The notes below the pieces were generated by a model. The model had not been told where the DNA came from. It saw only the letters and a program-made list of their open reading frames with translations, and did not search any database. From Podarcis filfolensis (taxonomy: Eukaryota): a stretch of DNA of 64,000 nucleotides. The stretch lies in the NCBI GenBank assembly GCA_964270895.1, contig OZ185435.1. One strand, given 5' to 3'. This document shows positions 1 to 64,000 of the stretch, in pieces (position 1 is the first letter of the stretch; each line of letters starts with the position of its first letter). A program made the translations under genes and the position numbers.

Positions 1-959
1 TGACTTAAAACTCTGTGACTTTTTGATCCAGCGGAGGCTTTCATGAATGGAAGGGAAAGGGAGGGTGATTGATTGATAGGTTTCTTTTGCAATTTCCCCT
101 TCCTTATGCAGCCCTCCCATGCTGTTCTGGACAGTCCTCCCAAACCCCACCCTGGTGGGGCAGAGGGAAAGAGGAATAAGAAAATAAAATAAAATAGTCT
201 CATTCTCCCTTGTTCACAGAAGCATCTGCTGGGTCAAAGAACTGTCCATGAACAGAATAACAGGGTAGCGCAAACCAAAAAAGGGGTGTTACTATGAAAA
301 GAAGCAAAAAGCATACAGTAGAAAAAAGGAAATGATTTATTACTTAACTCATTTGGACCCCTCTGGACCAAGGAAACTCAGATATGTAGAAGTTCCATAT
401 GAAATTCCTTTATGAAGGAACAAGAGTGGTCTGATCATTTTCTTTTTCCTACCAGCTAAAGCTGTGCACCTAGTTCCAAATGCTGGATTTGAATTATTTG
501 TGTGAAGTAATAAATAGATGGTATTGCTGCTTTGACACACTGAGTTAATTGTGGGAAGCTGGATTACTGAATTTTGGATGTCCTTCCCCCCCTGCTGATT
601 ACTGTTAGGCAGCTAGAATGACAAAAACAAAATTCTCTTCTAAAAAACTGAAGTTTCCAAAGCTACTGAAGAAACTTAAGTAATGGAATTCTCTTTTGTT
701 TCAGTTACATAATGTTGCATTTATGTACTATATCTTGATTTTTTATAATCTATATATCTTACTCGATAGAAATAATAATGACTATGAACATGATATTACA
801 ATTATTGTTTTGGTTTTATTGCATTCTAAATATTGCTGCCTTGATGGATTACTGCAGCATGTAAGTTAAGTCTTAGTGATTTTATCTGTCTGTCTATCTT
901 ATCTATATGTTAACTGAAAGAAATTTGCAATTAAAACTCAGATCACATATATTAAACAG

Positions 960-1183
960 GTTCAGACTCTTAATGAGCAAGACTGGGAGCGTGCGCAACA
1001 AGCAAGTGTGTTGGCAAATGTTGCACAAGCCTTTGAGAGCGATGTTGATATCTCAGATGGTGAGGATGACAGAGAAACAATATTCAGCTCAGTCGACATC
1101 TTGTCACCTAGTGGTCAGGCAGATGCCCAGACTTTAGCCATGATGCTTCAGGAACAGTTGGATGCCATCAACAATGAAATTAG
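960..1183 (+). CDS. PPFIA1: PPFIA1 exon VQTLNEQDWERAQQASV...DAINNEIR
   Basis: aaacag|GTT ... ATTAG|gtacag; 224 nt, phase 0 to 2. Confidence 0.95.
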
Positions 1184-1879
1184 GTACAGTATACATTTGT
1201 ATCATTAACTTAAATTTCCACTATTTGATGTGAGAATGTACGTCTAGTTTGTTTACTCTCATTTCTTTTCGTTCACATAAGTTATAGCAATAGGTGTGTT
1301 TAATTTACCCAGTGCTCTTCATTTGTATGGATATAGATATGATTTTTCTACATTGTCAGTTTGCCAGAGTTCTTGAAAAATTAACTCAATGTGATTATTT
1401 CTAACTGCTGTGGTAGTAGCATGGCTTCTCCAAACAGCATGAATCTTTACCTTTTCTTAATGAAGGACCATGTCTGTGAACACAGAGCAAAAATTTAAGA
1501 TCTGCTGTATTTGGTTATTTTGTGAGTGTTGAATCATTTGCCTTAAAGACAAGCAGCAAATTATTTTTCATGAAAAAGAGCTTTAAGTAAATTTAATGTC
1601 CCTACCTAGCTTTAATAGTAGCTGCCACTCTTGAAGAATTCCGCCCCCCCAAAGGGATATATATGCAGAGAACAGTGTAGGAGTTAGTACAGAGGCTGCA
1701 GGCTGGGGGCAAAATGCAAAAATAGCCTCACAATCTTATTTCCTCACAGAAGTCTCTGTTAGATCAAATACTGCATATATCCATGAAGGGAAAGTGTGGG
1801 ATGCAGTCCCAAATGAGTACCTCTTCAGTAGAATTCCAGTAGTAATAATGTACCTTTCATGAGGACTTGTAAAGAAGTA

Positions 1880-2113
1880 CAGTGGAACCTTTGTTCTCAA
1901 ACTTAATGATTTCCGGAAGTCCATTCGACTCCTGCAACCGTTCGAAATCCAAGGCGCGGCTTCCAATTGGCTGCAGGAGCTTCCTGCACTCAAGCGGAAG
2001 CTGTGTCGGACATTCGGCTTCCAAAAACCGTTTGAAAACCGGAACACTTCCAGGTTATCACCGTTTGGGAGCTGATTTGTTTGTCAACTAAGCCGTTCAA
2101 GAACCTTAAACTG
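1880..2113. mobile_element. Tc1/mariner-type (Tigger/pogo-like) MITE, degraded right end
   Basis: TA|CAGTGG ... ACTG|TA; internal sequence related to the 33056 element (attggctgcag...). Confidence 0.65.
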
Positions 2114-2264
2114 TACCCTTAAACAGCTTATCATAACTTGAGTTATTGATGAAAATAGCAAAAGTTAATTGATGGCAGTGAAGCTTTGATAACGTTGGAT
2201 AAAATGTGCGTCTTTTGTGGCAGATACATTGCATAAAGGAATTGCATTCTTTCTTTCTTTTTAG

Positions 2265-2499
2265 ACTGATACAAGAAGAAAAGGAAAACACTGAGCAGCG
2301 AGCAGAGGAAATTGAAAGCCGTGTTGGTAGTGGGAGTTTAGAAAATCTTGGCCGATTTCGGTCCTTGAGCTCTCTTCCTCCTCCCTTTCCTGGTGGCTCC
2401 CTTTCTGGCTCCTCTCCACCTGGCAGTGGTCGTTCCACCCCGCGACGAATGCCACATAGTCCTGCTCGAGAAGTGGACAGACTAGGCATCATGACGCTA
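2265..2499 (+). CDS. PPFIA1: PPFIA1 exon [19 protein letters not shown]...DRLGIMTL
   Basis: ttttag|A ... CTA|gtaagt; 235 nt, phase 2 to 0. Confidence 0.95.
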
Positions 2500-2822
2500 G
2501 TAAGTGTCTCTGTTTTCCTCCCACACACCCCAGGGGGGACTCCCTATGATTAGCTCTTGCATTGCTCCCCATTTTTCTGTATGTCTTGTCTTCTTGTGTT
2601 TGCATACAGGTCACCTTTAACAGGAATTTCAGACTACTTGCATGTAGCATGCAGCCACCTAACCCCCCCATCAGAAGTTGTCTAGTTCAACTTTGACACC
2701 TCCCCTACACGCACACTTAATTTGGGACGGAATGTTGGAAACTTACCCTGAATGTTAAACATGAGTTAAGTCCCTGGGAGGTGTACAAGGATACATCCTT
2801 CTAGGTAGAGATAAAAGTTACA

Positions 2823-3158
2823 GGTAAAGGACCTCTGGACAGTTAAGTCCAGCCAAAGGCGACTATAGGGTGCAGCGCTCATTGAGGGAGCTGGCGTTTG
2901 TCCACAAACAGCTTTCCTGGTCATGTGGCCATGACTAAACTGCTTCTGGTGCAATGGAACACGATGAAGAGTGCCAGAGTACATAGAAATGCTATTTACC
3001 TGTTTATCTACTTGCACTGGTCTGCTTTCAAACTGCTAGGTTGGCAGGTGCTGGGTCAGAGCAATGAGAGCTCACCTCATTGCACGGAGTCAAACTGCCA
3101 ACCTTCTGATCAGCAAGCCCAAGAGGTTCAGTGGTTTAGACCACAGCACCACCCACTC
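2823..3158 (-). mobile_element. Sauria-type SINE
   Basis: tRNA-like head at the right end, GTAAAGG tail complement at the left; similar to the 49943 and 57868 copies. Confidence 0.85.
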
Positions 3159-3940
3159 TAGGTATAGAGTTGCAACTAATCACATTTACACTGCACTCCA
3201 CTCTTACCTGGCTTTTCCATCACTCTTGGCTTCCCTCCAAGGTCTCTAGTCCAGGGCCTTGGGTATTCTTTTTTTTTCTTGCTTGTGCTGTTCCTTTTCC
3301 TTAATTCTACAATGCATTTTGCGCAGCTTTGACATGAAAGGTTCAGCAAGGGGAGAGGATTGTGATTCCCATTTCCTACCTTTCAAGCAGGAGAAATGAG
3401 AATTTACTTGGTCATCTCCAAGGGACTCAGCTCGAAACCAGTGTTTATGGAAGGCTTCCAACATTTTGGTCCATGGTAGAAGAAGCAGAAAGAGCACTCT
3501 ACTTCTGTCCTTTATTTTTGTGGCTTTTAGAAAATTAGTTAAAAATAATCCCTCATGTAAAAAAAAAGTCATTTATAGCAATGCTTAACTAGCGTTAAGA
3601 ATCCATTTTTTGAAACTGACGTGTGATACTGCAGCAACAATACATGAAGGTAATTTACACTCCAGAGTGATCCCTTACTTATGGTTAAGGTATTCCACCC
3701 ATTATGTCTGCATCAATCTTAAATGCTGCTTTCCGGGGTTATGCTTAAATGTTTTCAGTATAGAGAAGTGGTCTGTTTGAGCAGTGGTTTCATGAGTAGG
3801 TTAAATAGAGCATATGGCTTGTCTTCTCCCGGAGAATGTTTTATAACTGCGAAAATCATCCCATGTGTTCATGCTTTCTAGTTTGAATAATCAAAATACC
3901 TGCTTTATCTTAATTTCTCTTCTTTGCATGCTTCTGTCAG

Positions 3941-3970
3941 CCTAGTGATTTAAGGAAACATCATAGAAAG
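3941..3970 (+). CDS. PPFIA1: PPFIA1 30-nt cassette microexon PSDLRKHHRK
   Basis: ctgtcag|CCT...AAG|gtaaat; phase 0/0; matches the PSDLRKHRRK segment of liprin-alpha paralogues. Confidence 0.85.
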
Positions 3971-4801
3971 GTAAATCTTCAGCCATTAATCTCTGTGGAA
4001 TCTTGAACAATAAAGTCTAGTATAATTAAACTGTATTTTTAAAATGTAAATGGTTTTTGATCAGCATGACCAGAACAAAGAGTTCTCCATGCATACCTCC
4101 ACTGCTCTCTTGCTTGCCAGGTGTGCTCATCTCCCTATACTATTTCTGTGGTAACACTTTGCTATTAAGGGAAGGTGGGGGACAAATAAGGATATATGAA
4201 ATCTACACACCTGCCATTTAGAATGTCTTCCCTTCCAGTTGAAGAGCTATGTTTGCATTGTGCGTAGTAGGTATTCCTTGTGTATTTTCTCCATGGCTGA
4301 TTAATCCCCTTACAATCCCTGCAGCGGTAGAGCAGATATTAGAACAGGTAGAAGTTCAGTCCTATTCTTCACTTCAGGTTTCTACCAAAGCAAAGTGGGA
4401 AGGAACCTGAGCCATGCCAGAAAATAGTACATGCATACCATCAGAACTTGGAACAGATGCTCAAAGCATGTCCATGGAGAAGAAAAATCTGTTTAAATAC
4501 CCCTCTGAATTCTGGGCATTGACTTCAGAATTGGTCTCAGATTCCACCAAAGTCTATTTCAAATGCTTATAACTGCAAGAAATATGAGTTCTGTGCAAAC
4601 TGGCAGACCCTAGATAATACACGAACTTGGTTTGGTTAGAACAAAATATTGTATCATTGCATACAATTTTTCTTTGTTGAAACGGAAGCATATAGATGTA
4701 ACAGCTGTTGAAATTATAAAATCTATAACACCGAAGAATCTTTACTGTGAGTACTCTGCCTCTTAGAGATGAAGTAATACTTAAATTGTGTTTGTTTGCA
4801 G

Positions 4802-4953
4802 TCTCCAGTTTCAAGAGAAGAAGTTAGAGATGACAAGGCTACAATAAAATGTGAGACCTCACCACCCTCTTCACCTCGATCTCTGCATTTAGATAGAACC
4901 TATAAGGGTGCCTTGCATACAGTGAGCCATGAAGATTTAAGAGATCTAAGAAA
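4802..4953 (+). CDS. PPFIA1: PPFIA1 exon SPVSREEVRDDKATIKCETSPPSSPR...DLRN
   Basis: tttgcag|TCT ... AA|gtaagt; 152 nt, phase 0 to 2. Confidence 0.93.
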
Positions 4954-5411
4954 GTAAGTTATGTTTAAATAGAATATAGCTAAACTGAAGACTGTCATCC
5001 TATGTTTTGTTTTGTTGCGTAACATAAAATCAGTATATGATATTGGCTTTTTGGAGTCATTGGATGCAAACTCCTAGCTTCAGGATTTCTCATTGACTGC
5101 CAACAGCTCATACTGTGTGTTTCCTCAACTTCCCCTTTCTCCTCCTTGGCTCCCTTTCTCCTCAGACTTCTACTTCCATTGTTTGCTATTTAGTTAGTTA
5201 TTTACAGAATTTTATACCAGCTATTACTGTTTTTGGGTGGTGTACAATTGAAACAGAACAAAACAGAAAATATAATACAAACAGAAAATCCCAAAGACAC
5301 TTTCACAGAAATACTTGTGTGGACAGACTAATTTCCTTAGCACTGTGTTGAATATAACCCAAAATGTGTATAGTGCATATTTTTATAGACTTAACTGTAT
5401 CTGCTCTACAG

Positions 5412-5584
5412 TTCCACAGGTTCTCAAGATGGACAAGTAAGCAATCCCAGCAGCAGTAATAGTAGCCAAGATTCCCTTCACAAAGCCCCTAAAAAGAAGG
5501 GGATAAAATCCTCAATCGGGCGCCTATTTGGTAAGAAAGAAAAGGGTCGACCTGGACAGATCAGCAAAGAGAGCGGAGGACAAG
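5412..5584 (+). CDS. PPFIA1: PPFIA1 exon STGSQDGQ...[23 protein letters not shown]
   Basis: ctacag|T ... CAAG|gttggt; 173 nt, phase 2 to 1. Confidence 0.94.
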
Positions 5585-6809
5585 GTTGGTGCATTATTGT
5601 ACCTAGAACAGAAGGCACAGCAATTCTTAGGCTAATTGTTGTATAGGGTATAAGGTAAAGAAGTCCTAGCTGTGTGGTATGCAGATTACATCTACCTATG
5701 CTAGTATAGGCATAAGTGGAAGTTGGTGTCCTTGGCTATGCAGATGACTGTCTCAGCAGAAATCCAGAATGAAAGGTATTAGATCTGAGGCAAATAACTG
5801 TGATTCTTCCAGAGCTGACCTTAGTAAGCATTTTATATTTATTTGATTGCTGTTCAAAATACTACTTGTGCTGCTTATCACGTAAGCACCATTGTCTTGC
5901 ACCTCACTGCCATGAGACCCCAAAGCAGTGACCAAGCAGTCCCTGGCCTTTGCCTACCCATCTGGGTCAATTCACAGCATCCACCACTGAGTGTGTCAAG
6001 GAAACTAGGGGTGGGCTCTTAAGTAGATGGATGGATTTATTTAGAAATATTTCCAAGTGGTATATAAGTAGTATAAATCAACATAAACGATAAAGATGTA
6101 GAAAAGCAGATCGATATAAAAATCCAATGATACAGGGTCCAATTTTACATATCAAGGAAAGTCCTTTTGTTCAATTGTTATGTGGCTTTGAAATCATCAG
6201 ATAAAGCAGCTGCAGGAAATTGATAGCTACAGGAAATGTAGGTGTATCAGTTTCTACTACAATCATAATATTTTATTTATTACTACTGTGTTTATATCCC
6301 ACCTTTTCTCTAAGGAGCTCAGGGTGTCTCCATTTTATATTGATGTTCACTGTTCATTGTCTCTTGGTAAACAAAGGTTTAGTGGCTTTTGAACTATACA
6401 GTTGGAACTTGAGAGTCACTTCCATAAAGGAAAGAGTTCTTTTTGCTCATAGGACCAACTGTGATCCACTGGAAGCTCCCTGCTGGAGAAAGGGTCCCCA
6501 TCCACTAATTCCCTCTTCATCCCTCATCACTGCCTCTTATTCTGTTCTGGAGAGCCCTCCAGTTCTCCAGAGCAAATTTTCAGGGGGAAGGACAAATGGG
6601 CAAAAATTGCCTGCCTCCCTCTGTCTCCTCTAACGCAAATGTAACTGCTGTGTTTTAATTCTGGAACCTGCCCAATGTATGTATAACATTTTACACTGTT
6701 GTACTGCAAACAAACTTGTATGTTGGAAATAAACACAAATGACATTCATTACTGTAATTCTGCTGCGTGCTAAAGTTAAATACATGACAGGTTTTTTTCA
6801 TTCTTGCAG

Positions 6810-6903
6810 TTAGTGTAATGGAAGCAGACAGTTCAACTCAGGATGGCTTGGGACTTGGAAAATTGGGAGGACAAGCAGAAAAAAATCGAAAATTGCAAAA
6901 AAA
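6810..6903 (+). CDS. PPFIA1: PPFIA1 exon VSVMEADSSTQDGLGLGKLGGQAEKNRKLQKK
   Basis: ttgcag|TT ... AA|gtaagt; 94 nt, phase 1 to 2. Confidence 0.93.
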
Positions 6904-7131
6904 GTAAGTTTTAACTTCTCCTCAGTTCTGATATCTAAACAGTGAATGTTCTGCAAACTTCTTGCTTCAAGTTAGTATTGAATTTTCCTGTTACCAAAAA
7001 TCTCAAGATATCAAGAAAATGGATATAAAACTATGACAAAAAATCAGGTTTATCTTAAGAAATGTCTGCTGTTTTCCTTTAAATTATGCAGCTTTACTGA
7101 ACCTTTAAGAATAGCTAGAGTGAAAGATGGC

Positions 7132-7162
7132 TATACTGGATTGTATACTGGATTGTATACTG
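7132..7162. repeat. Short tandem duplication (tatactggattg x2.5)
   Basis: Direct inspection. Confidence 0.8.
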
Positions 7163-8645
7163 TTTCCTGTTCATTTTATCACTATTATTATATGACGCAT
7201 TGGGAACTGAGAAACAGCTGTAATTTGAAATAATAATATAAATAAATAAATAATCTTTGCTGGTACACCGAGTCTCAGGACCTGAGTGAATAACATGGGT
7301 ACAGAGTGGGACAGGGGAAAGGTTGTTAGAGGAAATTCATTTTGTGTTATCCTGTAAGTAGAAAAATAAATGCATTGCTCGTCTTGTCAGTCAGTGTTCT
7401 GTCTATCTTTTATTCACCCATAGTGCATCACCATACACTATCATATTCATTTTTATCTATATTAAGTGCTTTTCAAGTTTTAGTTTTACATTTTATTTTC
7501 TTTATTTCCTTTTAAATTTTCCATTTGGTGTGGTAGTGCAAAATCAGGGTAAGTTGATTTTAATTTAACTTTTGCAGAATGTGAATGTGTGATGTATTGG
7601 GAAACTCTTTTTTAAAAGATTTGTGTTAAAACATCAGCCATTACCTTTTTGAATTATTTTCCTTGCAAGATTCTAAAGAACATTCTGCTGAAACATTTTC
7701 AGCAAAATCCTGCCAGCACGTTCATGAATTAGGTATAATTCATGAATCCTGCCATAACTTGTTAGTGTGCTGTCAAACAAAAATTCTTGACATAAATTCT
7801 TTAGTCCTAGCATTTGATTTTAAACTGTTTGAGTTGATTTTTTTTTTAATGTATTGCAAAAATGTACTTTTGTAGTGGGTGCTGTTGTCAACCGAAGAAG
7901 AGTGAATCAGTTCGGCTACAGAACAGTCAAGTTCCTCAGCTCATCTACCATTATACTCCCTAGCATTTTCACATATAGTTTCTCCCTTCACTGTGTCTAA
8001 TGTGTATTTAGAAAATGAGCATATGTTTTAAATTAGAGAACATGCATTCATAGTCATACAATAAAATAAGGTAGAAAATAGTTTCGGCCCTCTTCTGTTT
8101 CGTTTTCGAATTTTAAGGGATGGTACTTCTCAAATTGTGTTAGGAACCCTTAGAATCCTCAATATCATAAGAGTTCTTAAGGGAAAAGATCACTAATAGA
8201 CTTTCCCAAAAGATAGCATTCCCCACACCGCTTAAAAAAGCAGAACCCCAAAAGAGTGTTGCATGCATTTACTTAATATACTTGTCAGTGGTTCTTGGTA
8301 ACAGTAAATACAGGTTTTGAAACCCCTTCATATTGAGGCTGCCCAAACCTTTCCTGTAAAAACTATTCCCCCCTAGGTAGTGCTTGTCTAGTGCACCTGC
8401 ACATGATAACTAATTTAGACCAGGAGCTTCAGCAGTGTAATGGATTCTGCTTTCCAAAGGTCTGGTGCAATCCATTATTCTAATGTTACTTTTCTACTTA
8501 ACTCATGCAGTGTGCTTGCCATGCTGCTGTCACTCTTGGACAATTTGCTGTGTTCATAGAGTTGCTGAAACAAAGGGGGAAATCACCGGAGGACAATCAG
8601 TAAAAATATAAGCACTTCACAAGTATATTTTGCTGTTTTTTAAAG

Positions 8646-8727
8646 GCATGAACTGCTTGAGGAAGCCCGGAGGCAAGGTTTACCCTTTGCTCAGTGGGAT
8701 GGGCCAACTGTGGTTGTCTGGTTAGAG
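8646..8727 (+). CDS. PPFIA1: PPFIA1 exon [27 protein letters not shown] (start of SAM1)
   Basis: taaag|G ... GAG|gtaagg; 82 nt, phase 2 to 0. Confidence 0.95.
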
Positions 8728-8791
8728 GTAAGGAGTCTTTACAATAATAAACTCAGTGCAGCATGGCTTCTAACTTGAAACTTGTAGGTGA

Positions 8792-9055
<264 letters not shown>

Positions 9056-10952
9056 TAGCATATCTTTTAGAATTCTGCTTTTTGTGCAGGTCTGCATTAA
9101 AAAAGACAAATATAATAAAATAAAAATAAAGTTAGGGATAGTTCTTAGAAAATGACAAAATGAAGTGACCTGTTGAAACAAGTTTGCAAAAAGTTATGGT
9201 TAGTAACTGTGCTTAAAAAAGTAATGACTTCAGGAAGAATGCCAGTTTTAGGCAGGTTCTTGGGATCATTTATGGCATGCTAAGATTTAAAGGCATGTTT
9301 GAAATGTTAGGCAACGCTAATATTTTTAACTAGATGTTTGTTACTGCAAGCAGGGGTCCACAATTTTGCTCACCATGATGAGTATCCTATGTCCTTCTGT
9401 TGAGCAGGACAAACCTCCAGCCTCCCAAATTTGGAGCTGGAGAATGGGGCAAGTATCATCCACACAGTACTGCTCCTTTTCTAAGGCTTTCCAAGCACTT
9501 TGGAAGCACAGCAGCAAAGCAACCCCCAACCCTCATCTCAGTTTAGAATATTTTGGAGCAGAGATCCTTTTGTGTTTCTGGCTCTGGAGAAGAGGTGTGG
9601 GGCTTGATTTTACCATGTTCTTCCAGGACACTTGGAGTACCTTGTATAACACAACACAGTTTCTGGGATTCAAAAGGGAGGAGGGGATTCCTTTGAAAGG
9701 CACCCGACTTAGATTGGGGATAAAACCTGTCCTGGGGGGAAAGGCAGAGTCCTGACAAGTCAAACCTTTGGTTGGCTACCAAGGCCAGCCAAAATTTGTG
9801 AACCCAGTATTTAAAGATACAGTACCACCCTATTTCAGGCATGTTACATGAAAGCAATCCCCTTTTAAAAGTGGAACTAAAGAAAGTTGTACCTGTGTTG
9901 TATTCTTGTGTGGGGTGGGGGCACATGTTGAAGGCAGGTTGTTTTACCTGCCACAATTGAATCACATTTCATTATTTATATCTGGGGTGCAGAATGTCAG
10001 CCAGTTCAGTGGGGCCTTGATAAATACTGTGCTGTGGATGTGCATACAGATGCAAATCTGCATCCATATAGGCTACATATGCACATCTCATTGTGGGGCT
10101 GGAGTGAGAGGAATATCTGCTGTGTTTGTAGAGTGATTTGAAAGAAAACTGACTGACAAAGAATAAGCAGGATCCATTTCATGTTAGGATCCAGAGTTCC
10201 TGTGCTCACGGAACAATTATTGCCACATATGCTCTTGGCTTATCATAAATATATGTTATGTATATTTATGTATTATATTATGTATAAACTTAATCTGATT
10301 GCATTCTATATAATTTGGTCTCAAAAGCAACCTGCCTAAACTGAGGTGGTTCACATATAATGCCAGCCATGATTTGGTGTTACATGACTGATCTTCAAAC
10401 TCTGGTTTGCAATCCTGATTTAGAGCAAAGGCAAGCCATAGTTTTTCGGATGTAACAAAAATCTATGGTTTACCATAAACCTGTATGTACTTTGGAGTGT
10501 GCAAAGGGAGACATGAGTACACAAACACAACTTGTTCAAGTACTGCCAACCATGATTTGGCATTGCATGTGAATTGGCACATAGTATACAAGGGGATACA
10601 GTAAGTTTCTTCAGAAGGATAGATGCACTCTAAGGAACTAAAATGAAGTATCCCAAAGTGTTACTTGGCCCTGCTAAGTGTAAGAAGTACACCTAGAAGT
10701 CATATTATGAGGAATTATACTTTTTCTAATTTTGCTTAAATACAGGGTATACATTAAGTTGTTATTTGAAGGGAAATGTTTGCTTGCAGGCTTGCATCTT
10801 ACATCAGTCTGCACTTAACAATCTAGAAACCATTGCTTTTGCCCATGCCTGCTCCTTATATGTACCTGTTGCTTATATATTCTGCAACCTTTCCTCTTTG
10901 TTACTGCTTTCCTTTCATTGGATGTGATTGGTTCACTTTGGGGTCATATTAG

Positions 10953-11015
10953 ACCACAGGAAATGTCTGGGTAACACATGAAGAAATGGAAAATCTTACA
11001 TCTACACCACAAACG
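10953..11015 (+). CDS. PPFIA1: PPFIA1 63-nt cassette exon TTGNVWVTHEEMENLTSTPQT (SAM1-SAM2 linker insertion)
   Basis: tattag|ACC...ACG|gttagt; phase 0/0; GNVWVTHEEM matches the liprin-alpha linker insertion. Confidence 0.88.
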
Positions 11016-11544
11016 GTTAGTTATAGCACTGAACCTTTTTGTGTTTACAGTGCTTTTCCCACTTCTTGAGTGCTTGAATCATGTGCCTCTTAATGTCTCT
11101 GAAAAGAGTAGAAATATTAATTCTTCTTGGTTATGGCCTATTTTAATTACTAACCTTCTCTGAAATGTATAATTATGCTGTAAAATGTTTTTCCACCAAG
11201 GTCATCATGGGGTTGGGAGGCACTGAAGGCAAAATCAGTGCATTGATTTTGGAATTCTTAAGATGTTGCCTAATATTTTACTTGGGTTTACAGCTAAAGG
11301 CTGCTTCTTGTGTGGATAAACTAAGCAGCATGTGGTGCTTCAATTTACACAAGGGTATAAATATATTGAGAAATTCTTATGTACATAATTTTGAATGCAT
11401 GATGCTTGCATTCCTAACAATTAGCATGCCATTATTTTGCCTTTCCATTATGGCCACATTCCAGAGGTGTCATTTTATGCGCAGAAAGGACTATGTACAC
11501 TGTTCATTGCTAGGATACATACACTAAATGTGACATAATTTTAT

Positions 11545-11675
11545 TATGTATTTTGTGGTTTTATATCTTGGATTTTATTCTGTAAACTACCCTGAGACCC
11601 CCGGGTATAGGGTGGTATATAAATTCAATCAATCAATCAATAATAATAATAATAATTAATAATAATAATAATTTC
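11545..11675 (+). mobile_element. LINE (L2-like) 3' tail ending in (TCAA)n(AAT)n
   Basis: ctgtaaactaccctgag...gggtggtatataaat followed by a microsatellite tail. Confidence 0.55.
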
Positions 11676-11861
11676 AACAGCCATAATACTTGTTTTGAGA
11701 AGTTTATTGACATCAAGCCTTCTACAGGTTTGCACAGTTCAGCCATTTGATTATTTTTTGCACACTGGACTGCGGCCATCACCTTGAATTTTCTTGCATT
11801 ACTAAACTTACAAATACTAACATTTGTGTGTTCTTTTGCTTTTCTAATTACGTAACATCAG

Positions 11862-11888
11862 GAAGATGTGGAAGGAAGCTGGGCTCAG
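11862..11888 (+). CDS. PPFIA1: PPFIA1 27-nt microexon EDVEGSWAQ
   Basis: catcag|GAA...CAG|gttgga; phase 0/0; matches the EEGSWAQ segment of liprin-alpha. Confidence 0.85.
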
Positions 11889-12943
11889 GTTGGAGACTTT
11901 TCTTTTAAACCTTCTGTGTAAAACATCAAAGTTTATTTAACCATAGAAAACTTATTTTTTAAAGAAAAAACACATTGAAAAACATTTTTGAGGGGAAACT
12001 AATGAGTAAATATTTCAAATGTTAACTCACCCAAAATTTATTTTGAGAAATTATTTGGCATGGAGGTTGGCATTATATTACCTACTTTTGAGGCTTGTTC
12101 TCCTGGAGTTCATCACCGGCTTGTGATAGCACAGCAACAAAATGTGTGCCTTTTGCTGATTTTTGTTTCTGTCACAACGCATTCAGATTCAACTAAAATC
12201 TGTTTAAATAAGTTAATAACATCTTTCTAACAGCAGCCACTTCCCACTTTCCTAGCTGGCCAATGCCAGTGATCCACATTGTAAACACGGGAAGGGATGG
12301 CTTCACATGACATGGTAAGCCAAAATACGACTTCAGTGAGGCTGTGCAAACATGCAGGGGAGCTCAGAGCTCATTTGCCCCTCCCTACTCATTTTTACAA
12401 CTGCACCATGCTGACTAAGCTAAAGTTTGGCTTTAATGTATCATCCAAACCAGGAATCATGGTTAAGCCATCCTCTCACTAACCATGAGCTGTAGGCAAG
12501 AACAAACTTCTTTATAGCTCATGCTTAGTCAGAAGAGAACTTAGTTTTGCTCAGTTCAAGGCAGCAAAATGAAAGTCCAGAGGAGAGGAAAACAGCTCCT
12601 CTCCAAGAGCAGGTTCTCACAGTCTTACTAAGTCATTGTTTGCCGTACCCAGTTGTGCAAAGCAAGTCAAGGTTTGAAATGGGGAATTGAAATGTACCAG
12701 GAAGCTGCAGCCCTGGCACTATCAGAGAGTTTGACGATGTGCATCTTCAAATCATACTTCACTGTTCACCTAAGTAAATGCTAGCTGCTGTATAAATAAA
12801 GTGTGAAGTGGTTTTAATTTTTAAAACATTGCTTTGCATCTTCAGTAGTTACAACCTCTTTCTTGTGTGAAACTGTAAGGCACTGACTAAATATTTTACA
12901 CTTTCTTATTTAAAATTACACTTCAATGGTTTTCTTTAAATAG

Positions 12944-13120
<177 letters not shown>

Positions 13121-13216
13121 TAAATAGATTTAAAATAGTCTTTACTAATGAGCATTTTGTCTGTGCATTTCAACATACTTTTACTAATGCCTATTTCCTT
13201 TTTAATCTTTTAACAG

Positions 13217-13314
13217 AAATAGTTTCCAGTGTGGCATTATGTGTCTGCGGAGATTAAATTATGACCGAAAAGAACTTGAAAGAAGAAGAGAAGAAGGTTT
13301 GAATGAGATTAAAG
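13217..13314 (+). CDS. PPFIA1: PPFIA1 exon NSFQCGIMCLRRLNYDRKELERRREEGLNEIK
   Basis: taacag|A ... AAAG|gtagcc; 98 nt, phase 2 to 1. Confidence 0.95.
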
Positions 13315-13772
13315 GTAGCCATTTTCTTTCCTGGGTTTGACTCTACTTATGAGAAGTATATGAAATCATGGTCCTATATTTTCTGTTGGTTGAAAAATCT
13401 CCCAAGTTGCAAGTATGTTCAATGGTAGATTCATGCCAATGTTATATTTTGTATAGAGCTGGTGTTTATGGGGTCTAGCATAGTGTTGTTAGGTCCTGTG
13501 TTCAGAACGTTTTGACTGCATACTGGAACCACTAAATATATGGTGTGCTATCTAAAATACCCTTGAACTGTAAACAAGTGCCTATATTTCTTTTCCTTCC
13601 TAAACAATTATATGTACAACTACTGGCCCTATTCATTTGTGAAAGAAGGAAGAATATGCGCAGTAAAAAAACTAGTGCTCTTCTGATCTCACCCTTGTGG
13701 TGCAATTTAATGGGGCAAGATACAGGTATTCTAAATAGTACTTACTCTCATAGTTGCAAGAATACAGTAGTT

Positions 13773-13870
13773 AATAATAATAATAATAAATTTTTAATAT
13801 GCTGCCCATCTGACTGGTTGCCCCAGCTATTCTGAGTGGCTTCCAACAAATTAAAACACAATACAACATC
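13773..13870 (-). mobile_element. L2 LINE 3' end fragment
   Basis: Reverse-complement similarity to the 54580-54650 tail; (AAT)n. Confidence 0.6.
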
Positions 13871-14428
13871 TAACTTGAGTGGAAATATTTAACCAAAGGA
13901 AGTGGGTGAAATTAATATAATGAAAGCGCATTTGCAGTTCCAGTGAGAGAGAAATGCTAGGCATCAAAAGAGACTGCACAAGGAGCTTTGAGGTCAGATT
14001 TCGAATGCTATGGATGTTTTTGTTTCTTTAAAGGATACATAAATTTTGCTAAAATTCTGTTTTAGAGACTACCGTGATTAAAGAATATTCCAATTCTTGA
14101 AGCAAACAAATGCAAAATAATTAATGTTTAGAAATATTTGCCTTGCAGTTTTTTAATATTAAGAGCTGTATCCAACACGCAATGAGCAAACACAGTAGAT
14201 TTCAGTTCACACAACAAACAGAGCTCCTGCAATGATATTTGGTCTTTCTTTCCTCCCCTCCTGCTACCTATGTGCCTTCAAGATCCGTTCCAGAGTGCTG
14301 GGGAGTGCTCTGGAACAATTCTGGGGACATTACAGGGGTGAGGGGAGAAAGGTTTACGTCAGTTGCCTTGTGCAATGTTAGATTCCACCCAGTGTCTACA
14401 GTGTTGAAGGAATATTTCATAACCATTA

Positions 14429-14669
14429 CAGTGGTACCTCGGGTTACATACGCTTCAGGTTACATACGCTTCAGGTTACAGACTCTGCTAACCCAGAAAT
14501 ATTACCTCGGGTTAAGAACTTTGCTTCAGGATGAGAACAGAAATCGTGCTCCGGCGGCACAGCGGCAGCAGGAGGTCCCATTAGCTAAAGTGGTCTTCAG
14601 GTTAAGAACAGTTTCAGGTTAAGAACGGGCCTCTGGAACGAATTAAGTACTTAACCTGAGGTACCACTG
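14429..14669. mobile_element. Tc1/mariner-type MITE (family A, copy 1)
   Basis: TA TSD; TIR CAGTGGTACCTCGGGTTA / TAACCTGAGGTACCACTG; internal 16-bp duplication. Confidence 0.9.
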
Positions 14670-14932
14670 TATATGCCAGTATCAGACATTTAGCTGCTTC
14701 ATACCTTCCGTATTTACAGTCCCATCTGTATTTGGTGCAGAACAATACAAACTGTTGACAATGTATAAAACACTTCATTTGATACTAATTTTAATCAAGT
14801 GGCAATGCAGTCCCAACATTTATTTCTAAGCTTCAGTAGTATGCAGTACAGGAACCACACTTGAAAGAAATTGTATTTTATATATATTGTCAACTTTTTA
14901 ATGACTCATAACTTTGCTTTCCCCCCCTACAG

Positions 14933-15108
14933 ATGTCCTTGTCTGGAGCAATGACAGAATGATTCATTGGGTGGTGTCGATTGGTCTCAAAGAATATGCA
15001 AACAACCTTATAGAAAGTGGAGTTCATGGCGCACTTGTGGCCTTAGATGAAACTTTTGATTACAATGCATTAGCTCTTTCTCTACAAATTCCCACTCAAA
15101 ATACGCAG
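14933..15108 (+). CDS. PPFIA1: PPFIA1 exon [22 protein letters not shown]...IPTQNTQ (SAM3)
   Basis: ctacag|AT ... CAG|gtaata; 176 nt, phase 1 to 0. Confidence 0.96.
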
Positions 15109-15389
15109 GTAATAATGAAGAAATAATTTGATGGGGATGATTCTTATTCATTATCAGAATACAACACTGAATAAGAATTTGTAGTGTGTGGCCTATTTTA
15201 ACCCTGAAATACTGTATTGGTGTCAAAGAGCATAATGAATCTGTGGGATTGAGATTTAACGTTTTTTAAGGCAGAAGTGGGAAGCATATGTTGACTCTAG
15301 GTGCCAGATATTGAATATCTTATACATATAGATTTTCCAACTGTAACCCAAAAGTTTGAAATAAGTTTTGCTAATTCTTGTTCACTTAG

Positions 15390-15458
15390 GCTCGTGCTGT
15401 GCTGGAACGAGAGTTCAACAACCTTCTAGTTATGGGCACAGACAGGAGGTTTGATGAA
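15390..15458 (+). CDS. PPFIA1: PPFIA1 exon ARAVLEREFNNLLVMGTDRRFDE
   Basis: cttag|GCT ... GAA|gtgagt; 69 nt, phase 0/0. Confidence 0.95.
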
Positions 15459-16869
15459 GTGAGTATTTTGGTTTTTAGTTCTATGATTCCATCCAGACTT
15501 CTTATTTGTACATACAGCCACCACGAGTTAATGAAATCCTGCAGCAAACCTTGGGCTCAATTATGGGGGCTTTTAACTGGAGTGTGTTTTTGGACTCCCC
15601 CTCCTGCGCATTCACTGCCAAGAGATGCAGTCAAGGGGCTCCTAGACAAGTAAGAAGATAATCTTTCCCCCCCTCTGGTGTCACAGCACTAAGATTAAGA
15701 ACAGTTTTCCTGTGCAGGCAGCTGACTCACTGAGATCAAAGATATTTCCACTATTGATCAGTTTCTTTGTTTTAAATTTTAGGAACGGAGTTCTGTATAA
15801 CCATTTATTCACTATTAGATGTTCAGCGTTTATAAATCACCAAGAACCTTTCACTACTCCCCACTTTATGGTTGTACGGTATTCAATATAGCACTACGGT
15901 GAACATTCCGTCAGGGCAAGGATTTATTCTTGTGCAGCAGAATATGTCCTGTCCACCTCCACCCCACCAGTGTGAGCAGATTTTAAGGGTGGCACAGGCT
16001 GCATGCAGGGAGGAGGAGTGGGGGGGGGCTGTTAATCCTTGCACTAGTTAGTGCAGAACTGCCTGTACTGTATTGGCTGTGCTTCATTTTAACATAGGTT
16101 TGCTCTGTTCTATCTCACTAGAAGCAAGTAACTCTAGTCCTCTAATGAGGTTTCCCAGTAAGCTCCACAAACTCTGCAGTGCAGATTCTTGTGCAAACTG
16201 CACCACAAGTGAGAGAAAACAGTGTCTCTTCTAAGCTCTCTGCACATTCTGGAGGTCTCAGGAGAGACAGAATCTTGTTTCACTTGCAGGGAGGCTTGGG
16301 TAAGTTAAGGAACAGGAAGGACTCCAGCTGTTTTCTTATTGAAATTTCCGTGCAACTGACAAAAATCTCCACCTCTCATTGAAGCCATTTGTTCTCACTG
16401 CATTTAGGAAGCTTGGGGGTGAAAGTGGAGCTCCTTCTGACATGAATAGCAGTTTGAAAAAAGGGGGGAAGCAGGGAAATTTCTGTAGGTTCCGTTTTTC
16501 TTTTCATGCCACAGTGCAACTGAGAGGAAATGCCTCTGCCAATGTCCTCTCTGCATGTGCCAGAAGATTTGGTTTGTGGAGGGAATTGAGGTTAATGAGG
16601 ACAGATAGAAGTTTGGTAAGCCGTCAATATTTGTTGATCCCTATTTTAACATAGGAGATTTAAGACGTTTAAGTAGAGTTTTCCATCCTCTTGTTATAGC
16701 TCTGCATTTGCTGTACCATGTTGGGCAGTGATCATGGCATGTTTTGTTCTTTGGATAAGTGTCAGGCAACTTGTAGTAAGAACTATGCCTCCTCTCTGTG
16801 TTGTCCTAGTGGGAATTGTCACCACACTTGCTCTGCTAAAGCATAGGGAGAAAGTGGATAGAGACATGT

Positions 16870-17140
16870 TTTTCTGCCTCTCATAATACTAGAAAACTGG
16901 GTCATCCAACAAAGCCGAAGATTCGGGACAAGCAAAACGAAGTACTTCTTCATACAGCGTACAGCTGAACTACGAAATTCACTGTGGAGTGAATATAAGT
17001 TGCTAGGAATCACAAGTGGGAAAGAGTGCTGTTGAACTCAGGTTCTGCTTCTGGCCTTCCTTTAGGCATCTTGTTGACTGCTGTGAGAACAGGATGATGG
17101 ACTAGATGGGCTTTTGACCTGATACAGCAGGTCTCTTACA
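16870..17140 (+). mobile_element. CR1 LINE 3' fragment
   Basis: Degenerate RKYFFTQR..WNSL-like coding remnant and a ggactagatgggc...ctgat tail. Confidence 0.6.
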
Positions 17141-18624
17141 ATCTCAGGACATGTGCCATTAAATGCATCTGCATGCCACTTCTGTGTATTCAGGGAACAA
17201 GCCCTTCAAGTATAAGAGTAGCTTGAGGAATTTATCTCAAATGTGTACTAGTGAATCTGTTTCCCACTGCAACCCTGGCTGTCTTCTGCTGTTTTCAGTC
17301 CAGTAGAGCTGGTCCAAAGTAGCACACTAACCAAAACACAAAAACGGTCAGGTGTGAATAATTTTTGGATCGTTTAGTTTAGGTGGCAAAGTGCCCACTT
17401 ACCATGGGGGAGCAATGGAGATGAGGTCAGGGCTTTTCTAGAACTGAGGTTTGATGATGGTTATGCAGCACTGGAAAGAACTGAGCAGTCATATAATCAA
17501 GTAAGCCTTGATTTTAAAAAAGCAGACTAAACATATAAGAGTGAACAGGGACAAATGGAAAGGTCAAATTTTATAAGTGTTGGTTCATTGTTGTTCAGTA
17601 TCTCAACAGAACAGAGCACAATATACACCCTCCAACCCCTCTTGGAGATCTATGGATGCTATCCCTGGCTTGCTTTGTTTATGAGACAGCTGAGTTTCTG
17701 TAAATTGTACTCCTTCTCAATGAGTTTAAATAGTTTCTTGATTTTATGTCAAAAAGGATGATTAACTATTGAAAGGCTTCCTAGAGGGAGAGCACAAGAG
17801 GGTGAGGAGGAGGAGTTGTGGGATGAATGGTACAGCTGTGCACTGTAGCTTTCTGCTTCTGAGAAGAGAGCTGGTCGGAGGGGAATTCACAGAAGGAAAA
17901 GGCTTAAAAAAGAAGAAATATAACATCACCTTGTCTTTCCTTCCTTACGTTCTGTTGGAAATGCCAAAGAAGGTGATGGTGATTCAGTGAGGTACAGGAC
18001 AGACCAGGAGGGCACTTGCAAACTGGGTGAGGGACAAGGGATACTCAGGGGAAAGGGGAGTGGTCAGTGCCAAAGGGAACTCAAATTCAAGGGAATTCCA
18101 GCATTCCAGAGCTGTTAAGGCTGAATGGAAAGAGGCTTGATTGAACGAAAGGGTAGCCTTGCAAAGGGAATTTCCAGGCACACAAAAAGGAAAGCCAACT
18201 GTCTTGTTTGTCCTTGTTTAACAAAAAGGTAGTAAGCTTTTCATGGTTGTTGTTGTTGTTGTTGTTTTGAAGTTCAGTTTACAATACAGCTTGTGTTGTT
18301 TATTTCTCAGGGCTGTAGGTAGCCAATTAATAGGCAGTACAGTGATTGAATTAGAACCATAGGAGAACTGTAGTCCTGGAGATCTCAAGCTATTTGAATC
18401 ACTCTCTCGTCCACATCAATGAGAATTTTGTGGGAAACTCACAGCTTGATTTGTCTGTCCAGCTAAATTTTTGCTTAGCTTATTTTCTCAGACAAAGCAA
18501 AAAGGAAACTGTTCAATGTACACAAAATGGCAACAGAATTGCCCTTCTCACAAAAGGCTGCAGAAACGTTTCTTTTCTGCATTAATTTGGAATTCAGTAC
18601 TGAATATTTGTAATTAATGTAATA

Positions 18625-18850
18625 CAGTGGTACCTCGGGTTACATACGCTTCAGGTTACAGACTCCGCTAACCCAGAAATAGTGCTTCAGGTTAAGAACT
18701 TTGCTTCAGGATGAGAGCAGAAATCGTGCTCCGCCGGCGTGGCAGCAGCAGGAGGCCCCATTAGCTAAAGTGGTGCTTCAGGTTAAGAACAGTTTCAGGT
18801 TAAGAACGGACCTCCAGAACGAATTAAGTACTTAACCCGAGGTACCACTG
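18625..18850. mobile_element. Tc1/mariner-type MITE (family A, copy 2)
   Basis: TA TSD; TIR CAGTGGTACCTCGGGTTA / TAACCCGAGGTACCACTG; highly similar to the 14429 copy. Confidence 0.92.
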
Positions 18851-19181
18851 TATCTGCTAAAATTGCTTATTGTATTGCATAGTTTCAAATTCCTATTAGA
18901 TGGGGGAAAGATGAGTAAACTTCTTTCCTTCAGAGACTGACAGTCATGGGAATAGATAGTCTTTGAAAAGGATGCATGAATATTGGATTTTTATACATCA
19001 CCAATAAAACAATCAGCAACGTGCAAAATATGTGGTTCCAAAGCATCTAAAAATCTAAACCAAAGCACAATGTTCTGAGCCCTCTTGAATATTATGGTTG
19101 TGTTGTATATTAATCATATATTAAAGTGTATTGCCTTTGTTTTTTCATGCTCAATCTTTGTTACACTTGTTAACTTGATAG

Positions 19182-19347
19182 GATGATGACAAAAGCTTTA
19201 GACGAGCACCTTCATGGAGGAAGAAGTTTAGACCAAAGGACATCCGGGGTTTAGCAGCTGGATCAGCAGAGACTCTCCCTGCAAACTTCAGAGTTAACAC
19301 CTCAATGTCTTCACCTTCTATGCAGCCAAAGAAGATGCAAATTGATG
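19182..19347 (+). CDS. PPFIA1: PPFIA1 exon DDDKSFRRAPSWRKKFRPKD...PKKMQID
   Basis: gatag|GAT ... GATG|gtaatg; 166 nt, phase 0 to 1. Confidence 0.95.
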
Positions 19348-20154
19348 GTAATGTAGTGCTTATTTTTTTTTTTAAGCATGATGATGATTTATGCCTGAGG
19401 TTGTGAGTGTAATCATCTGCTTTCTTTGTATGGGGAGTGGGGAGGACTTAACCCTGTGCATGACTTTCAGTAATGCTTTAATTTGTCAGTGAATGATGGC
19501 AGCATTAGTAATACAATTTAAGCATTAATAACTGTTCACTTTCTGTGAGACCTAATGAAGCAAACTTTAGGATTGCTTTCAAATGATTTAGAAATCTTTA
19601 AAAAAAAAATTATCTCTGTGTGGTAATGGAACACATCTGAATCTATTATCCATGTAGCACATAATGCAATATTGTTGCATGCAATCCACAAAGTATTATT
19701 GCTGTACATAATCCAGTTTCAGCTGAGCTTATATGGTGTTCTGCTCCAGTCCTCTTGGTGGATAGGTATTATTCAGCAGCTGTAAGTGGTAGATTCCACC
19801 AGCTATGCAGGTCTTACCAGTAAAAACCTGATTCCTTAACAAAGGGTGGGGAGTCTCTGGCCCAGATGCACTCTCTCAGTAAATGTCATTAGCCAAGACA
19901 ACCAAGGCAGTTTCAGTGATGTGACCAGGGCTAAAGTCAGATTGGAATGGATGCAAGTAATCAGCTTTATCCAAGCATTCCTAAGGCTGGGCCACCATCA
20001 CCTTCTCAAACACCTTGCTCCAAAATGGTATATTTGCCACTGGGCAATAGTTTTAATACTTCTGGGTCCAGGGAGGTCGTCTTAATGAAGGGACGCACAG
20101 CTGCCTCCCTCAGGGCAGATGGGACACCTGCTATAGTGCCATCTCTCATGTTTT

Positions 20155-20290
20155 ATAGAATTGTAGAGTTGTAAGTGACCAAGAGAGTCATCTAGCTCAA
20201 CTCTCTGCAATGCAGGAATCTTTCGCCCAATGTGGAGCTCAAACCCATAATCCTGAAATTCAGAGTCTCCTACTCTACTGACTGAGCTGT
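20155..20290 (-). mobile_element. Short tRNA-head SINE with CR1-like tail
   Basis: atagaattgtagagttg... CR1-type tail complement plus a tRNA-like head complement (ctctactgactgagct). Confidence 0.55.
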
Positions 20291-20942
20291 CCCCTTTCCT
20301 TGACCTCTCTTCATTTTGGTTAGTTCTTTTATGGGCTATGCTAGTCAGGTATATGGAGAGGAACTGTGTCAGTATTGGCACAGGAGCATAAGGCTAGGGT
20401 TCACCTGACCTTAAACACCTAAGTGAGAGGCTGCCATGTGAATATAGCTAGCACGAGGCTTATAAATTCATGACCCCAGGCACCACATTGAATGCTGCTC
20501 TAGGAATAAAGCTGTTAAAGAACCTAGGAAGCTGTCTTACACTAATTCAGAGCATTGGCCCATTAGTATTGCTTCCAATTCCTGAGGCCCTCTGCGCACA
20601 AAGTGTGTGTTCTGACATTGAGCTATGACACTTTTTCCAAATTTGTGATTGGGGTGTGTGGTTCTTTTGACCTACTTAGGAGAATGGAAAGTATATGCTG
20701 GTGTAGTTTGGTGGGCTGCAGCCAATTTGACAATTAACGGTGGCCCTCAATATGCACAAGGTTTTCCCATCCTTTTCATAAAGTGGCTTACAAATACAAA
20801 GTAGTGAATATGTAGCCAATTACTTTACATTCTGCGTAGCTAACATTTTGTAACTTTATGTTGTTAGTGTAACTGCATTGATACGTGATTCTAATACTAA
20901 CTGCATGCTGTGTTCTGCATGTCTTCCTGATTGTTGGAATAG

Positions 20943-21001
20943 GCAATGTATCAGCAACACAAAGATTGGATTCTGCTACAGTAAGGACTTACTCATGTTA
21001 A
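20943..21001 (+). CDS. PPFIA1: PPFIA1 last coding part GNVSATQRLDSATVRTYSC*; the exon continues to 21013 as UTR
   Basis: gaatag|GC...TAA, then donor TTG|gtaagt at 21013/21014; liprin-alpha C-terminal PDZ-binding tail. Confidence 0.95.
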
Positions 21002-22287
21002 AGCCTTTTATTGGTAAGTAACAGTGATAGCCTCATTGTGGTGCATTGATGTTTTTAAAGTTACAGTATACAAATATAGGAACACATTCTTGACATCTTT
21101 CTGGTTGCTGTCTGTGGCATGCTGAAGTCCACATTGATTCGGAAGATGTCCCCCAGAACCACAAACTGCTGTCCAGCCCTATGAATTTAGAAAGCAGTTT
21201 TGTGATTCAGCCAAGCAGCTGTAAAAAGGAAGTTAGTGAAATAGTCCATATACAGCACCAATATATAATCCCCCTTTGAACAGCTGTCATACCTAGTCCC
21301 CAAACTACTTTTTAAACTCCGTAATTTAGACATAAGTTTGAATTCTGTGGGGACACCTTTTGAAAGGCTCTGTGCACAGGAGTCATACCCCCTTCTGTAT
21401 GTCTTTGTGAAATGGGCAGTGTATAAATATTTTAAATCAATCTACATTAGATAAATGTAAAAAAATAAATATTTTCATGCGCTGATAACTGTACTTTCAG
21501 CACCTGGCTTTCTACTTTGTTTTTGGAAGATTGAAAAGGGGGAACTTTTATGTAATATGCAAATAACTTGTATTGGGGTTTGTAGTATTATAAGTACAAA
21601 TACATCTGTATACGTCAAAATTTTTATTCTGTTGTACTGGGTAAGTGAATGAACAAAAAGTCATTCAGGATGCTGCTCCCTACCTTTTAAAATTCTGTCC
21701 AACCCTTAAGGACTATAATCCTGCTTTAAGGAATAAAGGCTGCCTTCATGGACGTTACCAAGGGAAGGCAGGGGGGCAGCCTGGCTACGCCCATGGCTAG
21801 ATCAAGTAAATAGTTTGTTTTTTGATTAAAATATGTATGCCTTAATTATATCTTTGGAGAGACAGTGCATGGGAATACGTAACATTTTATTGTATATAAG
21901 ACCGATTTATAAAATATTCTTGTTCTTCGAAAGGAAGTGCTTTACAGCTAGTTGTACATCTGGTGCAGTTGCACTCGTGGGACCGAGAGGAGTAGCCCAC
22001 TGGTGCTGTGACACTTCTGAGTAAAGTCATTTCATACAACTGATCAGCTTTTGGATGTAGAGGAAAAGAGAAGTCTGGGCAGAGTTTGGTTTCCCCCCTT
22101 CCTTTGCCTAACAGCCAGTTGGCACTGTGACAGGCTTTTACTGCCTCCCTTTGATTGAGGCTGTGAAGAGAGAGTAAAACTGCATGTAGTCTCCTCTCTG
22201 TGCTTGTCATTCCTTGGATCAGAGAGATGGTGCATACGTTTTCCTGACTTGACTTCTGCAACTAACTGAGTCTTACTTTATTTTCAG

Positions 22288-23680
22288 TTTATCCCCACTA
22301 TTTCTACAGATGACCTGAAACATTTTGAATCAAAGACCGTATTTTGGAAACAATTCAAATCTTTAATCTTGTTAATACTTGCTAAATCAACACTTTGAAA
22401 TATTTTATTACAGAGTTTTTAATTAGATGAATTTGTGAGTACTATAGAGAAAGTATTTTAGACTTAAATGTTTCTTATATTTATGTAAGTGTGAGTCTTA
22501 TTACTTACCTTTGTATTCAGTCTATAAATCAAATTACTGCCGATTTGTTAATTTTAGTCTCTTCAACTGAATGTACTGTAATGCTTGTATGTATCTAGCC
22601 CTATAAGCAATGTAGGGTTTTTGTAAATTATACAGTTATTGTAATTATCAGTAATAAGTTTTTAATAATAAACACAGGTGAAAAGGATTTTACTATCTTT
22701 GTAAAGGTATCCTGACTCAAGCAGTATATATATTTTGCCATTTGGAAAATGCTAGCTAGTTCTAAAATGTTAAATAAATCCCATTTTTTTTCAGAGAAGC
22801 ATATGTTTATTAATAAAGTGGGCATGGCACCTGCTTCTATTTCCGTTCATAACTCTACTTTTTCCACCTAGCATATGATTTTAATGTGGATTTATTTAAG
22901 TCTTCTGTTCAATATAACTTGCTTTAAATGAAATTCTAAAATGTGGGATTTATTTGAATACTATGAAATGTGTGTGAGACCTGGTGAGCTCATTTATAAC
23001 TACTTTTTTGTGGCTATATTTGTACAGTCTATGTTCATTGACTGAGCATAAGCCATAAGCGGAAATATTTTCTCTTAACTGAGGATAGCTCCTAATAGTA
23101 CTCAATAGGCAACGAAGTGCTCTCCTGTATTTTGATGTGAAACTGTTTTTCAGAAAAATACTGATGCAATTCTTCTAAGTGGACCAATCATGATGCGCAA
23201 CTGTCTCATGACGAATATGCTGATGGCCCATGAGGCTAAAGCGTGTAGTAGTGCAACTATTAAAAAGGCCTTATTTTTCTTACGCCATCTTTTGCATATA
23301 TTTATAAACTTGTTTTAAATTCTGGACAAAAAATTAATTGTTAATAGCATTAGCCATTTCAACCAATATAAGTAGAAAATGCATCATTCTTTTTTTAAAT
23401 AGCATCTTTAAGAGGCCAGCGAGGAATGAGTTCAGATTATGGTGCATTATTTATTATGCAATAATATATACAGCATGTCTCTTTCTGTTTTGGTTTTGGC
23501 TCTTTTTAATTGTACGACTGAAATTCATTGTTACTGTTTTGTTGTTTTTTCTATTAATCTTTTATGTGTACTTCTGATTATGTAACAAAATATGTACAGA
23601 CTAAGTACTTTTGAACTATTTTTATCACAGTATTATTTATTGCTTTCTTTCAATAAAGTACTGAAGCATTTTTTTCCACT
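22288..23680 (+). other. PPFIA1: PPFIA1 terminal exon (3' UTR; codes VYPHYFYR* at 22288-22313 if the 20943-21013 exon is skipped)
   Basis: Branch-like ACTAAC at 22261, acceptor ttttcag|, AU-rich body, AATAAA at 23652; 3' end approximate. Confidence 0.8.
23652..23657 (+). terminator. PPFIA1: PPFIA1 polyadenylation signal AATAAA
   Basis: AATAAA ends the U/A-rich UTR with U-rich upstream elements; a proximal AATAAA also occurs at 22812. Confidence 0.75.
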
Positions 23681-26078
23681 GCCAACAATGGGGCTTGAAG
23701 TGTTTTGAAGTGAGATTTCAAGTAATTAACTGATGTGGATGAGATTTCTTGTGAAGCATCTAGTCATGTTCCCCTTTGCTGAAACCAGCTTTCCCCAGCC
23801 CACATGCCCTCCAGATGATTTTGGAGCACAACTTCCAGAATTAGACTACAATTTGGGTGAGGCTGGTTTAAACTGAGGCAAGTCCCATAACCTTCAAGAC
23901 ACTTAAGCTACCTGTGGTGTAGCGCAGTGTGGTGTTCTAGTAGCTTTGCACTACAACTCCCATTCTCCTATTGCCCGTGCTGTCTGGGGACTGATGTGAA
24001 TTACCCAGAACATCTGGAAAGCGCCGCCTGTGCTGTGTCGCAGTCTGTTTACGTTCCTAAAGTGTAGCCCTACATTAGATTGCGGCTTTGATGGTTAACT
24101 CCATTGGACTCCAGTGCAACTTCACAGTAAGCCTGCATAACAATGCATGGCTGAGCACCTCAGCTGTGTGCAGGATTGGAACCCTGCTGATGAAAATTTG
24201 TCTCAAAATGTGCCACATAAAACAAGCATTTCTAGAATGCTTCAGTAAGTGGGTTGCTTTTAAACCTTTTGAAGTTCACCCCACAGTTGAACTGATGAAA
24301 CTGCTGTTGCCTTCTGCCATCCTCTTGTTTTCTAAATGGCCGCTTAGCCCTGTGACCAGGAGCTATTGTCATGTAATCTGGGGATTATCCCCCCCTTTCC
24401 CCCCCATCTATGCTATTCTAGCACTTTAGTGTAGAAACAGATTAGTATTTCTGGTAGCTATAGCAACTCTATGTTGAATGTGCTTTCCTCAATATTGAAT
24501 GATAACAGGAACCAGCCTCCGTTCTCTCTGCAGTCATTTCAATGCAAATGAATCACACATTTTCCCTAACTTTTCCTTTCCATCTCAGCGGTTCACAACT
24601 TGCCGCTCGCATTTTGAGGTGGAAGCACAGAATCAAACGAAACAGCTGTTTGCTGCCCTAGAGGCAAGGAGTTAATAGCTTCTTCTCCTTCCATACTTGC
24701 ATCTCAAACCCTGGAAAGGAGGAAGATTAATGTTCCCAGCAGTTTCCCCTTTTAATTCTGTATCAGTATCTTAGACCTTGGGTAGTCAGTGTTGTGTCTG
24801 GGGCAAACTCCCTCAGTAAAGATGGGAGCAAGGTAATATGACCAGGTTGAAGGCACGTTAAAATTTAAAACACCTCCTGACAATGATTCTTGAGAGGTCA
24901 GAGATTCTCTACATGGTAGTGTTTACTAATGCAACAGCAAGGATTCTTTATATAAAGGAAAACCTGAGTTCACTTATCCCTCAACCACTAGATCAAAGTA
25001 TGAATGAGGCATGTTGGAAACAAGACTGGAATTTTATTTATACACATTCAGTGAGGGTTAAAGCTCAGTGATTACTCTGGGAAGGTACAACATTTTGTTT
25101 CAGTCAGATCACTTTACAGAAGTAATTAAGAACTTTACTTAAAGCTTTACTTTAAACCTGTTTCTAATTAAACTGATCCAAAAATGGTTATTTACTCAGC
25201 CAGTAAAACACTTTCAGACTCCTCCTAGAATCTTTTCCTTCCCTTCAGAGAAATAATCTGGGTTGCCCAGCCTAGCGAAACCCTAACCACCCAGCCAAGC
25301 CTTTAAAAGCCTAAAATCCACCTAAGCGCTATCTGACCATTTATGTCAGGTTCTCTTCTTTAACTCTCCACTCCCTCGTGATTGGTCAACACTCCCACCC
25401 CCCAACCCTGATTGGCTTCTGGGTCTCCAGGAGGTTGACCCAAGGTCCAGTGTCCATAAGTGTCCTCCAGATAACTCTTCCCATCATCCCTGACCATTGC
25501 CCATGTTGGCTAGGGCTGGTGAGAGCTGACTTAGATCTGTATGAGCCTTTCCATCACGAGATCTGGCTGGCTCTTCTCTCCCCATACCATAAGAAAAGTT
25601 TTCTGCTTCAGTTTTGTAGAATATTCTCTCGTGGAAACAGTGATGCTCTCTTGGCAGAAGTCCATGGCCCTATTCAGCAGAATGATAGACACACAGAGGG
25701 AGCAGGACTAGATATGCACATTTTGAAGCAATGCGATGAAGCAAGCGATGGTGCTAATACTTGGAAATCTTGTTGAGGTCAGCCACAACAGTTTTAAGAG
25801 ACGCTTTTAGAAACTTGTTTTTTAGCATATAACAGTCATGTTCCAAATTTCATTCAGCTATAAATTCCATAGATGGAATAAAGTTGCTTTTCTAGACTCT
25901 TCCTCACATTTTTACCACCATTAAACTATATTTGTGAGTCATTGCTGTTCTTTCCCAATGGTGTAACAGCTCTCATTTACCCTAAAAAAGGACTATAGGA
26001 AATTGTATCTATCCTAGAACATTTTTTTTAAGTTGCAGGTTTCCAAAGAGTAGAAAAGTGTTCCTTAACAGTTTCCAA

Positions 26079-26115
26079 TACATACATACATACATACATA
26101 CATACATACATACAT
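26079..26115. repeat. (TACA)9 microsatellite
   Basis: Direct inspection. Confidence 0.95.
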
Positions 26116-26499
26116 GTTTTTAAGCAGTCGGTCTCTGCTCCGTGCCCCAAACATGAATTTCCAACAGTCATCATTGCTATTATTTGGAGTTCAATAGACA
26201 ACTTTTTTAAGCTATAGAAATGCCATTTTTAAAGCACGGATCTCTGAAGTTTGGACTTGCAGATGGTAAAAAGAGTGTTCTGTTTACCTATTCTTCCCAT
26301 GCACATGCCTGGCAAAAGAAGCTAGAGTGCTTCCCTCTTCTACAGGAGCTTGGCTAGGGAGAAGGGAAACAACCTGAGGCAGAAAAGTGGAAGTGACCCG
26401 TTATTCCAGGTCAAAGACTTTTGCTTTTGTCCTCCCTCTGCTGAAGCCCTGGATCCCTCCAGCTCCTTTCTTCCTCATTTGTGATGGCCCTACACAAAC

Positions 26500-27465
26500 A
26501 GTCATGTGAGGCTGTAATTTTGGGGGCAAAGTGCCATCAGTATGCTAGTGATACTCGGCTCTATTTCTCCACAACATCTCAATCAGGAGAGGCTGTGCAG
26601 GACCTGGACTGGTGCCCAGACACAGTGGTGGGTTGGATGAGGAAAAAGAAACTGAGCTTTGAATCCCAGTAAGATGGAGGCGCTGTGGGTGAATGGTTTC
26701 CTGTGTCTGAGAAATTGGCCAGTTGCCGTCCCTGGATGGGGTTGTGATTGGAGGCCTCAGTGGCTAGGAGTGGCTTCTGTTTGCTTTGACTGGTGCAACA
26801 ACAGGATCGGGATAGCTTGTTGCACATTAATGTTCAGGCATTAATGACTTCAGTATTCGATTACTATGCAGGACTTCCCTTGTGCTTGACCTGGAAACTG
26901 CAGCAGGATCGCTGACAGGAGTGAGACCCTCTCAGCAAATCTTGCTCAGAGATCTGCAGTGGCTGCCGGTATGTTACCAGGTCAAGGTCAATGTGTTACT
27001 GTTACTACATGGCTCTCAACAACTTGGGGCCAATTTTCTTAAAGGGGGGGCCTCGCCTCATATGTGTCCAGTCGGCCACTTCAGTCTGTGGGACTAGCGC
27101 TTTTACAATACAATGTTCATTCCATGCTTGCAAGAAGCCAACCCTTCAGTGTTGCAGCACCTACACTTTGGAATTCTCTGCTCATTGATATTAGGGCAGG
27201 TGCCTTCTCCAGATGGTTTTCCTGTGCCTACTAAAAACTATTTTAGTTCCAGCAAGGCTACCCAGGCATGTAATCTTAACATGCAATTTTAATGCGTCAT
27301 TTTAGTAAGTACAACTGTTTTAAAATTACAGATGTTATTTTAAAGCTTAGTTTTTTATGTGACTTGTTTTTAATGATTTTTTAAAATTAATATTTTAGGC
27401 TATCTACTGTAAGCCGTTTAGAGGTCTTTTGTACTAGTGGCGGTATGCAAATTTTGTTAAATAAC
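26500..27465 (+). mobile_element. Degraded L2 LINE 3' fragment
   Basis: Remnants HQYASDT (YADD-like), LQWLPV.YQVK and an L2-type 3' tail; many frameshifts. Confidence 0.75.
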
Positions 27466-27579
27466 CCCATGCTCATTTTAGCTGGGAGCAAACCCCACTG
27501 GTTTACTTTTGGATCGACATTGTGATCCAACTGCTAGTAAAATATCCCGCCCACCCACCGGCCGACTTGAACGCCTGGG

Positions 27580-28660
27580 TTCCCCCACTCCCACCCTCTG
27601 AATGGCAAAAGCCATTGCACGCTTTGGTAAGAAACGATGCTCCCACAGCGGGCTGGGGACCCGAGCAAGCGCGTTAGAACGAGGCAGCGCAGAGAGAGGG
27701 TCCGGGAGCTTTTGCATAGGAAAAGCGAGGGGCGCATCGCGGGGCTTCCAATATAGGCGACCCCTGTTTCCGCAGACTTGCTGCAAAGCCCGCCCGGAGC
27801 CGAGTGCCAACCACCACCGGCAGCTCGCTTTAGCCCTCTCCCACCTGATGACGCGCTGTGATGAAAAACAGGAAACGGGATCTTGGGAGAGGCGGAAATT
27901 GCAGCACCAGCCGAGTTAGGAAGCCCCAGCAGGGGAAAGCGAGAAGACGCTGCATCGGGAGAGGAAGGCGCCTGGGCAGCCAGGAAGTGGGCTGGGAACA
28001 AAGTAAGTGGCAGGAGCCCGGCCAGGTGCTCCCTCGCGCCGCTCGCCTTTTGCGCCAGCCACGGAGAGGTTTCTCGGCGCAGCAAGATCCGCAAGCCGGG
28101 AGGGTCCCTGCCGTTCGCGATCCGCTTGCTCGTAGCGGGACTTGGGTCTTGGCTGGAGCGGGGAGGTGCAGCCGGGCGTGGGGGCTTTTAAAAAATAAAA
28201 AAATCAAGTGGGCGGGGGGGGGGTGCCTTGGTTCTGATTTCTGCGCCATGCGCACCATGGCCATCCCGGGGATCTAACTAGGGCATCGGCGCTGCAAGGT
28301 GGGGCCCGTACCTGGAGCAGCCCAGATTGAGATTTGTGAGGGGAGGAGGAAGGAGAAGAGTCGTATAGGGAGGGAGGAAGTGGGGGCTGGGGTGCCACAT
28401 GGCATCACCGTGGCTGGCTGGGTGGGCTGCCTCGCTTTGATCGCCCTTTGTTCTTCGTTGGCGAGGAGGCAGCTGATCGAAGGGGGCTGAGCTGCTCTTG
28501 CTTCCTTGTCTGGGACGCTCGTTCCCGAAGGGAGGGGAGCGCCTTCCTGGCTCGCTCTTCCGCCCGCGCTCCGTGCCTGCTCGTGGGGGCAGCATCGTGC
28601 TGGAGAGAGGACTGCCCGCCCCCCTGGGCAGTTGGCATGTTCCTGGGCACTGATTGCAAT
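27580..28660 (+). promoter_or_regulatory. CTTN: CpG island / CTTN promoter with CArG box, GC boxes, ETS sites and CRE half-site
   Basis: Abrupt GC/CpG-rich segment; CCAATATAGG 27748-27757, GCCCGCCC 27788-27795, TGACG 27849-27853, GGAA motifs; only CpG island upstream of the CTTN ATG. Confidence 0.85.
27885..28002 (+). other. CTTN: Probable CTTN non-coding exon 1 (start approximate)
   Basis: Donor AACAAA|gtaagt at 28002/28003 inside the CpG island; TSS not determinable from sequence. Confidence 0.6.
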
Positions 28661-30339
28661 TCAGGCTAGTGGATGTGGATGCGAAAACTGGATGGGCTTG
28701 TCTGGAGTAGGAGAATATCATTGTGTGGTGTGTGGTGTTGGATCTCAGGGGAAGGAAGTTATTTGACAGCTTCATCTTGGGGGTGCTGCTCCCTGCAAGC
28801 TTAAAGCTGGTAAGAACTCTGGCAGGGTGACCATCAAAATAACCCGTAAGTGTCTCTAGAATATGAAGCTGCCAGGCCATCCAGCAATGGTCCATCTAGC
28901 TCAGCATTGTCTACGTGCCTTCCAAGGTTTCTCCAAGGCTACCTGGAGATGCTGGGGATGTAACTGGAGACCTGAGTGCAAAATAGGAACTCTGCCACCA
29001 CGCTAATAGCCCTTCTCTTTGTCCTGTGATTGAACCCCACCCCTACCCACTTCTCAGCCATTAATGCAAGAGGGAGATGCGCAATTATTTTCCTGGAGCA
29101 TTGAGGGGATGCTTACTTGCGCTTGTTAGACGCATTTCCATGTTCATAACTGCCAAAAGGCCACGGCAGGTGAGCCAGTAGTTTATGGAGGCAGCAGGTC
29201 ATGAGCGCTGCCGCAGATCATGTGTCTGAAAACTACTGCCTAGCTGCATGTTATGTTCGTCCTACAGATGTTGATGTTTGCTGGGCCTACCCTTGTCATC
29301 CTGTGAGACCGTGTGCTTTTGGAATCCAGATAAGAGCACTGTTCAGCTGGATGCAGATACTGTCCTTTGGAAACAGCTTGTAATTCTGTGGTAGTTCATT
29401 GCCTGTGATTCAGTCAGTCACACAAAATGTTACTCATGGTGCAGGCAGAAGTTGGACTCATTCATTCTGAAGTCCACATACCACTGGACTATCCAGTGTT
29501 TCAGTGAAGAGTGCTGATTGAAGATGTTTATTTCTGTTGTGGTCATTGCTTTGCCTCTTCAGCTTTGCATCTAATTGTCTATGTCCCACTCTGTTTTATT
29601 TCCTACCTCATTGCACTTCCTAGAGCAGGGCTGGCAAGCCTGTGCCCCACCCCCAAATGTTCCTGGGCTACAGTTTCTATCAACCCTGACCAGTGGTCAT
29701 GCTGGCTGGGGTTGGAGAGAGTTGGGAGCCCAGCATTCGTTTGACCATAGATTCCCCCATTCCTCTTTTTCTAATCGACATGAGAAGTTGGGTCCAGACA
29801 AAATGTTACCTGATGGCCAAACCATGGTTTAGTGATCAAGAGTGTATTTATATTTTACCCAACACTAGTTGGTGGCAAACCGTGTTTCTGATATTGAACT
29901 AGTGATATGAAAAGCTTCATTTGCTCAGTATTTGCATGCCAGACTGTTTCTAAAGGCACAGAGAAGCCTGTAGTCCTAAAATTAATAGATGCTGGATGTA
30001 TCTGACTTTCTGACCCAAATGGCACATACAGTATATGTAGTATACCTGCATAAATGTGTACAAGTCAAGAAACTCCAAATACCCATGAAAGGGAGATTAC
30101 TGACAACGGTTAATTTAGGGTATTATTTTGAGGCCTGCTCTTTGCTCATTTAGGGAGGATATGTACACAAATGCAGTAACCTTATATTCTACAGCACAGA
30201 CCTATAGGATGGGTAGCTAATGTGAAAAAAATCTTCTGAGGCAATTGGGGTTGACTTGCTACACCACTTTTTACTTTCCTGCTATATAAAATACACTCTG
30301 CATGCCACCCTCCTTTCTTGACTACGGTCTGGATAAATT

Positions 30340-30445
30340 CTTTTAATGTTTTATTATGTTTTGATATGTTGGAATCCACCCAGGGTGGCTGGGGGAACCC
30401 AGTCAGATGTGTGGGGTACAAATATAATAATAATACAGTAATAAT
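30340..30445 (+). mobile_element. L2 LINE 3' tail fragment
   Basis: acccagggtggctgggg...cagatg...ataataataat matches the 54580-54650 tail. Confidence 0.65.
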
Positions 30446-31560
30446 ATTCCTCTCTGGCTGCTGAAGAATCAGTAGAACAAAGTAGCCAGCGTGTCTGATT
30501 GTCTGAGTTCTCTATTCCCCACCCCCTTACCCCTTTTCCAGAAATTGTGTGAGTCAATGACTCATGGATAACGTTTCTCTCCAGCCTGGTTTGAAAGAAA
30601 TTGGCCAGAACAGCAAATTGCATAGGAAATTTAAAGCCACTGAGCTGCTAACCATGTTCAGTGGAAAACTAGAAAGGTTAGAGCTGGAAAGGAAAACTCA
30701 ATATCTCTTGCGTCTGCAAAAGAAGAGAGGCTGAGATGTTGTCTGTTGTGCAGTACCTCTGATCCTCTCTGAATGTTGATGACTGTATGTAATCCCAAGC
30801 ATACTTACTCTAAAGTGAGCCTGGCTGAATTCAGTGTGACTTACAGAGCATTGCAGCCTTATTTTTGGTCTGGTATGTTTTGTGGGGAGAGGATTTGAGC
30901 TATATGGAACTGGGGTGGTCTTCAAACTGCCTGTGTGGGCAGGCAAGAAATTGCTCCAGATTGTCCACATGTCTTTAATTAATGCCCATGGCCATTTTTA
31001 TCCCAGTTGAAACTCATTTATATAAAGAGAAGCTACCTTTAAAATCACCCATTTCCATAATTGCAATAAATAATAGTAGAAGCAAAAACTACCTTGTATT
31101 GCAGTAAGCGTGCAGAGGTGAGCTGGCTAAACAGTTCAGCTTGTGTCATGCCTTCTCTGAACAGGCCTCCCTTTCTGTTGCTGGTTCACAATGTGTTTCA
31201 GATGAATGAATGAATCAAACATATGCATGTTGACTCTTACCGGAATGAATTTCCTCCTTTTCCTTTGAAATGGTGCCAGTAACTATTCCTAGCTGTGGAA
31301 TAATGGCAGGAGGATTCTTTAAAATGCATTCAGCTTGCAACAATGTGGGGTTAGCTAAATGTACACCCGTTAGAATTGCAGTTGTTGGCAGTATCTAACC
31401 ATAGCAAAGCCATTAACCAACCTTTCATTGGGTTAGAGGGTGAAGGGTGGAATCTATATATTTTTCCTAGCAATAATAATGTGATTCTTGCAGAACTATT
31501 TTGTACTGCAAGTATGAAACCTTTTTTATTCTAATGCCACTGTTTCTTCTGAAATTTCAG

Positions 31561-31644
31561 ATGTGGAAAGCAAGTGCAGGCCACACTATCAGTGTCAGCC
31601 AAGATGATGGTGCTGATGACTGGGAAACGGATCCTGACTTTGTG
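31561..31644 (+). CDS. CTTN: CTTN first coding exon [28 protein letters not shown] (NTA, DDW Arp2/3-binding motif)
   Basis: tttcag|ATG ... GTG|gtatgg; 84 nt. Confidence 0.96.
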
Positions 31645-32019
31645 GTATGGTTGGAAACTCTCTCTAAATGCTAGCCATGCTAGTTGGAATCAGAGCAAAG
31701 CAAGTAATTTAGGGCTTGCTAAGTCAAAGTCTGAGAGTCATCGGGAGGGACATGCTTATGTTTGTACGCAACAAATAAATGAATTTAACTGGGGTTTTTT
31801 AGCAGCTGGATGTTTCTCCTGCTGAAGGACTTGTTGGAAGAGGGCAGGATATGAAATTGAAATTAGCCAAAATGACCAGTGACAGATGGGAAGAAGCAGG
31901 GAGGATGCAATTGTAGGATTTGCTTTTATTACAGACCTTAAAGTCTCTTTCACCTCTGAATGCTCTGGTTCAATTGTAATTGCTGCTTAACCTGCTTCTC
32001 TTTCCTGTGTACTTTACAG

Positions 32020-32093
32020 AATGATGTGAGTGAAAAAGAACAGCGCTGGGGTGCTAAAACTGTGCAGGGATCTGGTCACCAAGAACACATCAA
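32020..32093 (+). CDS. CTTN: CTTN exon [25 protein letters not shown]
   Basis: ttacag|AAT ... AA|gtaagc; 74 nt. Confidence 0.96.
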
Positions 32094-32166
32094 GTAAGCC
32101 ACTTCTTTCATGCTCTTAAAACTGTGATTCTGGTGATAGTTTTGGCACGTTACTCCTTTTCTAGAG

Positions 32167-32458
32167 CAGAGGTGGGGAACCTTAGGCCCTGGGAACCAAA
32201 TATGGCCATTGAGCCCTCTCCATCTGGCCCTTGGGTCTCTTCCCAGCCACATCCTTCCTTTCTCAAGTGTTTTTGCCTGGCTGGAATGTGAATACTGAGC
32301 ATGTCTCTTGCAGGGTGGAGTGTATGCATATATAGAAACTAGCCTGCTGTGCAAAGCTAAAATGCATATCTGTTGCTCCTCTCATTTTTGCCTCTGGCCC
32401 CACCCACCACAAATATTGCCCTGAAGGGAATGCGGTCCTCAGCCTGAAAAGAGCCTTG
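32167..32458. mobile_element. Degenerate hAT-like MITE
   Basis: CAGAGGTGGGGAACC start, with ctaga-containing flanks on both sides. Confidence 0.45.
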
Positions 32459-33055
32459 CTCTAGAAAAACAGCAAACAGAGGCTGTGCGCACGTAATGGG
32501 CCTCATCTTTTAACCCAGGGCTCTTAACCAAAGTTTGAAGCTGGTCAAAAATCCTTGGCTAAACAGGTAGTTAACATTAGCTGCTGATAATATCGGTGTC
32601 GAAATGCCCTTTAACTTTGGGTAAGGAGTTTGCTTTAGGGAGAGACTGGGGGGGGGTATAAGCATGTTATCAGACAGCTCACTCTTAATCTCTTAATTGT
32701 GGTTTAGATATTAATTGCATGGCATGCTCACCAGCCCACTGCTGTCACTGTGAGGGCTCATATGTTTTTATATGTTCTAAAGGGAAGTGAAAAACTTCTT
32801 CCAGCTACCACCTTCATTGCTACATACAATGTCTCAGAAATAGAAGGGCAAAATTTCAGATCTTCTGCCCTAAGTCCTGTGCATTGCAGCCATTCTTATT
32901 TCTCTGGTGAGAGTTCAACTTCAGTCTAAGGCTGGGCCTGCAGCTGGCAAAAAGCATAGCCATATGTAACTTATCTGAATGGTAACCTAATGATCAGTTT
33001 TGAAAGGTAGATAGTATTGCTGTAATGAAATCTGAAGGTTATGAAGACACCAGTA

Positions 33056-33306
33056 CAGTCGTACCTTGGAAGTCGAACGGAATCCGTTCCGGAAGTACGT
33101 TTGACTTCCAAAATGTTTGGAAACCAAAGCGTGGCTTCTGATTGGCTGCAGAAAGCTCCTGCAGCCAATCGGAAGCCGTGGAAGCCCCGTTTGGATGTTC
33201 AGCTTTCAAAAATAGTTTCCAAACCGGCACACTCATTTCCACGTTTGCGGCGTTCAGGAGCCAAAATGTTCGAGAACTAAGTTGTTCGAAAACCAAGGTA
33301 CAACTG
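33056..33306. mobile_element. Tc1/mariner-type MITE (family B)
   Basis: TA TSD; TIR CAGTCGTACCTTGG / CCAAGGTACAACTG; internal palindrome gattggctgcag...ctgcagccaatc. Confidence 0.88.
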
Positions 33307-33639
33307 TAATGGCTTTCTGCTCTAAATATTGAAAACAAATGTTTCTTGAGCATGTGACACAGTTGAGGAACCAGTTTTCCTACTCAGCTCTGGTCATTTG
33401 GTCCGTGGTATGCTTCAAAACATAGTTTGGAAATTTTTGCGACAATTGCCTGTTCCTAAAGGCATGTTAGAAACATGGTGAGCCATAATAGCAGCATAGC
33501 TTCTGGCATTGTACATCGATGCTTGAAGTAGCTCCATCTCTGGAATAGTACAAGAATGCAGATTCCACTATCAGGTAAGGTGGCAGGACAGACAGCACCT
33601 GCATGTTTATTGCTAGGAGGAACAGCGTTGGATGAACGG

Positions 33640-33850
33640 CCCTTTTCTGAACAATGTCATGGGCTGTAAACAGGGTACATAGGGCAGTAGAAAATGGTGG
33701 CCCTTTGGATTACAGGTGAGTGGGGCCATATCTGGAGTACTGTGCTTAATTTTTAGTCACCCATGGTGAAGAAGGATGAATTCAAGGTGGAAGAAAAGAT
33801 GCAAAAAGGAGCTACTAAGAAGGTAGCAATAAAACAGGGATGGTTAATTT
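33640..33850 (+). mobile_element. CR1 LINE RT fragment
   Basis: gggccatatctggagtactgtgc = degenerate RPHLEYC motif. Confidence 0.55.
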
Positions 33851-34643
33851 AATTTTTTTCATAAGTAAATTTTTATTAGTTTTCAAATATTCCCCCAATA
33901 ATAGCCAAGTTATAACAATATCAGTTTGTGGGACAGATAGTTTAAAGGCAGCTCCACACAGTGTGAGATAAATGATACGATGAGTATAGCCTGTGACTTC
34001 TTGCACTTCGGTCAGCACAAGAAATCCTATTTTTGCCCTGCAAAATCTTGGATGGTTAATGAACTATCTGGACAGGATGGTGAAAGCACTGAAGTATTTT
34101 GCATTTCGGATGTGTAATGCACTGCAGTATTAGCATTTGAATTTCCTTACTGCAGACTTCTCAGGCAGGATTCAGCTAATGAGTCCCATCAGCAGAAGCC
34201 CCGCACAAGGACTTCTGTTTGCACAACAGGGATATCCCCCCCTGCCCCTTGTGTGCTCCCCAAAATTGGCTCTGGGCGGGTTGGGTGAACCTCAAGAACA
34301 GTGCATGGAGGAAGGAGAGGAGGGATTGCTTTGTTTGGCAAGCTGAAACGTTAGTACGACATTGAACTCCTCCCCTAGGTTTCTTCCTCTATTTAAAGCA
34401 GCAAGGTATGTGTGTGCAGAGGGGTGGGAATAATGTAGAAGGATTCTGAAACGGGTGTGCAAATAGTGGTTTTTATTTAATTATGGGAGGAGTTGATGTA
34501 GTTTCTTTCTCTTCCTAAAGATAATTAAAAATGTGAAGGGCAAAAATGGCACAGGAGGTGAGAGCTAGATCAAAGTGGCATCTTTTACTGCAATTTCTCT
34601 TGTTTTTAATTGGTTTAATTTTAATTGGTTTTGTCTCAAAAAG

Positions 34644-34773
34644 CATTCATAAGCTGAGGGAGAATGTATCCCAAGAGCATCAGACTCTCAAGGAGAAGGA
34701 ACTTCAAACAGGACCAAAAGCTTCCCATGGATATGGAGGAAAATTTGGTGTGGAACAAGACCGCATGGACAAA
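34644..34773 (+). CDS. CTTN: CTTN exon IHKLRENV...[17 protein letters not shown] (start of repeat 1)
   Basis: aaaag|C ... AAA|gtaagt; 130 nt. Confidence 0.95.
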
Positions 34774-36499
34774 GTAAGTGTAGAAGATTTTGCACGGCTG
34801 ATGTGCTGTGTATAGGCATGATTTGCCAAACAGGGGCCTCGTCAGGCTTTCTTGGACCCTGCCTCATGCTCAAATGTCCTGTCCCTCTTTCTGCTTCTGG
34901 GTGTCTGGTGCTATTGTTGCATTCCTTTGACAGGGAACTTGGGATAGTGGAAAAGCTGGTCTGACTTGACTTGGCAATCCGTCCAGCTCTCAGTTTTGCT
35001 TTCTAATTGCAGGGAAGTGAAAGTACCTTGTGTCATGTCCTGCTCCTGGGAAGGTGCTTAATATTTCCAGTACACTTTCTAAATTGAGGAAATGTCTACC
35101 TCACATACATAATTGACATTCATGCTGACTTCTCTCCCATTCATGAATCAAGCCTTTGACATCTTCTCCCTCTCTCTACAGACCCTCACTATCACTGCCC
35201 AATAACAGAGTTCTCAGGACATCCCGCGACAAGAACTAAAACAAATTCAATAACAAAACACTTAAGAGTATAAAGACAGTGGTGGTGGGGAAGTCATATT
35301 AAGAATATGAAGCTAAATTGAATTAAAAATAAATAAAAATAAAACCTCCTGCCTGGTGCTGAAATGACAGAAGGGTAATACTGCTGATAGACTTGAAAGC
35401 CGCTGAGAGGTTTAGGAGAACCCACAGGATTGAAACCCTCATGACTGCCTTCTGGGAAAGGTGATCTCAGAGGGCAAACCAAGACCATTTCTGTGCTCAA
35501 ATGGGCTAGAATGACAACTGAAATTGATTGAGAATGCTGAGGATTCTTGGCTTTAAAAGAAAAAAAGTTATTATTGATTGAGGCATAGAGGTAGTAGGAG
35601 TCTAAAATAAGAATTGCAGAAAGCCATTGGCCAGATTTGCTAAGAGATATGTTGCCTCCGTGCTTGATGAGTCAGTGTGGTGCCAAGTGGAATATACACA
35701 CTGCAATACTCTAGGCCTGCATTGTGGCATGCGGTAAATGGCCTCTGATCCTTACAATTCATGAAGGAGAATTGTGGTTAGTAAATCTGAGTGTGGGTTG
35801 CAGCAACCACAAGCTCTTACCTCAGCAGACAGATGATGAAGAGGAAAATCCCCAAGTATCTTAATTCTGAACACAGGATTTGAGGAACTAGCTCTTGGGT
35901 CAAGTTGAAACTACCTCAGCTGATGAAAGAGGCTATGATTTTACTAGAACTCTCTCTTTCTCTTTAAATCTGATCTGCAGGTTGACTTATGCAAACCTAG
36001 TACAATCATTAAATTGTTTATCCCACAGTCCCAATAGATTTTGTTTCTGGTCATTGCAGTTTGGAATAGAAACCTGTTGTACCTCCTCCCATGCTGAAAA
36101 CTCTGTTATTATTTTATTTTGAAACTCAGAAATGGCAAACTGTGCGCTAGAAAAGCTCCTGTTTGATAAGGCACATGCTTAGCATCTCTCCTGCTCTGCA
36201 GGAAGACAAATGTGGAGACCAAATGTGGAGGAAGTTGTTAATGCTTGATAGAGACTTTGGGAAAGGAAGAGAGTGTCTGGTGGCTTCCTGTAGGATAGCA
36301 GCACAACACAACATAGTGCACACTGAAGGCACAATTTTAGCTGAATTCTCTTGCAGTTGGAAGATGCTTTCTGGTAAAATAGCTGCCATAACTGCTGACG
36401 CAGTAATGGCAGCCTTTATTTTATTTATACTTTTTCTTTGTAACAATATTTAATATACTGACGACTTGTATAGAAAAAGTAGTGTAAAGCACATATACA

Positions 36500-37140
36500 G
36501 TCACGGTAAGCATCAAAGAACAGAAACTGTCATAAGAATCTGACCGATCACATAAAACTTATCCAGCTGAAACAACCTATTGACATAAGTAAGTCTTTGA
36601 AAGACATCTAAAAAAATAAGAAGCAGAGATGCTTGGTGGAATTCCATCAGGAGGGCATTCCACACTGATGGGGTAGCCACACTAAATGCTTGATTTCTCA
36701 TAGATACCAAGTGGGCCACATTCACACAAGGATAGTTCAAAATGAAGTTTGTAGTAGTTAAGGGCTATCCCTTTCCTGTGGCCTTCTTCCATCTCCAGAC
36801 CATGATACTCCTAGTGCATTGGCTTTTCCCCCTTTGCTATTTACAATTGAGTCTGTATATATTTTGGTAAATAGAAGTACTGACTCCTATAAGTTGAGGT
36901 AATAGAATTTCTCTCCCCCCCCCACCGTTCACTTTTAATTTGTATACCGCCTTTCTATATTGCTGTACACAAGGCAATTTGCCAAGTTGAAGAAACAACA
37001 AAATATGCAACAAAGATCACACATCCTATAAAAGTCCAGACCATGAAATGAACAAATACCTCCCTCTCAGTGACTTGCTCAAGAGCCTTTGCACCTATAA
37101 ATACATTTTGAACTTGAAATTTAAATCTTATTTGGAAAAG
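36500..37140 (-). mobile_element. Degraded L2 LINE 3' fragments
   Basis: Minus-strand AFSVATPSVWNAL (L2 AFSVAAPxLWNSLP-like) and tail remnant gtataccgcc. Confidence 0.6.
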
Positions 37141-37881
37141 TAAAAATAACAAGAAAGCTGGATTTTTACAATGTTTGCATCATATCAGCTGAAGAGATCG
37201 TGTTCATATATATCTTGGATGGGGACCTCCAGGCCGCAAGCCAGACTGGCCCACCAGCTTCCTGCAACTGGCTCAGGAGGCTGTTTCTCTGAAACCCGGC
37301 CCACCTGATGTCATATGTGATGTCAGGTGTGAAGCAGGTAGAGATGAAGCTGCACAAAGCAGGATTGAACCACCAACTGCACCAACTGATCCACAGGGAG
37401 TTCAGTCCCATCTAGTTCAGTATGACAACAGATGACTGACAAGTAGCTGGTTCCATCCACCTGTCAGAGTTGGCCGTCTGGCATGGGGGAGATAAAGATC
37501 TGGCCAAAAAGGTCCCCCACCCTCCAATATACATGGAGCCAAGACTGCAATCTTTGCTTGTCTTGTACAATTTAAGTAGAAAAGGCAACCAAGGTTGAAC
37601 CTTTAAAGTTACGTGTTTTCATAGAAATACAGAGCAGCCGTGGTTTAACTTGTTTGAATAATCTTTAAAGTGCTCTTAATTGTTCATTGACGCCCTTAGC
37701 TTTCTGATGTCATTTCTATAGTTTCTTTGGGGCTTATACAAACTTCAGGTTCCACAGGGAGGACCCAGTAACCATAGTGCTTGTTCAGTTTTGTGTTGAA
37801 TGAATAGGTTTTTCCTTCCTCTAGGTGGAAGTTAATTGGTGCGTATGTTTATATTAAATGTGTCTTTTCTTGTTCTTCCAG

Positions 37882-37992
37882 TCAGCTGTTGGTCATGAAT
37901 ATCAGTCTAAGCTTTCTCAGCACTGTTCCCAGGTGGACTCGGTGAAAGGTTTTGGTGGGAAGTTTGGTGTGCAAGTCGATAGGGTTGACCAG
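37882..37992 (+). CDS. CTTN: CTTN exon [37 protein letters not shown]
   Basis: ttccag|TCA ... CAG|gtaaac; 111 nt, phase 0/0. Confidence 0.96.
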
Positions 37993-38198
37993 GTAAACAA
38001 CTTCCTGTATTTCTAGAAATGTGTTTGATAGCTGCCTCCTACATTTTTATAGTGTAGGTGTTGATGTGGCTGTATTAAGATGGTTCACATGTAAGTGTCA
38101 TTTATTAATACCACTTGGGGGTGTTTCTTCATTTAGAATACTCTTGTAATACTTTTTATTTTTATTCAAATAATTTTCATTTTTTTAAATTTCTGCAG

Positions 38199-38253
38199 TC
38201 CGCTGTGGGATTTGAATACCAGGGGAAAACCGAGAAACATGCTTCTCAGAAAG
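38199..38253 (+). CDS. CTTN: CTTN exon [18 protein letters not shown]
   Basis: ctgcag|TCC ... AAAG|gtaaag; 55 nt. Confidence 0.96.
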
Positions 38254-38669
38254 GTAAAGGACCCTTTAAACAAGAGGATCTTTGTAATAGAGACTTTCTA
38301 CAGAACATCATTTGTGTTTAGTACCTAAGTACTGAGTCTATTCCTAATTGAATAGCTACTCAGATGGAAGCCTGATTAGGGCATTCATTTCCTTCACACG
38401 TCAAAATCATGTGAGGAGTGTGGCGGTACACTGTCTAGGCCTTACCCCTAACATATCAGATATCCTTCAGTAAAGTTACTGTAACTGTGACTGTTACATA
38501 AATGCCAAATATTTACTCTTTAACACACTTCGAACCACTCTTTTCATAGTTATAAGGGTGGCAGGGAGGTAATTATTGAAGGAGGTGCCACTAATTAGCA
38601 ATATCTTCAGAATTGTTCAACCGGCATCCATGCAGTTTCTGACATTATTTCAATGTGCTTGTTTCTCAG

Positions 38670-38780
38670 ACTACTCAAGTGGATTTGGCGGGAAATATGG
38701 AGTACAGGCTGACAGGGTAGACAAGAGCGCATTGGGATTTGACTACCAAGGGAAAACAGAGAAGCATGAATCGCAGAAAG
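38670..38780 (+). CDS. CTTN: CTTN repeat-3 exon [37 protein letters not shown]
   Basis: tctcag|AC ... AAG|gtttgt; 111 nt, phase 1/1. Confidence 0.96.
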
Positions 38781-39700
38781 GTTTGTTACTTGCATTATAT
38801 TCTGTGCATTTTTTAAAATTTCAGGAGCTTGTGCTATGATGGTAAATTTGTAAAATGTTTTTTCCCCCCTCTTTAAAAAATAGGGCAGCGACTCATTTTT
38901 ATAGCATCAACTCAACAAATAACCTTCCTTTTGTGTTTGAAAATTCTCACGGTTTAGCTAACACAGGAGTTCTCTTCAATCCAGAGTTGGCGTTAGAGGA
39001 GGCGAGAAGCTTATCTAGTAGAATTGATAGAAAATCTTAATACCTGCAGATTCTAAATTCTGAGTTCTGGCGGCAGTGGTGGAAAACCAAGAAAAAGTGT
39101 CTCTTTTCAAAAGCTTTGGTATTGGTTTCCCCCCAAAAACAACCAACCAACAAACCCTTTTTTGCCTGTTTGTGGTAAATGACCTTATTCCCAGTTCTCT
39201 GGGATGGGGGGTGGGGGGTGTTTGCCAGGGATAAGAGATAGTTATGCTTTTGTTTGCATATTTTTGTTTTTGCTGCTGCTGCTCCTTTCTGCAAAACCAT
39301 GAGAGGAATTATGTACTTTTATTCTCTGTGGAAGAAACCAGTCTCTTTCTGTTTCTGTTCAGTTTTTGCAGGAGGCAGCGAGAAGCTACTGCAAGCATTT
39401 GTTCTCCAAAAGGTCGTTTCTCAGGGAACAAAAAGCCACTTCTCTTTTCCTTCTCCATATTTTATTGAAAAATACGGATGAACTCGATGTCTTGTGATGT
39501 GAAAGTGTCCTCTGTGGTGGTTGGGTAGTGATGGCTCTTTCACACATGCAAGTCAGCACTTGAATACTCACTTGGAGTGATGAGCAGGAGAATGTGTGAC
39601 CTGACCACTGCTAGCCAAAGAGCTATCAATAGAAAGAATTTAGTGTCTTAGTTTCTACTGCTATGGTGATTTTTTGATTTTTTTCCCATCCCATCTCCAG

Positions 39701-39811
39701 ATTATTCCAAAGGTTTTGGTGGTAAATATGGTGTGGACAAGGAGAAAGTGGACAAAAGTGCTGTTGGCTTTGAATACCAGGGCAAAACTGAAAAACATGA
39801 ATCACAGAAAG
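39701..39811 (+). CDS. CTTN: CTTN repeat-4 exon [37 protein letters not shown]
   Basis: ctccag|AT ... AAG|gttttt; 111 nt, phase 1/1. Confidence 0.96.
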
Positions 39812-40995
39812 GTTTTTATTTTAAATTTTATTCCATGAAATTGTTTTGGGTTGGCCTTCTTTAAGTCTGAGCCTTTTAGTATACTTCAGTATCCCTGCAT
39901 AAACGGAAGCCTTCAACTTTTAGCAGTAAAAAATTCCTCTTCCCTGTCTCTTTATTCTGTCTTTTTGTTTTGTTTATTTTGTTACTTTTATATCCTTCCT
40001 TTCCTTAGAATCAAATAAAAAAAATCCCACAGCAGCTGACGCCTATGAAATAAACCTAAAGTTGATTGCTTAAGGAAGGCCTGTGTGAGAATACACAGTT
40101 CTATTAAAGTTCTGAACTAACTTCACAGCACACAAGTTCCTTCATAAGGATTGTGTTGTGTTTATGGATGTTACGGATTTTGATTTGTTTGCTTTACTGT
40201 AAACCATCCTGTGGCTTGTGCAAACGATGGTATATCAATCATTTCAATAAAATATCTAAATAATCTTATTTGTACAAGTATTTATATATGTCTATAAATA
40301 CAATGCCTCTGTAATATATAGATATATACAATTTAGAAGTGTAACAACCATTAAAAGCAGTATAGAACAACCATTAACATGACCTATGGTTATTTGTTAA
40401 TTATTCAATTTATATATTGCCCTTCATCCGTAGATCTCAAGGTGGTTCATAACTTAAAAATATAAAAAACCCACAAATATATCCTGTGAATACCTCGGCT
40501 CAGACAATTTACTGCATCCAGCAGGAAATCTGGATGATAGAACTAGTAACTGCTGATGTGGCAAAACACTACTATTTTTTGTTTGTTTTTTGTTTGGTAT
40601 AAACAGCTGTCTCTTAAGTTTGCGCCTCATAAGATTAGCATTATTCTTTCTTGTGCATTTCTGTTTCGTGTAAATTGGACTATAGTGAATATTTGCTGAG
40701 TTCTATACAGTAGCATTCTCAAGGCACTGTGGAACCAAGTATTTTGCAAGTAGAAATTGCAAAATAAATGTCCTAAACATGTAGTTTAATTCATCTCAGT
40801 TCACTGAGTCCTTATGACTGCAGCTTTGTGTACTAATATTTTCCCACCATTAAAAAAAAATCCTACTTGTACATTGAGTTGGCAAGGGAAAGAAGACCTC
40901 TAGCTACTGTCTCTTAAATATATAAATTCACTTTAAACCTCCTCCAGGACAAAAACATTATCTCGGTAACACCTTGTGTTATTTTATCTATCTAG

Positions 40996-41106
40996 ATTAT
41001 ACAAAAGGTTTTGGTGGAAAGTTTGGGGTGCAGACGGACAGACAAGACAAATGTGCCCTTGGCTGGGATCACCAGGAAAAAGTACAACTGCACGAATCTC
41101 AGAAAG
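40996..41106 (+). CDS. CTTN: CTTN repeat-5 exon [37 protein letters not shown]
   Basis: atctag|AT ... AAG|gtatat; 111 nt, phase 1/1. Confidence 0.96.
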
Positions 41107-41331
41107 GTATATACATATTTCTTGGCTGTACATATAAAGGGGTACAATGATTACCATCCTGTATATTATACTGTTGTCGTGTTCATATAGAAGGAAGGTA
41201 TATGCATCACATGATCTCCAGCAGAGGTCACCACTTTGGTGACCTCCAGATTTTAAACTACAGCATCCCTAACCATTGGCTGAAGCTGATGGAACTGGGA
41301 AACTTGTGAAAATATTCTTTAGAGTTTTCAG

Positions 41332-41385
41332 ACTCAAACTACATCTTCAAAAATATTACTCAAACTACATCTTCAAAAATATTAC
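41332..41385. repeat. 26-bp tandem duplication (actcaaactacatcttcaaaaatatt x2)
   Basis: Direct inspection; the two copies are identical. Confidence 0.9.
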
Positions 41386-41679
41386 ATGAGCTTGCACCAT
41401 TTCACTTGTATATTGTGAGGTGGAAAGGGAAATAGTAGTATGCCTGAATGCTTTCCCTGTGAAAAATGCGTTCTGCTTTTGAAAAGATGGGTATATCACA
41501 GAAAGTTTTAGCACATTCTTCTCCTTGGTGTGATTGCTGTGTATATGCAGGGGATTTTTGGCATGGGCTTTCAAACGTGTGGCATTCCAAGCTGTGATTT
41601 CTCCAGGCTGCAATCTGAAGTAAAACAGTCTTGGAACCATAAGATTTCTCAATGTGTATTTTGGTTCTGAATTGCATGA

Positions 41680-42740
41680 TGTGTTCCTGAAAGTCGTTAT
41701 GGGAGGCTACTGTTCAACACCATGGGAGTCATCGCGTGATGTCCTGCAGGGTTTCATCTTGTCCCCCATGCTATTTGACCTCTATATGTATCCACTGGGA
41801 GCTCTCAGGAGATTTGACATGCCATCAATATGCAGATGACACCCACCTTTCTCTTTTTGTTCCATCTGAGTTGGGAGAGGCAGTTGCTTGGAAACAGTGA
41901 TGGTCTGAATCTTGGAAAGACAGAGGTGTTATGTGTTCTGAGTTCTTACACGCAGGAAGTGAGGAGATGGCCTGTCCTGGGTCGGGTTACGCTCCCCTGG
42001 GAGGAGCAGGTCTGTTCCTGGATTCAGCACTGTTTGTTACTGGAGGCTCAGGTGAGCTTAGAGGCTAGAAGTGCCTTTTTCCAGATCCCGCTGGTTCACC
42101 AGCCTCAGCCCCTTCTGGGCAAAAATGACCTGGCCATTATACTCCACGATTGGTAACTTCCAGATTGGATTATTGCAGTGTGCTCTAAATGGGGCTGCCC
42201 TTGAAGACAACTCAGAAACTTAAATTGGTCGACAATACAGTGCCCAGATTACTGGCTGTGGCTCCATTTAGATAGCACATAACTCCTGTTTTAAAACAGC
42301 TGCACTGGTTACCATTTTGTTTCTGGCTCCAAGATACTCATATTAGTGTTTAAAGACCAAAATGACTCAGCCTCCAGATACCTGAAAGACCAACTCCTTC
42401 CCTACTGGACCCCCTTGAGCTCTAAGATTGGTAGAGGGGGGCACTCTTGTTTGTTCCACTACCCTCAGATGCTATGGGGAGGGGGTGGCCCAGGAAAAAA
42501 AATTTTCTCTGGCAGCCCCTAAGTTGTGGTACTCCATCCCAATAGAGGTGTCTGACAACTTCTTTATTATCTTCTGTGATACCTGAGATGCATATTTTTA
42601 GGACCCACCTTACTTTTGTGATTTTTTTTATTTTTTGTGATTGTAAGTTGTTTTAATCTGTTTTTTAACATTGTGTTTTAATTGTTGCAACCTGCCCTGG
42701 TACCTTAGGGTTAGGGGCAGGTAACAAATTAATACTTTTG
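41680..42740 (+). mobile_element. Degraded L2 LINE 3' fragment
   Basis: DVLQGFILSPMLFDLYM (GVPQGSILSP-like), tatgcagatgac (YADD), LDYC and an L2 tail. Confidence 0.8.
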
Positions 42741-42869
42741 GGGGGTTTTTTAAATAGTGTTTGTTTTTTGGTTCGTCCATGTTGTATCTAAATATGTTTC
42801 TCTTCCTCCTGTCCTTCTCCTTCTCTCCTCTTGCTTCTTTTTCCTCGTGATATAACCTGGATTTCTCAG

Positions 42870-42980
42870 ACTATAAGAGTGGTTTCGGAGGGAAATTCGG
42901 TGTTCAATCAGAGAGGCAGGACTCCTCAGCTGTGGGGTTTGACTACAAGGAGAAACTAGCGAAGCACGAATCACAACAAG
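42870..42980 (+). CDS. CTTN: CTTN repeat-6 exon [37 protein letters not shown] (GC donor)
   Basis: tctcag|AC ... CAAG|gcatag; 111 nt, phase 1/1; non-canonical GC donor. Confidence 0.92.
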
Positions 42981-44241
42981 GCATAGTTTCTAGTTGTAAC
43001 TTACCCAGTGCAGCCACTTCTACCACAGACTTAAGTTGCTCTCTTTGAAAGCCCTGCACCTCCCTCGGGCAGTTTCACGGCAACATTTCTTTCTCTCTTA
43101 ATCATATCATCCCAATACATCGCCGCAATCTTTAGTTGAATGTTTTAAAGCTAATGGCAGCCATTCTTCATTATTATTATTTTTGGCAAGTGCGCATCAG
43201 GTCAGTCGTCTGCAATAGTATTGCTTGAGTGTGGACTCTATGATATATAAGGAGTGGACCTCTCCGGTGCCTTGTGTAGTTCTTGATTCTGGCCTACAAA
43301 GCCTGAGTCTTTGCCATAGCAAGGTTGCTTCTGTTCAGGAAATGTCACTTGTGATACCCACATCCTTAAGCAGTAGAGTTTCTTCTGTCATAACAAGAAG
43401 CCAACATTTTAGGTTTATGCTGAAATTGATAATGCTGTTTAAAAATGCAGACATCAGTCTCTTTCTTTAAATGCAATGGGTGAAATTAACAGGCACCACT
43501 ATGAGATTATCTTCTTTTCTCCATGTGCTGTGAAATCAACCTAGCCAACATTACATATAAATATATAGAGAGAAAGAGAGAGAGCGCCCTTGCCTCTTTC
43601 TTCAAAGGAAAACCCATGTGCAATTCATTTCCTAGAACTAGTACAGTAGTTTCCATATGCTGCAATGTTAAAGTCATGCACCATCCATCCGATATAAAAT
43701 ATGCCCTGATTTGGCTGTTAGAAGGTTTGAGATTTTGTTCTTAGTGATCACCGCTTCATGCAGTATATCAGTTCAATATAAAACATGTGAAATCATGTCT
43801 TCATTGAAACGTTAGGCAAAGGTGATTTGGTTCCAGTGTTTTGGGCAGATAGATAGATATATAAACTCTCTTTACATAGAATCTCCTTGATGAAAATAAG
43901 GCAAGGTAACCCATGAGATCCTTCCATAAATAAGAAGTATTTCATTCCTTCAGTTTCCCCCCACAGTGTGTGTGTTTTGTAGAAGTTTGTCTACCCAGCA
44001 TTTAATTGTACTTCTGTTGTCAATCTGAAATGAGACAATGCCCTGCTCAAAGTAGACTCTCTGAAATTGGTGGGCCTGACTGATGTCAGTTCAGTGCTTT
44101 TCATTGTATCTACTAAAGACTATGGCTTGGTTGGATACAAAGCCCTCGGTGGTCAATATATCTGTGTCTTTTTGGCATTTAAAATGCTCATTCATTGACA
44201 TGGTGAATGCCAGAAGTAGCGAGAAGTAAATGCTAGAAGTA

Positions 44242-44642
44242 CAGTGGTGCCTCGCAAGACGAAAAGAATCCGTTCCGCGAGTCTCTTCGTCTTGCGGTTT
44301 CTTCGTCTTGCGAAGCAAGCCCATTAGGGGCTTAGCGGATTAGCGCTATTAGCGGCTTAGCGGGCTTAGCGGATCAGCTGATTAGCTGATTAGCGGATCA
44401 GCTGATAAGCAGCTTAGCGGATCAGCTGTTAAGCGGCTTAGCGGCTTAGAGGATCAGCGGCTTAGCGGCTTGGGAAAAAGGGGGGGAAAAGGGAAAAAAA
44501 CCCGCAGGAACTCGCAAGACATTTTTGTCTTGCGAAGCAAGCCCATAGGAAATTCGTTTTGCGAAGCACCTCCAAAACCGAAAACCCTTTCGTCTAGCGG
44601 GTTTTCCGTCTTGCGAGGCATTCGTCTTGCGGGGCACCACTG
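44242..44642. mobile_element. Tc1/mariner-type MITE (family C) with internal tandem array
   Basis: TA TSD; 22-bp TIR CAGTGGTGCCTCGCAAGACGAA with one mismatch. Confidence 0.92.
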
Positions 44643-45022
44643 TAGAATAATCCAAGGCTGTGCTATGGAAGTGGTGTGGCAGGCAGGGGTGTTGGGTCCA
44701 GAGAGGGAGAGCATCCTTTTCTTTGCTTGATTCCTGCCAACGGTCATCCAGTGCCATTTCAGCCAATGAATGTGGAAGCATGAATCTGGCCCACTGTAGC
44801 TTGCACATCTGCCAACACTTCTTCCAAAATCTTACAAGTATATATATGTATATATATATTTCATCTATTGCATCTACTTCTTTTCCGTTTTTTGCTTGGC
44901 TGCAGTCATTGGGAACTCTCAAGCATGCAGCTCCTTTCAATACTCATCTGCATTTGAGAAAACTCAAAAGAGGGGTAGAAACAATCACCTACAATTAGTC
45001 TTTTTTTGTGTCCTGTTTTTAG

Positions 45023-45078
45023 ACTATTCGAAAGGCTTTGGTGGAAAATATGGCGTGCAGAAAGATCGAATGGATAAG
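45023..45078 (+). CDS. CTTN: CTTN half-repeat exon [19 protein letters not shown]
   Basis: ttttag|AC ... AAG|gtatga; 56 nt. Confidence 0.96.
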
Positions 45079-46074
45079 GTATGACCGTAAATCAAATATT
45101 TCTTATGGCAAGGATGGGCAACCTTTCATTTCTGTCTGGGAACTGATGATGGGTGGAGCCAGAGATAAATTGTCTGCATTAAATAATGTGGAATAAATAC
45201 CCCCCGACATCAGTTTTTATAATGGCTGCCTCAGATTAGAATCTCCAGTCTAATGCAGAGGTGCTCAGAAATAATCCCCTCTGAATTCAATGAATAAGTA
45301 TACAAAGGAGCTTCTTACTTTATTTTTTAGAACAGCGGACTAATACAGATACTGTTCTGGAAAAGAGATACTTTCTTCGGTATATATACATACTCACGTG
45401 TGGCTGGTGGATGATGAAAGGGTTTTTTTGTTGTTTTGTTTTTAAGAAAAAAAAATTCTGAGGAAATTCATATCAGCTGCAATTTTAGCAGCTCACAAGA
45501 AGTAGAAAAACATTACAAAAATGTAGCATATAAATGTCCAAATGCATAAAAAAGAGTGTTGCAACATAAAAAGTATCAGGGATCAGTTCATAAAAGCATC
45601 CTCAACCTTCAGTGCAATTGTAACCATGTCTACTCATATATTGAACCTTCATATATTTGTGATAGAGACATCTGTTTGCTTTGCTACCTCATATCATTGT
45701 GCACTTAAAGCTTCTCTACTGCTTTTTGAAATTGAGTTACTCTTTTGAGTTCTCTGCTCAGTTGAAATTTAGCTTTGTGTTTCATTTTACTTATAAAAAA
45801 ATGTCAAACACCTCTTGCATCCAAGTTTGCATTTGTCATTAGATTGCCAAATGTCAGGTGGCATTTTGTGTTGTCTGGATACTTATTAAAATCACACAGC
45901 CTTTTTACTTGTTTTGAGTGCACATGTCACCTTTGAGAACATGCAGCTTCTACATGAAAAGCAGCTTTGGAGCATAAAAATGACTTCTTCAAATGAAACT
46001 GTTGTGTGCATTTCTAATAGCTTGTTATCTTATTCCTGAATATGTTTGTGACCTCATCTGGCTTTTATTGATAG

Positions 46075-46144
46075 AATGCATCAGCTTTTGAAGATATTGA
46101 GAAATTGTCTTCAACGTACCAGAAGACCAAGCCAGTGGAAGCTG
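46075..46144 (+). CDS. CTTN: CTTN exon NASAFEDIEKLSSTYQKTKPVEA
   Basis: gatag|AAT ... GCTG|gtaagg; 70 nt. Confidence 0.93.
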
Positions 46145-47087
46145 GTAAGGCTATATTTTAAAATGCTGAAAATCTCTCCAATGTTTTCCTTGTTTATGGT
46201 TTAGCTTGCCCTTATACCTGAAATATCTTAAGTTCTTGATGGCCTAAGTGCCTAGCATTATGAAGATGTGGGGCTGTGAATCTCAGGCTTGTGTGCTCCT
46301 CCCTTCACGTCTGACACAGCCACAAGGAGATTCCTGAACTTTCAGCTTTTGTTTTGGATTAACCATGGTTTAGTGTTGCAACTGAATCCCAAGTGAATCT
46401 TAACTATGGTGAATAAAAACAAGACAGCTTCTTAAATTATGGCTTAAAGGTGACTAGTTTCCATTAAGCTAAGGCGAGCCAGAGTTTCTCCCAAGTTCAG
46501 ATGGCAGATCAAATGTGGTTAATCTATAAATGAAAGGAAAACTTCTCAACTCCTTGTAGCAACATTTCAGGGGTGGTGCTGGTTTGTGAGCCTGAGGTTT
46601 ACTGCATTTCACCCTCATAATGCCAAGCCATGCTTAAGCATTACATGGGAGTGCAGTCATTGCATCAGCATAAGTACTGAATCTCCTAGGTGTATTTAGC
46701 TTTCTATGCTTGGAATGGTGAAATAAAAATTGGATGGACTTTCTAATGTATTTTCTTTTTTGTCTGCTCAGGAAGGGAGTCATCATTTTAAATTGAACGT
46801 GTCAGCTAATCCTTGGCCTTGTTGCTGGAACAACTCCCGAATTCCTAACTTTTAAGTCAGTCATTTAGGCCTGAACTTTCAATATGTTCCAATTTTTGCA
46901 GCATCTGTTTTTAGTAGGAAGGTGAATGAGTCAGGCTTCTCAGGGGATTACATTACTTTTTCTAAGCATAAAGAATTTGCTTAGTCTTAATTTTGGTTAC
47001 CAGTTAACTCTGGATCTGCATGTTGTGGAGATTTGCGTAAGGAAACTGCCCTGTAAAATGAACGTCTCAATATTTCTACTATTACAG

Positions 47088-47236
47088 CAAATAACAAAAC
47101 CAGCAACATCAGAGCTAACTTTGAAAACCTAGCTAAGGATAAAGAGCAGGAGGATAGAAGGAAGGCGGAAGTCGAAAGAGCTCAAAGAATGGCACAGGAC
47201 AAGCAAGAACAAGAGGAAGCCAGGAGGACGCTGGAA
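47088..47236 (+). CDS. CTTN: CTTN helical-region exon [28 protein letters not shown]...RRTLE
   Basis: ttacag|CA ... GAA|gtcagt; 149 nt. Confidence 0.95.
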
Positions 47237-49942
47237 GTCAGTGAAATTCATTATTTTGCCTCTTTCTTCCACCCTCCCCCACCCTTGAGAAAAAAAGTCA
47301 GAATTGGTTTTGTTTTGTTTTTTGAAAATAATTAACTTTAAAACTTCTAGAAAGCTGTCAACTTTTACGATTCAGAACTAGAATACATATTATAAATAGG
47401 TCTGGTTATTGTTTGCTTAAAGTCTTCCTAGTTCCAGGACTCCTTAATTAGGCTGTAATCCAAACTGTGGATTCAAAACTATGGGGAGGGAAGGAAGCTA
47501 TTTTTAGATATTCTTAGGATCCCTGCTTTCTGGTTGTCACTGCAGTGTACATCCCAACTGATGAAGCTCATAAAAAGAAAGTTTCTACTGATAAAATGTG
47601 AGCTGTTGTCAACCAATCCCTTTGTGTCTGGACTGGACACAAAAACTGCTAGCCATGTTGTGTTCCCTGTTAGGACCTCCACCTCTGTCTGAATTGCTCC
47701 TTTTATTGTTAAGAAACCTCTTGGTGTAACTCTGTATTGCTAGCATCCTATAGGCCACTAGCTTTACTTGTAGCAGAGACATTCAGCCCCCTGGTTTCCT
47801 TGCTCTGGTGCTGGCAATAGAATCATTGCCGAGCATTTAGGAGCTGCAGTGGGATAGAATTGGGTACTGAAGATGGTGGGCATGCCTCCTTTATGACCCT
47901 AAAGCTTGATCCTATGACAGGGGCACGCAACTAGACAATAGAGAAGGATGTTTGCATGGGGCTGAGCAATTTTAAAATGTTCTCGCCCTGTAAGGTTTGA
48001 GTTAAGTAGCTGGCAAAATGCAGAGGCAGTTCCTCAGTAAAATATGTAGAGCCAGCTGGAATAAATACACTAGACGGGTTTCTTTCTCCCGCCCCCTGTC
48101 TCTTGGAAAGCGTCAACCTCTGTTGAGTGTTCTCTGTTAAAGAAATGTAACTTGGCTGTATCCTTGCTCCCAACCAATTCCTTTCTTCATCATATGATCT
48201 GTGCCCCTGATGATGTCCTTTAAATCTAAGAAAGAGAAAAGCAAGGTGGTAGTTTTTACTTTTATTTCTAATGAGCAAAGATACTAGATTATTGCTCCTA
48301 AATGCCTACCTCTTTTGGACTATCTTTAAGTCCTAGAAAGTGCTGTGCAGCTTAATCTGGAGAAAATTACTAGCAGCAGCACCCAGCATGGGTCTTCCTA
48401 CTGCCACCCACTCTGACTCCTGCCTTTGAGACACTGATGTAGAAAGAAATTGCCTGTCTGCTACAGAATATGTGGGCTCCGTGAAATGAAATGCAGCAGT
48501 CCTGTACTGCTTGCATTCACAACACCTGGTAACAATTTAGTGTGTCAGACCACAGCCCTGGGACTACAAATGAAAAATAAGTTCCTCTCCCAGCTTTGTA
48601 GTATGTCTTGTCTTGTTAGTGGGTTAACTAGACAAGGGAAGACTTACAGACTTGTTTCCCATCAATGCTTACTTGTGGGGGGTGGGTGGGGTGGGGAGAT
48701 ATGTAGTAATCAATGTTATAGTCATCGCTCTTGTGTATTGTAATTCACCATCAGGGAAATGCACAGTACCTAAATGTTTATGGCAGGAACAATGAACAGA
48801 TCACTTATAACCCAGTGCTACTAATTTTATGTATTCACAAATCTTATATCCTGTTCTTCTTTCAACGTGGAACTCAGGACGGCTGACGGCCAATAGATAA
48901 AACAACTGTGCACAGTAATATATCATCTAAACCACAAAGTCATGGCAGCAACAATTCATCAGTACAACTGCAACTGAAAATAGTTTACCTCTTTGTATAA
49001 GCACCTGGCCAGTGTAAAAATATATAGTCTCCTTGTAAAAACAGCATTCCCCCATGTCTTGTTGCCCAGACATATATTGACTTAAGCAAACAACTGAGAC
49101 TTAAAAGTGCAGTGCTTAATAAATCCTACAGCGATTTCACTAATCAGCCGTGGTAGAGAAATAAAGATACATACAGCGAAATAATCAGCTAATAGAAGAG
49201 TATAAAAATACAACAAATACAATACACTAACAATAGAAAGCAAAAACACACAGTACCCTCTTCCCTCCCTCAGTAGCAGCAGCAATGTAGAAATAGGGAT
49301 ACATAAAGTGAAATGTGTAGGATATAGCAGATTCACCGTAACTCTTGCCATTTCCACAATTGTTTACAGTAAGCAGGTGACCACAAATGTACTCACTGTA
49401 CGTACCTTGCTTATCTAGGGACAAGAGGGGCTGCCCTTCCTTCTGTGACTCTTTCAGCTTTCACCCGGAAGCAATATTTGATCCAATCTCCTATCCTGGG
49501 GTGCCTTTCTTCCCTAAATCTGACTATGGGATTCCTCCACCCCATTGGTAGTTGTCGTAGGGGTGCTGCACACTTGTTGCTCCAGAAATGGTGACCTGTG
49601 TCACCTGTGTTGCTCCACCTCACCTCACACCAGTTGCTGTTAATTGGCATCATTGTTTCTGGGAGTCTCGGGAACAGAAGGCTGCAAAAACTGCTTATTG
49701 ACTCCCACTGTCGTGGTGGCAGCTGCTGTCTCTGACAGTGCTCCACCTGGCAGTTCACATTTAGACCATCTTTCATCTCCCTGTCCTTTACCCTTAAGTC
49801 CAACCAGCTTGTCAGAAAGGTGATGTTTGGTACATTGGAAAATGCGGTGCCTTTATGTTCAGAGGCCATTTCTAAAATAGGATCTTGAAGCCTGGTTGGT
49901 TAATTAATGCAAGGGAACCAGCCCCCCATGCTTAAGGATACA

Positions 49943-50303
49943 AAGGTAAAGGGATCCCTGACCATTAGGTCCAGTCATGGCCGGCTCTGGGGTTGCGGCG
50001 CTCATCTCGCTTTATTGGCCGAGGGAGCCGGCGTACAGCTTCCGGGTCATGTGGCCAGCATGACTAAGCCGCTTCTGGTGAACCAGAGCAGCGCACGGAA
50101 ACGCCGTTTACCTTCCCGCCAGAAGGTACCTTACCTACCTACCTATTTATCTACTTGCACTTTGACGTGCTTTCGAATTGCTAGGTTGGCAGGAGCTGGG
50201 ACCGAGCAATGGGAGCTCACCCCATCACGGGGATTCGAACCACCAACCTTCTGATTGGCAAGTCCTAGGCTCTGTGGTTTAACCCACAGCGCCACCCGCA
50301 TCC
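49943..50303 (-). mobile_element. Full-length Sauria-type SINE with TSD
   Basis: TSD CTTAAGGATACA at 49931-49942 and 50304-50315; tRNA-like head with B-box (ggttcgaatcc on the minus strand); ACCTTT tail. Confidence 0.92.
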
Positions 50304-50931
50304 CTTAAGGATACATAGAAAGCATCAAAACAGGTGAAGGAAGAACTTAACAGGCAATACCGTATGGTGCCATCTTGCCGTATGGTGTGGGATTCTCCTT
50401 GCAAGTGGATCCTGTGAAGGAAATAGCATACTTGCCAGCCCATTCACACTGCCACGGTGCTGCTTCATGGGGCAGCAGTGATGGCATAAGAGTCAGCCCA
50501 TGAGTGGGGTAACTTGGTTGCCATATTCATGCAGCTTGCCACTGACTACATTGAGTTGCAGGCTCTCAACATGGTCACACTGGCTCGCATGCTCCTTGTA
50601 GCTGTAACTGCAGGGTAACTCCTTGTGGAAGATTTAAAGGACGACCTCATCATAGTCTTACTGTTAAGTATTCTCCTCACTGTGCCTGCTTTCTGTTTTA
50701 GCCTCCTGCAGTGTGACTCCATAAATGAAACTGCTGCAGAAAATAAGTTACCTTCCTTACAAATTCTCACTTTTTAATAGAGGGGCAAGTTAGTGGTGGT
50801 GTTGCGTGTTAAGTGCATGTCACAAACTTCCTGCTCCTCTTGTTGTGTCATGTCTGTGCTACAGATCTTGCTTTGATCCATATCTCTTCTCCCTCCCACC
50901 CACTCTTGTTTTCTCTCTCTTTCTTTTAAAG

Positions 50932-51039
50932 GAACAGGCCAAAGCCAAGAAACAAACTCCACCTCCATCTCCTGCTCCTGTTCCTGCTCCCACACTGCAG
51001 CCGGTGGAAGAAAAATTGCCGTCAAGTCCAGTCTATGAG
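50932..51039 (+). CDS. CTTN: CTTN proline-rich exon EQAKAKKQTPPPSPAPVPAPTLQPVEEKLPSSPVYE
   Basis: taaag|GAA ... GAG|gttagt; 108 nt; TPPxSP and SSPVYE phospho-motifs. Confidence 0.94.
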
Positions 51040-51425
51040 GTTAGTTTGCTAGCTATAGTCATTTAGCCAAAAAGGAAAAAAGCAAAACCCTAGCTGAAGG
51101 ACAAATGCTTTGCATGCTGAAGCTCCCAGGTACAATCACTGGCATCTACCTGTCAGGTAGGAAGTGCTGTGAAAGAGGTCTGTGCCTCCTCTGCTTGTCA
51201 GAGGAGAGAATGTCGGGCTATATGCACAAGTAGTCCAACAGGGGCATCACCGGAAGCTGCCTTATACCACTCAGGACAATAACATTGTAATAAATTTAAT
51301 CACATTTGCTATGCTAAATTTGGAACATTCGACAAGGGAGAGATCATGGGGAGAAATGAGAATACGCTTGAATGAATTATCACGGGGTAGTGAGGAGCAG
51401 ACTTTCAGCTGTATAATGAACAAAC

Positions 51426-51792
51426 TGTTAGGATATTTCCGTTCCACCTTAAAAGGGTGCAGGATGTTTGTATAACACCCTGCGTAAGTTCCTGTCTCAC
51501 AGGATGTTTATGCTATATGTTCCTTTCGATTTTGCCTGTCTTGCCTGAGCAGTCGGAGGAGACGGTCATGATTTCTTTGTTCTGACCAATGCCTAATAAA
51601 CTGTAAATATGCAGTTCTGCTCTCATGCTGTGCAACTTCTGTTGTGTGAATTCTGCTGAAAGAGTGTGCTCTAAGCCAGAGGCTTAGTGTCGCTGAATTG
51701 CTGATATTGCCTGACTACGGGAGGTCGATGGATCGTCCGGCATCCGAGCTTGGGGCTCAGATGGACTCTATCTCCCTGGCAGTATCCCAACA
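51426..51792 (+). mobile_element. Solo LTR, 367 bp
   Basis: TG...CA termini; terminal inverted repeat TGTTAGGATA / TATCCCAACA (9/10); exact 5-bp TSD CAAAC; internal AATAAA at 51595-51600. Confidence 0.85.
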
Positions 51793-52640
51793 CAAACATG
51801 CTGTGCAATTGTATTCCCACAATGACTGTAATGCGGCTGTTGCAGTGCACCACCCCAGCTTCTCCTCGAGTCTGCCAAATTACTTTGCCAAGGAATTGAT
51901 CTGTCGGACTCTCATAAGGCACTTGCTGTGTATCTTCACGGGAAGGGCGCTTGCAAAATGTCCGCTTGCAGCAGTCTCCAAAATGCAAGCAGTCCGTGGG
52001 CTGTCTTCATGGGCTCCTCATTTTTGAAAACTCTGATAAGGAGGAGTTCCTGGTCCTGGGGAGGCTTCTAAGCATGTTCAGCTGAAAGCGCTTAGGGAGG
52101 TCTAAAGGGGGCTTCTGTGTCAGGTGGAGCAGATGAGCATTTGGGGGTGCATGGGGCTGACACGGGTGTCCTCCCCCTGCACACTTTAGCCCTATATGCA
52201 TTAATGTGGGTGTGGTGTGCATTGTGTCCTGTGTACCGGGGGTGGAGCACCTTTATTAGCCCAACAGGGACATTCTGAGAGCCTCGTGCCAGCTGTCAGA
52301 GGCAAAACAGATGGAGCTATGAATATAACTTCTACTTTTGCACTGCAGCATATATGCAAAAAAAGAGGTTTCTCTGTGTGTGCTTGTGTACACATGTGAA
52401 CACTCTCTGTGTGCACTTTCCTCTCCACCCTATGTGCAGGCAAGCAGCAGTTCAAGAACACATGCCAGTCCAGGCTGTGGATTGGAGCAGGCCTTAAGAG
52501 TCCCTGCATTCCCCACCACCCTTCCTCCAGGGTTGAGGATCTCCTCCTAAGGAAGGCAGTAACAACTGCATGTTGTTATCAACAATGTACTTGAAGTTTT
52601 CTCTGTCTGTTATGTTCTGGCTGCCTCTCCTTCCCTCTAG

Positions 52641-52824
52641 GATGCTGTTTCCTTTGAGTCTGGCTACAAGAATTCAAATGCAAATTACTCAGCCGCACAC
52701 GAGCCAGAAACCAACAACAAAGCTGAAGAATCTGACTACCAAGAAGCAGTCAGTAAGCGGGAGCCAGACTATGAATCTGAGACGGTGTATGAAGTGGCTG
52801 GGGCAGGAAACCAGTATCAAGCAG
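52641..52824 (+). CDS. CTTN: CTTN exon DAVSFESGYKN...ETVYEVAGAGNQYQA
   Basis: ctctag|GAT ... GCAG|gttcgt; 184 nt, phase 0 to 1. Confidence 0.9.
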
Positions 52825-53483
52825 GTTCGTCAGCTTGTCTTTTGACCTAGGAGAGATCTCTTTGGTCATGGCTTTAGGCAATGGTAGACTGTTCTCAGAT
52901 CTGGTAGTTTGAGATGTTCAGGCTAGAAAACACTCAGTAAGTGACAGGAGCTGGGAGGTAATACTTTTGAGTAGATGGTTCCTTTTTTTTCTAAAGCTAT
53001 GCAGGGCTGTGTGTAGCTAATGCTGGGCCGGAGATTTACCTGGGAAGCCTCTCTGTGCTGTATTGAGCTCCTTAGAGTAGCATCAGATACAAACCTATAA
53101 ATATTTGGGGTCTGTGCTTTCTGAAAAACAAAGCTGGGGGAAAGGCATACTAGCTTGACTTGTAAGGTGTTAACGGTGTTACATATAGGACATTTGGTGG
53201 GCCAGGGATATCTAATGATTCTAGGCATCTGAAAGTAAGTCCCTCTTGGTGGGATTTATTCTCCAGTAAGCATGTCTAGGATTGCAACCGCAGCCTACTA
53301 GGTCTTGGCTTCAGGCAATAAAAATGATCTTAAATGGTGATTAGAACCTATGTTGGGTGATGCAACTGAATATGGGAGAGACCAACTTTAAGTGTCAGAC
53401 TACATGTTAGTACATGAGTTTAAGAAATTCACATATCCTTTTATTGTGTCATGCATAGTAGTAATGTGTCCCTTTCCCTTTAG

Positions 53484-53552
53484 ATGAAAGTACTTACGAA
53501 TATGAAAACGACCTTGGAATAACAGCGATAGCCCTATATGATTACCAGGCTG
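53484..53552 (+). CDS. CTTN: CTTN exon DESTYEYENDLGITAIALYDYQA (SH3 start)
   Basis: ctttag|AT ... GCTG|gtaagc; 69 nt. Confidence 0.95.
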
Positions 53553-53632
53553 GTAAGCAATACATACTCTTAGTTCTGCAGTTCTGTTTTTTAAAAAAAT
53601 ATATATATTTTGCATGGGGTTATATTGAGCAT

Positions 53633-53654
53633 ACACACACACACACACACACAC
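53633..53654. repeat. (AC)11 microsatellite
   Basis: Direct inspection. Confidence 0.95.
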
Positions 53655-53809
53655 TATTCTTCAAAAAGCACTATCTCATACAATGCAGAACATTTTCAGA
53701 GCTGTGTCATAAATTTTGCAGTTTTCAGAACACAGTGCACAAGCACATGAATGGTGGGTGCGAAATTCAGTAGGTGAGAATATTGACTAAGTTTCTAACC
53801 CTCGCACCT

Positions 53810-54650
53810 GCTTTAAAGACAAGACAGAAGTACTGTTTTTGGGGGACAGGAGGCAGGTGGGTGTGGAGGACTCCCTGGTCCTGAATGGGGTAACTGTGCC
53901 CCTGAAGGACCAGGTGTACAGACTGGGAGTCATTTTGGACTCACAGCTGTCCATGGAGGTGGAGGTCAATTCTGTGTCCAGGGCAGCTGTTTACCAGCTC
54001 CATATGGTACGCAGGCTGAGACCCTACCTGCCTGCAGACTGTCTCGCCAGAGTGGTGCATGCTCTGGTTATCTCTCGCTTGGACTACTGCAATGTGCTCT
54101 ATGTGGGGTTACCTTTGAAAGTGACCCAGAAACTACAACTAATCCAGAATGTGGTAACTAGACTGGTGACTGGGAGCGGCCGCTGAGACCACATAACACC
54201 GGTCTTGAAAGACCTACATTGGCTCCCAGTACGTTTCCGAGCACAATTCAAAGTGTTGATGCTTACCTTTAAAGCCCTAAGTGGCCTCGGTCCAGTATAT
54301 CTGAAGGAGCGTCTCCACCCCCATCTTTCTACCTGGACACTGAGGTCCAGCGCCAAGGGCCTTCTGGCGGTTCCCTCACTGTGAGAAGCCAAGTTACAGG
54401 GAACCAGGCAGAGGGCCTTCTTGGTAGTGGCACCCGCCCTGTGGAACACCCTCCCACCAGATGTCAAAGAGAACAACAACTTACCAGACTTTTGGAAGAC
54501 ATCTGAAGGCAGCCCTGTTTAGGGAAGCTTTTAATGTTTGATGGATTACAGTATTTTAATATTTTTTTGGAAGCCACCCAGAGTGGCTGGGGAAGCCCAG
54601 CCAGATGGGCGGGGGCATAAATAATAAATTATTATTATTTATTAATTATT
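53810..54650 (+). mobile_element. 5'-truncated L2 LINE (best preserved copy)
   Basis: LGVILDSQLSM...ISRLDYCNVLYVGLP...DHITPVLKDLHWLPV, typical of the L2 ORF2 C-terminus; (ATT)n tail. Confidence 0.9.
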
Positions 54651-55662
54651 ATAAAGGTGTGTAGGCAACACCTAATGGTATCTCAGAAGCCAAGAAGGTA
54701 GGGTGAGGCTACATCTCACAGCTTTGCTATATGGCAGAGAAGTATTTTCTGCTTAAATCACTTACTCTGATTGAGACACTGAATTTCAGTTTGTGGTAAT
54801 TCGTTACACCAAATAGTTGGCCACATAGCGTTCCAAAGCAGAATCCACATTGTCTTTTGGGGAAAGGGTTATTAGTTCCACCTCTAGGTTCAAAAATATA
54901 TTTCCACATCTGTGGCAGGAGTTAGTAGATGATAAAAATAACTGGTAACTCTCCCAGTTTTATGAAAGATTTTACGTAAGCATTTTTGTTTTGCTCTTGG
55001 GATTTGGATTACCCTTTCTTCTGCAAGGTTTGTGTCACTCACCTTACTCGCTTTCCAGTATGCTGAGTATATTCCCGAGAATCCTTGCCAAACAGTCTCC
55101 CTTTTGCAATCTGCTTCAAAGGGATTTCCCTTTTGGTAAGCATTCCACTGCAGGATTGCCATGCTAGGTGATCTGGAGGACAAAGACCCCAGTTCCACAG
55201 CAAATCAACAAAGGGTCTGGCAGAGTTGTCATGTGAATGCCAAACACACTTATTCATCATGCCTGACCATTAAAAAACAAGTATCCTATCTGGAAGTAGT
55301 CCTTGGTGATGGCATGATCTGGCACACACATGCCAGGAACAATCTTCAATTGTTTCAATCTTGTTCTCGTGTACCACCTAGGCAAAAGAATCACACGTTT
55401 CTCATAGAATTAAGGTATTTCATATGGAAGTTTGGGATCTCGGGTGCAATCTAGAGTTGTGTTCCCATGTCTTGGGTGTAACCCATACCCTGCAACACCA
55501 AAGACCCTTTCCCTCTTTATAACCATCAGTGAGAACCCTGCTTGAACACAGATTAACCAATTGCAAATACTATTATTTAGTACCTTACCCATTCCCCCAC
55601 CCCACCCCCTTTTATATCTGTATGAGATACTAACTGGAGAGTTGCTTCTGCTCTTTCCACAG

Positions 55663-55799
55663 CTGGGGATGATGAAATTTCCTTTGATCCTGACGACATC
55701 ATCACAAACATTGAAATGATCGATGATGGCTGGTGGAGGGGAGTGTGCAAAGGCAGATACGGGCTCTTCCCAGCTAATTATGTCGAGCTGAGGCAATAG
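55663..55799 (+). CDS. CTTN: CTTN last coding exon [45 protein letters not shown] (SH3)
   Basis: TACTAAC branch point at 55628-55634; ccacag|CT...TAG. Confidence 0.97.
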
Positions 55800-57414
55800 G
55801 AAATAATGTCCTACCATTTATGCCTTAATACCGTGATCATTCGTCTGATTTATTACACTACAAATCATGTTCTTTTTCTTCCGGAGGATGGAGGGGGTCT
55901 ATACATATTCCTTTTATATTTAAGATATTTTGCCGATGCTTTTACAAATGTTTATGGGCTCAGAAATCGCTTAATATATTGTAACTCTCGCGTTCCCCAC
56001 TTCAGCCTGTTGTCATAGGTTTTTAATGCGGTTTGAAAATGGGGGCTTTTCCTTTTGGCCAAATTGGTGATGGTGTTCCCGACAATTTCCAAGGCATTTT
56101 TAGCTCTTTCTGATGGCAACTGCATGTCTCATTTTGTAGCTGTTTGTGTGCTGAATTCCCAAGTAATTCTGTCCAGCTGCTCTATTACTCTCACCGTACT
56201 CTCAGCTACTCATTGTCAGCTTCCCAGATCTCAGCCGTGCAAGTTTATATATCATATTTCCATATATAGGGAACATAGCAGGAGGACCTGAGAAGAGTTG
56301 CAGTTGATGGCAATTGCTCCATAGGAAAAACCTTTTTACATTGATAATAGGAAGGATCCAGTGCAGATACATTTTAAAAAATATTTTCTTGAGGACTGCA
56401 ATCCAGTGGAAAGTTCCCTTGTGCAGCCACCATTCATTCAGTCCAAAAGAGGGTTGAGGCCATTGCCATAAGCATTTGTTGTCTTGTGTTCTCCTCCAGT
56501 GGAAGCCTCCCAATATATTGGCAAAAGAAAACCCTGTTTTACTTCTTCTCCCTGTGCCCAGAACACTGTGAGATTTTTTGGTTCTGAGAGACTTGCCAAG
56601 AAGTGACCGTTGTCATTGTCTTGCAAATAACACCCATCTGCTGCATGCAGTTCATAACACGGCTGCCTTGAAGGTTAAAATGAGGCAATAGGTGTGTACA
56701 TACATACAGGATTTTTATGATTTGGAAGTGGGAGAAGGCCGGCTGTGTGGTAAGCTGGTTATGCAACCTTATTTTACTCAAGGAATGTTAATAAGAGGAG
56801 CTTAAAACCTTGCAGATAATCTCTACTAAGCAATGTGTAGAAAACTACCACCTTTTTTTATAAGTTCAGCTGAAACTGCCAGTAACACAAATCAGTAAAA
56901 GTGTGTCTGCCTCTTGCCAAATGTTAAGCTGAAGTTCTTGCTACTACTTCAATGGGACAAGTCAAATATTGGGTTAGTCACTAATTTTGATCACATGAGC
57001 ATCCCTACCAAAGACGTGTTCAGTGTGTGTGTCCTGTCCATTTCTACTTGACTGGAGGAATTCAGGGAGGAACTGATTGAGCAAGAAAAAGTGAAAAAGT
57101 CTCGTAAGTAAGCCCAGTGGAATATTAAAACAATATTTATGTAAAATGGCAGTGTACAGTATATCTAGGAAGGCGGCCTCGGGGGTGGGATCGTGAGGGG
57201 GGTGGAATTAACTAGTTGGGACAATCTTTAAGAAGAATGTCACTTTTACCTGATGTTTCCTTTCCCACTGGTTTCTATTTGTCTCCTGATTGCATTAATA
57301 GTATTACATTGGGTTGGGCCAGATTTTATATGCAGTTAATCTTACCAAGTTTTGCATAGGACACCTCATAGGGTACATTATTCCTTTTTTCCTTTTTTGT
57401 AAATTAAATATTCA

Positions 57415-57420
57415 AATAAA
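57415..57420 (+). terminator. CTTN: CTTN polyadenylation signal (3' UTR ~55800-57440)
   Basis: AATAAA with U-rich upstream sequence and a GU-rich downstream element (tttgtgtgtgtgtttt ~57447). Confidence 0.75.
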
Positions 57421-57867
57421 ATTTTGGAACCATCTGCAGAGCCTGTTTGTGTGTGTGTTTTAAAGGCTTTATCACATACTGAGCTAGTTTTAAAAAACAC
57501 ACAAAACTATCTCAGAGTATGTGAGAAAGCCTTGGTCACTCCAGCTCTCAATGAGGCATCCACAACCATTGGTGAGCCACATGGACAGCCCAATTCTAAC
57601 AGATTTCACCATCCAGGAAGGACTCTAAGGTCAAAGGAGCACACAGTAGACCTTACACCTTTGAGAACATTGTCTGCATCCTTGGGTACAACATGATCAA
57701 TTCCACCCATCTCTAGCTCTGTATTCACTAGGGCAACCAAATTGGCCTGGATATGAGCTGCTTTCTCTGCAAAATATGTAGCTAATACATCATAGTGGGC
57801 TCAGTGTTATCCAGCAGAGCTTTTTAAGATGCCAAGTGGCCCTGGTGTAGACATGGGGAAGGTGAAG

Positions 57868-58233
57868 GGGACTAGTCTAAACCACTGAGCCTCTTGCTCT
57901 TGCTGATTGGCAGGTTGGCAGTTCGAATCCACGCGACGGAATGAGCTCCCATTGCTCTGTCCCAGCTTCTGCCAACCTAGCAGTTCAAAAGCACACCAGT
58001 GTAAGTAGATAAGTAGGTACCGCTGCAGCGGGAAGGTAAACTGCATTTCCATGTGCTCTGGTTTCCATCACGGTATTCTATTGCACTAGAAGCAGTTTAG
58101 TCATGCTGGCCACATGACGCAGAAAGCTGTCTGTGGACAAAGGCCAGCTCCCTTGGCCTGAAAGCGAGATGAGCGTCACAACCCCATGGTCGCCTTTGAC
58201 CGGACTTGACCGTCCTTTACCTTTACCTTACCT
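57868..58233 (+). mobile_element. Sauria-type SINE
   Basis: tRNA-like head (gttcgaatcc) and (ACCTTT)n tail. Confidence 0.88.
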
Positions 58234-60829
58234 AAATGGAGAAGCAGGCCCTAGAGCCCTCAAGGGCTGAACAAACTGACCAGTTGGTGTGATACCCCCT
58301 CCAATCTATAACTCTGGTACACTTGATGATACGACTAGGACACACACGCATTCATGTTATGTAATTTATGAAATGGTTCACAACTGGTATATATGGAGGA
58401 TTTGTGCTTGGCTTAAAGTCAAGTCATTTTCAAGACCCCCCTGTGTAAATATATTTTAAAGGTATATACTTTTTTTGTGGGGTGAATGAAGGCAGTATAG
58501 CTGTAAATACATTTCATTCTACCTGATGAAGCTTCCTATGTTGCTTCTGTGAAAAACCTGGGGTCCATTTTGCCTATTTGGGAGAATTCCTCGTCACTGT
58601 CAGATTTAATGATAGCAGGGGGAAAAAGAGAGAAAATAAATAATTTGGAAACCAGCAGGGTAGCTTACAGACAGCTTAATCAATATGAATCACCCACCAA
58701 CAACATGATTGTGTTTGTGTCCTCTGATTATTGTTGTATTGAAAAAGCTTGCTCTATTTTTTGAAAGTCTGTGGTATATTACTGATAGTTGGCGGCAGCT
58801 GCTGTGCAGAATAAACCCATTACATACAATGCTCCCTTGTTGCGTCTGTCATAGTTCTGCCTGGATAGGAAGCTTTTTAAAGCCAAGAACGACACATTAA
58901 CATGCAAAGTCACCTTTTCAAGCTCTGGCTCCTACTCTCTGCTGCAAAGCAGCCATGGCTAAGGGCAGTTTTTGCAGCAAACTAGATGGGCCCCTAACCA
59001 GTTACTTTTGCCCTAGCCAGCATTCCAGCTAGTGAGTTTGCTGTAGAAAAGGAACAGCTGTTCCTTTTATGATCTCTTGGGACATGATGGTGGTATTTTT
59101 GAGGATAGGCATCTTTACAATTACAGGTTTCTCTTCTTACCTCTAAAATGTACAAACACATAGTATCTTCTGAAGATTGCAGAAGCCTGAAACTTGAAAG
59201 GGTAGTCAGTGAAAACAGCCAGACCCTGTAAAACCTAGCTGATAGAAGAAAGTGCTATGAAGACATAAATCTCATGTTGTAGCAGGCTGAGATCCCAAAA
59301 ATGTAGCTTCACTAGTAAAGACCCTGGAATTTTTAACTGTTTCAACACAAACTTGCTTTTATTTGCTAGCACTGCCAATAAAATAAAGACTCGCTGGGGG
59401 AAAGGTTTTTGCTACGTTCTGTGTTAAGAGTGAATACAACTCCCTCTGCTGTTTGTGTTCTTCCAGTACAACCACTAACTCGGTCTGACCCACCCTCCTT
59501 TACAGATTAACAGAATAAAATCCTGAAGGTTTCAATAGCCTGCGAAGAAAAACAGAGCGCAATCTTGGCTGTGGTGCTCAACACTGGGAGTAACCTAGCA
59601 TAAATTTTTTTTCTTGAGAGAGTCCAGCCAATCTTAAGGCATTTCTGTGCTGCGTTTTATAAAGCCCCTCTTTAAGCTGCTACTTTATTTTTAGCTTGCA
59701 CAGATGGCAAGATTTAAGGGGATGGTGAAGAATGTTCTTGCATCCAATTTATTTTATATAAAGCCTTGAGGCTGAGGAGAATTGTTAAGGGGTGGGGGTA
59801 GGGAATCCATTACCCAATGTGTTTAATTTTCAAATGTGGTTTGGAACTGGGAAGAAATGAATCATGGTTTGGAGACTTGCTTCCACCTACCTCAGTGGTG
59901 GGTTTGCACATCTTGCTCCTCCATTCTTTTCTTTCCCTTGCAGTCTTCCTTTTCCCTCCAGGAAAAATAAGAAATTTCAGATTTCAGAAGTGAAACCCTT
60001 GAGGCTGGTCAGCAGGAGACTGGGCTGCAAGGAATGCTTCCCAAGCCAACCATTTCTGCTTCAGATGTTTCTGTTTCAGTGGATAGAAGTAATTACTCCC
60101 TGTTAAAGCAGGCTCATATTCAAAGCCATTTTGTTTCACTTGGAAAAACTAAACTAATTCAATAAATAGTCACATTAAGCAAATTGGATTTTAACATGAA
60201 AGTTACTAATGAACAGTGTAAATAGGGTTAGCGGAAGAGAAGGGAAGTCCATAGTTGGCACCACTACCTTTCCAAGCAGAAACATGAGCTTCCATAATGT
60301 GATTATGTTGGCCTCTTTTAAAATCAACGATAGCAAATGATTAGCGGATTTCAGTTATGCTTTTAACCAGTTGAGTAAATAATTTATAAACAGCACTGCT
60401 GGATGAAAATTGGTTAAAGTGCTTTTGAATTGTCTAAATCAATCAACAGCTACGTGACCAGTGTGACTTCTCAGCAGATGGTTTAAGATGATTTAATATG
60501 AGAAGTGAATTATAGTGCAATCCAATGCTTCAGTTGCATGGTCTGGAGGGCTTTAGGATCTGCTCTAAGTCTCCAGGGATGGAGTATTTTGGATGTGCTA
60601 CAGCCAGAGACTCTGCTGATGGATTGCCAAAGGGCTGCAAGGCCAACACACCCCACAAATAAAAGGGTAGGGGAGAAGGCTTTTGACATTTCACAAATCT
60701 GTTACTACTCCTGTGCAGAATGATGTAGTCAGATAGCATGAGGTGGAAGGGGAATGTGGGCAGCAGTGTTTGTTTGGGCAACGACCAGCAGGTCCAGGCA
60801 AATCAGAAAGGAAAGGTGTGGCTGGATAG

Positions 60830-61000
60830 CATCACAGAATCATAGAAATGCAGAGTTGGAAGGGACCTTGAGGGTCATCTTGTCTAACTTCCTGCAGTGC
60901 AGGAAACATAGGACAGAAACTATATAAGAACATAAGAGCTCTGCTACATCAGGCCAAAGGCCCATCTAATCAAGCTTCCTGCTCTTCCAGCAGCCAACCA
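60830..61000 (-). mobile_element. Two adjacent CR1-type 3' end fragments
   Basis: agaatcatagaa...gttggaagggacc and aagaacataagagc...aggccaaaggcccatcta tails. Confidence 0.6.
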
Positions 61001-62219
61001 GAAGACCACGCCCAGCAGCATTCTCCCCAGTTGTAATTCCTAGCAATTCATATTTAGAGGCCTATCGCCTCTGGTAGTGGGAGCAGGACACAGGCATCAA
61101 GGCAAGTAGCTAGAATGATGCTTAAAAGCCAACCTGGGGGATATGAGAACCAGGCCATCAGTGGTCCCTGTGCTCTAGCACCTCCCAGCCTTTTCTTAGT
61201 GGGAAATCATAGCCAGGCTTTGCACCTGGGATCTCCTGCAAGCAAAACACATGTTGTTTCAAAGCAGCAGGGTTGGTTGTGCAGCTCTTTTTGTCCATCT
61301 AAAGCTGTGGGAAGGTATTCTCCCATGGTGCATCCTTCCCTCAGCTGCTGTGTCTCATCTATCCTACCTCACTGTGGTGGTTTTTGTTTTGTTTGTTTGT
61401 TTGAGGATACAATGGATGAGGGAGAACCGTGTACGCAGCCTTGAGCTCTCTGGAGGAAAGACAGGATATCGGTGTAGCAAATAAACAAACAACTGGCATG
61501 GCTGCTGGGGGAGCAGCTGGTGTTGCTACATTCCCTGTGGTTTGGTGTGCTGCCAATTCCTTCTCAGGTAACTGGAAGCATTGTAAACTTGCAGGGCAGG
61601 CTCATTGGCTACCCAGAACACCAACAAACTGTCAGGCTTACAGCTCAGATTAATTTGGTTCATGAATGGGATAAGTGAGGGGAACTCATTGTAAATTACA
61701 GTGTAATGGGTTCCAGTCCAATCTCCTTGTATAATTAGAGCAGAATAAAAATAGCCCAGCACGTTTTCAGGTGTGTTTTGAAATGCTCAGACCAGTGGTT
61801 CCTAGAAAGTACAAGGATGGCACTTCATAGACTTTCTTCCACTTTCCCCTACAATTTGTACTTTGATAGAACAAATTGCTGTAGCGATTGGCTCATCCGT
61901 CCCATTGTCAGTCAAATTCTCACTAATGGATTGTGGCCTCTTTAGCTATTGCTTCTAGCATTAGTTACAATTCATTTTGTTGTTGTTTTTATAAAAAGTT
62001 GAGTACTTTTGCCTGATTCTATGCAGGCATTTAATTTCAGGAGGCTTGGGCACATCTAAATCTGCATAGGGTTAGTTTGATTATATGTAAGATTATGTAC
62101 TGCAGTGGTGCTTATTTGGGAATCAGAATTCTGGAACATTGTTTCTGCTCCTGCTAGTCTAATGCGTGAGATGCAGGAGAGCAAATGTGCTTATACATGC
62201 AAATAAATATAGGCTATGT

Positions 62220-62530
62220 CATGGGTAAGCAAACTAAGGCCCGGGGGAAAAGATCCGGCCCAATCGCCTTCTAAATCCGGCTTGCGAATCAGCATGTTTT
62301 TACATGAGTAGAATGTGTCCTTTTATTTAAAATGCACCTCTGGGTTGTGGGGCCTGCCTGGTGTTTTTACATGCGTAGAATGTGTGCCTTAATGCATGAA
62401 TCTGGGGGTTATTTGTGGGGCTTGAGAATTTGTTCATTCCCCCCCCCCCTGAAAAAAATATAGTCCGGCCCCCCACAAGGTCGGAGGGACAGTGGACCAG
62501 CGCTCTGCTGAAAAAGTTTGCTGACCCCTG
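62220..62530. mobile_element. hAT (Charlie-like) non-autonomous element
   Basis: TIR CATGGGTAAGCAAACT vs CAGGGGTCAGCAAACT (14/16); gctatg on both flanks; internal duplication. Confidence 0.8.
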
Positions 62531-63772
62531 GCTATGCACACCTATAAAATACACACAAGCAGGAAGAAACAGACTTTGCAGCATAAGCATATCCCAACAT
62601 TACAGATATATGCAAATGCGCTGTTCCAGATAGGGCTATGTGCTCCTCGAAGCAGTTTACTATAAGTGTAACTGTTCAGTGGAAAAGGAACTGCATGTTC
62701 AAATACACGCTATGTACACATTTGACTTATTGTTTAAATTTAAACTAATATCCCATTAGTGTTTATTATGCTTCTATATTATAAAATATAAGTGATACTA
62801 AGTATAATGTCCTGGTCAAAATAACAAAAACAAAGCAAAACAAAGCAAAACAACCACCACCACCCCTGATTTACCTTGGGTCAGTTGTACTCTCAGCCTA
62901 AGCAACCTCACAATATTTGTGAAGGGGGGCCTGTGGAGAGGAGAGAAAATGTATACTACCTTGAACTTCTTGGAAGAAAGGCAGCATACAATAAATGAAA
63001 TAAATAAATCAAAATGACCACGAGGGTCGCCACTAAGAATCTCATTAGTTTTTTTTCATCCACTCTTTCTTAATCTTTAGGGAAAAGCACCATGTTTTGC
63101 TCACCACCAGAAGAAGATCCCCCTCTTTCCTATGTTTCCCCTTCTATTGAAAAGGGGCAAGGTATCAAATGCACACATAGGTTGGGAGTGCTGAAAATAT
63201 TCCTAGCCTTTCAAACCTAAAGAAAGCATGGTATCTGAAATATAAGCCATTTGTTATGATATCTGGATTAATGGACCTGATCCTGTGGAAGTGGGCATAT
63301 GGAGTGTTATAAACATACACATTCTTACCTAAGCCAAGCCACCTTCTCTGCATTCTGTATCTGACAAACAACAATGACCCTGCTCAGAAGTTTTTAAAGG
63401 CTATTTTGCTTTGAATCATAGACTCTCAAGCTGTTTCAAAACCAGTTTGCTATGCACCCATGCTCTATAGCAAGCTAGTTTTGAAACGCCCTTCAAAGTA
63501 AAGTATCAAACATTGGGCTAGAGTATTACAAGCTCCTTGCATAATTACCCTAAGCAGTACCTAGATTCCACTGAGTATTCCCCATTTCCAACTGAAAAAT
63601 CCATCCACCATGATACTCCTAGGCAACCTTCTGGAAAATTATATTTGTGCCAACAAAATGGCCTTCCTACTGCATACCAACTTGCTACAATGGAGACTGA
63701 CATAAAAAAAACACACGTAAAAATTAAATGAGACTTGCATCCCTTCTCTTTCACAACATAAAACAGGAAATG

Positions 63773-63773
<1 letters not shown>

Positions 63774-63811
<38 letters not shown>
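63774..63811. repeat. (CA)19 microsatellite
   Basis: Direct inspection. Confidence 0.95.
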
Positions 63812-63812
<1 letters not shown>

Positions 63813-64000
63813 CCTATTCACAGCTTGTTTTCTTAAAAAAATATACCCAAATCAGTAGGCTCCCAACTGCATTTTGCTCTAAATATGTCACATCTACTTA
63901 TTTAAATAGGAGATTCTTAATCACATGCTGGGACCTTACCACTGAAACCAATTAGAGTTAAACTGCAAACTTATTAGTCTCTGGGACAGCATTCCATGGG

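Follow-up and report, generated by a model that had tools for sequence, protein, structure and literature searches.

Does the liprin-alpha-1 gene, whose product the literature treats as blind to CASK, hold an optional exon for the very loop by which its paralogues dock on that synaptic scaffold, and is such an exon used? The question is raised by a 63-nt segment of the window, i.e., of the whole stretch of 64,000 nt of Podarcis filfolensis DNA analysed here, which an earlier note had read as a cassette exon between the SAM1 and SAM2 exons. In the following, we consider the identity of the gene and its exon layout, the RNA evidence and the putative splicing control, the expected CASK docking of the encoded loop, and finally its age and what it would mean for the liprin-alpha family.

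Host gene and exon layout between SAM1 and SAM2

Within the 64 kb, liprin-alpha exons are found on the + strand from about 957 to 20998. They are followed downstream on the same strand by a complete cortactin gene (CTTN, 31480-55800), whose N-terminus is encoded near 31.5 kb, with the cortactin repeats in the range 34.7-45 kb and its SH3 domain located at 55626-55796 (+). CTTN is the normal neighbour of PPFIA1. Among proteins, the best matches are given by "liprin-alpha-1" isoforms of lacertids (Podarcis muralis, P. raffonei, Lacerta agilis and Zootoca vivipara), with about 96% over 14 exon matches, compared to 66% for the liprin-alpha-3 representative (P0050). Given the downstream neighbour and the top protein matches, the host gene of the 63-nt exon is PPFIA1 rather than PPFIA2-4, as the earlier note had it. 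Beside these genes, remnants of CR1/L2-type LINE reverse transcriptase were observed near 53.8-54.4 kb.

The features from the end of SAM1 to the start of SAM2 are listed in Table 1.

Table 1. Features of the PPFIA1 locus between the SAM1 and SAM2 exons (window coordinates)
Feature	Position	Strand	Evidence and remarks
Constitutive exon, end of SAM1	8819..9019	+	Ends in phase 0; 67/67 residues aligned to 3TAC_B 50-116
Conserved block in the intron before the cassette	10861..10952	+	Near-identical in Pogona; about 78% identity in Dipodomys
63-nt phase 0/0 cassette exon, TTGNVWVTHEEMENLTSTPQT, VWV loop	10953..11015	+	AG/GT borders, RNA joint, homology
Conserved downstream intron with conserved weak donor (ACG/gttagt)	11016..11535	+	Alignability to Pogona
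GCATG cluster, three copies	11328..11428	+	11328, 11397 (TGCATG from 11396), 11424
27-nt phase 0/0 microexon, EDVEGSWAQ	11862..11888	+	AG/GT borders; orthologues; RefSeq isoforms
Constitutive exon, start of SAM2	12944..13119	+	Phase 0 start, aaatag/ACC TTA GCC

The SAM1 exon, for which the joint 8728 to 8819 is seen in RNA, runs to ...PPTSRT and is followed by gtaagt. The cassette is preceded by tattag (tattag/ACC) and its 63 nt contain no stop. Since the exon before it ends in phase 0 and the exon after it starts in phase 0, the cassette stays in frame whether it is included or skipped. In the protein P0414, it corresponds to residues 966-986, with a SAM domain match at 1002-1065. The observation of a 63-nt phase 0/0 exon between SAM1 and SAM2 is thus confirmed by its borders, open frame and flanking phases; together with its flanking features, it is correct far beyond chance.

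The cassette of the earlier note stands, but a second element was overlooked, i.e., a 27-nt microexon that is located 846 nt downstream and was found by scanning the intron for in-frame AG...GT segments. It contributes the latter half of the SAM1-SAM2 insertion, EDVEGSWAQ, which resembles KESEEGSWAQ of liprin-alpha-2 and equals ETKEISWEQ of liprin-alpha-3 in length. The order of SAM1 exon, cassette, microexon and SAM2 exon recurs in the DNA of Pogona, Dipodomys and Acanthisitta, where the splice sites are conserved as well, and lacertid RefSeq isoforms hold exactly TTGNVWVTHEEMENLTSTPQT plus EDVEGSWAQ, including a lacertid-specific Val within the microexon. Among the 303 liprin-alpha-1 proteins that could be classified, 121 contain both exons, 66 only the cassette and 116 neither of them, while the microexon alone is found in 0 cases.

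Further small elements were noticed in the same gene. A 30-nt in-frame microexon encoding PSDLRKHHRK is found at 3941-3970 (+); its borders are AG/GT, and a TGCATG is located 12 nt upstream of it. The block is 92-93% identical to Pogona and Dipodomys, and some liprin-alpha-1 isoforms of lacertids and of Rhineura include the peptide. Just before SAM1, a 12-nt microexon (TGCAAAATCAGG, 7537-7548 (+)) changes K to NAKSG. Its block is conserved with Pogona, and it is present in the Podarcis muralis isoform X4 and in two Lacerta agilis isoforms. The intron between two SAM2 exons (13120-13216) is very short with 97 nt and is covered by spliced contigs in the RNA runs X1 and X5 introduced below. Finally, 29 of 120 mammalian liprin-alpha-1 models show an extra Gln at the SAM1/SAM2 junction (TQT instead of TT), which suggests a tandem CAG/CAG acceptor (near 88472 of the Dipodomys locus L002); the lizard SAM2 acceptor (aaatag) offers no such tandem CAG/CAG option.

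Alternative splicing and putative enhancer control

To assess the splicing of the cassette, four runs (X1, X5, X23 and X24, with coded tissues) of a closely related lizard were compared to the range 8500-13400. The intron contigs of this relative differ from the window by about 2%. X1 and X5 behave as RNA, i.e., their exon contigs reach depths >100 with splices where expected, compared to depths of about 10 for intron contigs.

An X1 contig joins 11015 to 12944 (GT..AG) at a depth of 50.9, and the skipping joint from 9019 to 12944 is present in the same run at 45.5, where contig depths are a poor gauge of isoform level. In accordance with inclusion, the X1 depth over 10960-11123 is 40.7 compared to 7.6-14.6 in the adjoining bins. 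X5 provides the skipping joint only (depth 149) with a flat depth across the cassette, and X24 shows four skipping reads and zero inclusion reads at very low coverage. For X23, which has very thin read cover, no joint at the cassette is found among those listed; the same holds for the upstream inclusion joint 9019 to 10953 among the joints listed overall. In the two bulk RNA runs analysed at the level of raw reads, inclusion reads were absent, at very low coverage. None of the four runs shows the microexon in spliced form, and the X1 inclusion contig passes straight from 11015 to 12944. Given the included and skipped joints in X1 and the skipped form only in X5 and X24, the cassette is spliced in and its splicing is alternative, as had been proposed, with usage differing among samples.

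Within the intron between cassette and microexon, a repeat fragment (11539-11750) is covered at high depth on both strands in all four RNA runs, with 11539, 11570 and 11602 as loose ends. An (AAT)n/(CAAT)n simple repeat comes next, and the stretch forms an insertion relative to Pogona within the otherwise conserved intron.

Both splice sites of the cassette are poor. The acceptor is weak, with its tract broken by GGGG and a pyrimidine-rich tract placed 30-80 nt upstream, and the +3 base of the donor is a pyrimidine throughout the four species compared (window, Pogona, Dipodomys and Acanthisitta). The intron between cassette and microexon is 74% blastn-alignable to Pogona, a value that nine further PPFIA1 introns fall short of with 1-15%. 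Even for the rodent Dipodomys, whose own cassette-to-microexon intron is 7% alignable to the window, an alignment is obtained for the 92 nt that precede the cassette and for about 55 nt ahead of the microexon.

The GCATG/TGCATG motifs that the earlier note had reported from the downstream intron are located where it placed them. Relative to the cassette, the window copies are found at +313, +382 and +409, i.e., 3 motifs against 1.10 expected for the whole intron (P about 0.1). On a smaller scale, at least three GCATG occur in 0.08% of 105-nt and in 2.7% of 500-nt segments of the 64 kb. Pogona shows three copies as well (+331, +399 and +427), each of which is aligned with a window motif. Dipodomys holds four (+289, +309, +333 and +343), three of them TGCATG, against 0.66 expected for its 463-nt intron (Poisson P about 0.005). 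Acanthisitta has one only (+459) in an intron with a 97-N gap, which makes the bird uninformative for the cluster.

The conserved cluster resembles an intronic splicing enhancer with RBFOX sites and, as a sequence pattern, supports a putative RBFOX-type control. Cassettes known to be activated by RBFOX via downstream (U)GCATG are alike in several respects, namely the three-GCATG cluster, weak splice sites, conservation among squamates and recurrence in a rodent. The differing feature is distance, since the window motifs, located 313-409 nt downstream, are farther away than the classic proximal window of such cassettes. This distance of more than 300 nt, along with a window count only weakly above expectation, counts against the RBFOX reading. 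Overall, we infer that inclusion is driven by a conserved intronic enhancer with RBFOX-type GCATG motifs acting on weak sites, most likely in neurons.

The same distance would be explained if inclusion depended mainly on other factors, e.g., SRRM4/nSR100, PTBP1 or NOVA, such that the GCATG cluster were a part or a passenger of a larger element. We regard this as possible, though we would not put it at even chances. It is in line with the conservation of the entire 846-nt intron with Pogona, which extends beyond the motifs, with the distant pyrimidine tract and 11 TGC within 200 nt upstream, and with the 27-nt partner microexon and its UGC-containing tract, both of the latter arrangements being typical of neural microexon control. 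What counts against it is the recurrence of a four-fold GCATG cluster in the rodent intron despite its 7% alignability.

We also considered a Ppfia1 event activated by RBPMS, RBFOX2 and MBNL in rat smooth-muscle cells, the one RBFOX2-linked event of this gene that our literature search yielded, as a direct record of the 63-nt cassette. This candidate was rejected: RT-PCR products of 215 and 139 bp are given in the supplement (PMC10570038, PMC6613909), and the exon concerned measures about 75 nt, such that the event is uninformative on the cassette.

The encoded loop and predicted CASK docking

The VWV motif of the liprin-alpha-2/-3 loop lies buried in a hydrophobic pocket within the CaM-kinase domain of CASK (PMC8044993, PMC10136522, PMC6994669), and liprin-alpha-2's isolated loop is reported to be enough to bind CASK (PMC6994669). 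Secondary contacts are made by S963/S968 of SAM1 and K1082 of SAM2, which meet R255/Y268 of CASK (PMC10136522). For liprin-alpha-1, the insertion is described as "not in liprin-alpha1" (PMC8044993), another source, with reference to Wei 2011, has CASK binding alpha-2 "and not" alpha-1 (PMC3678157), and CASK binding is drawn for alpha-2/3/4 only in a third (PMC13311821). The background given by the earlier note, i.e., a VWV loop that docks on CASK and a standard liprin-alpha-1 that does not bind it, agrees with this literature (PMC8044993, PMC3678157).

When the 21-aa peptide is compared to all PDB chains, matches are found only for liprin-alpha-2 (3TAC_B 118-135, SGNVWVTHEEMENLAAQA) and liprin-alpha-3 (6KIP and 6KR4, TGNVWMTHEEMESLTAA), with E about 1e-4 and placed right after PPTSRT. 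The 13-residue core GNVWVTHEEMENL shows no difference between the alpha-1 cassette and alpha-2, where the tryptophan of the shared VWV is the residue that enters the CASK pocket. The Val-Trp-Val motif is present in its conserved context GNVW.THEEME, and the lacertid SAM123 region (from P0414) aligns end to end with 3TAC_B. Beyond the loop, the SAM1 serines matching S963/S968 are kept in lacertid alpha-1 while SAM2 K1082 is replaced by R (numbering by offset from W981). Among the cassette-bearing alpha-1 proteins, the motif reads VWV in 130, VWL in 56 and IWV in 1; sauropsids mostly show VWV and mammals VWL.

The layout of the insertion is shared, too. The liprin-alpha-2 insertion (PDB 3TAC; Wei et al. 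2011 via PMC8044993 and PMC3678157) uses the same site after PPTSRT and the same 21-aa first exon. As in alpha-1, two exons are optional, i.e., the 334 aa of 3TAC compared to the 297 aa of 3TAD yield a difference of 37 aa, which equals 21 + 16. The second exon differs, with 9 aa (EDVEGSWAQ) in alpha-1 and 16 aa (KESEEGSWAQCPVFLQ) in alpha-2. The liprin-alpha-3 structures (6KIP, 6KR4) combine a 21-aa loop beginning with TGNVWMTHEEMESLTAA and the 9-aa ETKEISWEQ, and thus show the same lengths as alpha-1. They differ from it by VWM, and alpha-3 is brain-enriched while alpha-1 is broadly expressed with a standard cDNA that lacks both exons.

Judged by sequence, the 21-residue insert is a paralogue of the alpha-2/alpha-3 VWV loop. 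Because of its close identity to the alpha-2 loop, exon-containing alpha-1 is expected to dock on CASK as alpha-2/3/4 do. Two observations weigh against this prediction, i.e., mammalian alpha-1 shows VWL instead of VWV, and the SAM2 contact that is Lys in alpha-2 is Arg in lacertids. Brain data fit the existence of an insert-bearing neuronal alpha-1: blots show a "larger neuronal isoform" of liprin-alpha-1 (PMC11001580), and alpha-1 is recovered in brain co-precipitates of the MALS/CASK complex (PMC2171538), where neither source ties its observation to the exon.

The cassette could also be real and regulated while its main job is another one, e.g., the tuning of SAM123, the binding of another partner with a Trp pocket, or a differing competition of the Mint1/Caskin type. 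The mammalian VWL and the K1082 replacement are compatible with such a role, as is the variation of the last six cassette residues among species, and our literature search found no paper testing alpha-1 with the insert for CASK binding. Nevertheless, we consider it unlikely given that thirteen consecutive core residues are the same as in the CASK-contacting alpha-2 loop, that this loop is reported to suffice for binding in isolation, and that alpha-1 is recovered with the CASK complex from brain.

Age, annotation status and implications for the liprin-alpha family

The cassette is carried by 187 of the 303 classifiable "liprin-alpha-1" proteins that were fetched. These cover gar, coelacanth (UniProt H3AFH9), lungfish, frogs, axolotl, turtles and crocodilians as well as birds, squamates, monotremes, marsupials and placentals. 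The insert of the Podarcis muralis protein XP_028584345.1 is identical to that of the window, and predicted isoforms of Lacerta agilis (XP_033006247.1) and Zootoca vivipara (XP_034972826.1) contain exactly this cassette. It is also present in the full-length transcript P0300 (1223 aa, Met to VRTYSC), which was assembled from RNA of a salamander-like species. Genomic loci were compared for Pogona, Dipodomys and Acanthisitta, while primates enter via protein-search rows and the overall tally only.

It is hardly credible that the cassette is a pseudo-exon or an annotation artefact, i.e., a chance frame predicted by alpha-2 homology: many database entries are computed models, and the coelacanth UniProt model (P0010) even reads through the donor into the intron, but the RNA-contig junction with exact GT..AG borders refutes this unless the contig is chimeric, the assembled transcript P0300 has the exon, and lizard, bird and rodent DNA preserve both the exon and its splice sites.

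Given its distribution from gar and coelacanth to mammals, the cassette is no younger than the ancestor of bony vertebrates. It probably predates the duplications of the liprin-alpha genes, since alpha-2 and alpha-3 share the exon as seen above and alpha-4 is reported to have it (PMC8044993, PMC3678157). As a sequence, the cassette is already known: public isoform models of Podarcis, Lacerta, Zootoca and many other vertebrates contain it, such that it is not a discovery. The respective RefSeq and UniProt isoforms of alpha-1 match the cassette at the level of sequence; they are computed models whose insert bears no functional annotation. Set against the papers describing alpha-1 as lacking the insertion, they imply that this statement is true only of the skipped isoform. 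As a piece of sequence, the exon is unremarkable and on public record, and some value lies in the mismatch between the annotations and what the literature states on liprin-alpha-1.

The reading of the earlier note is sensible and in part borne out. We hold it probable that a joint explanation applies, in which the cassette, a conserved alternative PPFIA1 exon, acts as a CASK-competence switch under the control of an intronic enhancer. The cassette inserts 21 residues between SAM1 and SAM2 and thereby puts a Val-Trp-Val loop as in alpha-2 and alpha-3 on liprin-alpha-1. Splicing would toggle the protein between a CASK-blind and a CASK-competent scaffold. Inclusion would be brought about by the conserved enhancer between the two exons with its cluster of RBFOX-type motifs acting on the weak splice sites, most likely in neurons. 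We are evenly divided on the more specific version, namely that the lack of CASK binding ascribed to alpha-1 is true of the skipped isoform only, and that the 63-nt and 27-nt exons, as a pair that was present before the four liprin-alpha genes separated, give alpha-1 a working CASK loop in excitable cells under an enhancer with RBFOX motifs.

If true, this would account for the larger band of neuronal alpha-1 on blots and for the finding of alpha-1 within MALS/CASK complexes of the brain, and alpha-2/3/4 would not be alone in having the loop. Within the family, liprin-alpha-1 is the member with broad expression, and studies of synapse assembly employ it both as the "non-CASK-binding" control and for rescue. 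If neurons produce an alpha-1 that bears the CASK loop, work based on the standard cDNA would understate the role of alpha-1 at synapses, and the redundancy among the four liprins would be easier to explain.
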